The notes under the pieces: generated by a model
What the model was told of the DNA's origin: nothing
Database searches by the model: none
What the model saw: the letters and a program-made list of their open reading frames with translations, nothing else
From: Elusimicrobiota bacterium
GTDB taxonomy: Bacteria; Elusimicrobiota; JBDRON01
Assembly: GCA_043810025.1 (NCBI GenBank)
Contig: JBDRON010000053.1
Span: forward strand, 462 to 64,461
DNA length: 64,000 nucleotides
Direction: 5' to 3'
Shown here: positions 1-64,000 of the stretch, piece by piece
How positions within the stretch are numbered: the stretch's first letter is position 1
Layout: each line of letters opens with the position of its first letter
Position numbers and translations under genes: made by a program

Positions 1-733
1 AAAAGAAAAAGAAGTTGTCAGGTTTGGAACAAGAAAAATAAATTTCTTTGTCCAACGAAGTAAACGCTGGACCGTAAGTCTTTTCGTTGATCCCAAAGAG
101 GGAGTATATTTGCGCGCTCCCTTTGGCCTTTCCCTGGATTCACTTTCTAAATTGGTCTATCAAAAGGGAATCTGGATATTGAAGAAGCAAAGACAAATAG
201 CGGAGTTAAGCGAATCTATACCGATAAAAGAATTCGTTTCCGGGGAATCTTACTTATATCTGGGCCGACAACTGCGACTGAAAATACTTACTTCAAAAAA
301 AACCAGCAAACCTGGTGTTACTGCAAAAGAAGGCCGTTTTATCGTTAGATTAAACGCCCGTTATAGTGGTGCAGGTAAAAAAAGGGTTATTCGCAACGCT
401 CTTATTCAGTGGTATAAAAATAAAGCTGCTAATATTTTAGGGAATCGAATCCGCTGCTATGCCCCGAAACTAAATGTTTCCTGTTCTAAACTAATATTGG
501 CGAATCAAAGTAAGCGCTGGGGTAGTTGCAGCCACGACGGAAACATCCGCCTAAATTGGCATATTCTGATGGCTCCAGTGGTTTTGGGCGATTACATAGT
601 AGCGCATGAATTGTGTCACTTAAGATTTAAGAATCACTCCCAAAGTTTTTGGAAGCTGCTTGGGAACATTATGCCTGATTATGAAGTTCGCCGTAAACGT
701 CTCTGTATTGAGGGAACTAGATATTATTTCTAA
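1..733 (+). CDS. DUF45/YgjP-like (WLM-type) zinc-dependent hydrolase; 5' end lies outside the window
   Basis: The reading frame is open from base 2 to the stop at 733. HEXXH motif (VAHELCHL) near the C-terminus. The N-terminal part resembles the DUF45 family pattern. The listed start at 110 is only an alternative TTG inside a longer frame. Confidence 0.6.
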   Translation, partial: KEKEVVRFGTRKINFFVQRSKRWTVSLFVDPKEGVYLRAPFGLSLDSLSKLVYQKGIWILKKQRQIAELSESIPIKEFVSGESYLYLGRQLRLKILTSKKTSKPGVTAKEGRFIVRLNARYSGAGKKRVIRNALIQWYKNKAANILGNRIRCYAPKLNVSCSKLILANQSKRWGSCSHDGNIRLNWHILMAPVVLGDYIVAHELCHLRFKNHSQSFWKLLGNIMPDYEVRRKRLCIEGTRYYF

Positions 734-767
734 AGAGAAAGACATTACATCCAATGTAAGAAAAATT

Positions 768-796
768 ATTGAATTTTTTTGCGGATATGGTATAAT
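768..796 (+). promoter_or_regulatory. sigma70-like promoter (TTGAAT-17-TATAAT with TGn extended -10) upstream of the jag-fragment/mnmE unit
   Basis: TTGAAT at 768-773, 17-bp spacer, TATAAT at 791-796 preceded by TGG. Located in the 733-871 intergenic region. Confidence 0.45.
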
Positions 797-870
797 GGAA
801 AATATTGCGGTTGGCTTTGGCGCAAAATATTTTGAGATTTTTAATCTCGGGAAATTAGCAAGAGGATAAA

Positions 871-1068
871 ATGATGGAGTTGGAAGTTCAAGGGATAGAT
901 GTCGAAGAAGCGATTAAAAAGGGGCTGGCGCTCCTCAATACTGAACGGGAGAACATTATTGTTAAAATTCTCGATGAAGGAAGCCCGGGGTTGTTCGGGC
1001 TGGAGGGGGCGAAGCCGGCCAGAGTAAAATTACTGCTTAAAGAAGACTTGCCGTTGATTACCGTTTAG
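871..1068 (+). CDS. Jag/KhpB N-terminal domain protein (short, lacks the KH/R3H domains)
   Basis: 65 aa. Resembles the Jag_N domain (EVQGIDVEEAIKKGLALL...). Sits immediately upstream of mnmE, as jag does in the rnpA-yidC-jag-mnmE neighbourhood. Only the N-terminal domain is present. Confidence 0.5.
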   Translation: MMELEVQGIDVEEAIKKGLALLNTERENIIVKILDEGSPGLFGLEGAKPARVKLLLKEDLPLITV

Positions 1069-1077
1069 GTTTACCTC

Positions 1078-2466
1078 ATGAACCAGGACTCCACTACTAC
1101 GATCGCTGCTGTTTCCACACCTGCTGGTGAAGGGGGAATTGGTATCGTCCGGCTTAGCGGGCCAAAGGCAATCGCCATCGTTGACCGGATATTTAAGGCG
1201 GCAAACCGGCAGAAAATATCGGCCTTCCAGTCTTCTACCACCCATCTGGGCAAGATTTTTGAGCGTTCGGAAATTGTCGATGAAGTGCTGGTCGGCGTTT
1301 TTCGCGCGCCGCACAGTTATACCCGGGAAGATGTGGTGGAAATAAACGCTCACGGCGGTTTGGCTGCGGTCCAAAAAATCCTTATCCTCTGTTTGAACAG
1401 CGGCGCCCGGTTAGCGGAACCCGGCGAGTTTACCAAACGCGCTTTTCTCAACGGGCGAATAGATTTGACCCAGGCCGAGGCCGTCGCCGACTTGATTCAG
1501 GCAAAAACGGAACAATTTCTAAAAGTAGCGGCCAGTCAGTTAACCGGCGGTCTGTCGAAAAAAATAAAACTAATTCGGGATAAAATCGTCGGTCTGCTGG
1601 CCGCCATCGAAGTAAATTTGGATTACAGCGAGGAAGATTTACCGGTTTTATCAGCGGAAAATATTCAAGCGCAAATAAAGCTGGCCGGGCAGGAAATCGA
1701 AAAACTTCTCCACACCGCTTTCCGTGGAAAAATTCTTCGCCAGGGTCTGCGGATCGGCATTTTGGGCAAACCGAATGTCGGTAAATCCAGCCTGCTCAAT
1801 ATCCTCATTGAGGAAGAAAAAGCGATTGTAACTAATATCCCCGGCACGACCCGCGATATTCTGGAAGGGGAAATAAATTTAAAAGGTGTCCCGGTATTAT
1901 TCTACGATACCGCCGGGATTCGCGTCCCGAAAGATGAAATCGAAAAACTGGGAATCGAGCGAAGCAAAAATAAAATTGAACATTCCGATTTGATTCTTTT
2001 TGTTTTGGACGGTTCGCTCCCGCTTGCCGAGGAAGATAATCTTATTGCCAAAGAATTACAGGGTAAAAAAAAATTTGTTTTAATTAATAAAACCGATTTA
2101 CCGGCGGCGTTCTCAGAAAAAGATGTTTCTTCCCTCTTCCCTGAGGAACAGTCGGCTGTTCTTCATGTTTCAGTTGTTCAGGGAAAGGGCATAGAAAATT
2201 TGAAAAATTCTATTTACGATCTTTTTCTGGCCGGTGAGATTAGTCAGCCGGAATTGATCGTGACTAACCTGCGCCATGAACAGGCTTTGCGGCAGGCTAA
2301 AGAAAGACTTTTATCCGCCCAAGAGGGGATGAAGCAGCGCTTAAGTTTGGAATTTATTGCCGCTGATTTAGCCCAGTCCTTGAATTTTCTCGGCGAAATA
2401 ATCGGAGAAACGGTTACCGAAGATATTTTAAAGGAAATTTTTTCCCGTTTTTGTGTAGGAAAATGA
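1078..2466 (+). CDS. mnmE: tRNA modification GTPase MnmE (TrmE)
   Basis: 462 aa. N-terminal THF-binding region, G-domain motifs (GKPNVGKSS, DTAG, NKTD) and C-terminal CVGK motif. Confidence 0.93.
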   Translation: MNQDSTTTIAAVSTPAGEGGIGIVRLSGPKAIAIVDRIFKAANRQKISAFQSSTTHLGKIFERSEIVDEVLVGVFRAPHSYTREDVVEINAHGGLAAVQKILILCLNSGARLAEPGEFTKRAFLNGRIDLTQAEAVADLIQAKTEQFLKVAASQLTGGLSKKIKLIRDKIVGLLAAIEVNLDYSEEDLPVLSAENIQAQIKLAGQEIEKLLHTAFRGKILRQGLRIGILGKPNVGKSSLLNILIEEEKAIVTNIPGTTRDILEGEINLKGVPVLFYDTAGIRVPKDEIEKLGIERSKNKIEHSDLILFVLDGSLPLAEEDNLIAKELQGKKKFVLINKTDLPAAFSEKDVSSLFPEEQSAVLHVSVVQGKGIENLKNSIYDLFLAGEISQPELIVTNLRHEQALRQAKERLLSAQEGMKQRLSLEFIAADLAQSLNFLGEIIGETVTEDILKEIFSRFCVGK

Positions 2467-3350
2467 ACGAACACGGCCATCATCACATTACTGTCCAGGA
2501 AAAATTGCTTTTTGCGGTTATCTTAACCGCACTCGTCTTTTTTGTCGAATTGTTCGGCGGTTTTTGGACCAGATCGCTGGCCCTGCTCTCCGACGCTATC
2601 CATGTTTTCATGGATTTGTTTGCTTTGCTGTTGAGCTATTTGGCCATTTATCTGGCCTCCCGGCCGATCAGCGAACGGCGTAGTTACGGTTGGCATCGAG
2701 CGGAAGTTTTTGTCGCTTTCTTTAACGGTTTAACCGTCTTTATTATCGCGCTGGGAATTATCTTTAGCGCCATCCAGCGATTGCTAGTCCCTCAGCCGAT
2801 CAAAGCCGGCCCAATGTTTGTGATCGCCGTTCTGGGTTTAGCGGTCAACCTGCTGGTGATGAAAATACTTGCCCAGCACTCGCATAAGGATCTTAATCTG
2901 CGCAGCGCCTTCCTTCATGTTGTCGGTGACACTTGCTCTTCGGCCGGTGTAGTTATTGGCGGGATTGTCATGTATTTCACCGGCAACTATCTTGCTGACC
3001 CGATTGTCGGGATGTTAATCGGTTTGGTTATCTCGGCGGCCTCTTTTCGTCTGTTGAAAGAAGCCGGCGAAATCCTGCTGGAAGGAGTGCCGCGCGGGGT
3101 CGATCCCAATAAAGTGATGGAAGAAATCGCCAAGGTGCCGGGGGTTGTTAAAGTCAACGATTTGCATATTTGGTGTATTTGCACCCATCTCTGCACGCTC
3201 TCCGCCCATGTCCTCATCGAAACCGAACAGTTAGCCCAGCAAAAGAGAATTCTTCAACAGTTAGAAAAGATGCTGAAAGAAAAATTCGGCGTCGCTCATT
3301 CCACCATCCAGATTGAAACCAGGGATAAAGAAGACGGTCATGAAGCCTGA
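2463..3350 (+). CDS. cation diffusion facilitator family transporter (CzcD/ZitB-like)
   Basis: His-rich N-terminus (HGHHH), six predicted TM helices and a C-terminal cytoplasmic domain. The ATG at 2463 overlaps the mnmE stop (ATGA). The listed 2451 start is an upstream TTG. Confidence 0.85.
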   Translation: MNEHGHHHITVQEKLLFAVILTALVFFVELFGGFWTRSLALLSDAIHVFMDLFALLLSYLAIYLASRPISERRSYGWHRAEVFVAFFNGLTVFIIALGIIFSAIQRLLVPQPIKAGPMFVIAVLGLAVNLLVMKILAQHSHKDLNLRSAFLHVVGDTCSSAGVVIGGIVMYFTGNYLADPIVGMLIGLVISAASFRLLKEAGEILLEGVPRGVDPNKVMEEIAKVPGVVKVNDLHIWCICTHLCTLSAHVLIETEQLAQQKRILQQLEKMLKEKFGVAHSTIQIETRDKEDGHEA

Positions 3351-3424
3351 TTTTTTTTGACAATTAATTTGCTTAGTAGTATAATCTCTCTAACAGTGAT
3401 TGGATTGCGGAATTCCCAAAACAA

Positions 3425-3527
3425 GTCATGGGTTATGAGTCATGAGTCATGAGTCATGAGTCATGAGTCTTGAGCTTGAAAGACTCGATTCCTTTAAGCT
3501 CACAACCCACAATCCTTGACTCATGAC
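3425..3527. repeat. imperfect long palindrome containing (ATGAGTC)x5 heptamer tandem repeat; copy 1 of a 2-copy element
   Basis: gtcatgggttatgagtc(atgagtc)n...gagctt / aagctcacaacccacaatccttgactcatgac inverted arms. Second copy at 28895-28970. Confidence 0.6.
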
Positions 3528-3613
3528 CTGTGTTCTTTATAGGTGTGAAAATATTTTGAGCTTTTTCGTTTCAGTTCTCACAACCGATCTCGGTTCTAGA
3601 GTGTGGAATTTTT

Positions 3614-5137
3614 ATGAAGATAATGGGGGTTGCTTTAATCGTGATGTTTATTCCTTTCTTCGGTTGTTCGGCGGAAAAAAAGCTGGAGCGGGATCCGGCC
3701 GTCGCCGGTCAGTTTTATCCGTCGGATAAAGAAAAATTGACGGAAGTAATTAAAGTCTATTTACGGCAGGCCGAAAAAAAGTCCGTGGCGGGGAAGTTGA
3801 CGGCTTTACTGGTGCCGCATGCCGGCTATGTTTTTTCTGCGCCGACCGCCGCCTACGGCTATAAATTGCTGGAAGAGCAAAAATTTTCGACGGTGGTAAT
3901 TATCGGGTTAAGCCACCGCTATCCTTTAGAAGGAGCGGCGCTTTTTCCCGCCGGCGGTTTTCGCACACCGCTGGGGCTGGTGGCCATCGATGAGGATTTA
4001 AATAAAAAACTGGCTCAAGCTTCGCCGCTAATCAAGGTTATCCCGCAGGCCCATCTTAGCGAGCATTCCGTCGAAGTTCAACTGCCGTTTCTCCAATATT
4101 TATGGAAAGATTTTAAGTTTGTGCCTATTGTTACCGGCAACCCCGATCTGGAAACTTGTCAGAAGATCGGTGAGGCCATTGGGCGGGCAATTAAAGATTA
4201 TTCGGGAAAAGATAAATCCGTGCTGTTAATTGCTTCCTCGGATCTGTCCCATTATCCGCGGGGCAGGGATGCGGAAAAGGTTGACCGGGGTACTTTGTCG
4301 ATGATTGAAGAATTCGATCCGCAGAAACTTTATAACTGGGATAGACAACAACTGGATTTGGGAATAACTAATTTAGATTGTGTTCTTTGCGGCGAGGGGG
4401 CGGTGTTGATCACCATGGCGGCGGCAAAAGTTTTAGGGGCTGACCAGGTGACGGCGCTCAATTATGCCCATTCCGGTAAAGTAAGCGGTGACGATCGTCA
4501 GGTAGTCGGTTATGGCGCGGCAGCTTTTTCGGTTAGCGGGGCGGGAAAGCCGGCGCAAAGTAAAACAGAAATTAAAAAGGAAGAATTTAGTTTGTCCGTT
4601 GAAGCCCAGAAAGAGTTGTTGTCTTTTGCCCGGAATTCGATCAGTTATTTTTTAAAAAATCATCGGTTGCCTTCACTGGAAGTAAAATCGGCCGAGTTAA
4701 AAAAACCGGCAGCTGTCTTTGTTACCCTTCGGGAGTCCGGCCAATTAAGGGGCTGTATCGGGCACACCCAGGCTTATCTGCCGTTGTCGGAGGCGGTAGC
4801 TCGGATGGCTGTTGCCGCGGCTATCGAAGATCCCCGTTTTCCGCCGGTAACTACTGAGGAACTTAAAGGTATTCAGATAGAAATTTCCGCCCTTTCCCCG
4901 CTACAGGCGATCGAGCATCCCGACCAGATTGTGCTGGGAAAACACGGGGTAATGGTGAGCAGTAACGGCCGTTCAGGTCTTTTTCTTCCCCAAGTATTCG
5001 AGGAAACCGGTTGGAGTAAAGAAGAATTTTTGTCCGAACTCTGCAGTCAGAAGGCCGGTTTGTCCCCGCAGGCCTGGAAAGACAAACAAACCAAGTTGTC
5101 GATCTTTACGGTGTTTTCCTTCGAAGAAAATAAATAG
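3614..5137 (+). CDS. MEMO1-like (AmmeMemoRadiSam system protein B) fused to a C-terminal AMMECR1 domain; N-terminal signal/lipoprotein-like peptide
   Basis: N-terminal half matches the Memo family (LLVPHAGYVFSAPTAAYGY, SDLSHYP). C-terminal roughly 190 aa matches AMMECR1 (VFVTLRESGQLRGCIGHT...). Confidence 0.75.
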   Translation: MKIMGVALIVMFIPFFGCSAEKKLERDPAVAGQFYPSDKEKLTEVIKVYLRQAEKKSVAGKLTALLVPHAGYVFSAPTAAYGYKLLEEQKFSTVVIIGLSHRYPLEGAALFPAGGFRTPLGLVAIDEDLNKKLAQASPLIKVIPQAHLSEHSVEVQLPFLQYLWKDFKFVPIVTGNPDLETCQKIGEAIGRAIKDYSGKDKSVLLIASSDLSHYPRGRDAEKVDRGTLSMIEEFDPQKLYNWDRQQLDLGITNLDCVLCGEGAVLITMAAAKVLGADQVTALNYAHSGKVSGDDRQVVGYGAAAFSVSGAGKPAQSKTEIKKEEFSLSVEAQKELLSFARNSISYFLKNHRLPSLEVKSAELKKPAAVFVTLRESGQLRGCIGHTQAYLPLSEAVARMAVAAAIEDPRFPPVTTEELKGIQIEISALSPLQAIEHPDQIVLGKHGVMVSSNGRSGLFLPQVFEETGWSKEEFLSELCSQKAGLSPQAWKDKQTKLSIFTVFSFEENK

Positions 5138-5170
5138 TAGAGACGCAAAATTTTGCGTCTCTACCTTTTT
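5138..5170. terminator. bidirectional rho-independent terminator between convergent genes
   Basis: Perfect palindrome tagagacgcaaaattttgcgtctcta followed by ccttttt. Lies between the stops at 5137 (+) and 5169 (-). Confidence 0.6.
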
Positions 5171-5531
5171 AAGACAGGCATTTTCTAACTTTGGCGATAA
5201 AGTCTTCGATGTTAAACGGTTTAAACAGGTATTCGTTGGCTCCATTCTTAAGTAATTCTTCGGCAGTTTCGGTAGTGGCGTAAGCAGTAATGAACATAAA
5301 AATGATTTGCGGATATTTCTCTTTGACCGCTTTCAGCAGTTCTCGCCCATCCATTTCGGGCATTTTTAGATCGCTAATGATTAGTTTGTATTGCTTGACC
5401 TGCAGCAAATCCAGGGCTTCTTTACCGTTATTTGCGCAATCAACCGCATGACCTTCCCTTTTTAAGATTCTGCTGCAGATTGCCTGGATGCTCTTCTCAT
5501 CATCAACGACAAGAATATTTTCCTGGACCAT
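5169..5531 (-). CDS. single-domain response regulator (CheY-like receiver)
   Basis: VVDDE...DLKMPEMDG...KPF receiver motifs. The start is most likely the internal Met (MVQEN) at 5531, with a GGGAGG RBS 8 nt upstream. The listed ORF extends to 5615. Confidence 0.8.
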   Translation of the reverse strand: MVQENILVVDDEKSIQAICSRILKREGHAVDCANNGKEALDLLQVKQYKLIISDLKMPEMDGRELLKAVKEKYPQIIFMFITAYATTETAEELLKNGANEYLFKPFNIEDFIAKVRKCLS

Positions 5532-5627
5532 AATTTTTTCCCTCCCATACAAGGTATAGCCGAAATTTGAAAAAAAGCTACAAGTTTTTACAGTGAGATT
5601 CTGCGGTATTGACAAATCGATCTTCTT

Positions 5628-6197
5628 TTGATAAAAATGTTCTCGTTGGGAATGAAACCAATGAAAATTCTAAAATTGAAACCGGTTAAAATAACCGCAG
5701 AAATTTTATCGTTTCTGGAAAAAAGGGATTTAATCAAAACACTGACACCGACAAAAAAAACCTTGAAGGTTAAGGAAGGTCAGGTGGCGGTTGATCAGTT
5801 GTATTCTTCCCAGCCGCAGTTTGGCGGTCACAAGTTAATCTGTATCGGACTGAATATCACGGTAATTAAATTGAATTATCATCCGGACAACGAAGAGTTC
5901 ATTATGGTCAAGAACCCGCAGGATAAATTTAAACCGTTGTTTTTGATCGTCGGGTTGGAGAAATACGAAAAACTGGAAGAAAAAGCGAGAAAAAACAAAT
6001 TGACCGAAAAAGATTTTCTGGCCTTAAGAATGGAATACAACCGGCCGCAAACCAGCATTTTTACCATGCTTAAATATACCCCGCATTGCGAAGCAACCTT
6101 GTCTGGGAAGGGTCGTCATCCTAATTTTTTCGTCACCGAACCCACCGCTATCCAAATAAGCTATTTAAATTTATCCGAACATGAATTGACGATTTAA
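5628..6197 (+). CDS. hypothetical protein
   Basis: 189-aa ORF divergent from the response regulator. No family recognised. Confidence 0.35.
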   Translation: MIKMFSLGMKPMKILKLKPVKITAEILSFLEKRDLIKTLTPTKKTLKVKEGQVAVDQLYSSQPQFGGHKLICIGLNITVIKLNYHPDNEEFIMVKNPQDKFKPLFLIVGLEKYEKLEEKARKNKLTEKDFLALRMEYNRPQTSIFTMLKYTPHCEATLSGKGRHPNFFVTEPTAIQISYLNLSEHELTI

Positions 6198-6317
6198 AAT
6201 GGCCGAAAAAAATCTTGACAAATAGGCAAACTATAACTAAAATCAGGATTCCAGGCTTAAATAAGGCTCTTCTGGGCCGGTAATTGTTGTTTTTTGAGAT
6301 AACCGATCTTCGAATAG

Positions 6318-6345
6318 GCAGGGAACGCATATATGCGTTCCCTAC
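6318..6345. promoter_or_regulatory. REP-like palindrome variant (GCAGGGAACGCATATATGCGTTCCCTAC) immediately upstream of the SBP gene RBS
   Basis: Perfect inverted repeat GGGAACGC-ATATAT-GCGTTCCC. A second copy of this variant lies at 60211-60240. Confidence 0.5.
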
Positions 6346-6363
6346 AACAATAGGAGGAGATGG

Positions 6364-7587
6364 ATGTCTAAAGGAAAACTTTTGTTAGTTGGTCTGTTGA
6401 TGTCGTTTTTGTCCGCTAAGGCTTTGTTGGCTGAAGAAATAACGATATGGGCGATGGGCGCCGAAGGGATGAAAATCGCCGCGGTGGCCAGAAAGTTTGA
6501 AAAAGAAAATCCTGGAATCAGGGTAAAAACCCAAGCTATTCCATGGGAGGCCGCGCATGAAAAGTTGGTTATTGCGGTAGTGGGCGGGATACCGCCGGAT
6601 CTTGCCCAGCTGGGCACAACCTGGATGGCGGAATTTAAGGCGATGGATGCGCTCTCTCAACTGGATGATTTGGCCAAACAATCTAAAATTATTCAGGCGG
6701 ATAAATTTTTTTCGGGGTCCTGGAATACCTGTTTAATCAAAGATAAGTTGTATGGTGTGCCCTGGTATGTGGATACGCGGGTGCTCTTCTACCGGAAAGA
6801 TATTTTAAAAAAGGCGGGTTATGAAAAGCCTCCGGCAACCTGGGAAGAATTTAAAGAGCTTTGTCAGGCCCTGGTCAAAGACCGGGGAAAAGAGAAAAAA
6901 TTTAGCATCGCTTTGCCGATAAAGGATTGGGGATCGGTTTCTTTGTTTATTTGGCAGAACGGCGGTGAACTTCTGGCCCCGCTGGATCCGAAATTTAAGG
7001 AAGCGGTTGTTTATTATAAGAGCTTTTTTGATGAAAAGTTAGCCCCGACTAAAGAATCGGCCGATGTTGATCTTTACCATGCTTTCTCTACGGGGTATTA
7101 TCCGATGTTTATTTCGGGACCCTGGACGATCGAGCAGTTAAGAAAGGGATTACCCGAACTCAACGATAAGTGGGATGTGGCCATGCTGCCCAAAAAACTT
7201 GCTCCCACTTCGTTTGTCGGCGGCTGTAATTTGGTTGTTTTTAAAGGCAGTAAGCATAAAGCTGCGGCCTGGAAGTTTATTGAATATTTAAGCCGGCCGG
7301 AGGCGCAAGTGGAGTGGTATAAAAACACTACCGATCTCCCGTCTTTAAAGTTGGCCTGGAAAGATCCTTATATTCAATCCCAGCCAAACATCAAGGTTTT
7401 TGAAGAACAGATGAAATTCACCAAAAGTCCTCCCGCTTTGCCGGAATGGGAACAGATTGCCGATGCTTTGCAAAACCGGATGGAGCAGATGATTTTGAAT
7501 AAAAAAACTATCGATGCAGGTTTAAAAGCTTTTGACGAAGATCTTCGGGAAATAATCCCGGAGTATTTTAAAAATGAGAAAAAATAA
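6364..7587 (+). CDS. ABC transporter substrate-binding protein, family 1 (sugar/oligosaccharide)
   Basis: Signal peptide, 407 aa, MalE/UgpB-like architecture. Followed by two permease genes. Confidence 0.85.
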   Translation: MSKGKLLLVGLLMSFLSAKALLAEEITIWAMGAEGMKIAAVARKFEKENPGIRVKTQAIPWEAAHEKLVIAVVGGIPPDLAQLGTTWMAEFKAMDALSQLDDLAKQSKIIQADKFFSGSWNTCLIKDKLYGVPWYVDTRVLFYRKDILKKAGYEKPPATWEEFKELCQALVKDRGKEKKFSIALPIKDWGSVSLFIWQNGGELLAPLDPKFKEAVVYYKSFFDEKLAPTKESADVDLYHAFSTGYYPMFISGPWTIEQLRKGLPELNDKWDVAMLPKKLAPTSFVGGCNLVVFKGSKHKAAAWKFIEYLSRPEAQVEWYKNTTDLPSLKLAWKDPYIQSQPNIKVFEEQMKFTKSPPALPEWEQIADALQNRMEQMILNKKTIDAGLKAFDEDLREIIPEYFKNEKK

Positions 7588-7596
7588 AATAGAACT

Positions 7597-7725
7597 GTTC
7601 CCCCTTTTGAAAGGGGGATGAAGGGGGATTTTAAAATATTGATCAAATCTCCCCTACCCCTCTTTTTAAAGAGGGAAAAAAACGTCACAGATAGGTAAAG
7701 TTCCGAGCGAAGCTCGGACTAACTT
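7597..7725 (+). repeat. mosaic multi-hairpin intergenic element, copy 1
   Basis: Four consecutive stem-loops: TTCCCCCTTTTGAAAGGGGGA; GGGGGATTTT..AAAATCTCCCC; CCCCTCTTTTTAAAGAGGG; CCGAGCGAAGCTCGG, then GACTAACTT. Confidence 0.7.
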
Positions 7726-7756
7726 AAACCTTAAACCTGCTGTATGAAGGACTAAA

Positions 7757-8653
7757 GTGATCTCAAAAATTGCGCGGTTTATTAAAGCTTATTATATTGG
7801 ATATTTATTTATCGCTCCAGCCTTGATAATTTTAGCTGTCTTTTTGTTTTTTCCGATCGTTCAATCTTTCCTGATGAGTCTTACCGATTACAAAATAACC
7901 AGTATGCACGATGTGCATTTTATCGGGATAAAAAATTATCTGAAGCTCTTTCAAGATCAGATATTTTTGCAATCGCTTTTAAACACCGCCTATTTTGTCT
8001 TTGTGGGCGCGCCTTTAAGCATGGTTGTATCTTTGTTTATGGCGGTAATTCTGAACGAAAAATTCATAAAATATAAAACTTTTTTTCGGGCTTCGTTTTT
8101 TGCTCCGGTCGTGACGACAGTTGTGGCTGTAGCCGTTATTTGGCGCTGGCTTTATCAACCGGATTATGGCTTGTTTAACTGGGCGCTGCGGACAGTGGGG
8201 ATTAATCCGGTTAACTGGTTGTCCGATGTCCGGTTCGCCATGCCTTCCTTAATTTTGATGTCCGTCTGGAAAGGGTTCGGTTACAATATGATTATTTTTA
8301 TCGCCGGATTGCAGACGATCCCCGAGACTTTATATGAATCCGCCCGGATTGACGGAGCCAACTGGTGGAAATGTTTCCGTTACATCACCTTGCCGGGGTT
8401 GCGCCATACAATACTATTTGTCACAATTATGACTACTATCGGGTTTTTTCAATTTTTCGGCGAGTCGTATGTGATGACCAAAGGCGGTCCGTTAAACAGC
8501 ACTATTTCCATCGTTTATTATATGTATAACCAGGGTTTTAAATTTTTCAATTTAGGTTATGCCTCAGCGATCGCTTATGTTTTGTTCGGCTTAATTTTCA
8601 GTTTCACGATGATCCAATTATGGCTACGGCCAAAATATTCCGGAGAAGACTAA
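7757..8653 (+). CDS. ABC sugar transporter permease (MalF/UgpA type)
   Basis: Six TM helices and the EAA-like motif (ESARIDGAN). GTG start. Confidence 0.85.
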   Translation: MISKIARFIKAYYIGYLFIAPALIILAVFLFFPIVQSFLMSLTDYKITSMHDVHFIGIKNYLKLFQDQIFLQSLLNTAYFVFVGAPLSMVVSLFMAVILNEKFIKYKTFFRASFFAPVVTTVVAVAVIWRWLYQPDYGLFNWALRTVGINPVNWLSDVRFAMPSLILMSVWKGFGYNMIIFIAGLQTIPETLYESARIDGANWWKCFRYITLPGLRHTILFVTIMTTIGFFQFFGESYVMTKGGPLNSTISIVYYMYNQGFKFFNLGYASAIAYVLFGLIFSFTMIQLWLRPKYSGED

Positions 8654-8812
8654 GATATCAAAGATCAAAAATCAAAGATCAAAATTTAAAGGCAAAATAT
8701 ATAATTAATATTAAGTACTAAGAAGATAGACTACAGAAAGAAAAGTGAGATGCATTTCCAAATTCGATGGCTGTTGGTCTTTTTAATTTTGATATTTGAA
8801 CTTTGATATTTT
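8654..8812. mobile_element. MITE-like insertion with terminal inverted repeats built from ATCAAAG heptamers, lying between the two permease genes
   Basis: Left end gatatcaaagatcaaaaatcaaagatcaaaattt. Right end aattttgatatttgaactttgatatttt, the reverse complement of the left. Roughly 160 bp, AT-rich, no ORF. The two permease genes are normally adjacent. Confidence 0.45.
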
Positions 8813-9649
8813 ATGACCCGTTACCGTTTATATACGATAATCCGAAATAGCCTTATTTATCTCTTCCTGATTTTAGGGATCGCGGTTACTTTAGCGCCCT
8901 TTGTTTGGATGTTTTTGACTTCTTTTAAATCCAGCGGGGGTATCTTTGCCTACCCTCCCGAATGGCTGCCCAAGCATCCTACTTTTGCCCATTACCAAAA
9001 GCTTTTTTCTGAGATCAAGTTTTTCCTGCATTTAAAAAATAGTCTGATTGTGGCGATTTCGGCCACAGTGATTAATTTGTTTTTAAGTTCAATGGCCGGT
9101 TTTGCCTTCGCCAAATATAAATTTCCCGGCCGGGAAAAGATTTTTACTTTTCTTCTAGCTTCGATGATGATCCCCGGACAAGTGACGATGATGCCGATAT
9201 TTTTATTGCTGAAAAAGTTCGGTTTACTGAACACCTATTTTGGCTTGATTGCCACCGGCGCGGTCAGCGTCTTCGGCATTTTTCTGATTCGCCAGTTTAT
9301 GATCAGTATCCCCAACGACCTCATCGAGTCCGCCCGGATTGACGGTTGTTCGGAGTTTAGAATTTACTGGAATATAATGCTGCCTTTATGCAAACCGGTG
9401 CTGGCCACCCTGGGAATCTTTTCTTTTATGGGCGCCTGGAACGATTTTCTCTGGCCGTTGATTGTGATGATTACCGAGGATATGTATACCTTGCCGGTGG
9501 CTCTGGCTAACCTTAACGGACAGTTCCCCACAGAGTTTGGGCTGTTAATGGCCGGCGCGGTAGTTGTTGTAGCGCCGATTTTGTTAATTTTTATTTTCGC
9601 CCAGAAATTTATCATCAAGGGCATCGCCACCACGGGATTAAAAGAATAA
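8813..9649 (+). CDS. ABC sugar transporter permease (MalG/UgpE type)
   Basis: Six TM helices and ESARIDGCS EAA motif. Confidence 0.85.
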   Translation: MTRYRLYTIIRNSLIYLFLILGIAVTLAPFVWMFLTSFKSSGGIFAYPPEWLPKHPTFAHYQKLFSEIKFFLHLKNSLIVAISATVINLFLSSMAGFAFAKYKFPGREKIFTFLLASMMIPGQVTMMPIFLLLKKFGLLNTYFGLIATGAVSVFGIFLIRQFMISIPNDLIESARIDGCSEFRIYWNIMLPLCKPVLATLGIFSFMGAWNDFLWPLIVMITEDMYTLPVALANLNGQFPTEFGLLMAGAVVVVAPILLIFIFAQKFIIKGIATTGLKE

Positions 9650-9653
9650 AAAA

Positions 9654-12146
9654 ATGAACATGGCGCTGGAAGCAGGCAAGTTTGTTTTGAATGGTCATCC
9701 TTTTTTTATTTATTCCGGGGAGATCCATTATTTTCGGATTGCGCCGGATAAATGGCGGCTGCATCTGCAGAAAGCAAAAAAAGCCGGCCTGAATACGGTT
9801 AGTTCTTATATCCCCTGGATCTGGCATGAACCGGAGGAAGGGAAATTTGATTTTTCCGGTCAAACCCATCCCCAGCGCAATTTAAAAAAATTTCTTCAGT
9901 TGGTGGAAGAGATGGGTTTGTATTTTATTCCGCGGGTCGGTCCGATTTCCAACGCCGAATTGGTTAACGAAGGTTTGCCGGCCTGGCTGTTAAAAAAACA
10001 TCCGGAAATTTATTCTGCGGGAAGCGGGATTATTAATCTGCCGCATGTGACTATTTTATCTTACCTGCATCCTGTTTTTCATGAATATGTTGAAAAATGG
10101 TACAGAAAAGTCCTGCCGATTATTCAAGAAAACCAACTGAGCGCCGGTGGGCGGATGATCCTGCTTCAGCTCTGTAACGAAATCGGGATGGTGGCCTGGG
10201 TCAACAAATGCGGTGATTACAACCCAAACACCGACAAACTTTATCGGCAGTTCCTCAAAGATAAATATCAAAAAATAGATTTTCTTAATCAGGCCTGGAA
10301 GACCAGTCATGCTAATTTTGATCAGCTAATTCAACCGCGGGAAGAAACTACCGGCAAAAATTTCCAGATGTTTTTCGACTGGGCGTTGTTTTATCGCAAT
10401 TATTATGCTTCTTACTTCGCCTCTTTAACCCGGCTGGTTAAGGAGAAAGAAATTACTCTGCCTTTGATTGCCAATATTCCGCAGTTTTACGATTTCGATG
10501 TGCGCGGCCGCGGTGTTTACAGCCCGATGACCACCTCGTTTTACCGCAATTTCCCTGATTATGTCGGTCCGGTAGTGATGGGGGGGGCCTATCAGATGCG
10601 CCGGCTGGATTACGAAAATTTTCATGATATTTCCATTACCACCGAGGCGGTGAGAATGACCAGCCAGTTAAGCCCGCCCGCAGATTTTTACCCGATAAAA
10701 TTAAATCACAAGAATTTTAACGATGCGCTAATTTCTCAGGAAGCGGGAGATACCGATCAATATGTGGAACTGCCCGTTTTTTGCGCTGAACTGCAGTTTG
10801 GAATTATGCGCGACCGTCCTCGTCTTTACCCCAGCGATGTGGAACTAAATTTAAAGACCTCGACCGCTCACGGACTGAACGGATTGAACGGTTATATGTT
10901 TTCCGGCGGGGTAAATCTGCCGGAGTTGGCAGCCTTTGGCCGTTATCATGAATGGCAGGCGCCGGTTTCTTCCACCGGTGAGGAGCGGGACCATTTCCGT
11001 CCGATTCAGGAATTCGGCCGGTTAATCAAAACCTACGGGCAAAAACTTGCCCAAACCAAGAAATTTTCCGATACCGCTCTCGGTTTTTATCTGCCCTATT
11101 TTACCAGCGAATTTTTACATGGTAAATGGGTGGAGCTGTTGGAGGCAAAAAGGAACGGTCTTTTCTTTGACGGGATAGCCCGTCTTCTGCAGTTGGCCGG
11201 CTTAAATTTTTCGATGGTCGATATCCAAAGAGCTTCCTTAAATAAACTGTTGGAATATCCCCGGTTGTGGGTTTTCTCGCTGGAGTTTATGGACCGCGTA
11301 ACTCAAAAAAAATTGACCGACTATGTTAAAGCCGGCGGGATTTTAATCCTGAATCCGGAGCTGCCGGTAAAGGATTTGACCGGGGAAAAAGAGACCTATC
11401 TGGCCGAAGAATTTTCTTTCAATAAATTAGAAAAAATTGCCGGCGCGACTGTCCAATTAAAAGATAAAGGCCCGGTCAAAGATTGCTATGTTTCCGGGGA
11501 TATCTCTGTTTTTCATAGTCCGGAGTCCCAGGTGCTAGCCGAGAGTTCCAGCGGTCATTCCTGCGCGATGATGAAAAAAATTGGCAAAGGTAAATTAATG
11601 TTCTTAGGGTTTGGGTTGTCCCATATTTATGATTATCAGGTCGATTTGGTTAAATCTTGGGCGGCAAAATTGGGGCTCCAACCCAAAATTACTGTCCAGC
11701 CGGCGGACATTCAGGCCGTCTTGCGCAGCGGAGAAGATTTTGCTTTCCTTTTCCTGTTTAATTATCACCAGGTGAGCAAGGAAGTAAAAGTGTCGTTTTC
11801 CCTGGACGGTTCAAAAACGGTTTATCGCCTGCCCGGCAAGAAAAAAATAGTTTTAGAACCAAATCGCGGCTATCTGTTGCCGATAAATTTAAAATTGGAT
11901 GAAGAGTATCGGATCAATTACTCTACCCTGGAAATTTTATCTTTCCAGAAAAAGCCGAAAGAATTAATCCTCCATCTGCGCCAGACCACTCTTCCCACAT
12001 GGGCGGAGATCAGTTTCAACTCCACCCGCTTGCCAAAAAAAGTAAAAGTTGACGGACAACCCGTTAGTTTTAAACGTCAAGGGCAAAATTTCCTCATCTC
12101 TTTTACGGCTCCCGCCGGAACAAAAGAACTTCGGTTACAGTTTTAA
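9654..12146 (+). CDS. glycoside hydrolase family 35-like beta-galactosidase
   Basis: 830 aa. The N-terminus (FVLNGHPFFIYSGEIHYFRIAPDKWRLHLQKAKKAGLNTVSSYIPWIWHEPEEGKFDFSG) matches the conserved GH35 catalytic-domain entry pattern. Confidence 0.7.
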   Translation: MNMALEAGKFVLNGHPFFIYSGEIHYFRIAPDKWRLHLQKAKKAGLNTVSSYIPWIWHEPEEGKFDFSGQTHPQRNLKKFLQLVEEMGLYFIPRVGPISNAELVNEGLPAWLLKKHPEIYSAGSGIINLPHVTILSYLHPVFHEYVEKWYRKVLPIIQENQLSAGGRMILLQLCNEIGMVAWVNKCGDYNPNTDKLYRQFLKDKYQKIDFLNQAWKTSHANFDQLIQPREETTGKNFQMFFDWALFYRNYYASYFASLTRLVKEKEITLPLIANIPQFYDFDVRGRGVYSPMTTSFYRNFPDYVGPVVMGGAYQMRRLDYENFHDISITTEAVRMTSQLSPPADFYPIKLNHKNFNDALISQEAGDTDQYVELPVFCAELQFGIMRDRPRLYPSDVELNLKTSTAHGLNGLNGYMFSGGVNLPELAAFGRYHEWQAPVSSTGEERDHFRPIQEFGRLIKTYGQKLAQTKKFSDTALGFYLPYFTSEFLHGKWVELLEAKRNGLFFDGIARLLQLAGLNFSMVDIQRASLNKLLEYPRLWVFSLEFMDRVTQKKLTDYVKAGGILILNPELPVKDLTGEKETYLAEEFSFNKLEKIAGATVQLKDKGPVKDCYVSGDISVFHSPESQVLAESSSGHSCAMMKKIGKGKLMFLGFGLSHIYDYQVDLVKSWAAKLGLQPKITVQPADIQAVLRSGEDFAFLFLFNYHQVSKEVKVSFSLDGSKTVYRLPGKKKIVLEPNRGYLLPINLKLDEEYRINYSTLEILSFQKKPKELILHLRQTTLPTWAEISFNSTRLPKKVKVDGQPVSFKRQGQNFLISFTAPAGTKELRLQF

Positions 12147-12159
12147 GATAATGTATAGT

Positions 12160-12360
12160 AATTCCAATGTTGTTGAAGTGTTTCTCCTTTGAAATGTGTT
12201 GTAGGGAACGGTCGCGACCGTTCCTTTGTGTGTTCCCCCTTTTGAGGGGGACTGAGGGGGATTTTAAAATATTGACAAAATCTCCCCTACCCCTCTTTAT
12301 AAAGAGGGAAAAAAACGTCACAGATAGGTAAAGTTCCGAGCGAAGCTTGGACTAACTTGG
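12160..12360 (+). repeat. mosaic multi-hairpin element, copy 2, with a nested REP-like palindrome (12201-12225)
   Basis: Head AATTCCAATGTTGTTGAAGTG, then GTAGGGAACGGTCGCGACCGTTCC, then the four-hairpin body ending GGACTAACTTGG. Confidence 0.7.
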
Positions 12361-12390
12361 CGGCAGTCATCCCTGTTCCTTTTAAAATTT

Positions 12391-13032
12391 ATGCAATGTA
12401 GGAAACAACGTCCCCTAAGTTTATTTTTCCTCATTTTTTTGCACTCCGCTGGGACAGTTTTTTGTTTGGGCAAAAAAACTGAACCGTTGCCGGCAGAAAT
12501 TTTAATTGTGGACGACTTCAATAACGGTCCCGCAGGAACCAATAATTTAGGCGGTGAACGCGGGGTTTGGGTGGACAAGCCTGAAGCGATGGACAGCGAC
12601 TGTGTGGTATCGTTTGACAGGAAGGATAAAGTAGGCCGGCAAGGATATTCTTTACAGTTAAGTTATACGGTGGATAGTTTGCGTCCGTCGGCCAACGGTT
12701 ACTGGACAAAATTAAACGGTTTGGACGCGCGTGGCTATCGCTGGCTTGTTTTGTCTGTTAAAGGCAATCCCAAAACCAAGTTCACTACACAATTAAAGAT
12801 TGAGCTAAAAAATCAGGATCAAATCGGGGTTTATGAAATCAAGGAAATAACCAGGCGCTGGAAAAAAATTATTATCCCCTTAAATCAGTTTGCCGGCATC
12901 ACCCGATTCGACAACCTCACCGAGCTAACCATAGATTTCGAAAAAAATTTCGTTACTTCCCTTAAAGGCGAACTAAACATCGACAACATCTACTTTTCCA
13001 CTGAAGAAAACCCTGCTGCAAATTTGCGTTGA
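12391..13032 (+). CDS. secreted hypothetical protein, possibly carbohydrate-binding-module-like
   Basis: Signal peptide and a beta-rich composition. No confident family assignment. Confidence 0.4.
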   Translation: MQCRKQRPLSLFFLIFLHSAGTVFCLGKKTEPLPAEILIVDDFNNGPAGTNNLGGERGVWVDKPEAMDSDCVVSFDRKDKVGRQGYSLQLSYTVDSLRPSANGYWTKLNGLDARGYRWLVLSVKGNPKTKFTTQLKIELKNQDQIGVYEIKEITRRWKKIIIPLNQFAGITRFDNLTELTIDFEKNFVTSLKGELNIDNIYFSTEENPAANLR

Positions 13033-13058
13033 CACGCCTGTATTATATTTTGTATAAT
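13029..13058 (+). promoter_or_regulatory. sigma70-like promoter of lexA (TTGACA-18-TATAAT, TG-extended) overlapping an AT-rich inverted repeat ATTATA-N5-TATAAT
   Basis: TTGACA at 13029-13034, TGTATAAT at 13051-13058, ATG at 13067. Confidence 0.5.
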
Positions 13059-13066
13059 TTAGTATA

Positions 13067-13678
13067 ATGTTAACCAAAAAAGAAATTGATACGATTAAAC
13101 ATATTCGAAACTTTCTTGTTCACGAGGGCGAAATGCCGACCTACCGTAAACTTATGGCGGCTTTGGGCTACAAATCTCCGCGGTCAGTTACTTTGTTGGT
13201 TAATCAACTAATTAAGAAAAAAATATTAAAGAAAACTTCTAATGGAAGAATACGGATGTTAAATTACTCGGAAGAGAATAACGGCCAGGCCCAAACAATA
13301 AGCGTTCCTTTGCTCGGGCGGATAGCCTGCGGCCGGCCTTTGCTGGCCGAAGAAAATATCGAAGGAATGATCCCTGTTTCGATTAAGTTAGCCCGTCTGC
13401 CGCACAAATATTTTTTGTTAAAAACCAAAGGTGATTCCATGAATGAAAAAGGAATCAATGACGGCGATTTGGTTTTGGTCAGACAGCAGAATACGGCAAA
13501 CAACGGGGACTTAGTTGTTGCTTTAATTGATGGAGAATCAACAATAAAAGAATTCATCAAGTCGGAAGGCGCAATTATCTTGAAACCCCGTTCCTCAAAC
13601 AAGAACCACAAACCGATTATTTTGACCCAAGATTTTCAAATCCAGGGGATTGTCGTTTCAGTGATAAAAGGATTGTAG
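13067..13678 (+). CDS. lexA: LexA repressor (S24 peptidase)
   Basis: N-terminal winged HTH. C-terminal autocleavage module with the catalytic Ser in GDSM and the Lys ([14 protein letters not shown]). Confidence 0.9.
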
Positions 13679-13748
13679 GATTGCCGGGTGTGCCAAAATT
13701 ATTAGACAGCAAAAAGGGAAAAAAATACAAAAATTGATAGGAGGGGGT

Positions 13749-14252
13749 ATGTCGAATAATATTTTTGAACAGATCAAGAAAGTTAACGAGTATGGCCAAG
13801 AGTACTGGAGCGCCAGAGCTCTCTGTACATTATTAGGATATACCGAATATGGTAAATTTCTGCCGGCGATAGAAAGAGCTAAAGAATCTTGCAAAAACAG
13901 CGGGCAAAAGATTGATGATCATTTCGCTGGCGTGAGCGATATGATAACTATCGCTACCGGGACCCCCAAAGAAACTCAGCGGCCTGTAGATAACTATCGT
14001 CTTTCCCGGTATGCCTGTTACCTGATTGCGCAAAACGGAGATCCTCGTAAAGAAGAGATAGCAATAGCTCAAACTTACTTCGCAATTCAAACACGGAAAC
14101 AGGAAGTTCACCAACAGCTAATCGAAGATAATAAGCGCGTACATCTGCGCAATGAAATGAAAACGCATAATAAACAGTTAGCTCAAGCGGCCAAAGAAGC
14201 CGGTGTAATTAATTATGCTAATTTTCAGGACTACGGATATTTGGGAGGGTAA
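13749..14252 (+). CDS. DNA-damage-inducible protein D (DinD) family, truncated paralog (N-terminal two-thirds only)
   Basis: Matches E. coli DinD from the FWSAR motif through NKQL..AGV ([13 protein letters not shown]...[16 protein letters not shown]...[12 protein letters not shown]) but stops after about 170 aa. ATG at 13749 with a GGAGGGGG RBS. Lies 70 bp downstream of lexA. Confidence 0.8.
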
Positions 14253-14255
14253 ACA

Positions 14256-15113
14256 ATGAGTCATTTAATAGCAAAAGAATATAAATCATTTGAAGAGATA
14301 AAGCATCTTTCGGAGGATGGCCATGAATTTTGGTATGCCCGTGAGCTGGCCATGGTACTTGAATATGTGCAATGGCGTAATTTCGTGAAAGTTTTGGAAA
14401 GGGCAATGCTTGCTTGCAAAAACAGCGGGTATGCGGTTCTGGATCATTTTGCTGAGGTCAGCAAAACGATAAATATGCCTAAAACTGCTACTAAAGAAGT
14501 TGTTGATTTTAGACTCACTCGGTATGCCTGTTATTTAATTGTTCAAAATGGAGACCCACGAAAAGAAGTTATTGCATTGGGGCAAACCTATTTTGCCATT
14601 CAAACCAGGCGGCAGGAAGTAGCCGATTACTTTAATCAACTTGATGAGGATAACAAGCGTTTGGTAATAAGGGGCGATATTAAGCAATGGAACCAGATGC
14701 TTGCCGAGGCCGCTCACAATGCGGGTGTTATGAGCGATGAGGAATATGCCGCTTTTCAGAATGCTGGTTATATGGGGTTGTATGGCGGAATGAAGGTCGA
14801 GGATATTCATAAAAAAAAGGGGATAAGGAAAAACGACCGGGTTCTTGACTTTATGAGCAGTACAGAGTTAATTGCAAATTTATTTAGAATATCTCAGACT
14901 GAAGAAAAATTAAAAAAAGATACAACAGCAACTGCTGATGCTGCTAATGAAATACATTTTATCGTTGGGAAAGAGGTTCGAGGCACGATTGAACGAGTGG
15001 GCGGCACAATGCCGGAAGATTTGCCCACTCCAGACAAAAGTATCAGTGATGTTGAGCGAAAACAGTTAAAAAAACTTAAAAATTCTCCAAAAAAATTAAT
15101 GCTTGATGAATGA
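14256..15113 (+). CDS. dinD: DNA-damage-inducible protein D (DinD) family, full length
   Basis: Collinear with E. coli DinD over its whole length, including the C-terminal STELIANLFRISQTEEKLKK...GTMPEDLPTP. RBS lies within the 3' end of the upstream paralog. Confidence 0.85.
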   Translation: MSHLIAKEYKSFEEIKHLSEDGHEFWYARELAMVLEYVQWRNFVKVLERAMLACKNSGYAVLDHFAEVSKTINMPKTATKEVVDFRLTRYACYLIVQNGDPRKEVIALGQTYFAIQTRRQEVADYFNQLDEDNKRLVIRGDIKQWNQMLAEAAHNAGVMSDEEYAAFQNAGYMGLYGGMKVEDIHKKKGIRKNDRVLDFMSSTELIANLFRISQTEEKLKKDTTATADAANEIHFIVGKEVRGTIERVGGTMPEDLPTPDKSISDVERKQLKKLKNSPKKLMLDE

Positions 15114-15342
15114 TGAGCAACTGGAATGAGGTCGTTCGTGGTCAATATTGAACCGCAATCAGGAAAAACTGTGGTGTCCAGCGATAATTTTCTTGGTGAG
15201 AAAAAGAGAAAACAGCTAGATTAAATACTTCCGATTGACTTGACAATATTTAACTAATAAAATGCTTTATATTATTGCATAAAGTAGCCAGAAAATCGGG
15301 AGTCTTCCTTCAATTAAGAAATTAAATAGAAAGAGGTGTTGA

Positions 15343-15633
15343 ATGCAGAATTTGCTTAACGAATTAACCGAACTGCTGGCCAAAGATGAACGGCTTGTTG
15401 TTGAAGGGAAGCTGCTAAAGAATAAAATCATTGAGCTTGCTCTGGGGATGGATGCGGACTTAATCAAGCTTCTCTTGAAAAACAAAAGCATTAAGAAGCA
15501 TTTTTTTGCAGAAGCGGGAGATGTGCTTGTTTTCGATAAAATCAAATTTCAGCATTTCGTTTCCAATAAAGAATTTCTCCCCGACAGTTACACCGCTTTT
15601 AAGAATAAGATCGGCCTGATGAACGAACGATAA
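15343..15633 (+). pseudogene. N-terminal remnant of a restriction-modification-type DNA methyltransferase (Mod-like)
   Basis: The 96-aa ORF ...KKHFFAEAGDVLVFDKIKFQHFVSNKEFLPDSYTAFKNKIGL resembles the N-terminal leader of type III/IIG adenine methyltransferases. No catalytic domain follows. Assigned from recalled similarity only. Confidence 0.3.
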
Positions 15634-15840
15634 GATGGCTGGGTATTTGTAAGGAGCTGGGATTATAATCTGACGCAAACCATTCCTCATGGCTGGCAAG
15701 AGATCGAGATTAAGGATTTTCTTAAATTTACTCTGAAAAGATGATAGCTATTGCCGGGATTTACCAATGAATAGTTTCTTAATCTGAGAATAGTGGTTGC
15801 TTGGAAAATTTGACAAAAAACCTCTTCATATTTTTGACTT

Positions 15841-15868
15841 TGTACGGAACGGTCGCGACCGTTCCGCA
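15841..15868. repeat. REP-like palindrome TGTACGGAACGGTCGCGACCGTTCCGCA
   Basis: Perfect 28-bp palindrome. Member of the GGAACGGTCGCGACCGTTCC family. Confidence 0.7.
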
Positions 15869-15954
15869 CTATACCATCTCGGGTATGCTCGCACCTTTCG
15901 GGTACAAAAATATTTTGCTGTTTTACGTTTCGGTTTTTTGGCTGGCCATCCATA

Positions 15955-15983
15955 TTGACTCTAAATTTAAAATAATCTAAAAT
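15955..15983 (+). promoter_or_regulatory. candidate promoter for the cas operon (TTGACT-17-TAAAAT)
   Basis: Sequence motifs only. Lies about 170 bp upstream of cas3. Confidence 0.3.
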
Positions 15984-16154
15984 AATATATACAATTACAG
16001 GATAATGTCCAATTTCAGGGAGAGGTTGTAAATGCCCCAAAAGATTGCTCATGTAAAACAAAATGCCATGGTTCATGGGCGCCCGCTCATAAACTTTCTG
16101 ACCATTTACAAGGCGTTGCCGAAAGGGCATTCTTATCAAGGAGCAGGTTAAGAA

Positions 16155-18647
16155 ATGAATAATCTACAGAAATGTATTGCTCATCGCGGAAAAAATGGTT
16201 CAATACAAACCCTTGAATGTCATCTGGAGGAAGTATCTGATAAAACAGGTAAATTTGCTGCGAAGATTGGATTAAAAGAACAGGGAGAATTGATAGGCCT
16301 TTTACATGATATCGGAAAAGCAAGCGAGGAATTTCAGAGATATATTCAATCGGCAACAGGTTTGATCAATTCTGATGAAGACGATTATGTTGATACATCA
16401 GGGATGAAAGGTAAAATTGACCATTCCAGTGCTGGGGCACAAATAATTGCGCGGCACCTTTTAGATAAAGGGAACGAGACTGTTTTTGCCAAACAGTTAT
16501 TATCATTGTGCATTGCGTCTCACCATTCAGGGCTAATTAATTGTATCGCACCTGATGGTACCGATGTGTATTCAAAAAGAATGTCAAAACCGACGGACAA
16601 AACTCATTTTGATGAAATATATTCGAAGATTGATGATGCGCAACGCAAGAGAATAGAACAAGCATTACAATCAAAGGATATTACCAAAACTTTAAAAGAT
16701 CAGCTTAATAATTTGTGTGAAAAAAACAGGGATTCAAAAGAAACATTGATGTTCAAATATGGTTTGATGGTACGGTTTCTTTATAGTTGTCTAATAGATG
16801 CTGACCGATTAAGTACAGCTGATTTTGATTATCCGGCAACAGCAAAAATCAGAAATAACGGTAACTATATTTCTTGGAGCGAATTGATTAAACGATTCAG
16901 AGTGAAATTACGAAGCTTTAAGGGCAAAAAAAATACAATTGACAAATTGCGGCAGAATGTATCAGACCACTGCCGTGAATTTGCCGATAAACCGAAAGGT
17001 CTGTATCAATTAACCGTCCCGACTGGCGGAGGAAAAACACTGTCCAGCCTGCGTTTTGCGTTGCATCACGCCCAAGCGCATGGGATGGACAGGATAATGT
17101 ATGTTTTGCCCTACACAACCATAATAGACCAGAATGCCGATGAAGTTAGGCAGATTCTTGAAGATAAAGATGAGACCGGAAAATACGCTGGGCGGGTTGT
17201 TCTGGAACATCATTCAAACCTAACTCCCGATGAAGAAACTGTACAACAAAAAGTACTTGCCGAAGATTGGGATGCCCCAGTAGTCTTTACGACTGTTGTA
17301 CAGGTTTTGGATGCCTTGTTCGGTTCAGGAACGCAGACTGCGCGCCGTATGCACCAGCTGGCAGATGCAGTGATAATATTTGATGAAGTCCAATCTCTTC
17401 CTATTAAATGCGTTCAAATGTTTAACTTGGCGATCAGATTTTTAGTTCATAACTGCGGCTCAACAGTTGTGCTTTGTACGGCTACCCAACCGCTTTTAAA
17501 TCAAATAAAGCCGGAATCCAGGGCTTTGACGATTGCTCCTAATCAACAGATAATACCAGACATTCAAAAACTATTCAAGGATTTAAAACGTGTTAAAGTT
17601 ATTGATCGATGTAGAGTTGAGAAATGGAACTTAACCGATATAAAAATATTGATTGCCCAAGAACTAAAAATAGCAGGCAGTGTTTTAGTAATAGTGAACA
17701 CAAAGAAAGCGGCAAGAGAAATTTATCAGCAATGCAATAACGATATGCAAGCAAAAGTATATCATTTAAGCACTTATATGTGTCCGGCGCATCGTACGGA
17801 GAAATTGAGAGAAATAACAGCAGGTTTAGAAAATTTAAAGAATAACGAACCGAATAAAGAGCCGATTATTTGCGTAAGCACTCAGCTTATTGAGGCGGGT
17901 GTTGATATTGATTTTGGAGCGGTCATTCGTTCGCTGGCCGGTCTTGATTCTATGGCGCAAGCCGCTGGCCGGTGCAACAGACATAATGAACGAGGTGAAC
18001 CTGGCAGAGTTACAATAATAAATCCGGTAAACGAAAATATTGATGAAATAAAAGAAATTAGGATCGGGAGAGAAAAGGCCGAACGCGTTCTTGGCGAATA
18101 TAAAAAGAACCCCGATATTTTTGATAGAGATATTCTAGGACACAAAGCAATAGAATGTTATTATCAGTATTATTTTTATGACAGAACAAATGACATGAAT
18201 TATCCCGTCAGCAGTAAGTCAGTTGTAAAAAGAAATGACAATTTGTTCATTTTGCTTTCCACAAATACGACTTCTATTGGAGAGTATAAGCGTATCAATA
18301 AAGTATTTCCAGCAATCCCTTTAAGATACTCGTTTATGGCGGCAGCAAAAACTTTTAATGTAATTGATTCGCCCGCGCGTGGTATTGTTGTGCCTTACGG
18401 ACAAATGGGACGGGAAATAATCAACAAACTTTGTTCCGCGTTCGATATTGAGAAACAATACCTTCTTATAAAGGAGGCACAACGATATTCTGTAAATTTA
18501 TTTGAAAATGATTTAAAGAAATTGGGTTGTGCTGTTTGTGAAGTTCAAAAAGGGTCAGGGATTTTATATCTTGACGAGCGTTATTACAGCGATGACTTTG
18601 GGATAAGTGAAAAACCGGTAAACGAGATGGGGTTACTAAACCGCTGA
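16155..18647 (+). CDS. cas3: Cas3 HD-nuclease/helicase, type I-C
   Basis: N-terminal HD motifs (H..HDIGK, SHHSG). DEAD/DEAH helicase motifs (GGGKT, DEVQ). C-terminal domain. 830 aa. Confidence 0.92.
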   Translation: MNNLQKCIAHRGKNGSIQTLECHLEEVSDKTGKFAAKIGLKEQGELIGLLHDIGKASEEFQRYIQSATGLINSDEDDYVDTSGMKGKIDHSSAGAQIIARHLLDKGNETVFAKQLLSLCIASHHSGLINCIAPDGTDVYSKRMSKPTDKTHFDEIYSKIDDAQRKRIEQALQSKDITKTLKDQLNNLCEKNRDSKETLMFKYGLMVRFLYSCLIDADRLSTADFDYPATAKIRNNGNYISWSELIKRFRVKLRSFKGKKNTIDKLRQNVSDHCREFADKPKGLYQLTVPTGGGKTLSSLRFALHHAQAHGMDRIMYVLPYTTIIDQNADEVRQILEDKDETGKYAGRVVLEHHSNLTPDEETVQQKVLAEDWDAPVVFTTVVQVLDALFGSGTQTARRMHQLADAVIIFDEVQSLPIKCVQMFNLAIRFLVHNCGSTVVLCTATQPLLNQIKPESRALTIAPNQQIIPDIQKLFKDLKRVKVIDRCRVEKWNLTDIKILIAQELKIAGSVLVIVNTKKAAREIYQQCNNDMQAKVYHLSTYMCPAHRTEKLREITAGLENLKNNEPNKEPIICVSTQLIEAGVDIDFGAVIRSLAGLDSMAQAAGRCNRHNERGEPGRVTIINPVNENIDEIKEIRIGREKAERVLGEYKKNPDIFDRDILGHKAIECYYQYYFYDRTNDMNYPVSSKSVVKRNDNLFILLSTNTTSIGEYKRINKVFPAIPLRYSFMAAAKTFNVIDSPARGIVVPYGQMGREIINKLCSAFDIEKQYLLIKEAQRYSVNLFENDLKKLGCAVCEVQKGSGILYLDERYYSDDFGISEKPVNEMGLLNR

Positions 18648-18664
18648 TCAAAAGGAAGGTTCTT

Positions 18665-19393
18665 ATGGAAAAAGAAAACAAAGCAGAGTTCAAAGTATCA
18701 GGCAAGTATGCACTTTTTACCGACCCGCTTACAAAAATTGGCGGAGAAAAATGTTCTTATCATATTCCCACTTATGAGGCATTGAAAGGAATCATTAGTT
18801 CTGTATACTGGAAACCGACTATTGTTTGGATTATTGATAAGATCAGAGTTGTTAGCCGCATACGCACTCAGACCAGAAGCACAAAACCGCTTGATTTTAA
18901 CGGCGGCAATTCTCTTGCTATTTATACTTATCTTGCTGATGTGGAATACCAGGTACAGGCGCATTTTGAGTGGAACTTACATCGTCCTGATTTGGAAAAA
19001 GATAGAAACGAGAATAAACATTTTTTTGTTGCACGGCGCATGATAGAAAAAGGCGGTAGGAGGGATATTTTTTTAGGTGCCCGGGAATGTCAAGGATATG
19101 TAGAACCATGCAAATTCGGCGAGGGTAAAGGTGATTATGATGGTTATGGTGAGTTGGCTTTTGATTTGATGTTTCATGGTTTTGATTACCCTGATGAATC
19201 GGGTAAAGACGAGCTTTATGCGAGATTTTGGAAAAACATCAAAATGATAGATGGTGTAGTTAAGTTTCCGTATCCAGGGGAATGCACGATTAGAAAATTT
19301 GTAAGGCCGATGAAAGCCCAGACTATGCAAACAAGCGGATTAAAAGAAGAGGGGTTGCTTGAAAGTTATGTTGAGTCGGAGGTGGCGCAATGA
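18665..19393 (+). CDS. cas5: Cas5c (Cas5d) type I-C
   Basis: 242 aa. Conserved Cas5c N-terminus (KVSGKYALFTDP...SYHIPTYEALKGI). Confidence 0.9.
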   Translation: MEKENKAEFKVSGKYALFTDPLTKIGGEKCSYHIPTYEALKGIISSVYWKPTIVWIIDKIRVVSRIRTQTRSTKPLDFNGGNSLAIYTYLADVEYQVQAHFEWNLHRPDLEKDRNENKHFFVARRMIEKGGRRDIFLGARECQGYVEPCKFGEGKGDYDGYGELAFDLMFHGFDYPDESGKDELYARFWKNIKMIDGVVKFPYPGECTIRKFVRPMKAQTMQTSGLKEEGLLESYVESEVAQ

Positions 19394-21552
19394 GTTGGAT
19401 CCACAGATTGTATGAGACTTATGAAAACTGCCGCGCAATGATTGGTAAAATAGAGGATGATAGTAAAGTACCGCTTCTGCCGATATGCCACACAACGCAA
19501 AAAGCTCAGATTGAAATTATCATTGATGAGAAAGGTAATTTCCAACGCGCACGGCTCGTTCCAAGAGAACAGGCGAGAACCATTATCCCCTGTACCGAAG
19601 CGTCCGGTGGACGCACCAGGGGCGAAGCCCCTCATCCTTTGTGCGATAAATTGCAATATATTGCGGCCGATTTTAAGAAATTTACTGGCGAGGATTCGTA
19701 TTACTTTGCCATGATTGCTGAAGATGATTTTAAAACATTTGGAAAGAAAGATGAGTTGAAGTATTTGATTGAAGGGCTGCACAAGAGCGGTTATATTGAT
19801 AACGCTGGAATAATTCAATCAAGTTTTAATGTACTGAATAATGTCCATGAGCTACATATAGATAAATCATGGGAAAAGAAAAAAGATAAAATCTATGGAA
19901 AACTACTTGAGAAAAATAATAAAGCTTACAGTAACCTTTTGTCTGATTGGTGTAAACCTGAGCATGCACATCGGAAGGCTACGGCTGTTTTTAAATATGT
20001 TCAAAAAGGCGGTGTCATCAAGGATTTAATTGATCATAAAATATTGCATGTTGATGCTGATGGAATATTGCTAAAAAAACGGGCGGAAAAGAAGGACGGT
20101 GAGGTAAAAGACATTTTTGATTTGCTTCCGGGAAGAGAAAACAAAAAAAATGGTAAATTTGAAAATTGGCAGGCGGATGCTTTTATCCGCTGGGAAGTTG
20201 AAATACCAAATGATGTTTGTTCGAAAGCATGGGAAGACAAAACATTGCGGGATAGCTGGATTAAGTTTTATTCAGGAACAAAACAGAATAAAATACTTTG
20301 TTATGTGACAGGCGAAAAACAATTTCCTGCCGATCAGCATCCAGCTAAGTTAAGAAATGATGGAGATAAGGCGAAGCTGATTTCTTCCAATGATTTGTCA
20401 GGGTTTACTTTTCGCGGGCGGTTCACAGAGGCTGAACAGGTTTGTGCTATTGGTTTTGAAGTGACTCAAAAATCTCACAGTGCGTTGCGATGGCTTATCA
20501 GCCGGCAGGGCAATGTTTTTTTTGAAGGGAAAGGTATTAATAAAAAACCGAAATTAACTATCGTAGCTTGGTCAACTGTAGGAAAGCAGATACCAAAGCC
20601 AATGGATGATTCTTTTGACATGTTGGGTGTTTGTGAATTGGTTAGTGATGAAAAGGAAGTTGCTGCTACTGCTCAGTACCTCGCGTTAAAATTGAAGAAA
20701 AAAATCGCGGGATACAAAGCAGATTTGGGCACAACTGATTCTATTGTTGTCATGGGGCTTGATTCTGCGACACCAGGCCGCATGGCAATAACATATTACC
20801 GTGAATTGACAGGTTCAGATTTTCTTGATCGTTTAGACCACTGGCATGAATCCTGCGCATGGATTCACGATTACCATTTCGTTGAAGAAAAGTATATCCG
20901 GTTTGTCGGTGCGCCTGCGCCAAAGGATATAGCTGAGGCAGCCTACGGAAGCAAATCTGATGATAAATTAAAGAAGACTACCGTTGAACGTCTTCTGCCG
21001 TGCATTATAGAAGGCCGTCCGCTTCCCAGAGATATTGTGGAGTCAGCTGTTAGAACGGCTTGTAAACGCTTGGCCATGGATGAATGGAAGTGGAACAAAA
21101 CTCTAAGTATTGCTTGTGCATTATACAAAAAATATTGCGAAAAGGAGGATTACATTATGTCGTTAGAACATGAGCGTAAAACAAGAGATTATTTGTATGG
21201 GAGATTGCTTGCCGCTGCGGACTGCATGGAGAAATTCGCGTTGTTTATTTCTGAAAAAAAGCGTGACACGAACTCCGCGAGATTGATGCAGCGTTTTTCC
21301 GATCGTCCTTGTAGTACATGGAAAATTATAGAACTTTCTTTAGCATCCTATAAAGCGAGACTGGGCGGTAGAGCAAAGAAATACACTGATGTTATTGATG
21401 CGGTTATGAATAAGTTCGACCCACCAGAAGATTTTATAAGTGATAAACCATTGAGCGGTGAATTTTTGTTGGGATATCATTGCCAGAGAGAAAATTTGAA
21501 ACCAAAGAAGGACGAACCGGAAAGCGTAGAGGATGCCGTTGTAGTGGAATAA
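19390..21552 (+). CDS. cas8c: Cas8c (Csd1) large subunit, type I-C
   Basis: 720 aa, in the cas5-cas8c-cas7 position. Start overlaps the cas5 stop. Confidence 0.85.
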   Translation: MSWIHRLYETYENCRAMIGKIEDDSKVPLLPICHTTQKAQIEIIIDEKGNFQRARLVPREQARTIIPCTEASGGRTRGEAPHPLCDKLQYIAADFKKFTGEDSYYFAMIAEDDFKTFGKKDELKYLIEGLHKSGYIDNAGIIQSSFNVLNNVHELHIDKSWEKKKDKIYGKLLEKNNKAYSNLLSDWCKPEHAHRKATAVFKYVQKGGVIKDLIDHKILHVDADGILLKKRAEKKDGEVKDIFDLLPGRENKKNGKFENWQADAFIRWEVEIPNDVCSKAWEDKTLRDSWIKFYSGTKQNKILCYVTGEKQFPADQHPAKLRNDGDKAKLISSNDLSGFTFRGRFTEAEQVCAIGFEVTQKSHSALRWLISRQGNVFFEGKGINKKPKLTIVAWSTVGKQIPKPMDDSFDMLGVCELVSDEKEVAATAQYLALKLKKKIAGYKADLGTTDSIVVMGLDSATPGRMAITYYRELTGSDFLDRLDHWHESCAWIHDYHFVEEKYIRFVGAPAPKDIAEAAYGSKSDDKLKKTTVERLLPCIIEGRPLPRDIVESAVRTACKRLAMDEWKWNKTLSIACALYKKYCEKEDYIMSLEHERKTRDYLYGRLLAAADCMEKFALFISEKKRDTNSARLMQRFSDRPCSTWKIIELSLASYKARLGGRAKKYTDVIDAVMNKFDPPEDFISDKPLSGEFLLGYHCQRENLKPKKDEPESVEDAVVVE

Positions 21553-21582
21553 TGTAATAAAAATCTAAAAGGAGGATTATTT

Positions 21583-22524
21583 ATGTCGGAAAACAAGTCA
21601 GAGTCTTTGAAAAACAAAATTGATTTTGCAGTAGTGTTTGGTGTTAAAAATGCGAATCCTAATGGTGATCCGCTTAATGGGAACAGACCACGGGTGAATT
21701 ATGATGGTTACGGAGAGGTTTCAGATGTTTGTATAAAGAGAAAAATCAGAAATCGTCTCAAAGATTTGGGATGCAAGATTTTTGTGCAATCCGATGACAA
21801 TCGGGATGATGATTGCCGTAGTCTTAAAGAGAGGGCAGACAAGATACTCGCTGATGTTATGGGTGACGAGAAGAAATTGCGTGAAAAGGCATGCGCAGAA
21901 TGGATTGATGTTAGGGCGTTTGGACAATTGTTTGCTTTTAAAGCTGATAAAAAAAGCAAAAAAATTAAGAAAAATTCCGAAGTTGAAACTGAATCTCAAG
22001 AGTCTGGTGTTTCCATCGGAATTAGAGGTCCTGTTTCTATTCATTCAGCATTTAGCGTTATTAGCGTAAATGATCGTGTGGAGAGTATTCAAATCGTAAA
22101 GAGTGTTAGTGGAGAAGGAGATGGTAGTAAGCGTGGTTCCGATACTATGGGGATGAAACACCGTGTTGATCATGGCGTATATGTATTTTTTGGAACCATG
22201 AACACTCAGCTTGCCAGTAAAACTGGGTTTAGTGATAGTGATGCAGAATCAATTAAGAAGGCATTGCAAAGTATGTTCCAAAATGATGCATCGTCTGCAC
22301 GGCCTGACGGAAGCATGGAGATATTGAAAGTTGTCTGGTGGAAGCACAATTGTCCGCATGGCCAATACTCATCTGCACAGGTTCACCGGTCATTAAAAGT
22401 AGAGGTTAAAAAAGATGTCGTTGATCCAAAAAGTTTTGATGATTATGATATTAAAGTTGACGATCAGAAAACACCGGGTTTGGAGTACAAACCTCTATTA
22501 GATGGGGCTATCTTTGTGAACTAA
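21583..22524 (+). CDS. cas7: Cas7 (Csd2) type I-C backbone subunit
   Basis: 313 aa. N-terminal FAVVFGVKNANPNGDPLNGNRPR motif typical of Csd2. Confidence 0.9.
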   Translation: MSENKSESLKNKIDFAVVFGVKNANPNGDPLNGNRPRVNYDGYGEVSDVCIKRKIRNRLKDLGCKIFVQSDDNRDDDCRSLKERADKILADVMGDEKKLREKACAEWIDVRAFGQLFAFKADKKSKKIKKNSEVETESQESGVSIGIRGPVSIHSAFSVISVNDRVESIQIVKSVSGEGDGSKRGSDTMGMKHRVDHGVYVFFGTMNTQLASKTGFSDSDAESIKKALQSMFQNDASSARPDGSMEILKVVWWKHNCPHGQYSSAQVHRSLKVEVKKDVVDPKSFDDYDIKVDDQKTPGLEYKPLLDGAIFVN

Positions 22525-22646
22525 TGTCCGTATATAATGTTTTCCAAAGACGACTTGCTCTCAATATCCAGCCTGCAACATATCATTTTCTGTTTCCGGC
22601 AGTGCATGATACATTTCAATCGTCTTGGAAGAAAGGAGTGATTTTT

Positions 22647-23477
22647 ATGCAAACAGACGCAAAAATTGCCATTTTTAAAGGTAAAAAAATCAGGAAAGCT
22701 TTGCATAACAACGAATGGTGGTTTTCGGTGGTAGATGTTGTTGAAGCGCTTACCGACAGCGCAGATGCCGGCGCCTATTGGCGAAAATTAAAACAGCGGT
22801 TAAAAGAGGAAGGAAGCGAGGTCGTGACATTTTGTCACGGACTGAAATTGCCTGCTGCCGATGGGAAACAATACGAAACCGATTGCGCTGATACTGAGGG
22901 GATCTTCCGCCTTATCCAATCCATTCCTTCCCCCAAAGCCGAGCCGTTTAAACGTTGGCTGGCTAAAGTGGGTTATGAGCGCGTTCAGGAGATAGAAAAT
23001 CCGGAGCTGGCCACAAAAAGAACCCGCATGCTTTACAAGCTCAAGGGATACAGCGAGGATTGGATTGAAAAGCGTCTGCGGGGTATCGCTATCCGCGCCG
23101 AACTTACTGATGAATGGCAGAACCGTGGGGCGGAAGAAGATAAAGATTTTGAGATTCTGACCGCGGAAATATCCAAAGCGGCTTTTGGCATCACTCCTTC
23201 CCAGTATAAAGAGCTTAAAGGGCTTCAGCGGGAAAACCTGCGCGATCATATGGATGATTTTGAATTGATCTTTACGATGTTGGGAGAGCGCTCTACTACG
23301 GAGATTCATCGTAATGAGGACTCGCGCGGGGTAAGCAAGTTGATGAAAGATGCCGGCGCCGGTGGAAAAATTGCCGGTGACGCCCGGAAGGCTTTGGAAA
23401 AACGGCTGAAAAGGCCGATTGTTTCCGGGCATAATTATTTGCAGGAAAAAGAGTCGCAGAAAAAAATTAGGAATTAG
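22647..23477 (+). CDS. DinD/Bro-N family (antirepressor-like) protein embedded in the cas operon
   Basis: The N-terminus KIRKALHNNEWWFSVVDVVEALTD is a Bro-N/DinD-type motif. The C-terminus (KGLQRENLRDHMDDFELIFTMLGERSTTEIHRNE...GGKIAGDARKALEKRL) is collinear with the DinD C-terminus seen at 14256-15113. ATG at 22647 with an AAAGGAG RBS. The listed ORF start at 22524 is upstream read-through. Confidence 0.75.
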   Translation: MQTDAKIAIFKGKKIRKALHNNEWWFSVVDVVEALTDSADAGAYWRKLKQRLKEEGSEVVTFCHGLKLPAADGKQYETDCADTEGIFRLIQSIPSPKAEPFKRWLAKVGYERVQEIENPELATKRTRMLYKLKGYSEDWIEKRLRGIAIRAELTDEWQNRGAEEDKDFEILTAEISKAAFGITPSQYKELKGLQRENLRDHMDDFELIFTMLGERSTTEIHRNEDSRGVSKLMKDAGAGGKIAGDARKALEKRLKRPIVSGHNYLQEKESQKKIRN

Positions 23478-23481
23478 CTTA

Positions 23482-24036
23482 ATGTATTCTGAAAACGACT
23501 TGCTATATATTTCCGCTCTGCAGCATTTTGTCTTTTGCCGGCGGCAGTGCGCCCTCATTCATATCGAGCAGTCGTGGGTGGAGAACCGCTTTACCGCCGA
23601 GGGCCGGGTGATGCACGAAAATGTGCATGAGTTGGGCAGGGAAAACCGCAAGGATGTGCGCAACAATCTTTGGGTTCCCTTTCCGGTAGAGTATAAACGG
23701 GGCAAGCCTAAAACAAATAATTGCGACAAAGCGCAGCTCTGCGCTCAGGCGATCTGTCTGGAAGAAATGATGAATACGCAGATCCCTTCAGGCGCGTTGT
23801 TCTATGGAAAAACACGGCGCCGGCTGGATGTTGAATTTACCGAAGAACTGCGCAAGGAGACTGAAGAAATTTCACAAGCTTTGCATGAATTCATTAAAGC
23901 GGAAAAAACACCGATCGCGCTGTATGAAGAAAAATGCGATACCTGTTCGTTAAAAGAACTTTGTCTGCCGGAAACTTCCGGTGGAAATCCGAATACGGTA
24001 AAAAATTATATTTTTCGGGCCACGGAAGAAAAATGA
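23482..24036 (+). CDS. cas4: Cas4 (RecB-like nuclease with Fe-S cysteines)
   Basis: Begins MYSENDLLYISALQHFVFCRRQCAL. C-terminal CDTCSLKELC cysteine cluster. 4-nt overlap with cas1. Confidence 0.85.
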   Translation: MYSENDLLYISALQHFVFCRRQCALIHIEQSWVENRFTAEGRVMHENVHELGRENRKDVRNNLWVPFPVEYKRGKPKTNNCDKAQLCAQAICLEEMMNTQIPSGALFYGKTRRRLDVEFTEELRKETEEISQALHEFIKAEKTPIALYEEKCDTCSLKELCLPETSGGNPNTVKNYIFRATEEK

Positions 24037-25034
24037 AAAAATATCTCAATACGCTTTTTATCACTACCCAGGGCGCCTATCTTTCCAAGGAAGGAGAAAC
24101 CATTGTCGTAAGCGTGGAGCATGAGACTAAGCTTCAGCTGCCCGTTCATACGATCGGGGGAATCGTCTGCTTCGGCCAGGTTTTGATCAGCCCGCCGTTA
24201 ATGGGTTTTTGCGCAGAAAACAGTGTTTCCATCACTTACATCAATGAATACGGGAAATTTCTGGCCAGCATTAACGGCCGGACTTCCGGCAATGTTCTTC
24301 TCCGGCGCGAACAATACCGCTGGGCTGATGCCCCGGATCGCTCGTCACAGATTGCCAGGAATATCTTGATCGGTAAAATAGCCAACTGCCGCTCCGTGCT
24401 TCAGCGCGCGCTCAGGGACCACGAAGGCCGGATCGAAAGCGAAAAACTTGCCTGTGCCTCCGAACAGCTCTTTCAGGCGATTGGCAAGTTGAAAGAAAAA
24501 ACTTATGACCTGGATACCCTCCGCGGTATTGAGGGGGACTGCGCGGGATCATATTTTTCCGTTTTTGACAATCTGATTCTTGCCCAGAAAGAATCTTTCC
24601 GCTTTATTAACAGAAATCGCCGGCCGCCGATGGATAAGGTCAATTGTCTGCTTTCATTCCTCTATACGCTTTTAATGCACGATGTGCGTTCCGCGCTGGA
24701 AGCTGTTGGACTGGATTCTTATGTCGGTTTCCTTCACCGGGACAGGCCCGGAAGGCCCAGCCTTGCGCTGGATATGATGGAGGAATTCCGGCCATTTATC
24801 GCCGACAGGCTTGTTTTGTCACTGATTAACCGGGAACAGATCAATACAAAAGGTTTTAGTAAATCGGAATCAGGCGCGGTTTTGATGAATGACGATACAA
24901 GAAAAGAAGTGCTTGTTGCCTGGCAGAAAAGAAAACAGGAAGAGATTATGCACCCCTTTCTAAAAGAAAGTGACGGATCGCTTCCCAACCGGTTAAACCG
25001 TTATGGTCGCGCCCCGTGCGGGCGCGTGGATTGA
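24033..25034 (+). CDS. cas1: Cas1 integrase, type I-C; 3' end runs into CRISPR repeat 1
   Basis: Starts MKKYLNTLFITTQGAYLSKEGETIVV, the typical Cas1 N-terminus. 334 aa. The last 9 codons (GRAPCGRVD) are encoded by the first repeat. Confidence 0.88.
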   Translation: MKKYLNTLFITTQGAYLSKEGETIVVSVEHETKLQLPVHTIGGIVCFGQVLISPPLMGFCAENSVSITYINEYGKFLASINGRTSGNVLLRREQYRWADAPDRSSQIARNILIGKIANCRSVLQRALRDHEGRIESEKLACASEQLFQAIGKLKEKTYDLDTLRGIEGDCAGSYFSVFDNLILAQKESFRFINRNRRPPMDKVNCLLSFLYTLLMHDVRSALEAVGLDSYVGFLHRDRPGRPSLALDMMEEFRPFIADRLVLSLINREQINTKGFSKSESGAVLMNDDTRKEVLVAWQKRKQEEIMHPFLKESDGSLPNRLNRYGRAPCGRVD

Positions 25035-25238
25035 AACGACTAAACCTAGTAAAACAGCGTGACCCATATTGGTCGCGCCCCGTGCGGGCGCGTGGATTGA
25101 AACGGATGAAATATCGTATCGTCAAACCAACGGCCTAAGGTCGCGCCCCGTGCGGGCGCGTGGATTGAAACCCAGTTCATTTTTGCGTAGTTCGTTTCGA
25201 CGTTGGGTCGCGCCCCGTGCGGGCGCGTGGATTGAAAC
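25006..25238 (+). CRISPR. CRISPR array: 4 repeats of 32 bp (GTCGCGCCCCGTGCGGGCGCGTGGATTGAAAC) and 3 spacers of 34/36/35 bp
   Basis: Repeats at 25006-25037, 25072-25103, 25140-25171 and 25207-25238, all identical. The repeat is the typical type I-C class ending ATTGAAAC. An AT-rich flank follows at 25239-25350. Confidence 0.92.
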
Positions 25239-25350
25239 TTAGCCAGCCTTAGCGAAAAAATTGGGAAAAAAATCACTGAAATTTTCGTTGACAAAAACTT
25301 TTCTAAATTGTTAGTCTCTAAATTAATATAGATTAATTGTTTGGAGGTAA

Positions 25351-25569
<219 letters not shown>

Positions 25570-25586
25570 GTGCGCATAATCCGGTA

Positions 25587-25631
25587 TGAAATTTAAAACC
25601 GATGAAAATCTCCCTCATTTGTGGTGAAACC
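25587..25631 (+). pseudogene. decayed DUF5615-like toxin gene remnant
   Basis: Encodes MKFKTDENLPHLW then a stop. DUF5615 proteins begin M.F..DENLP. Only 13 codons remain. Confidence 0.35.
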
Positions 25632-25834
25632 GATTGATTGTGTTTTAAAGGCTCCCATTCAATCATGAAATATCCATCTCCCCAAAAATATCCTGTTGAC
25701 TGTTGCTGTTGCAAGAAAACCCTTGAGGAAAAATAAAATATTTGATAATATCAATAAGATTATTAATATCCTGTTTGAGAAATTGGTTTTTTAGAAATTT
25801 TTCAAGCAAATACTGAAAAGGAGTAAATAAACAG

Positions 25835-27748
25835 ATGCGGAAAAGAATATTGGTTTATGGGTTAGTGTTGTTAATGGGTATTGTGTCGCAAGGATTTGCG
25901 GCGAAGAAAACGGATCTTTCGTCCGCAGAACTAAAATATTTGCAGGATTTGGCCAAGGCTACTTACAGTTGTATCAAGCATTATGTTGATCCCAAGACGG
26001 GTTTGCCGTTGGACAATACCGCTCCGGGACTTTATTATACATCCAGCACGAATATCGGGTTATATTGTGTGTCTCTAATTGCGGCGGTGGAGATGGGTTT
26101 GGAGACAAAGGCCGAAGCTTTAAAGAGAATTAGCAAGACTTTGGACAGTTTGGATAAAATTGAGAAATGGAATGGGATGCCGATCAACTGGATCCATGTT
26201 TCCACTTTGCAAAAGGAAAAAAACGGTTTTGTTTCCACGGTGGATTTGGGCAACCTTTATGCCGGTTTAATGGTCACTGCCCAGGCTTTCCCGGAATTGG
26301 ACGAGCGCTGTGACCGGATAATTAAAGCGGCCGATTGGACGAAACTTTATAATGCCAAAGCGAAATATTTGAATATCGGCTACGAAAGTGTTAAAGGGGA
26401 ATATACCCCGTACCATTATGTGGAATTGGGTTCGGAAGCGCGGACCGCTAACTTTTTATCTATTGTCAGTAGTCAGCTGCCTTTGGAAAGCTGGAATGTT
26501 TTAAGCCGGGGGTTGGAAGAAAAATACGGGGTTAACTACCTGAAACCCGGATGGCAGGGCGGTTTGTTTACCCAGTTTTTACCGGGTATTTTTATTGATG
26601 AAGAAGGAACTTTAATGGGTAAATCGGCGGCCAACGAAGCTTATGCCCAGATGCTGCATATGAAAAAGATTAAATATCGGGTCTGGGGCTGGTCGCCCTC
26701 CGATTCTCCCGGCGATGGGTACCGGGGAATTAATAATATTATTGATAAAATCGTTACACCGCATGCCTGCGTGCTGGCCGTGCAGTATTTTCCTAAAGAA
26801 GTGATTAAAAACTTAAAAGAACTTGAAAAATTAGGGGTCAGGCCGCTCCATCTGGTCGGAGAGGAAGAGTATGATTTTGGTTTTCGCGATGCGATGAGCA
26901 TGAAAAGCGGCTGGATAAACAAGAATTATTTAGTCTTGGATCAGGCGATGTTGTTTTTAAGTTTGGCTAATTTCCTGGATGACAAAGTGATCAATCGTTA
27001 TTATCAGGCTGATCCGCTGGTACAGCGCGGGCTGAGGTTGTTCCCGGAATACAAGAATCGAAAAAAAGGCGAGATAAAATATCCGGTAAATCTGGCTTTG
27101 GAATTAGGTCTGCCGCAAGGCTCGGCTTCTACCGGTGCGCGTCCGGAATATCCGGCCAAGTATGCGGCCCAGCCGATAGTGTTGGACGGCCAGTTGAATG
27201 AATGGAAGGGGGTAAAGCCGATTGTTTTAGACCTGAACCATTTTGAGTTTGGCAATATGATTTCGCCGCTGGATTTAGGGGCAACTTTTTATTTCCTTTG
27301 GGATGAGCAGAATCTGTATTTCGCTGCCCAGATTCTGGATGAATCGAATGTGGCCAAAAATGAAAAACCGTTTATCTATAAAGATGATGTAATTGAGTTG
27401 TTTATGACGGCTAAGGAGCAGTTAACCTGGGGTAATCCGGATGATTTTCAGATTGGTTTTGGCCCCTCGAAGAAAGAAGGCCTTCGGGTATACGCCTGGT
27501 TTCAGAAAGGGGAACCCGGTTCGGAACAATTAAGGGCAAAACAGAAATTTACTCCGGAGGGATATAGCATCGAAGCGGCAATCAGCTGGAATTTCTTAGG
27601 GATAAAACCGAAAAAAGGCCTAGTTTTGGGCATCTCCCCGGCGGTGCACGATGTGGATACCGATGGGAGTCTGGAATCAAAGATGAATTATTATTTTAAA
27701 AAAGACGGTGATCGGATTATACTGGGTAAAGTAACTTTAGAAAAATAG
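25835..27748 (+). CDS. secreted glycoside-hydrolase-like protein (DUF3131/GH144-like alpha-helical domain) with a C-terminal CBM9-like carbohydrate-binding domain
   Basis: Signal peptide. C-terminal roughly 200 aa (DGQLNEWKGVKPIVLD...FYFLWDEQNLYFAAQILDE) resembles CBM9. N-terminal domain family assigned from recalled similarity. Confidence 0.45.
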   Translation: MRKRILVYGLVLLMGIVSQGFAAKKTDLSSAELKYLQDLAKATYSCIKHYVDPKTGLPLDNTAPGLYYTSSTNIGLYCVSLIAAVEMGLETKAEALKRISKTLDSLDKIEKWNGMPINWIHVSTLQKEKNGFVSTVDLGNLYAGLMVTAQAFPELDERCDRIIKAADWTKLYNAKAKYLNIGYESVKGEYTPYHYVELGSEARTANFLSIVSSQLPLESWNVLSRGLEEKYGVNYLKPGWQGGLFTQFLPGIFIDEEGTLMGKSAANEAYAQMLHMKKIKYRVWGWSPSDSPGDGYRGINNIIDKIVTPHACVLAVQYFPKEVIKNLKELEKLGVRPLHLVGEEEYDFGFRDAMSMKSGWINKNYLVLDQAMLFLSLANFLDDKVINRYYQADPLVQRGLRLFPEYKNRKKGEIKYPVNLALELGLPQGSASTGARPEYPAKYAAQPIVLDGQLNEWKGVKPIVLDLNHFEFGNMISPLDLGATFYFLWDEQNLYFAAQILDESNVAKNEKPFIYKDDVIELFMTAKEQLTWGNPDDFQIGFGPSKKEGLRVYAWFQKGEPGSEQLRAKQKFTPEGYSIEAAISWNFLGIKPKKGLVLGISPAVHDVDTDGSLESKMNYYFKKDGDRIILGKVTLEK

Positions 27749-27769
27749 CGCAGGGGAGAAAGGAGATTT

Positions 27770-28870
27770 ATGGCTCAGGTTATTCTAAAAAGAATTACTA
27801 AACGGTATGGGGATGTGGAGGCCGTAAAGGACATCAGTCTGGAGATTGTCGATAAAGAATTTTATGTTTTGGTCGGACCTTCCGGCTGCGGTAAATCAAC
27901 TACTTTGCGGATGATTGCCGGGTTGGAAACAACCGACGAGGGCGAAATTTGGATTGGCGATCGGATGGTTAAGGATGTGCCGCCTAAAGACCGGGATATC
28001 GCCATGGTCTTCCAGAATTACGCGCTTTATCCGCATATGACTGTTTATGATAATATGTCTTTCGGTTTAAAGCTGCGGAAATATCCGAAGAAAGAAATTG
28101 ATGCCCGAGTACGCGAAGCCGGCGAGATTTTGAATCTGTGTCCTTACCTTAAAAGGTATCCGCGGGAACTTTCCGGCGGACAAAGACAACGGGTTGCTGT
28201 CGGCCGGGCGATTGTGCGTAAACCGCAGGTGTTTTTGTTTGACGAACCGCTTTCCAATCTTGACGCCAAGCTTAGGGTGCAGATGCGCATGGAGTTAATT
28301 AAACTGCATCAAAGCCTGAAAACAACGATGATCTATGTCACGCATGACCAAATTGAAGCGATGACCATGGGTGATCGGATTTGTGTGATGAAGGATGGAA
28401 TTATTCATCAGGTGGATGACCCGCTGACTCTTTACAATAAACCGGTGAATCAATTTGTGGCCGGTTTTATCGGCAGTCCGCCGATGAACTTTATTGAAGT
28501 ATATTTGTTTGAAAAAGAAGGCGGGGTTTGGGTTGATGAAGGTAAGATTCAGGTTCGGATTCGTCCGGAGGTAGAAGACGGGGTTCGGGAGCATTTAGGC
28601 AAAAGAGTTTTTTTAGGCATCCGGCCGGAGGATATTTATGACCGTTTATTCGCTGTCGGCGGCACGGAAGAAAATGTGGTGAAGGTTTCCGTTGATGTTG
28701 TCGAGCCGATGGGCGCGGAAACTATTTTATATGTGAGCACGGGAAAAAATAATTTAATTGTCCGCGCCGACTCCAACAGCCGCGTCTTGGAAGGCCAGGT
28801 CATTGAGCTGGTGTTGAATATGGAAAAAGCCCATCTTTTTTGCAAGGAGACAGGTCAAAGAATCGTTTAA
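27770..28870 (+). CDS. ABC sugar transporter ATP-binding protein (MalK/UgpC/MsmK type)
   Basis: Walker A GPSGCGKST, signature LSGGQRQR and Walker B, plus the C-terminal regulatory domain. Confidence 0.9.
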   Translation: MAQVILKRITKRYGDVEAVKDISLEIVDKEFYVLVGPSGCGKSTTLRMIAGLETTDEGEIWIGDRMVKDVPPKDRDIAMVFQNYALYPHMTVYDNMSFGLKLRKYPKKEIDARVREAGEILNLCPYLKRYPRELSGGQRQRVAVGRAIVRKPQVFLFDEPLSNLDAKLRVQMRMELIKLHQSLKTTMIYVTHDQIEAMTMGDRICVMKDGIIHQVDDPLTLYNKPVNQFVAGFIGSPPMNFIEVYLFEKEGGVWVDEGKIQVRIRPEVEDGVREHLGKRVFLGIRPEDIYDRLFAVGGTEENVVKVSVDVVEPMGAETILYVSTGKNNLIVRADSNSRVLEGQVIELVLNMEKAHLFCKETGQRIV

Positions 28871-28894
28871 TGTGTAGAAACCTTAAAGAATGCA

Positions 28895-28970
28895 GGTCAT
28901 GAGTCATGGGTTATGAGCTTAAAAGAGTCGAATGTTTTAGACTCAAGGCTCATGACTCAAAACCCAAGAC
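28895..28970. repeat. copy 2 of the gtcatgagtcatgggttatgagctt palindromic element
   Basis: Shares about 25 bp with 3425-3460, and the aagctcat..gac return arm. Confidence 0.55.
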
Positions 28971-28989
28971 TTGTTTTGGCACTTAAAAT

Positions 28990-30252
28990 ATGGATAAAAT
29001 TTTGGGTTGGAAAAAACCGGTGCGGTTACATTTATGGGTAATGCCCGATGCCGGCTTTGATACTCGTAAAATAATTGAGTCTAAGTTAAAAATCTTCAAA
29101 AAATCCCACCCTGGAGTAGAGATCTCCCTCAGTATTATCCCCTGGTCCCAAGCCTGGGATCGCTTAATGAACCTGGTTAAACGAGAAGAAAAAACGGATT
29201 TGCCCGATGTTATTCAAGTCGGTAATACCTGGACGGCGACCCTGGCTTATTTAGGGGCGATCGCCGAACTTACCGATGAAGTAAGCCAGATTAATAAAAA
29301 AGATTATATCCCGCAGAGTTGGAAGTATTGTTATTTACCCGGTAATGAGCGGATCTTTGCCGTGCCCTGGTTTACTGATTTGCGGGTGCTCTATTACCGC
29401 CGGGATATACTTAAAAAATTTAATTTGGACGAAAAAAATCTGATTGACTGGAAAAGTTTCGAGGAAACCTGCCGGATTGTTAACGGGATAAAACTTAACG
29501 GGCGCAGACATTTTGCCTTAAGTTTATCCGGGCAAAGGGAAGAAATCTGGACGAACGATCTCGCCCCGTGGATTTGGGGCAGCGGAGGAGATTTTTTTTC
29601 CGAGGATTTAAAGAAAGCAATTTTTCAGCAAAAGGGTTTGGAAGGGATTAGTTTCTTTTTTAATTTGATTGTGCAGAGATTTATTCCGTTAATTGGGCGG
29701 GATACGGTTTTCCCGATCGGAAATTTTTTTACGGGCAATTATACTTTCCAGTTTTCCGGGATGTGGCCGATTCACAGTTATTTCAACCCGCATCACTCTG
29801 ATTACTCTCCGGTGGCGGCAAAAAATTATGGGGTAACATCCTTTCCCAGCGGACCGGCCGGCCGTTCGACATTTATTGGGGGAAGCAATCTGGTAATTTC
29901 CCGGTTCACGAAACATTTTGAACAGTCCTGGCAGTTGATCGCATTTTTATCGCGGCCGGAGGTGCAGAGCGATTATGCCCGTAATATCGGTAAACTTCCC
30001 TGCCAGTATGCGGCCTGGGATGAACTTTTTGAGGATCATCAGCAGGTGGGGAATGTTTTTCGTAAATCCCTGCAGTTTGCCTCCGCTCTTCCCGTGATTA
30101 GCACCTTTGGGACGATAGAAAAAATTATTAGCGATACCTGCAGAAAAATTTTGGATGTGATCCGTTTCCATGAATACAGCAACGAAATTTTAAAAAAAGA
30201 ATTTGGGATGAGCGCCAAAGATGTAGAGCATATTCTTTCTCTTTATGACTAA
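28990..30252 (+). CDS. solute-binding-protein family 1-like protein without a signal peptide (possible cytoplasmic ligand sensor)
   Basis: SBP_bac_1-like sequence (PWFTDLRVLYYRRDILKKFN) but no N-terminal hydrophobic segment. Overlaps the downstream GGDEF gene by 8 nt. Confidence 0.55.
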   Translation: MDKILGWKKPVRLHLWVMPDAGFDTRKIIESKLKIFKKSHPGVEISLSIIPWSQAWDRLMNLVKREEKTDLPDVIQVGNTWTATLAYLGAIAELTDEVSQINKKDYIPQSWKYCYLPGNERIFAVPWFTDLRVLYYRRDILKKFNLDEKNLIDWKSFEETCRIVNGIKLNGRRHFALSLSGQREEIWTNDLAPWIWGSGGDFFSEDLKKAIFQQKGLEGISFFFNLIVQRFIPLIGRDTVFPIGNFFTGNYTFQFSGMWPIHSYFNPHHSDYSPVAAKNYGVTSFPSGPAGRSTFIGGSNLVISRFTKHFEQSWQLIAFLSRPEVQSDYARNIGKLPCQYAAWDELFEDHQQVGNVFRKSLQFASALPVISTFGTIEKIISDTCRKILDVIRFHEYSNEILKKEFGMSAKDVEHILSLYD

Positions 30253-31732
30253 AAAAACGGCAAGAATCTCCAGTCACTTCAAATTATTGCGGCGTCACAT
30301 CAGCGTTCTTCGGGAGACAAAGGAGAACCTGCAAAGCAGCAGCATGTCTTTGGAGGAGGCTTTAGAGCGCAGTCTCTGGCAGTTATTTTACGATCTTGGT
30401 TACGATCGGGCGATGATTTTTTTTTATGATCAGGAAAAATTGGTTCTGCAAACCAAACAGATGATGCATCTGGGCGAGGTTTTGGCGGGGGAAGAAGAAA
30501 TAGTTTTGCCGCCGGACAACCCCTTGTACGAGCTAATCGTCGATAGAGAAAGAGATTACTGGTATGAGAAGCAGGAGTATGCCTTGTATCTTCCTTTGTT
30601 GAATGCCGGCCGCACTTTAGGGATGCTGAGGGTGGATAACGGGATCAAGAAAAAAAATATTCCTCCCGCCGATTATATTTTGTTAGCTGATTTCGCTAAC
30701 GAATTAGCCGCCGGACTGGAAAAGATTAGTTTATTGGAAGAAAACCATCAGCAGGTTAAACGATTGTTGACTTTTTCGGAAATCAGCACGGCGATTATCA
30801 GTTCACTGCGGATGCCGGAGGTTTTAAGGTTGATGGCCTTAAGCCTGATTAAAAATTTATATTTTGACCGGGTAAAATTGTATTTGGTGGACAAAAAAGA
30901 AGGCCTGTTAAGAGGGGAAGTTTCGGCCGGTTTGATCGGTAAAATCAGCCGGATTAATACTGAGGTTTATCCTCTGCATTCCGGGATTAATACGATGGTC
31001 GATATTGTTTTGGAAAAAAAACTTGACCCGATGTATCATAAATTTAAACAAAACATTGTTTATGTGCCGTTGAAGGTGAGAAGAGAGATTATCGGGATTT
31101 TGGAAGTGGATAATATTCTTAGTCAGCGGAAGATTTCCTGGGATGATGTGGAGCTGTTGAATTCGTTTGCCGGGCAGGTAGGTTTGGCCATTGAAAACGC
31201 CCGGTTGTTCGAGGAGGTAGACCGGCTTTCGACGACCGACGGGTTAACGAGGTTGTATGTGTTTCGTTATTTTAAACAGCGGTTTAATGAAGAGTTGGCG
31301 CGTTCGGAACGGTTTACTCAGAAGCTGTCCTTGATTATGTTTGACATCGATCACTTCAAAGAATTTAACGATAGTCATGGGCATTTAATTGGCGATATGA
31401 TTTTAGTGGAAGTGGGAAAAAAAGTTTTGCAATGTATTCGAAAAATTGATTTTGCCGCCCGCTACGGAGGGGATGAATTTATTATTTTTTTACCGCGGGC
31501 CAGCGAGGAAGAGGCTAAAATTATCGCCAGCCGTATTTTTCATTCGATTAGGGATAATGAAATAAAAGCATCACCGGACTACTCTTTAAAACTGACGGTG
31601 AGTCTGGGGATCGATACTTTTCCCGATCATGGCAAATCGGGCGAAGAACTTTTAAAACGAGTTGACGAAGCTCTTTACTGGGCAAAAACCCACGGACGCG
31701 ACCAAATGTGCAGTTATTCGGAAATAAAATAG
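30245..31732 (+). CDS. GAF domain-containing diguanylate cyclase (GGDEF)
   Basis: C-terminal GGDEF domain with RYGGDEF. GAF-like regions upstream. Confidence 0.85.
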   Translation: MTKKTARISSHFKLLRRHISVLRETKENLQSSSMSLEEALERSLWQLFYDLGYDRAMIFFYDQEKLVLQTKQMMHLGEVLAGEEEIVLPPDNPLYELIVDRERDYWYEKQEYALYLPLLNAGRTLGMLRVDNGIKKKNIPPADYILLADFANELAAGLEKISLLEENHQQVKRLLTFSEISTAIISSLRMPEVLRLMALSLIKNLYFDRVKLYLVDKKEGLLRGEVSAGLIGKISRINTEVYPLHSGINTMVDIVLEKKLDPMYHKFKQNIVYVPLKVRREIIGILEVDNILSQRKISWDDVELLNSFAGQVGLAIENARLFEEVDRLSTTDGLTRLYVFRYFKQRFNEELARSERFTQKLSLIMFDIDHFKEFNDSHGHLIGDMILVEVGKKVLQCIRKIDFAARYGGDEFIIFLPRASEEEAKIIASRIFHSIRDNEIKASPDYSLKLTVSLGIDTFPDHGKSGEELLKRVDEALYWAKTHGRDQMCSYSEIK

Positions 31733-31761
31733 GGTGTCAATAATTTATAAGCCTGATCTGT

Positions 31762-31915
31762 GGAAATTTCAGTGTTGTTGAAGTTTTCCCCCTTTTAGAA
31801 AGGGGGACTGAGGGGGATTTAGAAAATATTGTCAAAATCTCCCCTACCCCTCTTTATAAAAGAGGGAAAAAAAGTCGCCGCAAATATGTAAAGTTTCGAG
31901 CGAAATTAAGACTAG
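31762..31915 (+). repeat. mosaic multi-hairpin element, copy 3
   Basis: Head GGAAATTTCAGTGTTGTTGAAG plus the four-hairpin body. Confidence 0.7.
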
Positions 31916-32003
31916 CCGAAATTTTTTTCCTTTCCTTGACAGCATGTGGAAATTATTGTAAAGTTAGAAGGTGTTTATTTGAAAAGGAGTTTTAGGGTAA
32001 ATC

Positions 32004-32378
32004 ATGAGTAAGATTTTAATTGTTGATGATGAAGAAGAAATAGTGGAAATGGTCAGGTTTAGTCTGGTCCGCCATGGACATCAGGTTTTGTCGGCCAATG
32101 ACGGGAATACGGCCATTGAAATCCTTAAAAAGGAAAAACCGGACTTGATTATTCTGGATGTAATGTTACCCGGGATAGATGGCTACACTTTACAGTTGCA
32201 CATCTCCCAGGATCTGGAATTGCAGAATATACCGGTGATCATTTTGACGGCTTATCATTCAGTGGAAGGGCTTTTTGATAAATTTTTGCAGGTAAAAAGT
32301 TTTATCGCCAAGCCGTTTGACCCTGAATTTCTGTCGCATAAAGTTAAAGAGATGCTGGAGAAGGGCAAAGATGAGTAG
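32004..32378 (+). CDS. single-domain response regulator (receiver)
   Basis: ILIVDDEEE...DLIILDVMLPGIDG...KPF. Confidence 0.8.
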   Translation: MSKILIVDDEEEIVEMVRFSLVRHGHQVLSANDGNTAIEILKKEKPDLIILDVMLPGIDGYTLQLHISQDLELQNIPVIILTAYHSVEGLFDKFLQVKSFIAKPFDPEFLSHKVKEMLEKGKDE

Positions 32379-33678
32379 CGCTGAAAAATTTGATTGCGTT
32401 GTTGTGGGGGCCGGGCCGGCGGGGATCGCCTGCGGTTATATGCTGGCTAAAGCCGGCTTGTCTACGGTGATTTTTGAACGGGGAGATTATCCTGGTTCAA
32501 AAAATGTCATGGGAGGTGTGCTCTACCGTCAGATGACGGAGGAAATTATTCCCCGTTTCTGGGAAAAAGCGCCTCTGGAAAGACCGATTGTGGAACAGCA
32601 GTTATGGGTTTTGTCGGAAAAATCCGGGATGAAGATGGGATATTCCAATCAAGATTTTGCCCAGGAACCTTATAACAATTTCACTGTTTTAAGAGCAAAG
32701 TTTGATCGCTGGTTTGCCGGGCAGGCGGAAGAGGCCGGAGCCTTAATCATCAATAAAACTGTTGTTGAGGATTTCATTATTGAGAATGGAAAAATAGTTG
32801 GTGTCAAAACCGATCGGGCGGATGGAGATTTGTTTTGCGATGTGGTGGTGTTGGCGGAAGGGGTAAATTCTTTGCTTTCCAAAAAGATCGGGCTGCATGC
32901 TTACAAAGAAATCCCGCCGAAGAATGTGGCTTTATCGGTGAAAGAAGTAATTGCTTTGCCTAAAGAAATTATCGATGGCCGCTTTGGACTAAAAAATGGA
33001 CAGGGTGTGACGATTGAGCTGGTCGGTGAAATAACCAAAGGGATGATGGGGTTGGGGTTTCTCTACACGAATAACGATTCATTGTCGTTGGGGGTGGGCG
33101 TAGTGCTGGCGGATTTGCGGAAGAATTCTTATAAACCTTATGATTTATTGGAAGGGATGAAGGAGCATCCGCTGATCGGTCCTTTGTTGGAGGGCGGTAA
33201 ACCAATCGAATATTTGGGGCACTTGATTCCTGAGGGGGGATATAAGGCCGTCCCTAAACTTTATAGTGACGGGGTGCTGGTGGTTGGTGATGCGGCGATG
33301 CTGGTGAATAGTCTGCATCGGGAGGGGTCAAATTTGGCTTTGACTTCCGGCAGGTTGGCCGCAGAAACAGTAATTAAAGCTAAAGAAAAAAATGATTTTT
33401 CCGCGCAATCGCTTTCTTTTTATCAAAAACTGTTGGAAGACAGTTTTGTGATGAAAGATTTAAAAAAATATAAAAATGCTCCTGGTTTTTTTGATTCTCA
33501 TCCCTATCTTTTCAGCCTTTATCCGGAAATTGCCGACTTTGCCCTTAAGGAAATGGTGACCGTGGATGGTGTGTCTAAAAAAGAAAAGCAAAAGAAAATA
33601 TGGAAAAAGGTGAGGAAAAAAAGAGGCATTTTTCAGATCATCCAGGATCTTTTTCAGATTTGGCGGGTGTTGAAATAG
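32371..33678 (+). CDS. FAD-dependent oxidoreductase, FixC / ETF-quinone oxidoreductase / geranylgeranyl-reductase-like
   Basis: DCVVVGAGPAGIACG dinucleotide-binding motif. The ATG at 32371 overlaps the response-regulator stop. The listed ORF starts upstream at 32317. Confidence 0.7.
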   Translation: MSSAEKFDCVVVGAGPAGIACGYMLAKAGLSTVIFERGDYPGSKNVMGGVLYRQMTEEIIPRFWEKAPLERPIVEQQLWVLSEKSGMKMGYSNQDFAQEPYNNFTVLRAKFDRWFAGQAEEAGALIINKTVVEDFIIENGKIVGVKTDRADGDLFCDVVVLAEGVNSLLSKKIGLHAYKEIPPKNVALSVKEVIALPKEIIDGRFGLKNGQGVTIELVGEITKGMMGLGFLYTNNDSLSLGVGVVLADLRKNSYKPYDLLEGMKEHPLIGPLLEGGKPIEYLGHLIPEGGYKAVPKLYSDGVLVVGDAAMLVNSLHREGSNLALTSGRLAAETVIKAKEKNDFSAQSLSFYQKLLEDSFVMKDLKKYKNAPGFFDSHPYLFSLYPEIADFALKEMVTVDGVSKKEKQKKIWKKVRKKRGIFQIIQDLFQIWRVLK

Positions 33679-33684
33679 GGGGGG

Positions 33685-34227
33685 ATGGTGGAGGTAAGAC
33701 TAAAAAATACTAAAATCGAGTTGCTGCAGGGGGACATCACCGCCTTGGATGTGGAGGTAATTCTTAGCCCGGTGGATAAAAATTTGAGTATGGATCGAGG
33801 GCTGGCTTCGGTGATTAAGAAAATTGGCGGGGCGGAAATAGAGAAAGAAGCCGTTCTTAAAGCTCCGGCGGAGATGGGCGGCGTTTTGGTGACTAGCGCG
33901 GGCAGTTTGTTGGCAAAATATGTGTTTCATTTAGTGATTATTGAAAAAAAATATATCGAACGGGAAGTATTACGCAAGGCGCTGCAGGGCGCATTTCAAT
34001 TAGCCGATGCTTATCAATTAAAATTGATGGCTGTGCCGTTTTTGGGATCGCCGGTCGCGAAGAGTCCGGCTGACGCTTTTGCCCGCTTAATGTTGGAAGA
34101 AACCGTCCTTTTTATCCAGCAGCATGAAACAGGCCTGGAAAAGATAATTTTTTGCCTCTACAATAAGGAGTTCTACAAATATTTTGAAGATCAATTAAAC
34201 TTCCTGCGGCAGACATATTTCTTTTGA
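33685..34227 (+). CDS. Macro-domain protein (ADP-ribose binding/processing)
   Basis: LLQGDITALDVEVIL...GGV pattern resembling the Macro fold. Moderate similarity. Confidence 0.5.
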   Translation: MVEVRLKNTKIELLQGDITALDVEVILSPVDKNLSMDRGLASVIKKIGGAEIEKEAVLKAPAEMGGVLVTSAGSLLAKYVFHLVIIEKKYIEREVLRKALQGAFQLADAYQLKLMAVPFLGSPVAKSPADAFARLMLEETVLFIQQHETGLEKIIFCLYNKEFYKYFEDQLNFLRQTYFF

Positions 34228-34287
34228 CAATCAATAGTATTTTTAGTATAATAACCTCTCGTTTAAATATTTAAAATTTAAAGTGTA

Positions 34288-34453
34288 GAAAATTCAATGT
34301 TTGTTTTGTTTGTGTTCCCCCTTTAAAAAGGGGGATTAAGGGGGATTTTGAAAATAAGAAATATTGTCTAAATCTTCCCTACCCCTCTTTTTAAAAGAGG
34401 GAAAAAAATGTCACAGATATATAAAGTTCCGAGCGAAGCTTGAACTAGCTTGG
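34288..34453 (+). repeat. mosaic multi-hairpin element, copy 4
   Basis: Head AAATTCAATGTTTGTTTTG plus the four-hairpin body. Confidence 0.7.
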
Positions 34454-34481
34454 AATTTTGATTTTATTTTTGGAGGCTTTT

Positions 34482-34793
34482 ATGTTTGCGGTCATTGCGC
34501 AAGGGAAAAAACAATATAAGATTGTACCGGGTGAAGTAGTAAACCTGGAGAAGATTCCTGGTAATGTCGGGGATAAGGTTGAGTTCGATCAGGTGATTTT
34601 ATTCAGCGATCAGGATAAGGTTCTGGTTGGCAAACCGAAGTTGGCCGGGGCGAAAGCTTTTGGCGAGATTCTCTTGCAGGACCGGGCAAAAAAGGTGGTT
34701 GTCTTTAAGAAAAAACGAAAAAAAGGCTATCGCCGGACAATCGGTCACCGGCAGAGTTTTACCCAAGTGAAATTTGAAAAAATAGAAGCGTAA
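34482..34793 (+). CDS. rplU: 50S ribosomal protein L21
   Basis: MFAVIAQGKKQYKI... GGAGG RBS at 34472. The listed ORF includes an upstream in-frame extension. Confidence 0.93.
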   Translation: MFAVIAQGKKQYKIVPGEVVNLEKIPGNVGDKVEFDQVILFSDQDKVLVGKPKLAGAKAFGEILLQDRAKKVVVFKKKRKKGYRRTIGHRQSFTQVKFEKIEA

Positions 34794-34925
34794 GAAGAGC
34801 GTAAAACGCAAAGCGTAAAACGCAAAACGAAAGTCAAAAGCTAAAAGTTTCGAGTCTTTAAAGGTTTTTAAACTTTGAGTTTTGCGCTTTGCACTTTGCG
34901 TTATTAGATTTTGGAGGAAGGATAT

Positions 34926-35198
34926 ATGGCACATACAAAAGCCCAGGGTAGTTCCGGAAACGGCAGAGACAGTTGTGGTAAACGTTTAGGTGTGAAGCGG
35001 TTTGCGGGGGAAGTGGTGAAGGCTGGCGCAGTGCTTGTCCGTCAGCGCGGAACAAAATTTCATCCCGGAAACAATGTCGGCCGTGGTTCGGATGACACCT
35101 TGTTTGCTAAAATAACCGGCGTAGTTCATTTCAGTTGGAAAACCAAATATTGCCGTCAAATCAGCATCTACCCAAAATCCGCAGCAGTAGTTGGTTAA
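34926..35198 (+). CDS. rpmA: 50S ribosomal protein L27
   Basis: [24 protein letters not shown]...[25 protein letters not shown]. Confidence 0.93.
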
Positions 35199-35230
35199 GA
35201 CAAATAAGGCTCTTGTAATTTTAAAGCATA

Positions 35231-35392
35231 GGAAATTCAATGTCTTTTTTTGTGTTCCCCCTTCAAAAAGGGGGATTTTGAAAATTAGAAATATTGTCCA
35301 AATCTTCCCTACCCCTCTTTTTAAAGAGGGAAAAAAATTCCCAAGCAGATATGTAAAGTTTCGAGTGCAACTCGGACTAGCTTGAAAAGTAT
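35231..35392 (+). repeat. mosaic multi-hairpin element, copy 5 (second hairpin partly deleted)
   Basis: Head GAAATTCAATGTC plus the hairpin body. Confidence 0.65.
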
Positions 35393-35399
35393 TTGTGGC

Positions 35400-35771
35400 T
35401 CAATAATCTGGAACAAACAATTTTATTCTTTTATCCGGATAATGTTTGACATTGCGTGTTACCAAAACTTGATTAGTTTTTAACGCCGAGGCACAAACCA
35501 GACAATCATAGAGTTGCAATTGATGGCCTTTAGCCAAATTTTTTATTTCATATGATAATCTGACAATCGTTTTATCGACGGGAATTTCTTCTAAACTATT
35601 TAACAAAGTCAAGGTTTTTTCTTTTTCTTCCAATTTCATCCCGAACAATATTTCTCCGGAAGTTATTACACTGCAATAATTTTTTTCATTTTTAAATTTT
35701 AACAGAATATCTTTTGCTTCCCGCCTTCCTCGTAAATGGTCAATTAGTATATCGGTATCAAACAAAGCCAT
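35400..35771 (-). CDS. vapC: PIN-domain toxin VapC
   Basis: MALFDTDILIDHL... acidic PIN residues. Overlaps the upstream antitoxin gene. Confidence 0.8.
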   Translation of the reverse strand: MALFDTDILIDHLRGRREAKDILLKFKNEKNYCSVITSGEILFGMKLEEKEKTLTLLNSLEEIPVDKTIVRLSYEIKNLAKGHQLQLYDCLVCASALKTNQVLVTRNVKHYPDKRIKLFVPDY

Positions 35772-36019
35772 CAAAAGGCTCTCCCTTTACGCATTTTCCT
35801 TACATACCGATCCACACCTTCCTTTAATTCCGGATGTCCGTCACCTTTCCAACCGGCAAAACTAGTATTTATTCCTTCAACATAACTTAATCCTCGCAAA
35901 TAGTTTTTGATTGCTGCAACGATGAAATCAGTAAAATTTATCTTATTCTTATCCATCACCGGCCGAATCTCCGCCAAAATTTCGACAGGAAATCTGATCG
36001 TTTTTACCACGCTTTTCAT
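35771..36019 (-). CDS. VapB-type antitoxin (small DNA-binding protein)
   Basis: 82 aa, immediately upstream of vapC with a 1-nt overlap. Confidence 0.5.
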   Translation of the reverse strand: MKSVVKTIRFPVEILAEIRPVMDKNKINFTDFIVAAIKNYLRGLSYVEGINTSFAGWKGDGHPELKEGVDRYVRKMRKGRAF

Positions 36020-36168
36020 TTAAGGACACCCCTGATTATGGTTTATTTTCTATCCTTGCATAGTGTAATACATTTTATAAAATTTGTCAATACATTTATA
36101 TTTGTTCTGTATTACACAAAAACATTTAAGGATTGGATGTCTGTGCATGTCTCGAGGCAAATAACAAT

Positions 36169-37806
36169 TTATAACGAATGGCTTGCTTTTTCTTCTTGTA
36201 AAATTTTATGGTATCGTTTTGGATATTTTAATTCTTTTTCATATTGTTTATTATGATCTTCATGCCATTCCACTGCTGCATAATGTGCAACTATTAAACC
36301 GATCATTCCTAAGCCCATAAACACAATAGTGAGGTTGGGCAGCAGAAGAGATAAAAATATCTGAGCCGAGATTACCGAAACGAAAGGAACGGAATAAGAT
36401 ACTCCATCCCAAAAGATCACTAATCTCTCCTCTGCTGTGGATTCTTTAGTCTCAAATCGTGTGCCGCCAAATAATTTTTCCGTAGTAATAATCTTTTTAT
36501 GCGCTTCAGCAAACCACCAGCTGGATAACACTGTTGTAGCTGCCACAGTGAGCAGGCTTACTGCTGTGATTAGTAAATTGCTTTCTGGATAATTAAAAAA
36601 AAGAAAATCTGAGATAAGATAGGCAATGACGAATGGGATTGACCGATATTTCCGCTCTTCTTGTTCTTCGGTCATAGTTTCATCATCATCGATAATTGAC
36701 AATAAAAAGCCTCTGTTTTTTTCCAAATCGTTACTTGTTTCATTTGTTAATTCCGATATTAGTTTTTCTATATCATCTTTTTGAATATGTTCACAACATT
36801 TCAATGCTTTATTTAAAACATCAATCGCCTTTTTATAGAAATATTTTCCTCTAATTTTGTCCGATATTTTCCAATGGTTACCTCGACAGATATAGATGTT
36901 CGCTAACGCTTTCCAATAAAGAGCGGGCAATGAATTCTGGTTATAGATAATTATTCTGCTGTTAAGGTCAAAAATACGAGGGAGTTCATCCTCAGCATCA
37001 GCCGGAGAACGGCGTTTGTATTCTTCAAGGTTAAATGTTATTATTTGCCGTGAATAATAATCTAAGATTAGTATGTAATTTTTTATTTTTACCCCCGCTG
37101 AAACATATCCATTTGAATCCAGAGCTGCTATTCCGGCATCTGGCGGTAAAGTCATTGTTCCCAATAGTTTTGTTAGCGCATAACTGCTTAATTGGCTGCT
37201 GATAAGCTTTAAGTCGTTGGGAGAAACTTCATCCGTTCCTATCAAGTCGGCCATAAGACTTTGTACATGTAAATCAATCGAATTTAGATGTTTCTCCTCA
37301 TCAAAAACTTGTTTGAGCATTTTATTAAGAGAAAATACATATTGAATAAAATCATCTGCATTTGCCAGTTCATATTTAAATAAATGCTCCAAATAATTGA
37401 GAAAATTTTCACTTCCAGACAGACTTTCCCCCGCCAAATACCTAGTTTTCTCTTTAGATGTTAAATACAAATTGAGAAGAGCGCTAGACGATTCTGTCCT
37501 AATATTGTTTTTTTCATGCTGTCTACTTTTTACTTTTTCAACAAACCTGCTGAAATTGCTAATTAAAGGTAGTAGAAATTTTTCACCTTCTTCTCCGATT
37601 ATTAATCTTGCCAGTTCATCCATTTGAGTCTGATGTTTTGTTGCATCTTTTTTCCCCTCGGTACTAAATTCCACAATTTTCATTTTTGTGCTGGGAACTC
37701 GCAAATGGTTTCTTTCCAATAGTTCTCCCCAACAAGCGCTAGAAAAAAACATCTCGGCCGTCAAAATGCAGCTGACCAATTTAAACAAAATATTTTTTAG
37801 AGTCAT
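36169..37806 (-). CDS. hypothetical membrane protein (N-terminal signal/lipobox-like, large soluble domain, four C-terminal TM helices); AT-rich
   Basis: 545-aa ORF in a low-GC segment. No recognisable family. Confidence 0.4.
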   Translation of the reverse strand: MTLKNILFKLVSCILTAEMFFSSACWGELLERNHLRVPSTKMKIVEFSTEGKKDATKHQTQMDELARLIIGEEGEKFLLPLISNFSRFVEKVKSRQHEKNNIRTESSSALLNLYLTSKEKTRYLAGESLSGSENFLNYLEHLFKYELANADDFIQYVFSLNKMLKQVFDEEKHLNSIDLHVQSLMADLIGTDEVSPNDLKLISSQLSSYALTKLLGTMTLPPDAGIAALDSNGYVSAGVKIKNYILILDYYSRQIITFNLEEYKRRSPADAEDELPRIFDLNSRIIIYNQNSLPALYWKALANIYICRGNHWKISDKIRGKYFYKKAIDVLNKALKCCEHIQKDDIEKLISELTNETSNDLEKNRGFLLSIIDDDETMTEEQEERKYRSIPFVIAYLISDFLFFNYPESNLLITAVSLLTVAATTVLSSWWFAEAHKKIITTEKLFGGTRFETKESTAEERLVIFWDGVSYSVPFVSVISAQIFLSLLLPNLTIVFMGLGMIGLIVAHYAAVEWHEDHNKQYEKELKYPKRYHKILQEEKASHSL

Positions 37807-38012
37807 TTTAGCCTCATTAATCGTTACCTATTTTTATCCTCGTTAATAATAGTATAGAAAATCCATGTTAAGTTTATGTTAAGATTATGTTAATTTTTTG
37901 TAAATTTTTTCCTATCCGGGAACTGATTGACAGCGGTTTTTTTTTCTGGTAAGATTAGTTAATGTAAGAGTGGCAATCATTTCTATAACTGTAATTGATT
38001 GTCTGAGTGGTA

Positions 38013-38042
38013 GCGTAGGGAACGGTCGCGACCGTTCCCTGC
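38013..38042. repeat. REP-like palindrome CGTAGGGAACGGTCGCGACCGTTCCCTGCA
   Basis: Perfect palindrome 125 bp upstream of yebC. Confidence 0.7.
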
Positions 38043-38167
38043 AAATAAGGGAATATAAAGTTTTTTTTTGATATTATCCAAGTAATCGCGGTTCCGGTAT
38101 AATGGTGTTCGGTGCTTGCTAACCTCAAGCCTCGAGACCCGGGCCCCGAATAACAGGGAGGTTTTCC

Positions 38168-38926
38168 ATGTCGGGACATTCGCGTTGGGCGGGGATTAAA
38201 CATAAAAAGGCGGCGATTGATTCACAGCGGGGAAAAGTATTTACCAGAATAATTCGAGAAATTGCTGTGGCCGCCCGTCAAGGGGGAGGCAACCCGGAGA
38301 ACAACGCCCGGTTACGCAAAGTGATGGAAATGGCCCGGGAATCGAATATGCCCCAGGAGAATATAAAGAAGGCCTTGCAGCGCGGTATGGGGGAGTTGCC
38401 CGGCATGACTTATGAAGAGTTGGTCTACGAAGGTTACGGTCCGGGGGGTGCAGCGATTATCTGTGAGGCGACTACTGATAATAAAAACCGCTCGGCTTCG
38501 GAGATCCGGAAAATTTTTTCTTCCCATGGAGGAAATATGGGTGAAGGCGGCTGCGTTTCCTGGATGTTTGCCAAGCGCGGTTATTTTACCGTTAATAAAA
38601 AAAATGCGAAGGAAGATGATTTGCTGTCTTTGGTCTTAGAATCCGGCGCCGAGGATATGAAAACAGAAGATGCAGACATCTTTGAAATTATCACTGACCC
38701 GGCGGATTTCGAAAAAGTAAAAACTGCTTTGGAATCTAAAAATATTCTTTTGGAAAGCGCCGAAATTACCCTGGTTGCCAATACCTATATTCCTTTGGAA
38801 GGAAAGGAAGCTGAACAGATGCTGGCCTTAATGGAGGATCTGGAAGGCCACGATGATGTCAGCAATGTCTACGCCAACTTCGATATTTCCGAAGAATTTA
38901 TCGAGAGATATTCAACATCCAAATGA
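38168..38926 (+). CDS. yebC: YebC/PmpR family DNA-binding regulatory protein
   Basis: MSGHSRWAGIKHKKA... Strongly conserved family N-terminus. Confidence 0.92.
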   Translation: MSGHSRWAGIKHKKAAIDSQRGKVFTRIIREIAVAARQGGGNPENNARLRKVMEMARESNMPQENIKKALQRGMGELPGMTYEELVYEGYGPGGAAIICEATTDNKNRSASEIRKIFSSHGGNMGEGGCVSWMFAKRGYFTVNKKNAKEDDLLSLVLESGAEDMKTEDADIFEIITDPADFEKVKTALESKNILLESAEITLVANTYIPLEGKEAEQMLALMEDLEGHDDVSNVYANFDISEEFIERYSTSK

Positions 38927-39429
38927 TTGTCATCGGAATTGATCCAGGCACAGCGATTACCGGTTGGGCGGTTGTGGAAGCCAAAGATAAAACGCAGTTT
39001 TTTGCCCACGGCTATGATTGTGTTCGCACCGCTTCATCCTTACCCTTGCCGGAGCGGCTGAGTATCATCTATAACAGTTTAAAGAAGATCATCCAGTTGC
39101 ATCATCCTCAGGCGCTGGCGCTGGAGGAATTGTTTTTTGCTAATTACGGGAGAGGTAATTTTTCAGTCAGCCAGGCCCGCGGGGTAATCATGCTGGCGGC
39201 GGCAGAAAACGGTATCCCGGTTTTCGAATACAACCCCAAGACAGTAAAAATTTCTTTAACCGGTTACGGACAGGCGGATAAAAGCCAGGTCCAGTTAATG
39301 GTTAAACAGCTGTTAAGTTTAAAGGAAATCCCTCAACCTGACGATGTTGCCGATGCGCTGGCCATTGCGGTTTGTCATCTGCAAGATTATCGATGGAGAA
39401 TACCCAATGATTGCCTGCCTGCGCGGTAA
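38923..39429 (+). CDS. ruvC: Holliday junction resolvase RuvC
   Basis: MIVIGIDPGTAITGWAVVE... Confidence 0.92.
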   Translation: MIVIGIDPGTAITGWAVVEAKDKTQFFAHGYDCVRTASSLPLPERLSIIYNSLKKIIQLHHPQALALEELFFANYGRGNFSVSQARGVIMLAAAENGIPVFEYNPKTVKISLTGYGQADKSQVQLMVKQLLSLKEIPQPDDVADALAIAVCHLQDYRWRIPNDCLPAR

Positions 39430-40006
39430 AATAGCCAACAAACAGCCCAAAAAAATTATTATTGATGTGCAAGGCGTGGGGTATGAGGTTTTTATCCCTT
39501 ATTCCACTTACGAAAACTTGCCTGGAGAAGATGAGGAAGTGAAATTGGAGGTCCTTGAGTCTACCAGTCTTTACGGCGGAGGGGTAACCTTTTATGGGTT
39601 CCTCACCGAGCGGGAGAAAGAAATTTTTCTGCTCTTAAAAGAAGTTGTTCCCGGAACGGGAGCAAAGAAAGCGCTGGAATATTTAGAAAAGATTATCAAA
39701 TCGCTGCCGGAGTTTGCCGAAGCGGTGCGAAAAAAAGATAAAAATTTACTGGACAAAGTTTTTGGGTTTCGGGCGAAGACAGCCGAAAAACTGATTGCCA
39801 GTTTACAGGGAAAAATTAATCTCGAACAGTTGGAAACAGAAAACGGGCTGCAAGTGCTTTCCCGGAACAATTTTGAGGAAGCGCTGGCCGGGTTGGTCTC
39901 GCTGGGCTACAGCCAATTTGAGGCCCGCGCGGCTTTAAAGAAGCTGGAGAAGAAGGAAGAAAATTCTGTGGAAGAAATAATCCGCCTGGCTTTGAGGTGT
40001 TTATAA
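39407..40006 (+). CDS. ruvA: Holliday junction helicase subunit RuvA
   Basis: MIACLRGKI...[10 protein letters not shown]. The start at 39407 overlaps the ruvC 3' end. Confidence 0.9.
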
Positions 40007-40007
40007 A

Positions 40008-41030
40008 ATGGATTCTACTGAGGAAAGATTAGTTAAATCCGATAAATTGCCCGGCGAAGAAATAGTGGAGAAAAACCTTCGTCCAAAAAAGTTGGACGAA
40101 TTTGTCGGGCAGGAGAAGCTGAAGGCAAACCTAAATGTTTTTATCCAGGCGGCAAAAAAAAGAAGCGAGCCGTTGGATCATTGTTTGTTTTACAGCCCGC
40201 CAGGGTTAGGTAAAACGACTTTGGCTCATATTATCGCTTATGAGATGGGTGGAAATTTAAGGGTTACCTCCGGTCCGGCTTTGGAGCGGGTGGGGGATTT
40301 AGCGGCGATCCTGACCAGTCTGACGCCGGGGGATGTTTTTTTTATCGATGAGATTCATCGGCTGAACCACCTGGTGGAGGAGGCTTTGTATCCGGTGATG
40401 GAGGATTTTAAGGTTGATGTTGTTTTAGGCCAGGGGCCCGGAGCAAGGATTATCAATTTAGCCGTTCCGCCGTTTACTTTGATCGGAGCGACGACGCGGG
40501 CCGGTTTGCTAACCAGTCCGTTGCGGGACCGGTTCGGGATAGTGACCCATCTGCAGTTTTATGAACGGTGGGAGCTGGAAAAAATTATCTGCCGTTCCGG
40601 CCGGATATTGGATGTGGAAATTGAAGAAGAAGCCACGAAAGAAATAGCCAAATGTTCCCGGGGAACGCCGAGGATTGCCAACCGGCTTCTACGCCGTTTG
40701 CGCGATTTTGCCCAGGTGAAGGGCGAGGGGAAAATTGATTGTCAAATAGCCGAGGATTCGTTAGCGGCCTTGGAAGTGGATAAATTGGGGCTCGACGCCA
40801 TGGACCGGCGGATCTTGGCGGCGATTATAGAAAAATTTTCCGGCGGCCCAGTCGGGCTGGAGACGATTGCCGTGGCGGTTTCCGAAGAGGTGGATACGAT
40901 CAGCGATGTCTATGAACCTTATTTGATCCAAACCGGGCTTTTAGCGCGCACCGCCCGCGGCCGGGTGGTTACCTCTCTGGCTTACCAGCATTTGGGTTTG
41001 AAGGGCGGGGGTGAAGGTGAACTTTTCTGA
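40008..41030 (+). CDS. ruvB: Holliday junction helicase RuvB
   Basis: AAA+ motifs: [17 protein letters not shown]. Confidence 0.93.
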
Positions 41031-41929
41031 TTCAAACTAAATACGAATTAATTCAAGCCAAAACGATACTCAATAAGCTGGCCGAGCCGGACGAATATTT
41101 TCGCTGCACTTATACCGTCAATCCCTATCGCGGCTGTCAACATGACTGCCAGTATTGTTATGTCCAAGCCAAAAAATATTTACCTTCCGAGAATAGAGAA
41201 GATTTTTCCCAAAAAATTCAGATCAAGACTACCGCTCCCTTTTTGCTGAAAAAAGCTTTAGAAAAAATCAAACCAGGCGGGCTGATTTGTTTGGGGTCGG
41301 CTACCGATCCCTATCAGCCGATTGAAGAAAAATACCAAATTACCCGCCATCTTTTAGAGATAATTTTTAGTTTCTGCTATCCGGCGCAGATTATTACCAA
41401 ATCACCCTTAATCCGCCGCGATATCCGGTTAATCAAAGAGAATTCCAAGAAATCATTCTGCACGGTTTCCCTCTCCTTAATTTCCCTGAATCCCCGGCTG
41501 GTAAAAATTTTCGAACCGATGGCCCCTTCTCCTCAATCAAGGTTGGAAACGGTGCAGGAGTTGGCTAGAGCCGGGATCAGCGTGGGGATCACCTTAATGC
41601 CGATCCTGCCCTATCTCACCGAAGGCGGCGATTTGGAAAAGGTTTTTTATGCCGCTAAATCCGCCGGAGCAACATACGTTTTGCCCGGCGCCTTGACCTT
41701 GCGGGACAATGTCCAGCAGCGTTTTTTCAGTTTGCTCCACCAGCATTACCCCCAACTGCTCCATCGCTACTCTGCTCTCTACGATCGAGGAATAAACCCG
41801 TCGATCACTTTTCTCCAGCGAATCAATCAGGAGCTTGCGCACCTATCCCAAAAATACAAACTCCCTTTATCTTTTCCCTGCGAGCCGGAGAAAATCTTCC
41901 CCTACCCCCGCCAAGGCGAATTCTGGTGA
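41027..41929 (+). CDS. SPL-family radical SAM protein (CxxxCxxC); start codon uncertain
   Basis: The frame is open from 41021, directly after the ruvB stop. The CQHDCQYC cluster lies upstream of the first ATG at 41243, so translation must begin at a non-ATG codon (CTG at 41027 or ATT at 41030) or the 5' region is defective. Confidence 0.55.
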
Positions 41930-42020
41930 ACTTTGGGGACGGAGTTAGGTAATTAGGTAATGATTTTTTACTTGACAATGTATGATGTATAATGTATATT
42001 ACAGCAAGGAGGTAAAAATC

Positions 42021-42296
42021 ATGAGTAATTTACATCGAACCCAAATCTATATCGATGAAGAGCAAATGTATCAACTCAAACTTGAAGCAGATAAAGAACA
42101 TCTTACGGTGTCGGAAATAATCCGAAGAGCAATTAAGGATTTCTTTAAATTGCGGACAAAAAAGATCGATTGGAACAGTGATTCCCTGACAAAGTCAATT
42201 GGTAGAATTAAACTTAAGAGTTCTGATACCTCGGAAGATCACGATCAATATCTATATGGTGAAAAATTGGCTAAACCTCTTTACCGGAAAAAATAG
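42021..42296 (+). CDS. ribbon-helix-helix antitoxin (VapB/CopG-like)
   Basis: MSNLHRTQIYIDEEQMYQLKLEA... AAGGAGG RBS. Upstream of a PIN gene. Confidence 0.55.
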   Translation: MSNLHRTQIYIDEEQMYQLKLEADKEHLTVSEIIRRAIKDFFKLRTKKIDWNSDSLTKSIGRIKLKSSDTSEDHDQYLYGEKLAKPLYRKK

Positions 42297-42299
42297 TTT

Positions 42300-42719
42300 A
42301 TGGAAAAAATTTTTGTCGATACCAGCGGCTGGGTAGCGCTTTTTGTTGAGGACGATAAACATCATTTAAAAGCAAAAAATGTTTTTGAGGAGATTAAAAA
42401 ATCAAAAGCAGCGTTGTATACTTCGGACTATATTATCGATGAAACCATCACCATTATTCAAGCAAGGGGTGGATATCAACAATCGCTGGTTGTTGGTGAA
42501 GTTTTCTTCACCAGCAAAGTGATTGAAATAGTCTCCGTTTTTCCTGATCATTTTCACGCCGCCTGGCAACTGCACAAAAAATATAAAGATAAAGAATTCA
42601 GTTTTACTGATCTCACTTCTTTCTCCATAATAAAAAATCTTAATATCGGCAAGGCTTTTGCTTTTGATAAACATTTCCGGCAAGCCGGCATCGAGCTTGC
42701 CTTCCAATTTAACATTTAA
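42300..42719 (+). CDS. vapC: PIN-domain toxin VapC
   Basis: MEKIFVDTSGWVALF... PIN acidic residues. Confidence 0.8.
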   Translation: MEKIFVDTSGWVALFVEDDKHHLKAKNVFEEIKKSKAALYTSDYIIDETITIIQARGGYQQSLVVGEVFFTSKVIEIVSVFPDHFHAAWQLHKKYKDKEFSFTDLTSFSIIKNLNIGKAFAFDKHFRQAGIELAFQFNI

Positions 42720-42894
42720 ACTCATCAATTTGCCCGCAACTCTTCAAAAAAGCTTAACAAAAAATTAACAACTTCTTAACAAAAAATTAACAACTTCTTA
42801 ACATAAACTTAACATGGGTTGTGTATACTATTGGTGAAAGCAAAAAAGTTTAGATATAATTTATTGTGATCAGTTTTTTTATTGGCGTAATATT

Positions 42895-44325
42895 ATGTTT
42901 AAAAAACTAAATCTTATTATTGTATCGGTTAGTTTTATTTTAGCTATTGTCGGGCCGGATTGTCTTTGGGCTCTTCGGCCGCCGGCTAATGAAGAAAAAA
43001 AATCCCTAATATTAGAAAAAGCAATAGATCCCAAAAACAGTATCATAACTGTGTCACCATCAATTCTGCAAATTGATAATGTAAAAAAGGCTGTCTTCCA
43101 AAAATACTTTTTAGCCCAGGTGTTTTCGCTGCTTAAGAATGAAGACGAATATATTTCTCGTGGCGGTTTGAAAAATTTAGATATAGTGACGAAGGTTCTG
43201 ATTGCTGATGCTGGGCCTAAAGGCATAAAAATCGTTGAAAAATTAATTTTCCCCGTTCTTCTTAACAAAGAATATTCATGGCCGAATGATAAATTTGCTT
43301 GGGGAGTTTTTGCCAAAATAATACAAATTCTTATAGATGCAGGGCCCGAAGGAATTAAACTATTACAAGAACAACTACTTCCTGCATATTTTGGTGTTTC
43401 TAAAAAAAATTTACATGGAGAAGTATGGCGGTCGTTCGGTGCAGTGTCGCAGGCATTGTTAATTATTGATCCTTCAGGGAAGAAGTTTTTAGAAGAATGC
43501 CTTCCTTTTTACAGAATGGCCGTTAAGTATAAATTCGAAATGAATGATTATAATGTGCCTGAGCAAATTTTTGATGTTGTGTCCCTAGCGCTAAAAACTG
43601 TTGATCCTTCCGGAAAAAGGCTTGCCGAAGAACGTATCTTTCTTTATTCCACAGCCCTTAATTATCCAGCAAATTCAGAGGCTTCTAAAAATGCCTGCAA
43701 GGTTCTAACAGAGATGTTAATCAGTGGTGATCCTACTGGCCGGAGATTTTTAGATGAATTTATTCCGCTTTACAATCATGTCCTGACGAATTCAAATTCA
43801 TATATTCGTGACAATGCTTGGAAAAATTTTGCGGAAGTGTTAGAAACAGTAAATTTGGCTGGCCCTGAAAAAATTAAGCTTTTCGAAGCCATCGTTTCTG
43901 TTTATAAAAAATTGCTCAATCATTCAGATTCGAGAATTCGCGCCGCTGCTTTAGGAAGTTTTGCTGAGCTGTCCAAAGTATTAATGATCATTGATCCAAG
44001 CGGCAATAAATTTTTAAATGAATACTTGCCGTTATATAGTAAAGCCCTTGAAAATTCGGACACCAATATTTCCAGCGGCGCTTGGGAAAGTTTCCCTAAA
44101 CTTTTACAAATACTCCCTGCTTTTGACGCTGAGCAGGATAAACTATTGGAAGCGATGTTTGCCATTTATAAAAGTTTGCTAAATAATTCAGATCTAACGG
44201 TTTTGAGCAATGCTTGGAGAAATTTCACTGAGGTGTCAAAAGCAGTAATGCTCGTTGATCCCAGTGGAAAAAAATTTATTGGAGAATATCTTCCTCTTTA
44301 TAGTAGATGGGATAAAAATTTTTGA
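42895..44325 (+). CDS. secreted HEAT/ARM-like repeat protein (about 40-aa repeats: DPSGKKFL.EYLPLY...AL.NSD..I...AW.NF.EV)
   Basis: Signal peptide plus at least 9 tandem helical repeats. The frame ends at 44325, but the repeat pattern continues in another frame. Confidence 0.6.
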   Translation: MFKKLNLIIVSVSFILAIVGPDCLWALRPPANEEKKSLILEKAIDPKNSIITVSPSILQIDNVKKAVFQKYFLAQVFSLLKNEDEYISRGGLKNLDIVTKVLIADAGPKGIKIVEKLIFPVLLNKEYSWPNDKFAWGVFAKIIQILIDAGPEGIKLLQEQLLPAYFGVSKKNLHGEVWRSFGAVSQALLIIDPSGKKFLEECLPFYRMAVKYKFEMNDYNVPEQIFDVVSLALKTVDPSGKRLAEERIFLYSTALNYPANSEASKNACKVLTEMLISGDPTGRRFLDEFIPLYNHVLTNSNSYIRDNAWKNFAEVLETVNLAGPEKIKLFEAIVSVYKKLLNHSDSRIRAAALGSFAELSKVLMIIDPSGNKFLNEYLPLYSKALENSDTNISSGAWESFPKLLQILPAFDAEQDKLLEAMFAIYKSLLNNSDLTVLSNAWRNFTEVSKAVMLVDPSGKKFIGEYLPLYSRWDKNF

Positions 44326-44575
44326 AGAGCAGTTCTTAGCTTCCTATGAAAAGGCCTTTTCGGGTGACTATCTACCTATTTTAGGATATGCTCGGTATAC
44401 GGCGGGAGGTGTGGCTAAAGCTCTGATCTTAGCTGGCCCGAAAGGAATAGAACTTGTGGAAAAACGGCTTTTCCCTTCGTTTAAAGAGAAAGATTTTTAT
44501 TATAGTAGTGATTTCGATACAATTTTTACTCCGATCATCGCCGAAGCCGGGCCGGAAAGTACTGAACTTTTTTAA
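44255..44575 (+). CDS. continuation of the HEAT-like repeat protein in a different frame (frameshift near 44300)
   Basis: Same repeat motif (GPKGIELVEKRLFPSF...). No independent start context. Confidence 0.35.
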   Translation: MIPVEKNLLENIFLFIVDGIKIFEEQFLASYEKAFSGDYLPILGYARYTAGGVAKALILAGPKGIELVEKRLFPSFKEKDFYYSSDFDTIFTPIIAEAGPESTELF

Positions 44576-44596
44576 AAATGGTTTCCTAAAGCTACC

Positions 44597-45208
44597 TTGA
44601 ATGATTCATCTTTAAAAGACCGGCCGAAAACTGCGGAAAATTTGGATAAAGAGGGGCAAATCCCGGAAAATTTATGGGAAATTGCCCAAACACAGATTAC
44701 CAATGATCGAACAGGCGAAAAGTTTTTAGAGAAAAGCTTACCTTTATACGATAATGACTTTAACGACAAAGATTTTCGTATTCGTGAAACTGCAGCCGCA
44801 AATTTTATTGGATTGTCTCCTTTTGTTGGCTTTGATTCCAATGGTATCTCCCAGACACCGGAAGAAATATGGGAGACGATGAAAAATATTCCGATGCCAT
44901 CCGACCCAGGATCTGTTAATACTCTCACTATGCTTGCTCTTCTCTTGCTATCCGAGGAGAATCTTGCTGAACATAAAGATCCGGCACAAGTATGGGAAAT
45001 AGTCAGTAGAATTTTAAAGATACTTTCCGGCTTACAAGAAGGACTTTTAGCAACGGAACTTTCCTCAAGATTAGTTGAGGTTCTTTCCCGTAAAGGTGAT
45101 CGGATGGACGAAAAAATTATTCAGCAGACTTATCAAGATTATTTTAAAACGAATGAACTTCCTCGGCAACACAGCGGCCCGAAAGATCTCCTTGGACAGA
45201 TCATTTGA
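44597..45208 (+). CDS. further continuation of the HEAT-like repeat protein, separated from the previous segment by an in-frame TAA at 44573
   Basis: Same frame as 44255-44575. Carries the EKFLEKSLPLYDN repeat motif. Confidence 0.4.
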   Translation: MNDSSLKDRPKTAENLDKEGQIPENLWEIAQTQITNDRTGEKFLEKSLPLYDNDFNDKDFRIRETAAANFIGLSPFVGFDSNGISQTPEEIWETMKNIPMPSDPGSVNTLTMLALLLLSEENLAEHKDPAQVWEIVSRILKILSGLQEGLLATELSSRLVEVLSRKGDRMDEKIIQQTYQDYFKTNELPRQHSGPKDLLGQII

Positions 45209-46005
45209 AGGAAGTGGAACGTTTTTTAGTCGAAGAGACATTAGGAGAGAAAAAAACATCAATGGCAGGGAATGAAGTTTATTTACCGGTAATTGATGCT
45301 ACGATAAGTGTCGAAGATAACCCGATTGAGACGATGCATTTAGGCTGGCCAAAATTGGGCGGGAGCTGTCTGGATATTGTAGAAGGTGCATATCAGTATA
45401 AAGCCGCAGGTTATCTGTTAAATCCAGCAGTGCGTGTAATCTATATTCGTGATAAAAAAAATCCTCAGAAACCTTTGGCCCGGGTGAGTGTATGGTTCGA
45501 TCCGGCAAGCAAAACTTTAGTCGCGATTAGTCCGATAAAAGCATCCGCTCCATATGGCTTTATGCCGTTAGTAAGAAATTTATTTAAAGAATGGGCAAAA
45601 TATTCAAGTATAACAGTTGTTCTTCCTACTTCGTTAGGTTATAATAAAAATTTGGGTGACAATTTCGTATCTGATAAAAGAAAAGTTTCTCTGCCCAAAG
45701 GACTATTAAGGTTGTATTCGGATTTAACTGGTGAGGTTAACGGTTGGGAAAGTCTCGTGGAAGGATGGGTTTTTGAAAATAAGGCAGATGTCTGGAATTT
45801 AACAAATGTTGTTACAAAAGAACTTGAGACTATGGATAAAACTATTTTAGGTTTATTGAAACAAAATTCATGGTGGAAAATAAGAATAGCAATCAGTGGA
45901 ATATTAAGAAATATAGGAAAAGTAAATATTGGAAAAATTAAACACGAAAAAATATCCGATTTTATGCATAAAATATCCAAAAAGTATGTTGATCGAGCAA
46001 TTTAG
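45205..46005 (+). CDS. hypothetical protein
   Basis: 266-aa ORF translationally coupled (ATGA) to the preceding segment. No family recognised. Confidence 0.4.
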   Translation: MKEVERFLVEETLGEKKTSMAGNEVYLPVIDATISVEDNPIETMHLGWPKLGGSCLDIVEGAYQYKAAGYLLNPAVRVIYIRDKKNPQKPLARVSVWFDPASKTLVAISPIKASAPYGFMPLVRNLFKEWAKYSSITVVLPTSLGYNKNLGDNFVSDKRKVSLPKGLLRLYSDLTGEVNGWESLVEGWVFENKADVWNLTNVVTKELETMDKTILGLLKQNSWWKIRIAISGILRNIGKVNIGKIKHEKISDFMHKISKKYVDRAI

Positions 46006-46217
46006 AACTTTAACAAGTTTATCCAAGCTTTGCCTTCCATGATTTATAATGTTATTTAACTTGACTAAATAACATGTATATGTTATTTTAATATTATGAT
46101 CTTTAAGCGTTTGTTAAGCCTGAATAATTTAAAGCGGTCGGCCTATATTAAAGAAGAAATTCAAGCCGAAGCAATTACTCGCAACATCGGCGCTTTTCAA
46201 CGTTTCTTAAATGTTGC

Positions 46218-46318
46218 CGCTTGATTATTTTGGATATTATGCTGCCCGGGATAGATGGATTAGAGATTTGCCGTTTGCTCAAACAGGAGGCCAAGCTAAA
46301 AACTATCCCGACCAGTTT
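46218..46318 (+). pseudogene. response-regulator receiver-domain fragment
   Basis: Encodes LIILDIMLPGIDGLEICRLLKQEAKLKTIP. Flanking frames are broken on both sides. Confidence 0.4.
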
Positions 46319-46326
46319 GATAAATA

Positions 46327-46917
46327 TTACTTATAACCGTAAGCGATGTAATAATCTTTGCCTTCTTCAATCGTATTGTTATTGAATCCTGCTTTTTTTA
46401 AGAGCGATATCATCTTTTCGTCATCTGGCATGTGGTCCTGGGCTACCGGGACTCCCACCTTACGATGAAATGAATTTATTGTTTCTCTCACATCAGTGTG
46501 TGCGATAATTAAATTGCCTCTGGGTTTGAGTATCCGGAATAATTCCTTCAACACTTTCAATTTATTTGGAAAATGTGGAAAGACAGCAAAGCAGATTACA
46601 ATATCAAACAAGGCATCGTCAAATGGTGTTTCCCCGGCATCAGCGCAAATATATTCAAAAGCATCGCCATATTTCGCCTTTGCTTTCTCCAGCATCGGCG
46701 CGGAATAATCAAGAGCTGCTACTTTGCCTTTTTTGCCGGCGCTCTTTTTCAAGAATGGCAAAAGTATCCCTGTGCCGCTTCCCACATCAAGAATATATTC
46801 AGCTTTCTTTATCTTAAATAATGGCAGTAAATCTTTTTCTATCCTTCTGATAATGTCCTTGGTGATAAAATTATCCCACTTTTCTGCATGCCGATCAAAG
46901 AACTGTTTACGATTCAT
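46327..46917 (-). CDS. class I SAM-dependent methyltransferase
   Basis: Motif I: ILDVGSGTGILLP. Confidence 0.8.
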   Translation of the reverse strand: MNRKQFFDRHAEKWDNFITKDIIRRIEKDLLPLFKIKKAEYILDVGSGTGILLPFLKKSAGKKGKVAALDYSAPMLEKAKAKYGDAFEYICADAGETPFDDALFDIVICFAVFPHFPNKLKVLKELFRILKPRGNLIIAHTDVRETINSFHRKVGVPVAQDHMPDDEKMISLLKKAGFNNNTIEEGKDYYIAYGYK

Positions 46918-47728
46918 AATCTTTGGCTCTCCTTTTTGGTGAAAATGTCATACAAATTATAAAGATCATACTAGATACAATAATGATTACAGCGCCGGAA
47001 GGAACATTAAAGTAATACGATAGAAAAAGCCCTGTAAGGCAGGACATAACACCGAACAACGCAGAAAGAAAATACATCTTTTTCAAGTCATAAGTAAGCT
47101 GATAGGCTGCCAAAGGCGAACTGGTTATCAAGCTGAAAATGAGCAGTCCGCCGACGGTATTCAGGTTCAAAGTAACAGTCATCCCGCATAATGAAAGCAA
47201 CAGGTAAAGTATTGTTTTCTCGGGTATGCCGACAGCTTCTGCAATTTCGCAGTTGAAAAGAACCGCCAGTATTTCCCTGAATAAAAGTTTAAGAACTAAA
47301 ATTATTAAAGCTGCTGTTACCAAAAGTAAGACTATCTCTTGATTAGACACAGTCAATATATTACCCCAAAGAAAGTTTAATGCTTCTGTTTTTGAGCCTC
47401 TGAGAAGCCCTAGGCACAGGAAAGCAATACCCAACACAAATGAAAAGATAACTCCAACAGAAATATTAGGAGAAAAATCCCCTCTGTCTGCTATCGGGCC
47501 AATAAGCACGGCAGAGGCAAGACAAAAAAGCATTGAAGTTATAAGCGGGTTTAGGCCAATTAAGACGCCGAACACCGCCCCGGCAAATGCGGAATGTGAC
47601 ATCGCCACACCGACAAAGGGAATATTGAGAAGTATAACCCAAACGCCGACTATCCCGCAGGTTATTCCGCCAAGCAGGGAAGCGGCTATTGCTCTTTGAA
47701 CGAATTCGTAACTCAACAATTCAAACAT
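46907..47728 (-). CDS. metal ABC transporter permease (ZnuB/TroC family)
   Basis: Eight-TM hydrophobic profile. In an operon with the ATPase and the substrate-binding protein. Confidence 0.8.
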   Translation of the reverse strand: MFELLSYEFVQRAIAASLLGGITCGIVGVWVILLNIPFVGVAMSHSAFAGAVFGVLIGLNPLITSMLFCLASAVLIGPIADRGDFSPNISVGVIFSFVLGIAFLCLGLLRGSKTEALNFLWGNILTVSNQEIVLLLVTAALIILVLKLLFREILAVLFNCEIAEAVGIPEKTILYLLLSLCGMTVTLNLNTVGGLLIFSLITSSPLAAYQLTYDLKKMYFLSALFGVMSCLTGLFLSYYFNVPSGAVIIIVSSMIFIICMTFSPKRRAKDYES

Positions 47729-47736
47729 AATCTTCC

Positions 47737-48525
47737 TTAAAGATGGGATTGTCCAGCATGAAAATGTCTTTTACCATGGATCAGTCCTATTTCAATTGGG
47801 CAATCGTAAAGCTTTGAAAGCAAATTCTCTTTTAACGCTTTTTCTGAACTTCCGGCATACATAATTTTCCCCCGTTGCATCAGTACGGCATAGTCACAAC
47901 AGGCGGGGATATGGCTTAGAATATGAGTAACAAATACTATGGTGTACTTCTTTTCCGAGTAAATTCTTTCAATTAACCGCATAATCTCGCCCTGGGATTT
48001 AGGGTCAAGATTCGATGTCGGTTCGTCAAACAAAATTATTTTCGGCTGCTGCGCCAAGGCCCGGGCGATAGAAACCTTTTGATGTTCACCGCCAGACAAA
48101 TGTCCGATTGGTTTATTCTCTAAATTGCTTATACCAACTTCAGCCATCGCTGACCTGACAAGGTCATCATCAGCAGAAGTCCATTTTTTGAACAATCCGA
48201 TTTTGCCAAATCTGCCGATACTTACTGCCTGATAAACAGATATTGGCGATCTCGGGTCAATATTCAGGTGTTGAGGGATATAACCGATATCCTTGCGGAT
48301 CTGCGAAATGTTTTTGTTTTCAATACGCTGACCAAATACTTTTACTGAACCTGAGAGAATTGCGCCAAGCCCGTTGATCACAGTAAGCAGAGTGGTTTTA
48401 CCTGCGCCGTTAGGTCCGATGACAGAGACAAATGAACCCTCATCTATCTCTAAGGTTATATTTCTTAGCGCAATATTTTCCCGATAAGATACAGTTACAT
48501 GATCCAGCTCGATAATTTTACTCAT
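47737..48525 (-). CDS. metal ABC transporter ATP-binding protein (ZnuC-like)
   Basis: Walker A GPNGAGKTT, signature LSGGEHQ, Walker B. Confidence 0.85.
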   Translation of the reverse strand: MSKIIELDHVTVSYRENIALRNITLEIDEGSFVSVIGPNGAGKTTLLTVINGLGAILSGSVKVFGQRIENKNISQIRKDIGYIPQHLNIDPRSPISVYQAVSIGRFGKIGLFKKWTSADDDLVRSAMAEVGISNLENKPIGHLSGGEHQKVSIARALAQQPKIILFDEPTSNLDPKSQGEIMRLIERIYSEKKYTIVFVTHILSHIPACCDYAVLMQRGKIMYAGSSEKALKENLLSKLYDCPIEIGLIHGKRHFHAGQSHL

Positions 48526-49330
48526 TTAAGGCCTTGTCAATGGTTTCTATGTTATTTTCTAAAGTTTTAAAATAGGAATCTTCGAGTGGAAAATTTGAAA
48601 GCGTAACATGTTTTATTTTAAGGTCTTTTGCCAGCTGTAATCCTGCGTTGGCGCCGCTTTGCAGGTTATCAACAACAAGCCGGGTTTTTTCTTTTTTAGC
48701 AAGCGCCATAATATTTGCCAACTCACGGATGTTCAAGTCTTCCGGCCGGCCGTAAGTTTTTACTATATCCAACCCCAGCCAGAGAAGAAAATCTTTTTGC
48801 TGCTCGGAGCATAGCGCTTTTATCCCTTCATACTGTGTTTTTGTTTTTATCTTTTTTCTAAGCATTTCAACCTTGCTGGCGTAATCTTTAAGATTTTTTT
48901 GATAGTAACCCTTATTCAGCACATCGGTCTCGGAAAAAAGGCCGGCAACTTCAGCCGCGGCTTTGACATTTACTTCGGGTATCATCCAGTTGCCCTGTGT
49001 TGATATTTGCTTCTTCAAAATGTTTTTATTGTCTATTTTAGCAAGCAGATTTTCAATCCATTTCTCCCAGCTATGGCTGATCAATAATTTTGACCGGCTA
49101 ATCTTTTTCATTGTGACAGGTTCCATGTCAAAATGACCTGGGCACATACTGCCCGGCACCAGAATTATCACTTCGATCTTTTCCTTTCCTATTTGTGCTG
49201 CAATTGAACCTAGATGAGTGGTAGTTGTGACCACTTTTATTTTTGTAGATTCTTTTTCCATACAGTTACCCGGTACAACAAGAGAGGTAAGCAAAACTGA
49301 AAATAATAGGCGCTTGCTGAGTATTTTCAA
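48518..49330 (-). CDS. metal ABC transporter substrate-binding protein (ZnuA/TroA family)
   Basis: Signal peptide and TroA-like fold signature. Upstream of the ATPase and permease. Confidence 0.7.
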   Translation of the reverse strand: MKILSKRLLFSVLLTSLVVPGNCMEKESTKIKVVTTTTHLGSIAAQIGKEKIEVIILVPGSMCPGHFDMEPVTMKKISRSKLLISHSWEKWIENLLAKIDNKNILKKQISTQGNWMIPEVNVKAAAEVAGLFSETDVLNKGYYQKNLKDYASKVEMLRKKIKTKTQYEGIKALCSEQQKDFLLWLGLDIVKTYGRPEDLNIRELANIMALAKKEKTRLVVDNLQSGANAGLQLAKDLKIKHVTLSNFPLEDSYFKTLENNIETIDKALNE

Positions 49331-49380
49331 ATTATTCTCCTTTTGTTAAGTGAAGGAACAACTGAAAAAAATAGAGTGTT

Positions 49381-49409
49381 GCAGGGAACGGTAGCGACCG
49401 TTCCCTGCA
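49381..49409. repeat. REP-like palindrome GCAGGGAACGGTAGCGACCGTTCCCTGC overlapping the presumed promoter region of the metal ABC operon
   Basis: Near-perfect 30-bp palindrome about 50 bp upstream of the start at 49330. Confidence 0.7.
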
Positions 49410-49425
49410 CAAGCAAAGAGAGAAA

Positions 49426-49457
49426 TCAAAAAGCCCGCACCGAAGGTGCGCTAATTT
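49426..49457 (-). terminator. rho-independent terminator (minus strand) downstream of the TonB-receptor gene
   Basis: Minus strand reads AGCGCACC-TTCG-GGTGCGGGCT followed by TTTTT. Confidence 0.6.
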
Positions 49458-49569
49458 GAAGCTAAGGAATTTCAATGTTGTTGACGGTAAAGCTAATTTG
49501 TTTTTGACTTTGTAGTTTGCCGATTTATCGGCGTTTTAAGGCGCCCCATAAATGGGGCAGCTACAATGA

Positions 49570-49631
49570 CGTAGGGCAGGGCTTTAGCCCTGCGGTTTTA
49601 AAGACGCAAAAGCCTAAAGGCTTGCCCTACG
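49570..49631. repeat. multi-stem structured element A (outer stem GTAGGGCA/TGCCCTAC enclosing two small hairpins)
   Basis: An inverted copy lies at 52012-52071. The two copies bracket the TonB-receptor gene and its upstream region. Confidence 0.6.
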
Positions 49632-49696
49632 AAATCAACAACAAATACTTATCATTTAAGGTAAAGTCCGACCGCCGGCTTTTTGGCGGTCTTAAC

Positions 49697-51481
49697 TTAT
49701 CCAAAGATGTAATTAAGGCCGAGTGTTAAAGTTCTTTTGGGCATTGTATAAAGCCCGCCGTTATAAATCTGGTATTCCTTATCGGTTAGATTATCTATCG
49801 CGCCGAATACAGACAAATTGTTTAGCAGTTTATAATCAACTTTTGTATTAAACAGAAGATAATCATCGATCTTGCCCGTTGAATTATCGCCGGAATAATA
49901 CCTTCCTGCATATTCTCCGGTGATTATGGCATTCACTTTCTTTTTTGAATATTTCAGGGATGCGCCGGCTTTGTTGCCCGGCCTGCCGGTTGTCTGTGTT
50001 CCCGGGTCAAAATAGGTATAGTTCACCTGAGTGTTAAAAGAATCTGAGATCTTTGCGATGAGCATTGTCTCAATACCTTTAAACTCAAAATCGCCGATGT
50101 TCACATTCTTGCCGGCACGCGACTGTATGAGGTCAGCCCCTTTCATTATAAAACCAGCAAGATCAAGGTCTATTGATTCACCAAACTTCTGGCGAAGCCC
50201 GATTTCAGTATTAGTAACTTTTTCAGGTTTCAGATCCTTATTGCCACCCCAGAGAAACAAATCATTTATCTGCGGCGCGCGGAATCCCCGGCTCCAAATA
50301 CCTCTAAGTATTGTGCCGTTCAAGGTATTATAAACAACCCCCAGCTTGGGATTAACAATGTCCTTTGCAAACTCGTCATTGTTATATCTTGCGCCGCCGT
50401 TAAGAGTAAGTTTTTCCAAGAAGGTATGTTCATCATTGATATAAACGCCGTATTCATATTTATGGTAATGGCCAATCATAAACGCAGGCGCAGTATTGAG
50501 CACATCGCCGAACTGATACCGATAATCCAGCCCGACACTTAATTCGTTGTTTTCCAACAACTTTGTTTTACTGTGCGCCATTAAGCCATCCGTATAGTCT
50601 TTGGAATGGAAACCATTCGAGAATTTGTGTTCACCGAAACTGCGGTAAATTTTCAACGAATTATTAAAATTCCCGGCAATTCGATTATAGGTTAGATCAA
50701 CCGAACCCCTGCCGTAATCGTTCCATGTCCCGGCTGCTGAAGGAAATGGCTCGTTTTTTATCCCGGTAAAATACTTGGAGCTTAAAGAAATATCCGAATA
50801 CCCCGACAAGGCATACCCGAACTGGCCGGAATAGTCAGTTGCCTTAAACGAGGAATTTTCCTTATGCCCAGCAGTTGACCTTTTGTTTACACTGATAAAG
50901 TAATCAACTTTATCAATTTTGCTTCCCTGCTGAAAAAGATAGTTTTGCGTATTAAAGGTTCCCAGCGAGGCTAGGAAGTTTCCTTCCAGTTTTTTTGCCG
51001 CTCTTTTTGTAATTATATTCACTACGCCGCCAAAGGCGTCGGATCCATAGAGAACAGATTCCGGTCCTCTGATTACTTCAATTCTTTCCACATTATTCAT
51101 CGGCAGGGTGTGCGTTACGGAACAGCCGAATACGCCCATTTTATCAGGTCTTCCGTCAATGAATATTCCTAGCTGCCTCCCGTTTCCACCTATCCCTCTT
51201 ATATCAATATCCGCTCTTCCGAAATCACCGGATTTCCTGATAAATATGCCGGGAAGTTGGCCAAGAATATCAGTAGTCTGTTTTGCGTTAGACATCTTAA
51301 TATCCTCTTTTGTAATAACACTTGCGCTTACGGGAAGTTTGTTTATCCATTGCTCATACCTTGATGCTGTTATCATCTTTCTTTCCAGGGAAAGATACAC
51401 CTCTGCGCTAAAACCAATTACTGCCGTTGAGACTAAAACAGACATAGACACTGCTACAACATTTGCTCTGACAAATCGCAT
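49697..51481 (-). CDS. TonB-dependent outer-membrane receptor
   Basis: Signal peptide, plug domain, beta-barrel with a C-terminal aromatic residue. 594 aa. Confidence 0.85.
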   Translation of the reverse strand: MRFVRANVVAVSMSVLVSTAVIGFSAEVYLSLERKMITASRYEQWINKLPVSASVITKEDIKMSNAKQTTDILGQLPGIFIRKSGDFGRADIDIRGIGGNGRQLGIFIDGRPDKMGVFGCSVTHTLPMNNVERIEVIRGPESVLYGSDAFGGVVNIITKRAAKKLEGNFLASLGTFNTQNYLFQQGSKIDKVDYFISVNKRSTAGHKENSSFKATDYSGQFGYALSGYSDISLSSKYFTGIKNEPFPSAAGTWNDYGRGSVDLTYNRIAGNFNNSLKIYRSFGEHKFSNGFHSKDYTDGLMAHSKTKLLENNELSVGLDYRYQFGDVLNTAPAFMIGHYHKYEYGVYINDEHTFLEKLTLNGGARYNNDEFAKDIVNPKLGVVYNTLNGTILRGIWSRGFRAPQINDLFLWGGNKDLKPEKVTNTEIGLRQKFGESIDLDLAGFIMKGADLIQSRAGKNVNIGDFEFKGIETMLIAKISDSFNTQVNYTYFDPGTQTTGRPGNKAGASLKYSKKKVNAIITGEYAGRYYSGDNSTGKIDDYLLFNTKVDYKLLNNLSVFGAIDNLTDKEYQIYNGGLYTMPKRTLTLGLNYIFG

Positions 51482-51932
51482 GATCGTTTCCTCCTTTTAG
51501 AATTTGCTTGCCCAGCTACATAACGCCGCTTGTTTAGCCTAATTATTGATTGCTGAAACCACCTCCTTTTCTCAAGCTGCATACTTATTTTGCAATAGTG
51601 CTACGGTCAGGCAAAAAAATATATTACTCTGCGCTGTAATTGTCTGCCTGATAAAATCTTCTATAACGAATTAGCGGTGACATTGAATCATCCTTTGGTG
51701 CATACGTTTTTTATAATTGTAACACTTTTTTTAAAAAAGTCAATACTGCAGAAACTTCAGACAACATTCAAATTGAAAGTTCCTTGCGGAAAACCAGAAA
51801 ACTGTGCGAACGAAATTAAGTTCGCGCGGTTTTTTTAAAAAAGTTCACATTGGCTTCACAATTTTGTCACCTGGTTGTTTTATAATTACTTTAAGGAGGA
51901 GAAATAAATGAATTACCAATTTACATCATTAA

Positions 51933-52181
51933 TTCAGAGGTCATAGCAAACAGCCACAAAAAAACCAGATCGACGGAAGGTTTTTCTAAAAATAGCTTGC
52001 CGATTTTGAAATGTAGGGCAAGCCTTTAGGCTTGCATCTCTAAAACCACAGGGCTAAAGCCCTGCCCTACGGCATCACTTTACCCGTAAACAAACGAGCA
52101 AAGTATTACAATGATGTGCCATATCGGAAAAGTATTTTTTGAAAATTCAAAAAAAAGCGGTTGTTTGCTATGACCTCTGAA
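51933..52181. mobile_element. MITE-like element with 25-bp terminal inverted repeats (TTCAGAGGTCATAGCAAACAGCCAC ... GCGGTTGTTTGCTATGACCTCTGAA) carrying element B (52012-52071)
   Basis: The terminal inverted repeats are reverse complements with 2 mismatches. Internal A-runs abut both repeats. A third solo copy of the terminal repeat lies at 52374-52400. Confidence 0.5.
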
Positions 52182-52408
52182 GAAGGTAAATTAATGGTAA
52201 GACTAAAAATATTTAGCGATCCTGAAATAGATTATGCAGCCAGACATCTTTGTGAAGACCTCAATCAAATGAACCCGGTTACATTGGACAAGTTTCAACT
52301 CCCAATCTGCTATAAAGTGGTATAAAGTGGTATAGGGTGCCGGAAAAAGATTTTTGAAAAAATTTAAGTGTTGTGGCTGTTTGCTGCTACCTCTGAATTA
52401 GTGATTAC

Positions 52409-52567
52409 ATGTTGAAAGATTCTTCCACTGTTCCTCGCGCCCTGCCGCTACTTTTAATTGCCCGCCACCTGGAACGCATCTGCGGCCATGCCACCAACAT
52501 CGCCGAAGATGTCATCTATCTGATTGAAGCCAAAGTTGTCAAACACCATCCGGAAAAATTAAGCTAG
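52409..52567 (+). pseudogene. PhoU C-terminal fragment
   Basis: Encodes ...LLIARHLERICGHATNIAEDVIYLIEAKVV, the second PhoU repeat. The frame opens only 4 codons upstream, directly after a solo copy of the MITE terminal repeat. Confidence 0.55.
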
Positions 52568-52852
52568 TCCTCTCTACGCTCGGAACTAACTTGGGGGGTG
52601 GATACCCGCACTTGTAAGTCATTTTGTCATGCCCGAATGTTTTTATCGGGCATCTGACTATAAAAATGGATTCTCGATTAAAGATTTCGTGAATGACAAA
52701 ATTGCCAAGGATGAATAGTGGTATTACTATTGCAAATGCGGGGATGCACCCAAACTTGGGCGCCGATTTGACTTTCCTTGGTTTTTTAAATATACTTTAT
52801 GTTTAGCGGTTATCTGGATAGTTTGTAGGGTTCATTCATTAAGGATGGAGCG

Positions 52853-53179
52853 TTGGCTATGGAAAATCAGGGGACCGGGGAACTGGAAAAAGTAAAGATT
52901 CGGGGGTTGGTGCGGGCCGCTGGCTGGATTTTTTTAGTTTGGGGGGTAGTTATTGCCCTGAAAGGCCTGCTTGATGCTTTCTGGCTGGAACCGGAGGCAA
53001 ACTATTATTCTTTGAAAAGATGGGAATTTATTTCCTTGGATCAGTGGATTCGCTACGCCACTTTTGAAGTTGTCTATGGAGTAGTTTGCATTGTTATCAG
53101 CGGATTGCTTTTTGAGTATTCTAAACGCCTTGTCGAATATATTTCGCGTCCAAGAATTGAGGACGAAGAAATATTTTAA
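52853..53179 (+). CDS. hypothetical small membrane protein
   Basis: 108 aa, two TM segments. Confidence 0.4.
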   Translation: MAMENQGTGELEKVKIRGLVRAAGWIFLVWGVVIALKGLLDAFWLEPEANYYSLKRWEFISLDQWIRYATFEVVYGVVCIVISGLLFEYSKRLVEYISRPRIEDEEIF

Positions 53180-53185
53180 ATGATT

Positions 53186-53284
53186 TTCCCTCTCCCCTTG
53201 CGGGAGAGGGCAGGGTGAGGGGCAAATAAAGGAATCGAAGCTTTAACACCCTCACCTTAATCCTCTCCCCTCAAGGGAGAGGAA
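53186..53284. repeat. CCTCTCCCC/GGGAGAGG hairpin element, copy 1
   Basis: CCCTCTCCCCTTGCGGGAGAGGG ... GGGTGAGGG..CCCTCACC ... CCTCTCCCCTCAAGGGAGAGG. Confidence 0.6.
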
Positions 53285-53349
53285 ATGGCTTTCATTGTAG
53301 GAATAACTTGTGCCTTGTGATAAATAATCCTGAAGAACGGAGTGAGACG

Positions 53350-54540
53350 ATGTTCGAACCTAGTGAGAAGTTGAAGCGGTTGCCGCCTTATATTTTTTCA
53401 CGGATTAGCAAGTTGAAGCAGGAAGCTTTTCAGAAAAATTTGGATGTGATTGATTTGGTGATGGGTAATCCCGATCTGCCGACGCCGGCAGAGATTGTCG
53501 ATCAGTTTTGCGAGACGGTAAAAAATCATCCCCGGACTCATCGTTACCCGCAAGCCAAAGGGATGCCTAAATTCCGGAAAGCGGTCTGTGACTGGTATGA
53601 TCAACGGTTTGGGGTGAAGTTAAATCCGGATAAAGAGGCTTTGGCCCTGGTTGGTTCGAAAGAAGGTGTCGCCCATTTGTGTATGGCTTTTCTTAATCCC
53701 GGTGACGGAGTATTGGTTCCTAACCCCGGTTATCCGGTCTATAACAACGGAGTGATTTTAGCCGGCGGTGAAGTTCTAGATCTGCCTTTACTGCCGGAAA
53801 ACAATTTTTTGCCGGATTTGGGAAAAATTCCTCAGGATATGGTGAAAAAAGCCAAAATGATGTTTTTTAATTATCCGAACAACCCGACGGCGGCGGTAGT
53901 GGACGGACTGGATTTTTTCAAAGAGGTTGCGCAGTTTGGTAAAAAAAATAATATCATCATCTGTCATGACAACGCTTATTCAGAGGTCACCTTTGACGGT
54001 TATGATGCCCCCTCGTTTTTACAGGCGCCGGGAGCAAAGGATATCGGGATAGAGTTTCATTCCTGTTCAAAAAGTTATAACATGGCCGGTTGGCGGATCG
54101 GGTTTGTGGTGGGTAACGAAACGGTGATCGCCGCTTTGGAAAAGTTCAAAAGCTTTCTCGATTACGGTGTGTTTACTGCCATTCAGTTGGCGGCGGTTAC
54201 GGCTTTAAATAATAGCCAAAAATTTGTTAAACCGACAGTGGAGATCTATCAACGCCGCCGGGATAAGTTCGTTCAAGGGTTAAATAAACTGGGCTGGCCG
54301 GTAAGTTTGCCGAAAGCGACGATGTATCTTTGGGCCCCGTTACCACCCGGGTTTGAAAAGATGGGTTCTTTGGAGTTTTGCGAATTCCTGTTAACGGAGA
54401 CCGGCGTTGCCGTTACCCCGGGGATCGGTTTCGGCACTCACGGCGAAGGTTATGTTCGGATGTCTCTGGTTACTCACGACAACCGTTTCCACGACGCCCT
54501 GCTTCGGATCAAGAAGTTTTTGAAGACTGTTCGCGCGTAG
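53350..54540 (+). CDS. PLP-dependent aminotransferase, class I (AspC/AlaA/LL-DAP-aminotransferase-like)
   Basis: Fold-type I aminotransferase pattern with the SKSYNMAGWRIG PLP-lysine region. Start at the MFEPSEK Met. Confidence 0.85.
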   Translation: MFEPSEKLKRLPPYIFSRISKLKQEAFQKNLDVIDLVMGNPDLPTPAEIVDQFCETVKNHPRTHRYPQAKGMPKFRKAVCDWYDQRFGVKLNPDKEALALVGSKEGVAHLCMAFLNPGDGVLVPNPGYPVYNNGVILAGGEVLDLPLLPENNFLPDLGKIPQDMVKKAKMMFFNYPNNPTAAVVDGLDFFKEVAQFGKKNNIIICHDNAYSEVTFDGYDAPSFLQAPGAKDIGIEFHSCSKSYNMAGWRIGFVVGNETVIAALEKFKSFLDYGVFTAIQLAAVTALNNSQKFVKPTVEIYQRRRDKFVQGLNKLGWPVSLPKATMYLWAPLPPGFEKMGSLEFCEFLLTETGVAVTPGIGFGTHGEGYVRMSLVTHDNRFHDALLRIKKFLKTVRA

Positions 54541-54575
54541 ATAAGGTGTAAGGTGTAAGGTTTAAGGTTTAAGGG
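54541..54575. repeat. heptanucleotide tandem repeat (TAAGGTG/TAAGGTT) x5 upstream of the HD gene
   Basis: Sequence ataaggtgtaaggtgtaaggtttaaggtttaaggg. Confidence 0.7.
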
Positions 54576-54602
54576 AAAATAACTTGTAATAAAGGTTGGA
54601 GT

Positions 54603-55958
54603 ATGAGCGAAATAAGAGATACCATTTATGGTTTTATTACTCCATCAGATACAGAGTTAAATATTATAAACTCAACCCTTTTCCAGAGATTAAGGAAAAT
54701 TAAACAGCTTTCTTTGGAAAGTCTTGTCTATCCTGGCGCTCAGCATACGAGATTTGAGCATTCGCTTGGCGTACTATATATAGCAAAGACAATGGCAGAA
54801 AAGCTTTTATTAGTAGATAGCGATAGCGACAAAATAAGAATTATCAGATTTGCTGCCTTGTTGCATGATGTCGGACACGGCCCTTTTTCTCATGTTTCAG
54901 AAGATATTTTGGATAAATATTCCGCAGCCGATGAAAATAGCGCCAATAAAGATAAAATTCATGAGAAAATAACTGTAAAAATTATCGAAACGAATAAAGA
55001 ATTATCGAAAGTGTTGGGTTCCGAAGAGAGAAAGCAAATCGTAGGCCTTTTAAACGGTGAAAGTAGTGATCTGTCGCTGATGAGAGAAATTGTATCAGGT
55101 CCTATAGACGCTGACAAACAGGACTATTTGTTAAGAGACAGTTATTATTGCGGTGTTAAATATGGAGTATATGATTTTCATCGTTTAATTAATACACTTA
55201 CTCATTATGAAGAAGAGGATGATAAACATATCGCTATAAATTATGATGGGGTTAATGCTTTAGAGCAATTTGTTTTAGCAAAATATTATATGACAACTCA
55301 GGTTTACAGGCACAAAATAAGACTTGTTTCCGATGCTATGATTGTAAGAGATATTGAACTTGGAATTGAAAAAGATGGAATCGGGTGTCTAGCTGAATTA
55401 TACAATTATAATGATTCGGAAAAATACCTGATGAATTATTTATCTTGGTATGATGAAAGGTTGATTTGCGAGATAATTTATAATCAGAAAAATGGATTTG
55501 CAAATGAAATTTTTTCTAGGCTTAATGAGAGAAATCTTTTTAAAACAGTTTTTAGTCTGAATTTCAAAAATTTTCCAGAGACAATTCCTTCTAAAGTGAG
55601 AACTTTGATGGCTGATATTTGCAATAAAGAAAATAAAGGTAAAAAAATATTATTAGAAAGCGGAATAGCGAATATATTAGGAACAGAACCGGAATTTACA
55701 ATTGTTTATGTTTTTAAATTTAAGTCTGTTAAAAAAAAGTCGGGAGATTCTGAGGGGCAGATAATGGTAATTCAGCGGGATGGAAGACCAAATAGTTTTG
55801 AACAGGAATCTACTGTTTTTAGAGCAATTGATGGAGATATCGATGACATAATATTTGAAATTTATGCTCCGATGGATTATTCTAATGATCTTGATGATAA
55901 GATAAAAAAACTATCCAAATTCAAGAGAGATATAGTAGAATATTTATCAAGTATTTAA
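54603..55958 (+). CDS. HD-domain phosphohydrolase of the dGTPase/SAMHD1-like (COG1078-type) family
   Basis: QHTRFEHSLGV ... LLHDVGHGPFSH ... DADKQDYLLRDSYYCG motifs. 451 aa. AT-rich gene. Confidence 0.8.
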   Translation: MSEIRDTIYGFITPSDTELNIINSTLFQRLRKIKQLSLESLVYPGAQHTRFEHSLGVLYIAKTMAEKLLLVDSDSDKIRIIRFAALLHDVGHGPFSHVSEDILDKYSAADENSANKDKIHEKITVKIIETNKELSKVLGSEERKQIVGLLNGESSDLSLMREIVSGPIDADKQDYLLRDSYYCGVKYGVYDFHRLINTLTHYEEEDDKHIAINYDGVNALEQFVLAKYYMTTQVYRHKIRLVSDAMIVRDIELGIEKDGIGCLAELYNYNDSEKYLMNYLSWYDERLICEIIYNQKNGFANEIFSRLNERNLFKTVFSLNFKNFPETIPSKVRTLMADICNKENKGKKILLESGIANILGTEPEFTIVYVFKFKSVKKKSGDSEGQIMVIQRDGRPNSFEQESTVFRAIDGDIDDIIFEIYAPMDYSNDLDDKIKKLSKFKRDIVEYLSSI

Positions 55959-55969
55959 GGAGGTGTAAG

Positions 55970-56509
55970 ATGAAATTAAGGGATTTTTTGATTGCAATTT
56001 TAGGAGCAATGGGTGGGCAAATACAAAGTAAAACAAAAATCCAAAAACTTTGTTACTTTTTATCAATTGTTCTAAATAAAGATTTTGGATTTCAGGCGCA
56101 TTACTATGGACCTTATTCACAGCAAGTTGAAGAGGCGCTTGGCGATCTTTTGGGAATGGGTTTTGTAACTAAAACAACGAACAATTTTGGCGCTATCTCA
56201 GCCGGATTTGAGGTCGTAAGGTATGACTATTCCCTGACAAAAGAAGGTAAAGCAATTTATGAGGATATTCAATCTACTCCAGAATCTAATGAAGTTATAA
56301 ATAAACTAAAAATAATCGGTGATATAGACTACTTAAAACTTTCTATAGCGGCAAAGGCACACTACATTTTAAGTAAAGGTTCTCAAGCTCTGGATGTTAG
56401 TAAGATAAAAGATAAAGCAAAAAGTTTTAAGTGGAATATTACAGAAGAAGATATAGATACGGCAATAAATTTTTTAGAAAAAATGAATCTTGTTTTAGTT
56501 GCAAAATAA
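55970..56509 (+). CDS. Panacea (DUF4065)-like protein
   Basis: N-terminus ...KTKIQKLCYF......F.FQAHYYGPYSQQV resembles the SocA/GepA Panacea signature (KLQKLLYF...F.AW.HGPV). 11-nt gap after the HD gene, with a GGAGGT RBS. Confidence 0.55.
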   Translation: MKLRDFLIAILGAMGGQIQSKTKIQKLCYFLSIVLNKDFGFQAHYYGPYSQQVEEALGDLLGMGFVTKTTNNFGAISAGFEVVRYDYSLTKEGKAIYEDIQSTPESNEVINKLKIIGDIDYLKLSIAAKAHYILSKGSQALDVSKIKDKAKSFKWNITEEDIDTAINFLEKMNLVLVAK

Positions 56510-56550
56510 TGCCAAAAAATAATAATCAATCTTTTTCCTAGAGGAGTGTT

Positions 56551-57177
56551 ATGAGATTATTACAAAAGGTTTTATCCCTGTTCATTGTATTAGTAATGGG
56601 TACTTTTGCTTATTCCCAGACAGTTTATCCTGCCAAGCAAAAGATCCAAAAGAAGCCAAAAATTGTTATTTCGGACAAGGGTGTTGGTCCCATCAATGAG
56701 AAGACTTTGTTCGAATACGCCGAAATACAAAGGCTTTTTCCTGGCCTGGTGGTTAAAAAGGTTGAGGATGGCGGTGGGTTTGAAGATATGGGATTTCCCA
56801 TTATTAATGTTCTGGACAAAGGCCAGACACTTATTACGATTAACCCTGTGAATGGGAATAACGATGATAAAAGAATTTACAGTGTTGTTGTAAAAAGCAA
56901 TCTAGTCGAAAATTCTTTAGGGGCAAAGATTGGTTCAACATATGCTCAAATCTATAAATCTGGTATTTCTTCAAACTGTAAGCCGGGAATGGAACAAGAC
57001 TCCGGAACAATTATAGATCAAGATCCTAATTCTAAGCATGTTCGTTATGTCTTCGAAGGGGAATGGAATGGCGAGGATGGAAGTATTCCTCCATTTGAAG
57101 TGCTTAAAACATGGAAAATTACTGAAATTATTTGGAACCCCGTGTTGTTAGATATCAATGAAGTGAGATTCAAGTAG
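56551..57177 (+). CDS. secreted hypothetical protein
   Basis: Signal peptide. 208 aa. Confidence 0.4.
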   Translation: MRLLQKVLSLFIVLVMGTFAYSQTVYPAKQKIQKKPKIVISDKGVGPINEKTLFEYAEIQRLFPGLVVKKVEDGGGFEDMGFPIINVLDKGQTLITINPVNGNNDDKRIYSVVVKSNLVENSLGAKIGSTYAQIYKSGISSNCKPGMEQDSGTIIDQDPNSKHVRYVFEGEWNGEDGSIPPFEVLKTWKITEIIWNPVLLDINEVRFK

Positions 57178-57229
57178 ATCATTGTAATATTGATTTTAGA
57201 CATTCAGAAGTATGGACTCAAGTTGTTTT

Positions 57230-57316
57230 CCTCTCCTTCGATGGGAGAGGATTAAGGTGTGGGTGTATATTTTAAAAAGCACCCCTCACCCTACCCTCTC
57301 CCCCAAGGGGAGAGGG
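57230..57316. repeat. CCTCTCC/GGGAGAGG hairpin element, copy 2
   Basis: CCTCTCCTTCGATGGGAGAGG ... CACCCCTCACC ... CCCTCTCCCCCAAGGGGAGAGGG. Confidence 0.6.
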
Positions 57317-57394
57317 AGCATCAATGTGCGATGTTTTTCCGTTTTATGCGGGCTAAATTTAAGGTGAAATGAGTTTTTTTTAAACGAGGTTAAG

Positions 57395-58702
57395 ATGAAA
57401 AAAATTAATTTGGGGTTGATTGGGTTTGGGACGGTGGGCGCTGGTGCGATAAAAATTATACAGAGTAATCTGGCGCTTTTGGAGAAGAAGATTGGCGCGA
57501 AGATCGAGTTGGTGAAGATTTGTGATAAAGATTTATCTTCTCCCCGACCAGGGGTTAAACTTAATCCAAAGATGTTAACCTCTGATTACCACGAAATTAT
57601 CAATGATCCGAGTATCGATATCGTGGTTGAATTGATCGGCGGCTATGAGCCGGCGCGGACGATAATTTTGGAGGCGATGGCCAAAGGTAAACATATTGTG
57701 ACGGCCAATAAGGCCTTAATGGCCAAATACTGGGATGAAATTCTAACTGCTGCCCGGGCAAACCAGGTGCTGGTTTATTTCGAGGCTTCAGTGGGTGGAG
57801 GGATACCGGTGATCCAATCCCTCAACGAAGGGTTGGCCGCCAACCATATTTTATCGATCGCCGGAATTTTGAACGGAACGACCAACTATATTTTAACCAA
57901 AATGACCAGGGAAGGGATAAACTTCTCCCATGCCTTAAAGATGGCGCAGTCGGCCGGGTTCGCCGAGGCTGACGCCAGGTTCGATTTGGAAGGGATAGAT
58001 GCGGCGCATAAGTTATCAATTCTGGCTTCGATTGCTTTTGGCAGTTGGGTGAAGTTGGAAAACATTGCCTGCCAGGGAATTAATCAGATTGATTGCCGTG
58101 ATCTGGTTTATGCCCAGGAATTCGGCTATATCCTTAAACTGATTGGGATGGCTAGAAACAAGAACGGGGAAATCGAGATTCGGGTGGCTCCCACTTTAAT
58201 TTCTCCCAACCATCCGTTTGCCAACGTGGAAAATGAATATAACGCTATTTTAATTCATGGCGATGCTGTCGGCGATGTAATGCTTTACGGTAAAGGGGCC
58301 GGACAGATGGCCGCGGCCAGCGCGGTGGTTTCTGATATTATCTTTTTGGCTCGTCAGGTAAACAGCGGGATGGCCGGCAAAATTCCTTATGTTACTTATG
58401 ACCGGAAAAAGAAACTAAAATTCTTACCTGAGGAAAAAAGCGCCGGGAAATATTATTTAAGGTTTACCACCGAGGACAAACCGGGGGTGCTGGCCACCAT
58501 CGCCGGTCTACTCGGTAAAAACGATGTTTCCATTGCCTCCGTATCTCAGAAACAAAAACACCCCCCACAAAAAGGTGTGCCTATTCTGATCATTACCCAC
58601 CGGGCTAAAGAAGGAGATGTTGTTAAATCGTTAAAATTAATCGATAAACTTTCCGTAGTCCGGGCAAAAACGGTAATTTTTAGGATAGAAGAAAAATTGT
58701 AA
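57395..58702 (+). CDS. hom: homoserine dehydrogenase with C-terminal ACT domain
   Basis: NAD-binding GFGTVG motif, catalytic domain and ACT domain. Confidence 0.92.
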   Translation: MKKINLGLIGFGTVGAGAIKIIQSNLALLEKKIGAKIELVKICDKDLSSPRPGVKLNPKMLTSDYHEIINDPSIDIVVELIGGYEPARTIILEAMAKGKHIVTANKALMAKYWDEILTAARANQVLVYFEASVGGGIPVIQSLNEGLAANHILSIAGILNGTTNYILTKMTREGINFSHALKMAQSAGFAEADARFDLEGIDAAHKLSILASIAFGSWVKLENIACQGINQIDCRDLVYAQEFGYILKLIGMARNKNGEIEIRVAPTLISPNHPFANVENEYNAILIHGDAVGDVMLYGKGAGQMAAASAVVSDIIFLARQVNSGMAGKIPYVTYDRKKKLKFLPEEKSAGKYYLRFTTEDKPGVLATIAGLLGKNDVSIASVSQKQKHPPQKGVPILIITHRAKEGDVVKSLKLIDKLSVVRAKTVIFRIEEKL

Positions 58703-58718
58703 AACAACTTGATGTCGA

Positions 58719-58866
58719 GGAAATTCAACTTTGATGAAGTGTTCCCCCTTTTAAAAAGGGGGATTAAGGGGGATTTTGAAAATAAGAAATATTGTCTAAA
58801 TCTCCCCTACCCCTCTTTTATAAAGAGGGGAATTAATATTCTGAGCGAAGCTCGGACTAACTTGAA
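58719..58866 (+). repeat. mosaic multi-hairpin element, copy 6
   Basis: Head GGAAATTCAACTTTGATGAAG plus the four-hairpin body ending GGACTAACTTG. Confidence 0.7.
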
Positions 58867-58871
58867 GTTAA

Positions 58872-58988
58872 GGAAATTCAATGTTTGTTTTGTGCGTGTT
58901 CCCCCTTTAAAAAGGGGGACTAAGGGGGATTTAGACAATAATAATTATTAAATCTCCCCTAACCCCTCTTTATAAAAGAGGGGAATAA
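58872..58988 (+). repeat. mosaic multi-hairpin element, copy 7 (tandem, lacks the fourth hairpin)
   Basis: Head GGAAATTCAATGTTTGTTTTG plus three hairpins. Confidence 0.65.
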
Positions 58989-59054
58989 AAAAAGAAGGAA
59001 ATTTTAAAAGTCAGCGCCGCAGGCGCTTAATTTGATAAACAGTGAGGTTGTTTT

Positions 59055-60131
59055 ATGGATGATAATTATTCCGGTTTAATTGAGCGGTATCGGGCCTATT
59101 TGCCGGTGTCGGAAAAAACTCCGGTGGTGACACTTTTGGAGGGGAATACAGCTTTGTTATTTGCTCCCAAGTTGAGCAAGCATTTGGGGTTGGAGAAGAA
59201 ACTGGAGATTTATCTGAAGCTGGAAGGGCTGAACCCGACCGGTTCTTTTAAAGATCGGGGGATGACGCTGGCCATTTCCAAAGCTTTGGAAGAAGGATCG
59301 CAGGCGGTAATTTGCGCTTCCACCGGAAATACCTCGGCTTCCGCGGCGGCTTACGCGGCTCGGGCCGGGATAAAATGCGTGGTGTTGATCCCGGAAGGGG
59401 CGATCGCTTTAGGGAAGCTTTCCCAGGCCATTATGCATCATGCCTTGGTTTTAGCGATAAAAGGAAATTTTGATCAGTGTTTGCAATTGGTCCGGGAAAT
59501 TACCCAAAAATCTCCGATTACTTTGGTGAATTCAGTTAATCCTTACCGGCTGGAAGGACAAAAAACCGGGGCGTTTGAAATCGTTGATGTCTTAGGCGAT
59601 GCCCCTGATTTTCAGTTTATTCCCGTGGGTAATGCCGGCAATATTACGGCTTACTGGAAAGGATACCGGGAATACCAGGCCAAAGGGAAATCGAACAAAT
59701 CTCCGAAGATGATGGGGTTTCAGGCGGCCGGGGCGGCCCCGATTGTCCAAGGGCATCCCGTAGCTAATCCCCGGACGATTGCCTCAGCCATCCGGATCGG
59801 TAATCCGGCTTCCTGGAAAAGCGCCGTTCAGGCTCGGGACGAGTCCGGCGGAATAATCGACCTGGTTACCGACGATGAAATTGTAGCGGCCTATAAAATT
59901 GTTGCCCAGTTGGAAGGTGTATTTTGCGAGCCGGCTTCCGCGGCTTCGGTTGCCGGATTAATCAAATATACGGAAAAGGGATATTTCAAAACAGTGGAGA
60001 AAGCGAAAGCGGTTTGTATCCTTACCGGTAACGGTCTAAAGGATCCGGATACGGCGATTAAAGTGGCTAAACCGTTCAAAAAAATTCCGGCGCAATTAGA
60101 GGAAGTATTGAAAGAAATCGGGGTTAATTAA
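59055..60131 (+). CDS. thrC: threonine synthase
   Basis: PLP-lysine motif PTGSFKDRG. 358 aa. Confidence 0.93.
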
Positions 60132-60156
60132 ATTTCAATGTGATAGTGATGTCAGT

Positions 60157-60240
60157 TGTAGGGAACGGTCGTGACCGCACCTTATATAAACCAAAGAGAA
60201 AGAGACCAGTTGTAAGGAACGCATATATGCGTTCCCTGCA
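60157..60240. repeat. pair of REP-like palindromes (degenerate GGAACGGTCGTGACC copy, then TGTAAGGAACGCATATATGCGTTCCCTGCA variant) upstream of the DUF3467-cinA unit
   Basis: 60157-60181 and 60211-60240. Preceded by the head motif AATTTCAATGTGATAGTGATG. Confidence 0.6.
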
Positions 60241-60281
60241 AAATTTAAAATTTTTAATTCTTTAGAGACAGGGGAGGAGAG

Positions 60282-60590
60282 ATGGCCGAGCAAGATAAAC
60301 AGCCGGAGAAACAGTTGGAGATTGAAATTGACGAGCTTACTGCGCAGGGGGTCTATGTAAATTTAGCCTCGATTACCCATTCTGAGGCGGAGTTTATCCT
60401 GGATTTTATTTTTATCCGTCCGGAAGGCGGTAAAGCCAAGGTGCGGGCGAGAATAATTTCCTCTCCCACCCATACGAAAAGATTGATGTTGGCGCTGAAC
60501 GAAAATATGAAAAAATATGAAGAGAAATTTGGGCCAATCAGTTCCGCTCCGCTTACCGGAGAGCAGAAAAAGGTTGGGTTCTATCATTGA
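60282..60590 (+). CDS. DUF3467-like small protein
   Basis: 102 aa. Conserved core GVYVNLASITHSEAEFILDFIF. Confidence 0.45.
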   Translation: MAEQDKQPEKQLEIEIDELTAQGVYVNLASITHSEAEFILDFIFIRPEGGKAKVRARIISSPTHTKRLMLALNENMKKYEEKFGPISSAPLTGEQKKVGFYH

Positions 60591-61840
60591 ATGTGGAATT
60601 GATTTGTGTCGGCAGTGAACTGTTAAGAGGAAAAAACGACCTGCATGGCCGGTTTATCGGTTTACGCTTAGCCTCCTTAGGGTTAAGTCTGCGGCGGCAA
60701 ACCTTAATCGCGGATAATCAAGGGCTGATTAAGGAAACCCTAAGCGAAGCCTTGAAACGGTCTTCGCTGGTTTTGGTCACCGGCGGATTAGGACCGACCT
60801 TCGATGATTTAACCCGCCAGTCGGTGGCTGAGGTTGTTGGCCGCCGGTTAATTTTTAATCCAGGTTTATTGACCCAGATTAAAGAGCGTTTTAAAACCCT
60901 GCATCGCCGGATGCCCAAGTTTAACCGCGGTCAGGCCGATGTGATCGAAGGAGCGAAAATTATTCCCAATAATTTTGGCACGGCTCCGGGGATGATTGTG
61001 GAAACCGGAGCAGCCACGATCGCTATCCTTCCCGGACCGCCTCAGGAAATGCAGCTGATGTGGGATAAATATGTATCCCCTTATTTGCAGGAGCATTATC
61101 AATGCCTACAAACGGCAAATTGTATTTTACGTCTTTGCGGACTGCCGGAATCAGCGGTCGATGAAAAAATTCGTCCGATCATTGAACAGGAAAAAAAGAA
61201 ATTTAAAGAAGCAATTAATTTCATTATTCTCGCTCATCTTTCTGTAGTGGAAATACAAATCAGTCTGGTTGGCATAAAAAGTAAAATCGCCAAAGAATTG
61301 GAGCGGATTAAGAAAAAATTTTATTGTCTGTTTAAAGAAAATATTTTTGCGGAAGGGCATGCAGTTTTGGAGGAAATAGTCGGTGGTCTGCTGCGAAAAA
61401 AAAATTTGACGATCGCTGTGGCCGAATCGTGCAGTGGCGGGCTGCTGGCTCACCGCTTGACTAATGTTGCCGGAAGTTCAAATTATTTCCAAGAAGGAAT
61501 TGTTGCTTACGCTAATAAATCCAAGATTGAACGACTGGGTGTCAAAGTGAAGACTTTAAAAGAGTTTGGGGCGGTCTCCGGCGAGGTTGCTTTGGAAATG
61601 GCTGAGGGGGTAAGAGAAAAACTGAATACCGATCTGGCCTTATCCGTTACCGGCATCGCCGGTCCGGGAGGAGCAACCAAAACCAAACCGGTCGGGGTTG
61701 TTTATATTGGCTTAGTAACCAAAAACACGAAAAGAATTTATCAAAATAAATTTCTGGGAACCCGCATCGAAATTAAAGAAAAAACCGCCATCTGGGCGCT
61801 TGATTTACTGCGCCGGGAACTGGTTGCTAAATTCAATTAA
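60587..61840 (+). CDS. cinA: competence/damage-inducible protein CinA (MoCF-like and NMN deamidase domains)
   Basis: MNVELICVGSELL N-terminus. C-terminal CinA domain (AVAESCSGG). Confidence 0.88.
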   Translation: MNVELICVGSELLRGKNDLHGRFIGLRLASLGLSLRRQTLIADNQGLIKETLSEALKRSSLVLVTGGLGPTFDDLTRQSVAEVVGRRLIFNPGLLTQIKERFKTLHRRMPKFNRGQADVIEGAKIIPNNFGTAPGMIVETGAATIAILPGPPQEMQLMWDKYVSPYLQEHYQCLQTANCILRLCGLPESAVDEKIRPIIEQEKKKFKEAINFIILAHLSVVEIQISLVGIKSKIAKELERIKKKFYCLFKENIFAEGHAVLEEIVGGLLRKKNLTIAVAESCSGGLLAHRLTNVAGSSNYFQEGIVAYANKSKIERLGVKVKTLKEFGAVSGEVALEMAEGVREKLNTDLALSVTGIAGPGGATKTKPVGVVYIGLVTKNTKRIYQNKFLGTRIEIKEKTAIWALDLLRRELVAKFN

Positions 61841-62204
61841 AATCAGTCCTTGATCAAAGACCAGATTTCCGGAAATAAAAAATCTGCCGAAGATTTAGGC
61901 CGGCAATTAGCCGCAAGAATCCTCAAAAAAGATTTTACCTGCCAGATTCTCGACAAGGCAAAGAGAGCTTAAAAATCCTCATGTTTTTGAGATTGTCCAA
62001 CAATAACCAGAAAAGGTAGCCGCAGGCTTTAGCCTGCGTCGTTATCCGACGGTAAGACTAACGTTGAAAAATCTGGCAAGCGGTGGGAAGTATAGTTGCT
62101 TTATAAGGCCTTTAAAGGTCGGAGATAATCTTTCATTAAGCATATTATGATTAAAGCAAGTTTCTCTTTTAAAAGCAAGTTTAAAACTGCAGGTTTTAAA
62201 TTCC

Positions 62205-62234
62205 TTGCTTTTAAAAGCTGGTTTTTTATATAAT
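62205..62234 (+). promoter_or_regulatory. promoter TTGCTT-18-TATAAT for the MNT/HEPN pair; a near-identical copy lies at 63803-63832
   Basis: Shared roughly 45-bp block ttgct(t/a)ttaaaagctg(g/a)ttttt(t/a)atataatcta. Confidence 0.45.
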
Positions 62235-62267
62235 CTAAGTTGTTGTTGTCGGATCAGGAGAAGATAA

Positions 62268-62588
62268 ATGGTTGAGAAAAAATTGATTACAGAAATTTCT
62301 GATAAAATAAAAACTTATTTTCACCCCCAGAAGATAATTCTCTTTGGTTCCTATGCCTGGGGCAAACCTAATAATGATAGTGATATCGATTTATTCCTGA
62401 TAATGGATTCTAATTTAAGAAGAGACGAGAGGGCGGTTCAGGTATCTGATCTTTTTCCTGACCGGACATTCCCTTTGGATATTATTGTATATACTCCTGA
62501 AGAGGTGGAAATGAGCCTGAAAAGGGATAATCCTTTCACGCGAGAAATTTTAACCAAGGGAAGAGTATTATATGAACAAAGACTCTAA
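62268..62588 (+). CDS. minimal nucleotidyltransferase (MNT) antitoxin-type protein
   Basis: Motif GSYAWGKPNNDSDIDL. Confidence 0.8.
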   Translation: MVEKKLITEISDKIKTYFHPQKIILFGSYAWGKPNNDSDIDLFLIMDSNLRRDERAVQVSDLFPDRTFPLDIIVYTPEEVEMSLKRDNPFTREILTKGRVLYEQRL

Positions 62589-62973
62589 AAATTATGAAGA
62601 CTGGTTCTTAAAAGCAGATCACGATCTAAAAGCGGCTGAGGCCATTTTAGACTATTACGAACAACCACCAACTGATACTATTTGTTATCATTGCCACCAG
62701 ACAGCGGAAAAATCATTAAAAGGTTTTCTTGTTTATAAGGAAGCAACATTACCAAAAATTCATGATTTGATAGCGCTGTTAAGCCTTTGTTTGCCTAAAG
62801 ATAAAACTTTAGAAATTTTAAGAAATGAAGTTAGGGCGCTTAATAAGTACTTTATCGAAACAAAATATCCAACAGATATGCCGATAGATTATCCCAAAGA
62901 AGAAGCGAAAGATGCGATAAGCAAGGCAAAATTTGTGATGGAAGTAATAAAAGAAAAGATTGGATTAAAGTAA
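62572..62973 (+). CDS. HEPN-domain protein (toxin partner of the MNT)
   Basis: 133 aa. HEPN-type helical protein overlapping the MNT gene. Confidence 0.7.
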   Translation: MNKDSKNYEDWFLKADHDLKAAEAILDYYEQPPTDTICYHCHQTAEKSLKGFLVYKEATLPKIHDLIALLSLCLPKDKTLEILRNEVRALNKYFIETKYPTDMPIDYPKEEAKDAISKAKFVMEVIKEKIGLK

Positions 62974-62987
62974 ATATTGGAGAAAAA

Positions 62988-63410
62988 TTAACGAATTGGG
63001 CGGTGTTCTGTTCGAAATTTTGTGTTTATTTTCTTCAAGACAAATTTTTTTACTTGCAGAGCCATTGTGTATGCTTCTTTTGCTTCTTCGATTGTGGGTA
63101 TGTAAAAATCATCGGGGTAACGAAATTCTACGGCGTATTCAGTTAAGATATCTGTGTTTTTCAGAGCCACAAATTCCGGATCTAAAGTCAAACAGGCCAG
63201 CAGAATTTTTTCGATCTTATGGGTTTTTTCCGGTTCAATATCTTTGAAAACCAGATAGGCTTTTAAATATTTTTCTATGGCCTGTTGAGCATGGAAGCAA
63301 ATAGCATCAGTAACGGGGTTAGCCGTTTTTAGATCTTTACCGGCTATGGTAAGATCGTTATTCGCTTTGATCATCCATTGTTGAACTTTTTCATTGATCA
63401 TTTCTGCCAT
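62988..63410 (-). CDS. HEPN-domain protein
   Basis: 140 aa. Paralogous to 62572-62973 (..CFHAQQAIEKYLKAYLV vs ICYHCHQTAEKSLKGFLV). Confidence 0.7.
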   Translation of the reverse strand: MAEMINEKVQQWMIKANNDLTIAGKDLKTANPVTDAICFHAQQAIEKYLKAYLVFKDIEPEKTHKIEKILLACLTLDPEFVALKNTDILTEYAVEFRYPDDFYIPTIEEAKEAYTMALQVKKFVLKKINTKFRTEHRPIR

Positions 63411-63721
63411 ATTATTTTCCCTTCCCGGTTAATTGCTCGGGAAATGGTGGGGAACAGCGTATCGGCGATATGCTTCTTTTGATCTTTTAATAAGACATCG
63501 GCGTTGTATCCAGCCAGGGCAATGTCCCAGCGCAAATCGGCGAGGGTTTTCAATTTTTCCTTCCGGTCATATTCTCTATTTGTTAGTATGAGAAAATCAA
63601 TATCGCTTCTTTCCCGCGCATCGCCCCGGGCATAACTGCCAAAAAGTATTACTTTAACAGCGTCTGGGATGTCTCGGAGTATAATATTTTTTATCGCGGT
63701 AAAATCTTTTTCTGTATACAT
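63398..63721 (-). CDS. minimal nucleotidyltransferase (MNT)
   Basis: Motif GSYARGDARERSDIDF. Confidence 0.8.
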   Translation of the reverse strand: MYTEKDFTAIKNIILRDIPDAVKVILFGSYARGDARERSDIDFLILTNREYDRKEKLKTLADLRWDIALAGYNADVLLKDQKKHIADTLFPTISRAINREGKIIWQK

Positions 63722-63802
63722 TATTTTCCTTCCTCAAATATCTTATACAAAATTAAAGAGAAAGAATCAATAAAAATTCAGGAATTACAGGTTTTTAATT
63801 GC

Positions 63803-63832
63803 TTGCATTTAAAAGCTGATTTTTAATATAAT
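63803..63832 (+). promoter_or_regulatory. second copy of the MNT/HEPN-type promoter block (TTGCAT-18-TATAAT), pointing toward the window end
   Basis: Near-identical to 62205-62234. No ORF is visible before the window ends. Confidence 0.35.
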
Positions 63833-64000
63833 CTATGGTAACATTGTTGTTATCGCTTACATCTTTTATCAAAGATTAATAATTTTGTGTTTTTTTACCC
63901 ACACTAAACCCAGTAGACCCCGGTTTATTAGTGATATTACTTTCAGTTTCCTTAGTGGAAGAAAGATTGATTGAAACTAAATAAGAATTGACAAAATATA

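What the first reader, a model, noticed from the sequence alone, without database searches (positions are those of the whole stretch)
24033..25350. The type I-C locus lacks cas2, and the cas1 reading frame ends inside the first CRISPR repeat
Canonical I-C loci end cas4-cas1-cas2, then a leader, then the array. Here the cas1 frame runs straight into repeat 1 (25006-25037). Its last 9 codons (GRAPCGRVD plus the stop) are repeat-encoded.

No cas2-like ORF exists anywhere between cas1 and the DUF433 gene at 25354. The array has only 3 spacers. With the repeat in its usual orientation (ending ATTGAAAC), the leader would be expected upstream, where the cas1 3' end now sits.

This suggests a deletion removed the cas1 3' end, cas2 and the leader, leaving an interference-competent but adaptation-dead locus. 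An alternative is that the array is transcribed from the AT-rich region at 25239-25350 on the opposite strand.
Basis: seen in the sequence. Interest (0 to 1): 0.6.

Follow-up and report, generated by a model that had tools for sequence, protein, structure and literature searches.

The report
Decayed type I-C CRISPR adaptation module
This Elusimicrobiota chromosome carries a type I-C CRISPR-Cas locus whose spacer-acquisition genes are broken by deletions while its interference genes and a three-spacer array look intact; this is ordinary gene decay, not a new kind of system.

Summary
Four identical 32-nt repeats sit at 25006-25238, separated by three spacers. The cas1 frame (24033-25034) runs into repeat 1 and stops at a repeat-encoded TGA.

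Cas1 matches full-length I-C Cas1 (343 aa) only up to residue 313. About 30 conserved C-terminal residues are missing, and the last 20 residues are unrelated to Cas1. No Cas2 is encoded in any frame of the 64-kb window. In related loci cas2 plus a roughly 200-nt leader fill 480-530 nt between cas1 and repeat 1. Here only 34 nt lie there, and they lack the leader's conserved box at -52.

There is a new, independent lesion. Cas4 has an in-frame 27-residue deletion that removes the nuclease segment GKADVVE. Cas3, Cas5c, Cas8c and Cas7 match their family profiles end to end.

NCBI's record numbers Cas4 and the DUF433 protein consecutively, so cas1 received no protein accession.

The best reading is a deletion of at least about 0.55 kb in a decaying adaptation module. 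Interference competence through read-through transcription is plausible but untested. Transcription of the array from the opposite strand is not supported. Cas2 elsewhere in the genome and read support could not be checked. Interest is low.

The parts
16155..18647 (+). cas3 (HD nuclease plus helicase), apparently intact
   Evidence: TIGR01596 matched 1-178/178 and TIGR01587 matched 5-338/358. NCBI protein MFH1259124.1.
18665..19393 (+). cas5c, the pre-crRNA endonuclease of type I-C, apparently intact
   Evidence: TIGR01876 matched 1-203/203. Aligns to PDB 4F3M with YWKP and NxxKH conserved.
19390..21552 (+). cas8c/csd1
   Evidence: PF09709 matched 1-558/559 and TIGR01863 hit.
21583..22524 (+). 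cas7/csd2
   Evidence: TIGR02589 matched 1-279/284.
22647..23477 (+). Bro-N domain cargo gene (PADLOC candidate PDC-S13) inserted between cas7 and cas4. The ORF is open from 22524.
   Evidence: Pfam Bro-N E = 1.7e-13. PADLOC PDLC04920 E = 4e-120. Homologues lie inside 20 of 80 related I-C loci.
23482..24036 (+). cas4 with an in-frame internal deletion of 27 residues, between residues 60 and 61 (around nt 23661/23662)
   Evidence: Alignment A2 columns 61-87 are missing. This removes IERG...GKADVVEF. It matches PDB 8D3L chain I in two blocks, 4-55 to 5-56 and 64-178 to 101-213. In one search the related loci I inspected carry the extra ~25 residues in their Cas4 alignments.
24033..24971 (+). cas1 remnant: residues 1-313, homologous to I-C Cas1
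   Evidence: TIGR03640 matched 1-310/340. Homologues are 343-344 aa. PDB 8D3L Cas1 aligns along its full 343 aa to a full-length relative.
24972..25005 (+). 34-nt junction segment (S0) of unresolved origin: either the last 34 nt of the leader or a complete former spacer. It is read as Cas1 codons 314-324.
   Evidence: PWM tests conflict. It is not derived from the cas1 tail. No match in viral or metagenome contigs.
25006..25037 (+). CRISPR repeat 1. It encodes the last codons and the stop (25032-25034) of the cas1 remnant.
   Evidence: The fold is a 7-bp stem with an 11-nt 3' tail.
25038..25071 (+). spacer 1 (34 nt)
   Evidence: No protospacer found.
25072..25103 (+). repeat 2
25104..25139 (+). 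spacer 2 (36 nt)
   Evidence: No protospacer found.
25140..25171 (+). repeat 3
25172..25206 (+). spacer 3 (35 nt)
   Evidence: The only hit is a 23-nt exact match in a gut metagenome contig, without a TTC PAM, judged to be chance.
25207..25238 (+). repeat 4, the terminal repeat, identical to the others and not degenerate

Best explanation
This is a chromosomal type I-C CRISPR-Cas locus in an Elusimicrobiota MAG whose adaptation module has been inactivated by deletions.

One deletion, of at least about 0.55 kb, joined cas1 codon 313 to a point 34 nt upstream of a CRISPR repeat. It removed the last ~30 codons of cas1, all of cas2 and all or nearly all of the leader. It removed more if the 34 nt are a former internal spacer. 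The cas1 frame now reads through the 34 nt into repeat 1 and happens to meet a TGA there. The repeat-encoded tail has no function.

A second, independent in-frame 81-nt deletion removed the Cas4 segment containing GKADVVE. From my own knowledge, this carries the motif II aspartate of the RecB-type nuclease.

Shown: the truncation, the absence of cas2 from the window, the absence of the leader, the Cas4 deletion, and effector proteins that cover their family profiles.

Inferred: no new spacers can be acquired from this locus, because Cas1 and Cas2 are both required for integration. The three remaining spacers could still be expressed by read-through from the cas operon and processed by Cas5c, giving a frozen interference system.

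A corollary, also inferred: Cas5c cleavage at the base of the repeat 1 hairpin (after about 25026) would remove the stop codon from the cas1-remnant transcript.
For: Cas1 truncation.

Canonical layout in related loci: the distance from the cas1 stop to repeat 1 is 480-530 nt in most, cas2 of ~96 aa is present in 73 of 80, and all detected arrays are co-oriented.

No Cas2 in six frames of the window.

Leader: a TCGC box sits at a fixed -52/-53 in 54 of 57 related leaders and is not significantly present here.

Cas4 deletion.

Effector genes cover their profiles.

The repeat fold has an 11-nt 3' tail.

No terminator-like site lies between cas1 and the array on the + strand.

NCBI accessions run Cas4 = MFH1259129.1 then DUF433 = MFH1259130.1, so cas1 received no protein accession.

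Other degraded genes are nearby: a 96-aa type III R-M methylase fragment and what looks like a 13-codon DUF5615 toxin remnant.
Against: Only one metagenome assembly is available and no reads could be examined. No close relative exists to show the ancestral sequence (best Cas1 is 75% identical), so the breakpoints and the origin of the 34-nt segment are unresolved. The rest of the genome could not be searched, so Cas1-Cas2 supplied in trans is not excluded. No protospacer was found for any spacer, so there is no evidence of activity. crRNA expression without a leader promoter is assumed, not shown.
Confidence: 0.8

Rival explanations
1. Assembly artefact. The MAG contig mis-joins or collapses the region, and the real genome has an intact cas1-cas2-leader and a longer array.
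For: The source is a metagenome-assembled genome. CRISPR arrays are known to collapse in short-read assemblies. All four repeats, including the terminal one, are identical, as expected if array units had been collapsed.
Against: The cas1/S0 junction lies in unique sequence. The longest word shared with the rest of the window is 14 nt, which gives an assembler no repeat to jump across. A second, unrelated in-frame deletion in cas4 and other gene remnants nearby fit real decay. The contig continues through ordinary chromosomal genes on both sides.
Confidence: 0.08
2. The locus is an effector-plus-array unit that relies on Cas1-Cas2 (and Cas4) from another CRISPR-Cas locus in the same genome. Adaptation would then not be dead, only outsourced.
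For: Nothing direct. From general knowledge, genomes with several loci sharing a repeat type can share adaptation proteins.
Against: The leader, including the motif conserved at -52 in 54 of 57 related leaders, is missing. From general knowledge, polarised integration needs the leader-repeat junction. The array has only three spacers. The remnants of cas1 and cas4 show loss, not a designed absence.
Confidence: 0.1
3. The array is transcribed from the AT-rich region at 25239-25350 on the minus strand, so the true leader lies downstream and nothing has been lost on that side.
For: The region 25250-25350 is 22-28% G+C, similar to a leader.
Against: All 58 related loci in which an array was detected have it on the cas strand, with repeats ending ATTGAAAC. 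In the 57 with canonical spacing the leader lies between cas2 and repeat 1. The repeat folds with an 11-nt 3' tail on the + strand, as I recall I-C repeats do. The weak Rfam CRISPR-DR9 hits are on the + strand. The AT-rich stretch is the upstream region of the + strand DUF433 gene. No minus-strand promoter-like site lies within 25239-25350. This reading would also not explain the truncated Cas1 or the missing cas2.
Confidence: 0.02

Closest known systems
Canonical type I-C (Dvulg) CRISPR-Cas, for example Alkalihalobacillus halodurans: Cas4-Cas1-Cas2 structures 8D3L/8D3M/8D3P/8D3Q and Cas5d structure 4F3M
   Same: The gene order cas3-cas5c-cas8c-cas7-cas4-cas1 is shared. The repeat is 32 nt, ends ATTGAAAC, and has a stem-loop with an 11-nt tail. 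There is no cas6 ORF in the operon. All effector proteins pass the I-C family models.
   Different: Cas1 lacks ~30 C-terminal residues. cas2 and the leader are absent. Cas4 lacks 27 internal residues. An extra Bro-N gene sits between cas7 and cas4.
Decaying defence systems in Elusimicrobia (Endomicrobium genomovars, PMC5174739)
   Same: The phylum is the same. That paper documents pseudogenisation of CRISPR-Cas components, including a cas1 pseudogene and a split cas9 with loss of the array, and decay of R-M systems.
   Different: In that study the type I-C systems were intact and turning over spacers, and the decay affected the type II-C systems. Here the I-C adaptation module itself is the part that has decayed.
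CRISPR-Cas variants that naturally lack adaptation genes (type IV, Tn7-associated I-F3/I-B/V-K systems); this comparison rests on my own knowledge
   Same: An effector module with a short array and no working cas1-cas2.
   Different: Those systems show clean, conserved loss and a new function. Here broken remnants of cas1 and cas4 remain, cas3 is retained, and no transposon or plasmid context is visible. Nothing indicates exaptation.

Membership tests
Type I-C CRISPR-Cas effector module | cas3 (HD plus helicase), cas5c, cas8c/csd1 and cas7/csd2 present, with no cas6 | tested here: met
   All four pass the NCBIfam/Pfam I-C models with near-complete profile coverage. The only other ORF in the operon is the Bro-N gene.
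Type I-C CRISPR-Cas effector module | Cas5c residues needed for pre-crRNA cleavage (Y46, K116 and H117 of B. halodurans Cas5d; numbering from memory) | tested here: met
   The alignment to 4F3M shows YWKP and N-E-x-K-H conserved.
Type I-C CRISPR array | 32-nt repeat ending ATTGAAAC, stem-loop followed by an 11-nt tail, on the same strand as the cas genes | tested here: met
Functional I-C adaptation module (Cas4-Cas1-Cas2 plus leader) | Full-length Cas1 (~343 aa) including the conserved C-terminal ~30 residues | tested here: not met
   Homology ends at residue 313. The profile is matched at positions 1-310 of 340.
Functional I-C adaptation module (Cas4-Cas1-Cas2 plus leader) | cas2 adjacent to cas1 | tested here: not met
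   No Cas2 in six frames of the 64-kb window (best E = 0.73), against 73 of 80 related loci that have it. The rest of the genome was not searchable.
Functional I-C adaptation module (Cas4-Cas1-Cas2 plus leader) | Cas4 with a complete RecB-type nuclease core (motif II Asp in GKADVVE) | tested here: not met
   A 27-residue in-frame deletion removes this segment. The E-x-K motif and the four cysteines remain.
Functional I-C adaptation module (Cas4-Cas1-Cas2 plus leader) | AT-rich leader of ~200 nt upstream of repeat 1, with a conserved TCGC box at -52/-53 | tested here: not met
   Only 34 nt (53% G+C) lie between Cas1 homology and repeat 1. The box score is no better than that of 40% of random spacers.
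Active CRISPR immunity | Spacers matching mobile elements with a 5'-TTC PAM | tested here: inconclusive
   Six IMG/VR scans and two metagenome scans gave no credible protospacer. The scans require exact matches, so sensitivity is limited.
Active CRISPR immunity | crRNA expression | not testable with these tools
   This needs RNA data. The only findings are promoter-like sites inside cas1 and no terminator-like site before the array.

The most novel reading that the evidence does not exclude
The 34-nt segment may be a complete former spacer. The deletion would then end exactly at a repeat-spacer boundary. From my own knowledge, this is the site of the integrase's second strand-transfer reaction. 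On this reading an aberrant Cas1-Cas2 reaction nicked the array there and seeded the deletion that destroyed cas1, cas2, the leader and repeat 1.

What remains would be a stably kept, adaptation-free I-C effector with a frozen mini-array. That array would be transcribed by read-through from the cas operon, and Cas5c processing would cut the stop codon off the cas1-remnant message.
Probability: 0.08. Interest if true: 0.45.

Novelty: new member of a known kind. Interest (0 to 1): 0.17.

Why it matters
It matters little beyond annotation. The locus should be recorded as type I-C with pseudogenised cas1 and cas4 and no cas2, and it should not be counted as adaptation-competent in surveys. It is one more example of the adaptation module decaying before the effector module inside a defence island that also holds other gene remnants. 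If such frozen loci proved to be common and expressed, they would bear on how long CRISPR memory stays useful without renewal.

Tried and rejected
1. Looking up the source contig by exact protein (Cas1 with two alternative starts, Cas7, DUF433, MnmE) found no positions on record. Cluster look-up did identify the NCBI MAG and its accession order.

2. A close relative with an intact locus was sought. The best Cas1 among 5.8 billion proteins is 75% identical, and the best in GTDB genomes is 74%. The ancestral sequence is therefore unknown.

3. I tested whether S0 (24972-25005) is a leader remnant or a spacer.
- A composition-corrected leader PWM puts S0 in the top 0.25% of spacers. A PWM against a uniform background puts it below all 57 leaders.
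- GTTA at -14 to -11 favours a leader origin: 25% of leaders have it, against 0.4% of spacers.
- G+C of 0.53 favours a spacer origin. Leaders average 0.26 (maximum 0.50). The length of 34 nt is also the modal spacer length.
- The apparent TCGC box inside S0 is not significant.
The question is left unresolved.

4. MAFFT aligned S0 to the cas1 tail of relatives after a 9-nt gap. A permutation-style control with 400 real spacers showed this is no better than chance: 86% of them did as well. Rejected.

5. Protospacer searches: six viral scans gave 0 hits. The metagenome scan for S0 gave 0 hits. The S3 22-mer gave one hit, L081, a phage-like human-gut contig. It matches only 23 contiguous nt (26 of 35), has 4 of 6 mismatches at the PAM-proximal end, and its PAM is ATT. 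Rejected as chance.

6. A 14-nt match of S0 to the minus strand at 2723 does not extend (2 of 18 flanking bases match). It is chance, not self-targeting.

7. Microhomology between cas1 ...AAAGAAAGT and the repeat end ...TTGAAAC does not reproduce the observed junction sequence.

8. Rfam gave only a sub-threshold CRISPR-DR9 hit (21.6 bits against a gathering score of 45).

Full report
**What is there.** The + strand carries a type I-C operon:
- cas3, 16155-18647
- cas5c, 18665-19393
- cas8c, 19390-21552
- cas7, 21583-22524
- a Bro-N domain ORF, 22524/22647-23477
- cas4, 23482-24036
- cas1, 24033-25034

All were identified with NCBIfam and Pfam models. Directly after them come four identical 32-nt repeats, GTCGCGCCCCGTGCGGGCGCGTGGATTGAAAC, at 25006, 25072, 25140 and 25207. 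They are separated by spacers of 34, 36 and 35 nt. No further copy occurs in the window, and none is expected by chance. The cas1 frame runs through 24972-25005 into repeat 1 and stops at the TGA at 25032-25034.

**Cas1 is truncated, not naturally short.** The Cas1c model TIGR03640 is matched only at positions 1-310 of 340. Nearly all of the 120 best homologues among 5.8 billion proteins are 343-344 aa, and all cover 94% of the query. In the alignment, homology stops at ...HPFLKES (residue 313, nt 24971). The conserved tail [31 protein letters not shown] is replaced by 20 unrelated residues. A full-length relative aligns end to end with the solved I-C Cas1 of 343 aa (8D3L and related entries), so the missing part belongs to the folded protein.

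**cas2 and the leader are missing.** I fetched 80 related I-C loci from GTDB genomes.
- In 73 of them a ~96-aa cas2 follows cas1.
- Most of the 57 loci with canonical spacing have 480-530 nt between the cas1 stop and repeat 1.
- Every array detected, in 58 of the 80 loci, is on the cas strand with the same repeat orientation.
- An HMM built from those 73 Cas2 proteins finds nothing in the six-frame translation of the whole 64-kb window (best E = 0.73).
- The related leaders are AT-rich: 26% G+C in the last 34 nt. In 54 of 57 they carry a TCGC box fixed at -52/-53.

In the window only 34 nt, at 53% G+C, lie between the end of Cas1 homology and repeat 1. The distance from codon 313 to repeat 1 is roughly 580-630 nt in relatives. 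At least about 0.55 kb is therefore missing.

**A second lesion: Cas4.** Cas4 (184 aa) lacks 27 residues that are present in seven aligned relatives. The missing segment is IERGxxLRSxxLGLxGKADVVEFHxxxxG. In one search the related loci I inspected carry the extra ~25 residues in their Cas4 alignments. Against the solved I-C Cas4 (8D3L chain I) the protein aligns in two blocks, 4-55 to 5-56 and 64-178 to 101-213. The PADLOC and TIGR Cas4 models are also matched in two stretches. From my own knowledge of Cas4/RecB nucleases, the lost segment holds the motif II aspartate. The E-x-K motif and the cysteines remain. This deletion is in frame and separate from the cas1 lesion, so the adaptation module has been hit at least twice.

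**The effector side looks intact.**
- Cas3 covers its HD and helicase core models.
- Cas5c covers positions 1-203 of 203.
- Cas8c covers 1-558 of 559.
- Cas7 covers 1-279 of 284.

Cas5c aligns to B. halodurans Cas5d (4F3M) with the YWKP and N-E-x-K-H motifs conserved.

The repeat folds into a 7-bp stem with a 5-nt loop and an 11-nt 3' tail, UGGAUUGAAAC. I recall this as the standard I-C substrate.

No terminator-like site lies between cas1 and the array, and two promoter-like sites lie inside cas1. Expression of the three spacers by read-through is plausible, but it is an inference.

If Cas5c cuts at the base of the repeat 1 hairpin, the TGA of the cas1 remnant lies downstream of the cut.

**The 34-nt junction segment (24972-25005).** I could not decide whether it is the last 34 nt of the leader or a complete former spacer.
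- For a leader origin: a composition-corrected PWM of 57 related leaders puts it in the top 0.25% of 816 real spacers. It also has GTTA at -14 to -11, seen in 25% of leaders and 0.4% of spacers.
- For a spacer origin: its G+C content exceeds that of every leader. Against a uniform background it scores below all 57 leaders. Its length equals the modal spacer length of 34 nt.

An apparent alignment to the cas1 tail is no better than chance.

Either way, the conserved leader box at -52 is not present.

**Activity.** No credible protospacer was found. Six IMG/VR scans and one metagenome scan returned nothing. One 23-nt match of spacer 3 in a gut phage-like contig lacks a TTC PAM and mismatches the PAM-proximal end. 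None of the spacers, nor the 34-nt segment, has a second match in the window. These searches need exact words, so the negative result is weak.

**Source and existing annotation.** MnmE, Cas3, Cas5c, Cas8c, Cas7, Cas4, DUF433 and the DinD-like protein are all exact NCBI proteins of one Elusimicrobiota MAG contig of 73,530 nt. Cas4 is MFH1259129.1 and DUF433 is MFH1259130.1, so no protein accession was issued for cas1. I take this to mean the NCBI pipeline marked it as a pseudogene or skipped it. The flanks hold ordinary chromosomal genes: MnmE, LL-diaminopimelate aminotransferase and homoserine dehydrogenase.

**Rivals.**
- An assembly artefact cannot be excluded without reads. It is unlikely, because the junction is in unique sequence and a second, independent lesion exists in cas4.
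- Adaptation in trans from another locus cannot be tested, and would still lack a leader here.
- Opposite-strand transcription is contradicted by the array orientation in the related loci and by the repeat structure.

**Comparison and verdict.** This is a type I-C system by every effector and repeat criterion. It fails every criterion for a working adaptation module. Decay of defence systems, including CRISPR-Cas genes, has been described in Elusimicrobia (PMC5174739). Loss of adaptation genes is a familiar fate of CRISPR loci.

Noticed in passing
window 22524-23477 (probable start 22647); related loci L004, L011, L013, L014, L017, L020, L023, L025, L029, L036, L038, L048, L054, L056, L063, L064, L066, L068, L070, L077: A Bro-N domain gene sits inside the cas operon between cas7 and cas4. 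It matches PADLOC candidate PDC-S13 (E = 4e-120) and phrog_15286. Homologues, always co-oriented with the cas genes, occur in 20 of 80 related I-C loci at varying positions: cas7-cas4, cas4-cas1, or upstream of cas3. They are often more similar to the window's copy (up to 84%) than the neighbouring Cas proteins are.
   Followed up: partly
related loci L001-L080, between cas7 and cas1: The boundary between the effector and adaptation modules of these I-C loci is a hot spot for co-oriented cargo genes. Clustering of ORFs in the gap gave a Bro-N family (14 loci) and three further families of 11-12 loci each. From reading their sequences, not from a family search, these look like a four-helix-bundle (23S rRNA IVS-like) protein, a Fic/DOC protein and a RhuM-like protein. 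From my own knowledge, the same gene set is often found inside type I restriction-modification operons.
   Followed up: partly
window 13067-15633: Upstream of cas3 lie three genes. The first is a LexA-like repressor (13067-13678). The second is a DinD-like Bro-N protein (14256-15113), which hits the NCBIfam DinD equivalog, also hits PADLOC PDC-S13, and matches a type I specificity-subunit fusion model. The third is a 96-aa ORF (15343-15633) matching only the TypeIII_RM_meth domain, probably a fragment of a type III methylase.
   Followed up: partly
window 25354-25830: The DUF433 gene (25354-25569) is followed at 25576 by a 13-codon ORF, MKFKTDENLPHLW-stop. It looks like the N-terminus of the DUF5615 toxin that I recall usually pairs with DUF433. 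The rest is not readable in any frame. This appears to be another gene remnant next to the array.
   Followed up: partly
leaders of L001-L080, positions -53 to -40 relative to repeat 1: A motif close to GGTTCGC(A/G)GAAA sits with its TCGC core at -52 or -53 from the first repeat in 53 of 57 I-C leaders (54 have it between -53 and -51), drawn from many phyla. A weaker (G)TTA lies at -14 to -11. This is presumably an integration or host-factor site. I did not check it against the literature on leader motifs.
   Followed up: no
window 25207-25238: The terminal repeat is identical to the other three rather than degenerate. This is unusual for a trailer-end repeat and may mean the array has also been shortened at its distal end.
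   Followed up: no

What the first reader, a model, noticed from the sequence alone, without database searches (positions are those of the whole stretch)
54541..56509. An HD-domain dGTPase/SAMHD1-like phosphohydrolase is paired with a Panacea (DUF4065)-like protein
This two-gene, AT-rich islet lies between an aminotransferase gene and hom-thrC. A heptamer tandem repeat lies just upstream and intergenic repeat elements flank it.

The first protein (451 aa) carries the HD motifs of dNTP triphosphohydrolases (H..H, HD, DADKQDYLLRDS). Homologs of this family deplete dNTPs as an anti-phage defence.

The second protein (179 aa), encoded 11 bp downstream, has an N-terminal KIQKLCYF...YYGPYS signature like Panacea-domain (PanA/SocA/GepA) antitoxins. 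Those antitoxins are known to neutralise many unrelated toxins.

An HD dNTPase toxin paired with a Panacea antitoxin is, to my knowledge, not a described pairing. Such a pair could be a regulated nucleotide-depletion defence or toxin-antitoxin module.
Basis: partly seen in the sequence, partly recalled or inferred. Interest (0 to 1): 0.75.

Follow-up and report, generated by a model that had tools for sequence, protein, structure and literature searches.

The report
HD dNTPase with DarG-like partner
A SAMHD1-type nucleotide-degrading enzyme gene is always followed by a small gene resembling the toxin-binding half of the DarG antitoxin, not a Panacea protein; together they form a mobile, low-GC two-gene cassette that probably acts as a self-restrained nucleotide-depletion module.

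Summary
The two ORFs are real: 54603-55958 (451 aa) and 55970-56509 (179 aa), 11 nt apart.

**Protein 1** belongs to the SAMHD1/EF1143 HD family (PF01966 + PF19276), with catalytic residues intact.

**Protein 2** is not a Panacea protein.
- None of 57 family members hits PF13274.
- hhalign against verified Panacea proteins gives 7.9% probability.

**The pairing is strict.**
- 75 of 76 partner-ascertained loci across many phyla have HD sequence directly upstream.
- 9 of 9 HD-ascertained loci have the partner downstream.
- The two proteins co-evolve (r=0.84), and no third gene is conserved.

**The cassette behaves as an accessory element.**
- Its GC is lower than its flanks in 58 of 59 loci (median −8 points).
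- It sits at different sites in different genomes.
- It is wedged inside or beside Type III R-M operons in several loci.
- In five loci the HD gene has decayed while the partner stays intact.

**Best reading (about 0.45):** a dNTPase effector held in check by an antitoxin-like binding protein. This is a new variant of nucleotide-depletion defence or toxin-antitoxin systems. No activity, binding or defence has been shown.

The parts
54542..54574 (.). Tandem heptamer repeat TAAGGTG, 4.7 copies. It lies in the 62-nt gap between the aminotransferase stop codon and the HD start codon. Its role is unknown; it could be a promoter or leader region.
   Evidence: Tandem Repeats Finder, 96% matches; sequence read.
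54603..55958 (+). HD-domain phosphohydrolase of the SAMHD1/EF1143 (COG1078) family, 451 aa. It is the presumed dNTP triphosphohydrolase effector.
   Evidence: PF01966 at 1e-15 and PF19276 (HD_assoc_2) at 4.6e-17. PDB sequence matches: 2HEK 1e-48, 2Q14, EF1143 (2O6I) 2e-33, SAMHD1 7e-26. Catalytic residues R50, H53, H88, D89, H92, H97, D169 and D171 are present. Only partial, sub-threshold matches to Dgt-type dGTPase models.
55959..55969 (+). 11-nt spacer carrying the Shine-Dalgarno sequence (AAGGAGG) of the second gene. This suggests an operon, and probably translational coupling.
   Evidence: Sequence read. In relatives the junction ranges from a 14-nt overlap to about 60 nt.
55970..56509 (+). 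179-aa stand-alone homologue of the DarG C-terminal (DarT-binding) domain, the 'YwgA'-type family. It has an N-terminal winged helix plus a helical domain. It is the presumed binding partner or inhibitor of the HD enzyme.
56551..57177 (+). DUF1131 / RpoE-regulated lipoprotein family gene, 208 aa. It lies inside the same low-GC stretch but is not a conserved partner of the pair.
   Evidence: PF06572 at 7e-23 and NF007990 at 7e-24. GC profile. No third gene is conserved across 80 loci.
53181..53285 (.). Left copy of a composite double-hairpin repeat (CCCTCTCCCC-N4-GGGAGAGGG, twice).
   Evidence: the repeat finder families D1, I1, I3. Only 4 hairpin matches in 64 kb, against 0.02 expected.
57227..57323 (.). 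Right copy of the same composite repeat, in inverted orientation and 90% complementary to the left copy. Together the two copies bracket the aminotransferase, HD, partner and DUF1131 genes.
   Evidence: the repeat finder I1, I3, I8; pattern search.

Best explanation
This is a self-contained, horizontally mobile two-gene cassette.

- **Gene 1** encodes a SAMHD1/EF1143-family HD enzyme that most likely hydrolyses dNTPs.
- **Gene 2**, expressed from the same transcript, encodes a stand-alone copy of the domain that DarG uses to bind and silence its toxin DarT.

By analogy, the small protein binds the HD enzyme and keeps it inactive in normal cells, in the manner of a type II antitoxin. Loss, displacement or titration of the partner, for example during phage infection, would release dNTP hydrolysis and starve DNA replication.

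**Shown here**
- Family membership of both proteins.
- Intact catalytic residues.
- Strict synteny and co-evolution.
- Anomalous composition and variable insertion sites.
- Recurrent embedding in Type III R-M operons.
- Loci with a decayed HD gene and an intact partner.

**Inferred, not shown**
- dNTPase activity.
- Physical binding.
- Inhibition rather than activation.
- Toxicity.
- Any anti-phage role.
For: **HD protein**
- It belongs to the SAMHD1/EF1143 family and keeps all catalytic motifs.

**Protein 2**
- It matches the DarG C-terminal domain over its full length, by sequence (5.7e-12; 2.8e-7; PDB profile 6.9e-4).
- That domain is the part of DarG that binds and inhibits DarT (PMC13621843; title of Deep et al. 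2023).
- Its canonical recognition helix is never positively charged in 57 homologues (mean net charge -1.6), and the wing is acidic. This argues against ordinary DNA binding.

**Synteny and co-evolution**
- HD sequence lies directly upstream on the same strand in 75 of 76 informative partner-ascertained loci from many phyla.
- The partner lies directly downstream in 9 of 9 HD-ascertained loci.
- The pair is also intact in 1 metagenome and 4 IMG/VR loci.
- Distance matrices of the two proteins correlate at r=0.84, with 0 of 999 Mantel permutations as high.
- No other gene is conserved nearby.

**Accessory, mobile character**
- The cassette has lower GC than its flanks in 58 of 59 loci, median -8.3 points, and in 9 further loci.
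- The closest relative carries it at a different chromosomal site, next to hisG-hisD.

**Defence context**
- Tight Mod-HD-partner-Res operons occur in L087/L088 and L092, and the partner is followed by the same Res lineage in L018.
- In L024 the partner follows an anti-phage dCTP deaminase (6.5e-87) and a Type III Mod gene.
- Other neighbours are TIR-NACHT, NACHT-HEAT-phosphoesterase, PDC-S19, DUF4435 and HigB.

**Toxin-like decay pattern**
- The HD gene is deleted or reduced to remnants, with an intact partner, in L015, L050, L057, L080 and L096.

**Precedent**
- Clover shows that defensive dNTPases can need a neighbouring gene to restrain them (PMC12265719).
Against: - No biochemical or genetic data exist for either protein.
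- The immediate-neighbour census is mostly housekeeping genes. Only about 2-3 of 130 neighbours are R-M or STAND type.
- There is no hit in sequenced plasmids or cultured phages.
- PADLOC 2023 has no model for this system.
- The family name comes from B. subtilis YwgA. From memory and gene nomenclature, ywgA sits next to ywfO in the B. subtilis core genome, and ywfO was listed among genes co-evolving with PolC. This hints at a housekeeping role in at least some lineages.
- The decay asymmetry is biased, because most loci were ascertained through the partner gene.
- The dCTP-deaminase association is a single locus with an intervening ORF and a split deaminase gene.
- A 451-aa enzyme is not a typical type II toxin.
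- The high conservation of polar residues in the partner (H44, Y46, S50, K26, K129, R84) could indicate a ligand site rather than a simple protein-binding surface.
Confidence: 0.45

Rival explanations
1. Housekeeping nucleotide-pool enzyme with an accessory subunit. The HD protein trims or sanitises dNTP or modified-nucleotide pools. The YwgA-like protein is a regulatory, stabilising or targeting subunit. There is no toxin-antitoxin or defence role.
For: - Bacterial SAMHD1-like enzymes such as EF1143 are the closest solved relatives.
- The family name derives from a B. subtilis core-genome gene (JGI labels).
- ywfO is listed among genes co-evolving with PolC and has been proposed as a nucleotide-sanitising enzyme (PMC4993169).
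- Most immediate neighbours are ordinary metabolic genes.
- The window copy sits among amino-acid biosynthesis genes.
- The family is absent from plasmids and cultured phages.
Against: - A housekeeping operon should share the host's composition. The cassette is 8 GC points below its flanks in 58 of 59 loci.
- It sits at unrelated sites even in close relatives.
- It is inserted inside Type III R-M operons.
- It repeatedly loses the enzyme while keeping the small gene.
- The family is modest in size, 310 clusters at E<=1e-30, so it is not universal.
Confidence: 0.27
2. Sensor or activator rather than inhibitor. The DarG-CTD-like protein detects a phage cue (a protein, ssDNA or a nucleotide) through its conserved polar pocket and switches the HD enzyme on. 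Alternatively it acts as an adaptor that delivers the enzyme to a target.
For: - Polar residues are strongly conserved, more than a simple docking surface would need. K26, Y46, G47, P48, S50 and K129 are invariant; H44, R84, E81 and D86 are nearly so.
- SAMHD1-family enzymes are allosterically regulated (established knowledge).
- Clover shows that dNTPases can respond to both activating and inhibiting signals.
Against: - The only characterised homologue of the domain (the DarG CTD) is an inhibitor of its partner enzyme.
- Loci with a decayed enzyme and an intact partner fit an antidote better than an activator.
Confidence: 0.13
3. The small protein is a winged-helix transcription factor that autoregulates the operon and has no direct contact with the enzyme.
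For: - The N-terminal half has canonical winged-helix topology.
- PadR, MarR and RTP proteins are the next-best structural neighbours.
- 11 of 57 members give weak HARE-HTH hits.
- The heptamer repeat upstream of the operon could be an operator.
Against: - The recognition helix and wing are acidic in all 57 homologues.
- Co-evolution with the enzyme at r=0.84 and one apparent fusion suggest a protein-protein relationship.
Confidence: 0.08
4. A genuine PanAT system: protein 2 is a Panacea (DUF4065) antitoxin neutralising a new HD toxin.
For: - The core motif is shared and aligns in register: T-K-x-Q-K-x-x-Y-F with L-K-L-Q-K-L-x-Y-Y, and Y-G-P with x-G-P.
- The layout meets the PanAT neighbourhood criteria of a conserved two-gene locus with a gap under 100 nt (PMC8832971).
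- A remote DUF4065-DarG CTD link has been suggested.
Against: - PanA is defined by PF13274 at gathering threshold, and 0 of 57 members hit it even at E<=10.
- hhalign probability is 7.9%.
- The verified Panacea profile does not reach DarG.
- No Panacea-named protein appears among the top viral fold matches.
Confidence: 0.05

Closest known systems
DarTG toxin-antitoxin / anti-phage system (DarG C-terminal domain, PDB 7YK3)
   Same: - Protein 2 is homologous to the whole DarG C-terminal domain by sequence and fold.
- The gene order is the same: enzyme first, neutraliser second.
- The neutralising domain is thought to act by direct binding.
   Different: - There is no macrodomain, so no enzymatic (type IV) antidote activity.
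- The partner is an HD phosphohydrolase, not the DarT ADP-ribosyltransferase.
- The target would be the nucleotide pool, not DNA.
Panacea (DUF4065, PF13274) PanAT systems
   Same: - Both are small antitoxin-type proteins next to a much larger unrelated enzyme in a conserved two-gene locus.
- The QKxxY[FY]...GP core motif is shared.
- There may be a remote common ancestry through the DarG CTD.
   Different: - Protein 2 fails the Pfam model and the profile-profile test.
- In nearly all cases seen here this family is tied to one partner family (HD), rather than being hyperpromiscuous.
Anti-phage nucleotide depletion enzymes (Dgt-type dGTPase and dCTP deaminase, Tal et al. 2022)
   Same: - Both are HD-superfamily triphosphohydrolases expected to lower dNTP pools.
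- One relative of protein 2 lies next to a dCTP deaminase of this type.
   Different: - Those are single-gene systems of the Dgt family.
- This enzyme is of the SAMHD1/EF1143 (HD_assoc_2) type. It matches Dgt models only over about 90 N-terminal residues, far below cutoff.
- It always has a partner gene.
Clover (CloA dGTPase + CloB nucleotidyltransferase; PMC12265719)
   Same: A two-gene operon in which a dNTPase effector is restrained by the product of the neighbouring gene, to avoid self-toxicity.
   Different: - Restraint in Clover comes from a small nucleotide signal (p3diT) made by an NTase.
- Here the partner has no NTase features and resembles a protein-binding antitoxin domain.
SAMHD1 / EF1143 / TT1383 dNTP triphosphohydrolases
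   Same: The domain architecture (HD + HD-associated region) and catalytic motifs are the same.
   Different: - Those enzymes are regulated allosterically by nucleotides and have no dedicated protein partner gene.
- Allosteric-site conservation was not examined here.
Bacillus subtilis ywfO-ywgA (uncharacterised)
   Same: - JGI labels homologues of protein 2 'YwgA'.
- YwfO is an HD phosphohydrolase of the same COG.
- The gene names imply adjacency.
   Different: - Adjacency and homology to the B. subtilis genes rest on memory and nomenclature and were not tested here.
- No function is known for them either.

Membership tests
SAMHD1/EF1143-type HD phosphohydrolases (COG1078; PF01966 + PF19276) | HD domain and HD-associated region both above the Pfam gathering score | tested here: met
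   PF01966 scores 58.5 bits (cutoff 22). PF19276 scores 62.6 bits (cutoff 23.1).
SAMHD1/EF1143-type HD phosphohydrolases (COG1078; PF01966 + PF19276) | Metal-binding and catalytic residues (H...HD...D, plus RFEH, GHGPFSH, DxDKxDYxxRD) | tested here: met
   R50, H53, H88, D89, H92, H97, D169 and D171 are present. They align with EF1143 and SAMHD1.
SAMHD1/EF1143-type HD phosphohydrolases (COG1078; PF01966 + PF19276) | dNTP triphosphohydrolase activity | not testable with these tools
   This needs an enzyme assay.
Anti-phage dGTPase (Dgt family; NCBIfam NF041026 / PADLOC dGTPase) | Full-length match above the curated cutoff | tested here: not met
   NF041026 scores 24.8 bits against a cutoff of 400. 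The PADLOC dGTPase model matches only residues 21-107.
Panacea / PanA (PF13274, DUF4065) | Hit to PF13274 at gathering threshold (the definition used by Kurata et al. 2022) | tested here: not met
   There is no hit at E<=1 for protein 2, and 0 of 57 homologues hit at E<=10.
Panacea / PanA (PF13274, DUF4065) | Profile-profile homology to verified Panacea proteins | tested here: inconclusive
   hhalign gives probability 7.9%, E 0.0043 over 51 columns, in the correct motif register. The Panacea profile does not hit DarG.
Panacea / PanA (PF13274, DUF4065) | Conserved two-gene locus with a putative toxin, gap <=100 nt | tested here: met
   The gap is 11 nt here, and the pairing is conserved in 75 of 76 loci.
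DarG antitoxin (DarTG) | C-terminal DarT-binding domain | tested here: met
DarG antitoxin (DarTG) | N-terminal macrodomain (ADP-ribosyl glycohydrolase) | tested here: not met
   The protein is only 179 aa and the match is confined to the C-terminal half of the DarG models. The NCBIfam score of 30 is far below the cutoff of 250.
DarG antitoxin (DarTG) | Adjacent DarT toxin gene | tested here: not met
   The upstream gene is an HD phosphohydrolase in the window and in 75 of 76 loci.
Type II toxin-antitoxin module (generic) | Toxin is toxic alone and is neutralised by direct binding of the antitoxin | not testable with these tools
   The only evidence is indirect: five loci with a decayed HD gene and an intact partner, and co-evolution at r=0.84.
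Clover (CloAB) | Partner is a Pol-beta-type nucleotidyltransferase | tested here: not met
   Protein 2 has no NTase family hit. Its fold is a winged helix plus a helical domain.

The most novel reading that the evidence does not exclude
The YwgA/DarG-CTD-like domain may be a portable protein 'safety catch' for nucleotide-depleting immune effectors.
- It is usually attached to a SAMHD1-type dNTPase, and occasionally sits beside a dCTP deaminase.
- The cassette plugs into Type III restriction-modification operons to give a layered defence: cut the invader's DNA and starve its replication.
- Phages may carry orphan copies of the safety catch as an anti-defence protein, as suggested by L086.
Probability: 0.2. 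Interest if true: 0.8.

Novelty: new variant of a known kind. Interest (0 to 1): 0.6.

Why it matters
Nucleotide depletion is a shared antiviral strategy from bacteria to humans (SAMHD1). How cells keep such enzymes from harming themselves is only beginning to be understood; Clover, described in 2025, is the first example.

If the model is right, this cassette would be a second, mechanistically different solution: a protein inhibitor borrowed from the DarG antitoxin. It would also:
- give the first function to a widespread uncharacterised gene pair (YwfO/YwgA type);
- show that the DarG C-terminal domain, like Panacea, can be redeployed against unrelated enzymes;
- reveal Type III R-M operons that carry a built-in nucleotide-depletion module.

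If the housekeeping rival is right instead, it would define a new regulatory subunit for bacterial SAMHD1-like enzymes.

Tried and rejected
- **Panacea membership.** Tested three ways and rejected as a family assignment: Pfam scans of 57 members, hhalign against 36 verified PF13274 proteins, and the Panacea profile against the PDB and PADLOC.
- **Dgt-type anti-phage dGTPase.** Rejected; only partial, sub-threshold matches.
- **Clover.** Rejected; the partner is a different kind of protein.
- **afdb50 fold library.** Not available.
- **Metagenome scan with the single HD protein.** It returned only one locus.
- **tblastn of protein 2 against PLSDB plasmids and INPHARED phages.** No match.
- **PHROGs.** Nothing informative for protein 2.
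- **Literature searches for YwgA, YwfO, PDC-M19 and dNTPase + antitoxin.** No functional study found. The Deep et al. 2023 DarG-CTD structure paper is not held.
- **'N-terminally extended' partner variants.** One turned out to be an HD C-terminal remnant read through into the partner gene (P0413/L096). The other is probably an upstream in-frame start (L024). Neither is a new domain.
- **Defence-island enrichment from the immediate-neighbour census.** It did not support strong enrichment.
Full report
**1. What is in the sequence**

The two ORFs exist as described. Gene A is 54603-55958 (+), 451 aa. Gene B is 55970-56509 (+), 179 aa. They are 11 nt apart, with a strong Shine-Dalgarno sequence (AAGGAGG) before the second ATG.

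A TAAGGTG heptamer repeated 4.7 times fills most of the short gap after the upstream aminotransferase gene. The pair has 32.0% GC and the rest of the window 42.0%.

- A third gene, a DUF1131 / RpoE-regulated-lipoprotein family member at 56551-57177, lies between gene B and hom. It is inside the same low-GC stretch.
- The flanking repeats are an inverted pair of a composite double-hairpin element of about 100 nt, at 53181-53285 and 57227-57323. This pair brackets four genes, including the aminotransferase, which has host-like GC. The hairpin occurs nowhere else in the 64 kb.

The window is identical in both proteins to a contig of an Elusimicrobiota MAG.

**2. Protein A**

- It carries HD (PF01966) and HD_assoc_2 (PF19276), both above threshold.
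- Its best solved relatives by sequence are Aquifex 2HEK (1e-48), Bacteroides 2Q14, the Enterococcus dNTPase EF1143 (2O6I/3IRH/4LRL, 2e-33), 9MR6 and SAMHD1 (about 1e-25).
- The residue-level alignments show the family signatures conserved: QRLRxIKQL, PGAxHxRFEHSLGV, LLHDxGHGPFSH, IDADKQDYLLRD. The catalytic residues are at R50, H53, H88, D89, H92, H97, D169 and D171.
- Matches to Dgt-type dGTPase models, including the anti-phage dGTPase, cover only about 90 N-terminal residues and fall far below the cutoffs.

It is therefore a SAMHD1/EF1143-type enzyme, not a Dgt-type one. dNTPase activity is inferred from family membership.

**3. Protein B is not Panacea; it is a stand-alone DarG C-terminal domain**

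*Tests against Panacea*
- Pfam gives no PF13274 hit at E<=1.
- None of 57 aligned homologues hits PF13274 at E<=10.
- I obtained 120 proteins that all carry a precomputed PF13274 annotation, which verifies them independently of how the seed was made, and aligned 36 of them.
- hhalign of the two family profiles gives 7.9% probability over 51 columns. The motif resemblance is real but statistically unsupported.
- The Panacea profile finds neither DarG in the PDB nor any PADLOC DarG model, 0 of 36.

*Tests against DarG*
- Protein B matches the C-terminal half of PADLOC's DarG model (positions 165-327 of 329, 5.7e-12) and of NCBIfam antitoxin_DarG (positions 185-319 of 338, 2.8e-7).
- Its family profile hits PDB 7YK3 chain B, the M. 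tuberculosis DarG C-terminal domain in complex with DarT.

*How the families relate*
- That domain of DarG binds and inhibits the DarT toxin (PMC13621843, citing Deep et al. 2023).
- The same paper reports a marginal DUF4065-DarG CTD link (E about 1e-3). Panacea, the DarG CTD and this family may therefore be distant cousins, with this family clearly on the DarG side.
- JGI labels these proteins 'uncharacterized protein YwgA'.
- The family comprises 310 clusters (at 50% identity) at E<=1e-30 and 3,147 at E<=1e-3 among 1.84 billion representatives. The best 150 are all stand-alone proteins of about 180-200 aa.

**4. The pairing is real and strict**

- A scan of one genome per species found 271 relatives, and 80 loci were fetched. 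They come from Acidobacteriota, Planctomycetota, Chloroflexota, Nitrospirota, Zixibacteria, Omnitrophota, Thermodesulfobacteriota, Verrucomicrobiota, Armatimonadota, Cloacimonadota, Ignavibacteria and Bacillota.
- HD-homologous sequence lies directly upstream on the same strand in 75 of the 76 loci with enough upstream DNA.
- Reciprocally, nine HD homologues at 47-65% identity were looked up by exact sequence. All have a gene of 179-192 aa directly downstream, from a 14-nt overlap to a 60-nt gap. It was confirmed as a protein B homologue wherever tested.
- The pair is also intact in one metagenome locus and four IMG/VR contigs.
- Pairwise distances of the two proteins across 57 complete pairs correlate at r=0.84, with 0 of 999 Mantel permutations as high.
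- No third gene is conserved: the next-largest neighbour cluster occurs in 7 of 80 loci.
- One MAG locus (L017) has the two fused into a 651-aa ORF. It is a single case and could be an assembly error.

**5. The cassette behaves like an accessory, mobile element**

- In 58 of 59 loci with adequate flanks, the pair has lower GC than its own surroundings (median -8.3 points). The same holds for nine further loci. The 'AT-rich islet' is thus a general property of this cassette, not of this genome.
- The closest relative with a long contig carries it next to hisG-hisD, not next to hom-thrC.
- Immediate neighbours are very heterogeneous and mostly metabolic. Only a few are R-M or STAND genes, so I do not claim defence-island enrichment.

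Some contexts are nonetheless telling.
- In L087/L088 and L092 the pair is wedged between the Mod and Res genes of a Type III R-M operon, with overlapping or abutting reading frames. L018 has the partner followed directly by the same Res lineage.
- In L024 a partner homologue follows a gene matching PADLOC's anti-phage dCTP deaminase (6.5e-87 and 7e-41 for its two fragments) and a Type III Mod gene, with no HD gene. This is a single locus with an intervening 172-aa ORF.
- Other neighbours include TIR-NACHT-TPR (L080), NACHT-HEAT-metallophosphoesterase (L015), PDC-S19/DUF3644 (L050), DUF4435 (L096) and HigB plus an HTH protein (L090).

**6. Decay pattern**

In L015, L050, L057, L080 and L096 the HD gene is reduced to remnants or internally deleted while the partner gene is intact. 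In L076 and L078 the HD gene is split.

This is what is expected if the enzyme is harmful without its partner. However, most loci were found through the partner gene, so the asymmetry is biased. The HD-ascertained sample (9 of 9 with the partner) is small.

**7. How it most likely works**

My best-supported model, at about 0.45 confidence, is as follows.
- A SAMHD1-type dNTPase is co-expressed with, and held inactive by, a DarG-CTD-like binding protein.
- Release of the enzyme depletes dNTPs and blocks DNA replication of an invader, or of the cell.

The canonical DNA-recognition helix and wing of protein B are acidic in every homologue. This argues against a plain transcription-factor role and fits a protein-binding or nucleic-acid-mimic role like that reported for the DarG CTD.

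Clover, a dGTPase restrained by a signal made by its neighbouring gene, is a mechanistic precedent, but its partner is an unrelated NTase.

Shown: family memberships, catalytic residues, synteny, co-evolution, composition, contexts and decay. Inferred: activity, binding, direction of regulation, toxicity and defence.

**8. Rivals**

| Rival | Confidence | Main support | Main objection |
|---|---|---|---|
| Housekeeping dNTP-pool enzyme with a regulatory subunit | about 0.27 | B. subtilis-derived name; ywfO among PolC-co-evolving genes; mostly metabolic neighbours | Compositional anomaly, variable sites, R-M embedding |
| Partner is a sensor or activator | about 0.13 | Conserved polar residues | Analogy with DarG; decay pattern |
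| Partner is an autoregulatory winged-helix repressor | about 0.08 | Winged-helix topology and structural neighbours | Acidic recognition helix and wing |
| True PanAT system | about 0.05 | Shared motif in register | Effectively excluded as family membership |

**9. Novelty**

PADLOC 2023 has no model for either protein beyond the partial matches above. No paper in the held library describes this pairing or a function for YwgA or YwfO.

The components and the logic (nucleotide depletion, and an antitoxin-like restraint) are known kinds. The combination appears undescribed, so I rate it a new variant of a known kind.

The statement that ywfO and ywgA are adjacent in B. subtilis rests on my memory and the systematic gene names. 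It was not tested here.

Noticed in passing
window 53181-53285 and 57227-57323: An inverted pair (90% complementary) of a composite element of about 100 nt, made of two GC-rich hairpins (CCCTCTCCCC-N4-GGGAGAGGG). It brackets four genes: aminotransferase, HD, partner and DUF1131. The hairpin occurs nowhere else in the 64 kb (0.02 expected by chance). It could be a REP/MITE-like element or the ends of an invertible or mobile segment.
   Followed up: partly
window 58706-58990: Between hom and the next gene there is a tandem duplication of about 153 nt. It contains the hairpins CCCCTCTTT-N3-AAAGAGGGG and CCCCCTTTAAAAAGGGGGA..TAAGGGGGATTT. Related hairpins occur at 31847 and 34382, so this is a second, different intergenic repeat family.
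   Followed up: partly
window 56551-57177: A DUF1131 / RpoE-regulated lipoprotein family gene sits inside the same low-GC stretch as the pair. It is not conserved next to the pair elsewhere. It may have been acquired together with the pair or separately.
   Followed up: partly
L087 920-7344, L088, L092 428-6359, L018 26-3025: Type III R-M operons with the HD-partner cassette inserted tightly between Mod and Res. Reading frames overlap or abut, and the Res proteins are 78-81% identical across the loci.
   Followed up: partly
L024 224-5128: In a Bryobacteraceae MAG the order is: Type III Mod, a split gene matching the anti-phage dCTP deaminase (PADLOC dCTPase, 6.5e-87 and 7e-41), a 172-aa unknown ORF, and a partner homologue. 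There is no HD gene. This may be effector swapping, or simply defence-island adjacency.
   Followed up: partly
L086 4998-5534 (IMG/VR contig, 81.7 kb): A divergent orphan partner homologue (28% identity) with no HD gene, on a contig classed as viral. The contig also carries a ThyX-like ORF (1005-2030). It may be a phage-borne orphan 'antitoxin' acting as anti-defence.
   Followed up: no
L015, L050, L057, L080, L096 (also split HD genes in L076, L078): The HD gene is reduced to remnants or internally deleted while the downstream partner gene stays intact. In L096 the called ORF (P0413, 265 aa) is an HD C-terminal remnant read through into the partner gene.
   Followed up: yes
L017 4612-6567: An apparent natural fusion of the HD protein and the partner into one 651-aa ORF, in an Acidobacteriaceae MAG. 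It is a single case and could be a lost stop codon or an assembly error.
   Followed up: partly
L093 1-4397: In this relative the cassette is preceded by a class I/II aminotransferase, as in the window, plus a 5'-nucleotidase (Metallophos + 5_nucleotid_C). It faces dnaE. This may be a nucleotide-metabolism neighbourhood.
   Followed up: no
PADLOC model PDC-M19A against window 55970-56509: The N-terminal 110 residues of protein 2 also match a PADLOC 'phage defence candidate' protein, PDC-M19A (6.7e-7, profile positions 5-111 of 294). No literature on this candidate was found.
   Followed up: partly
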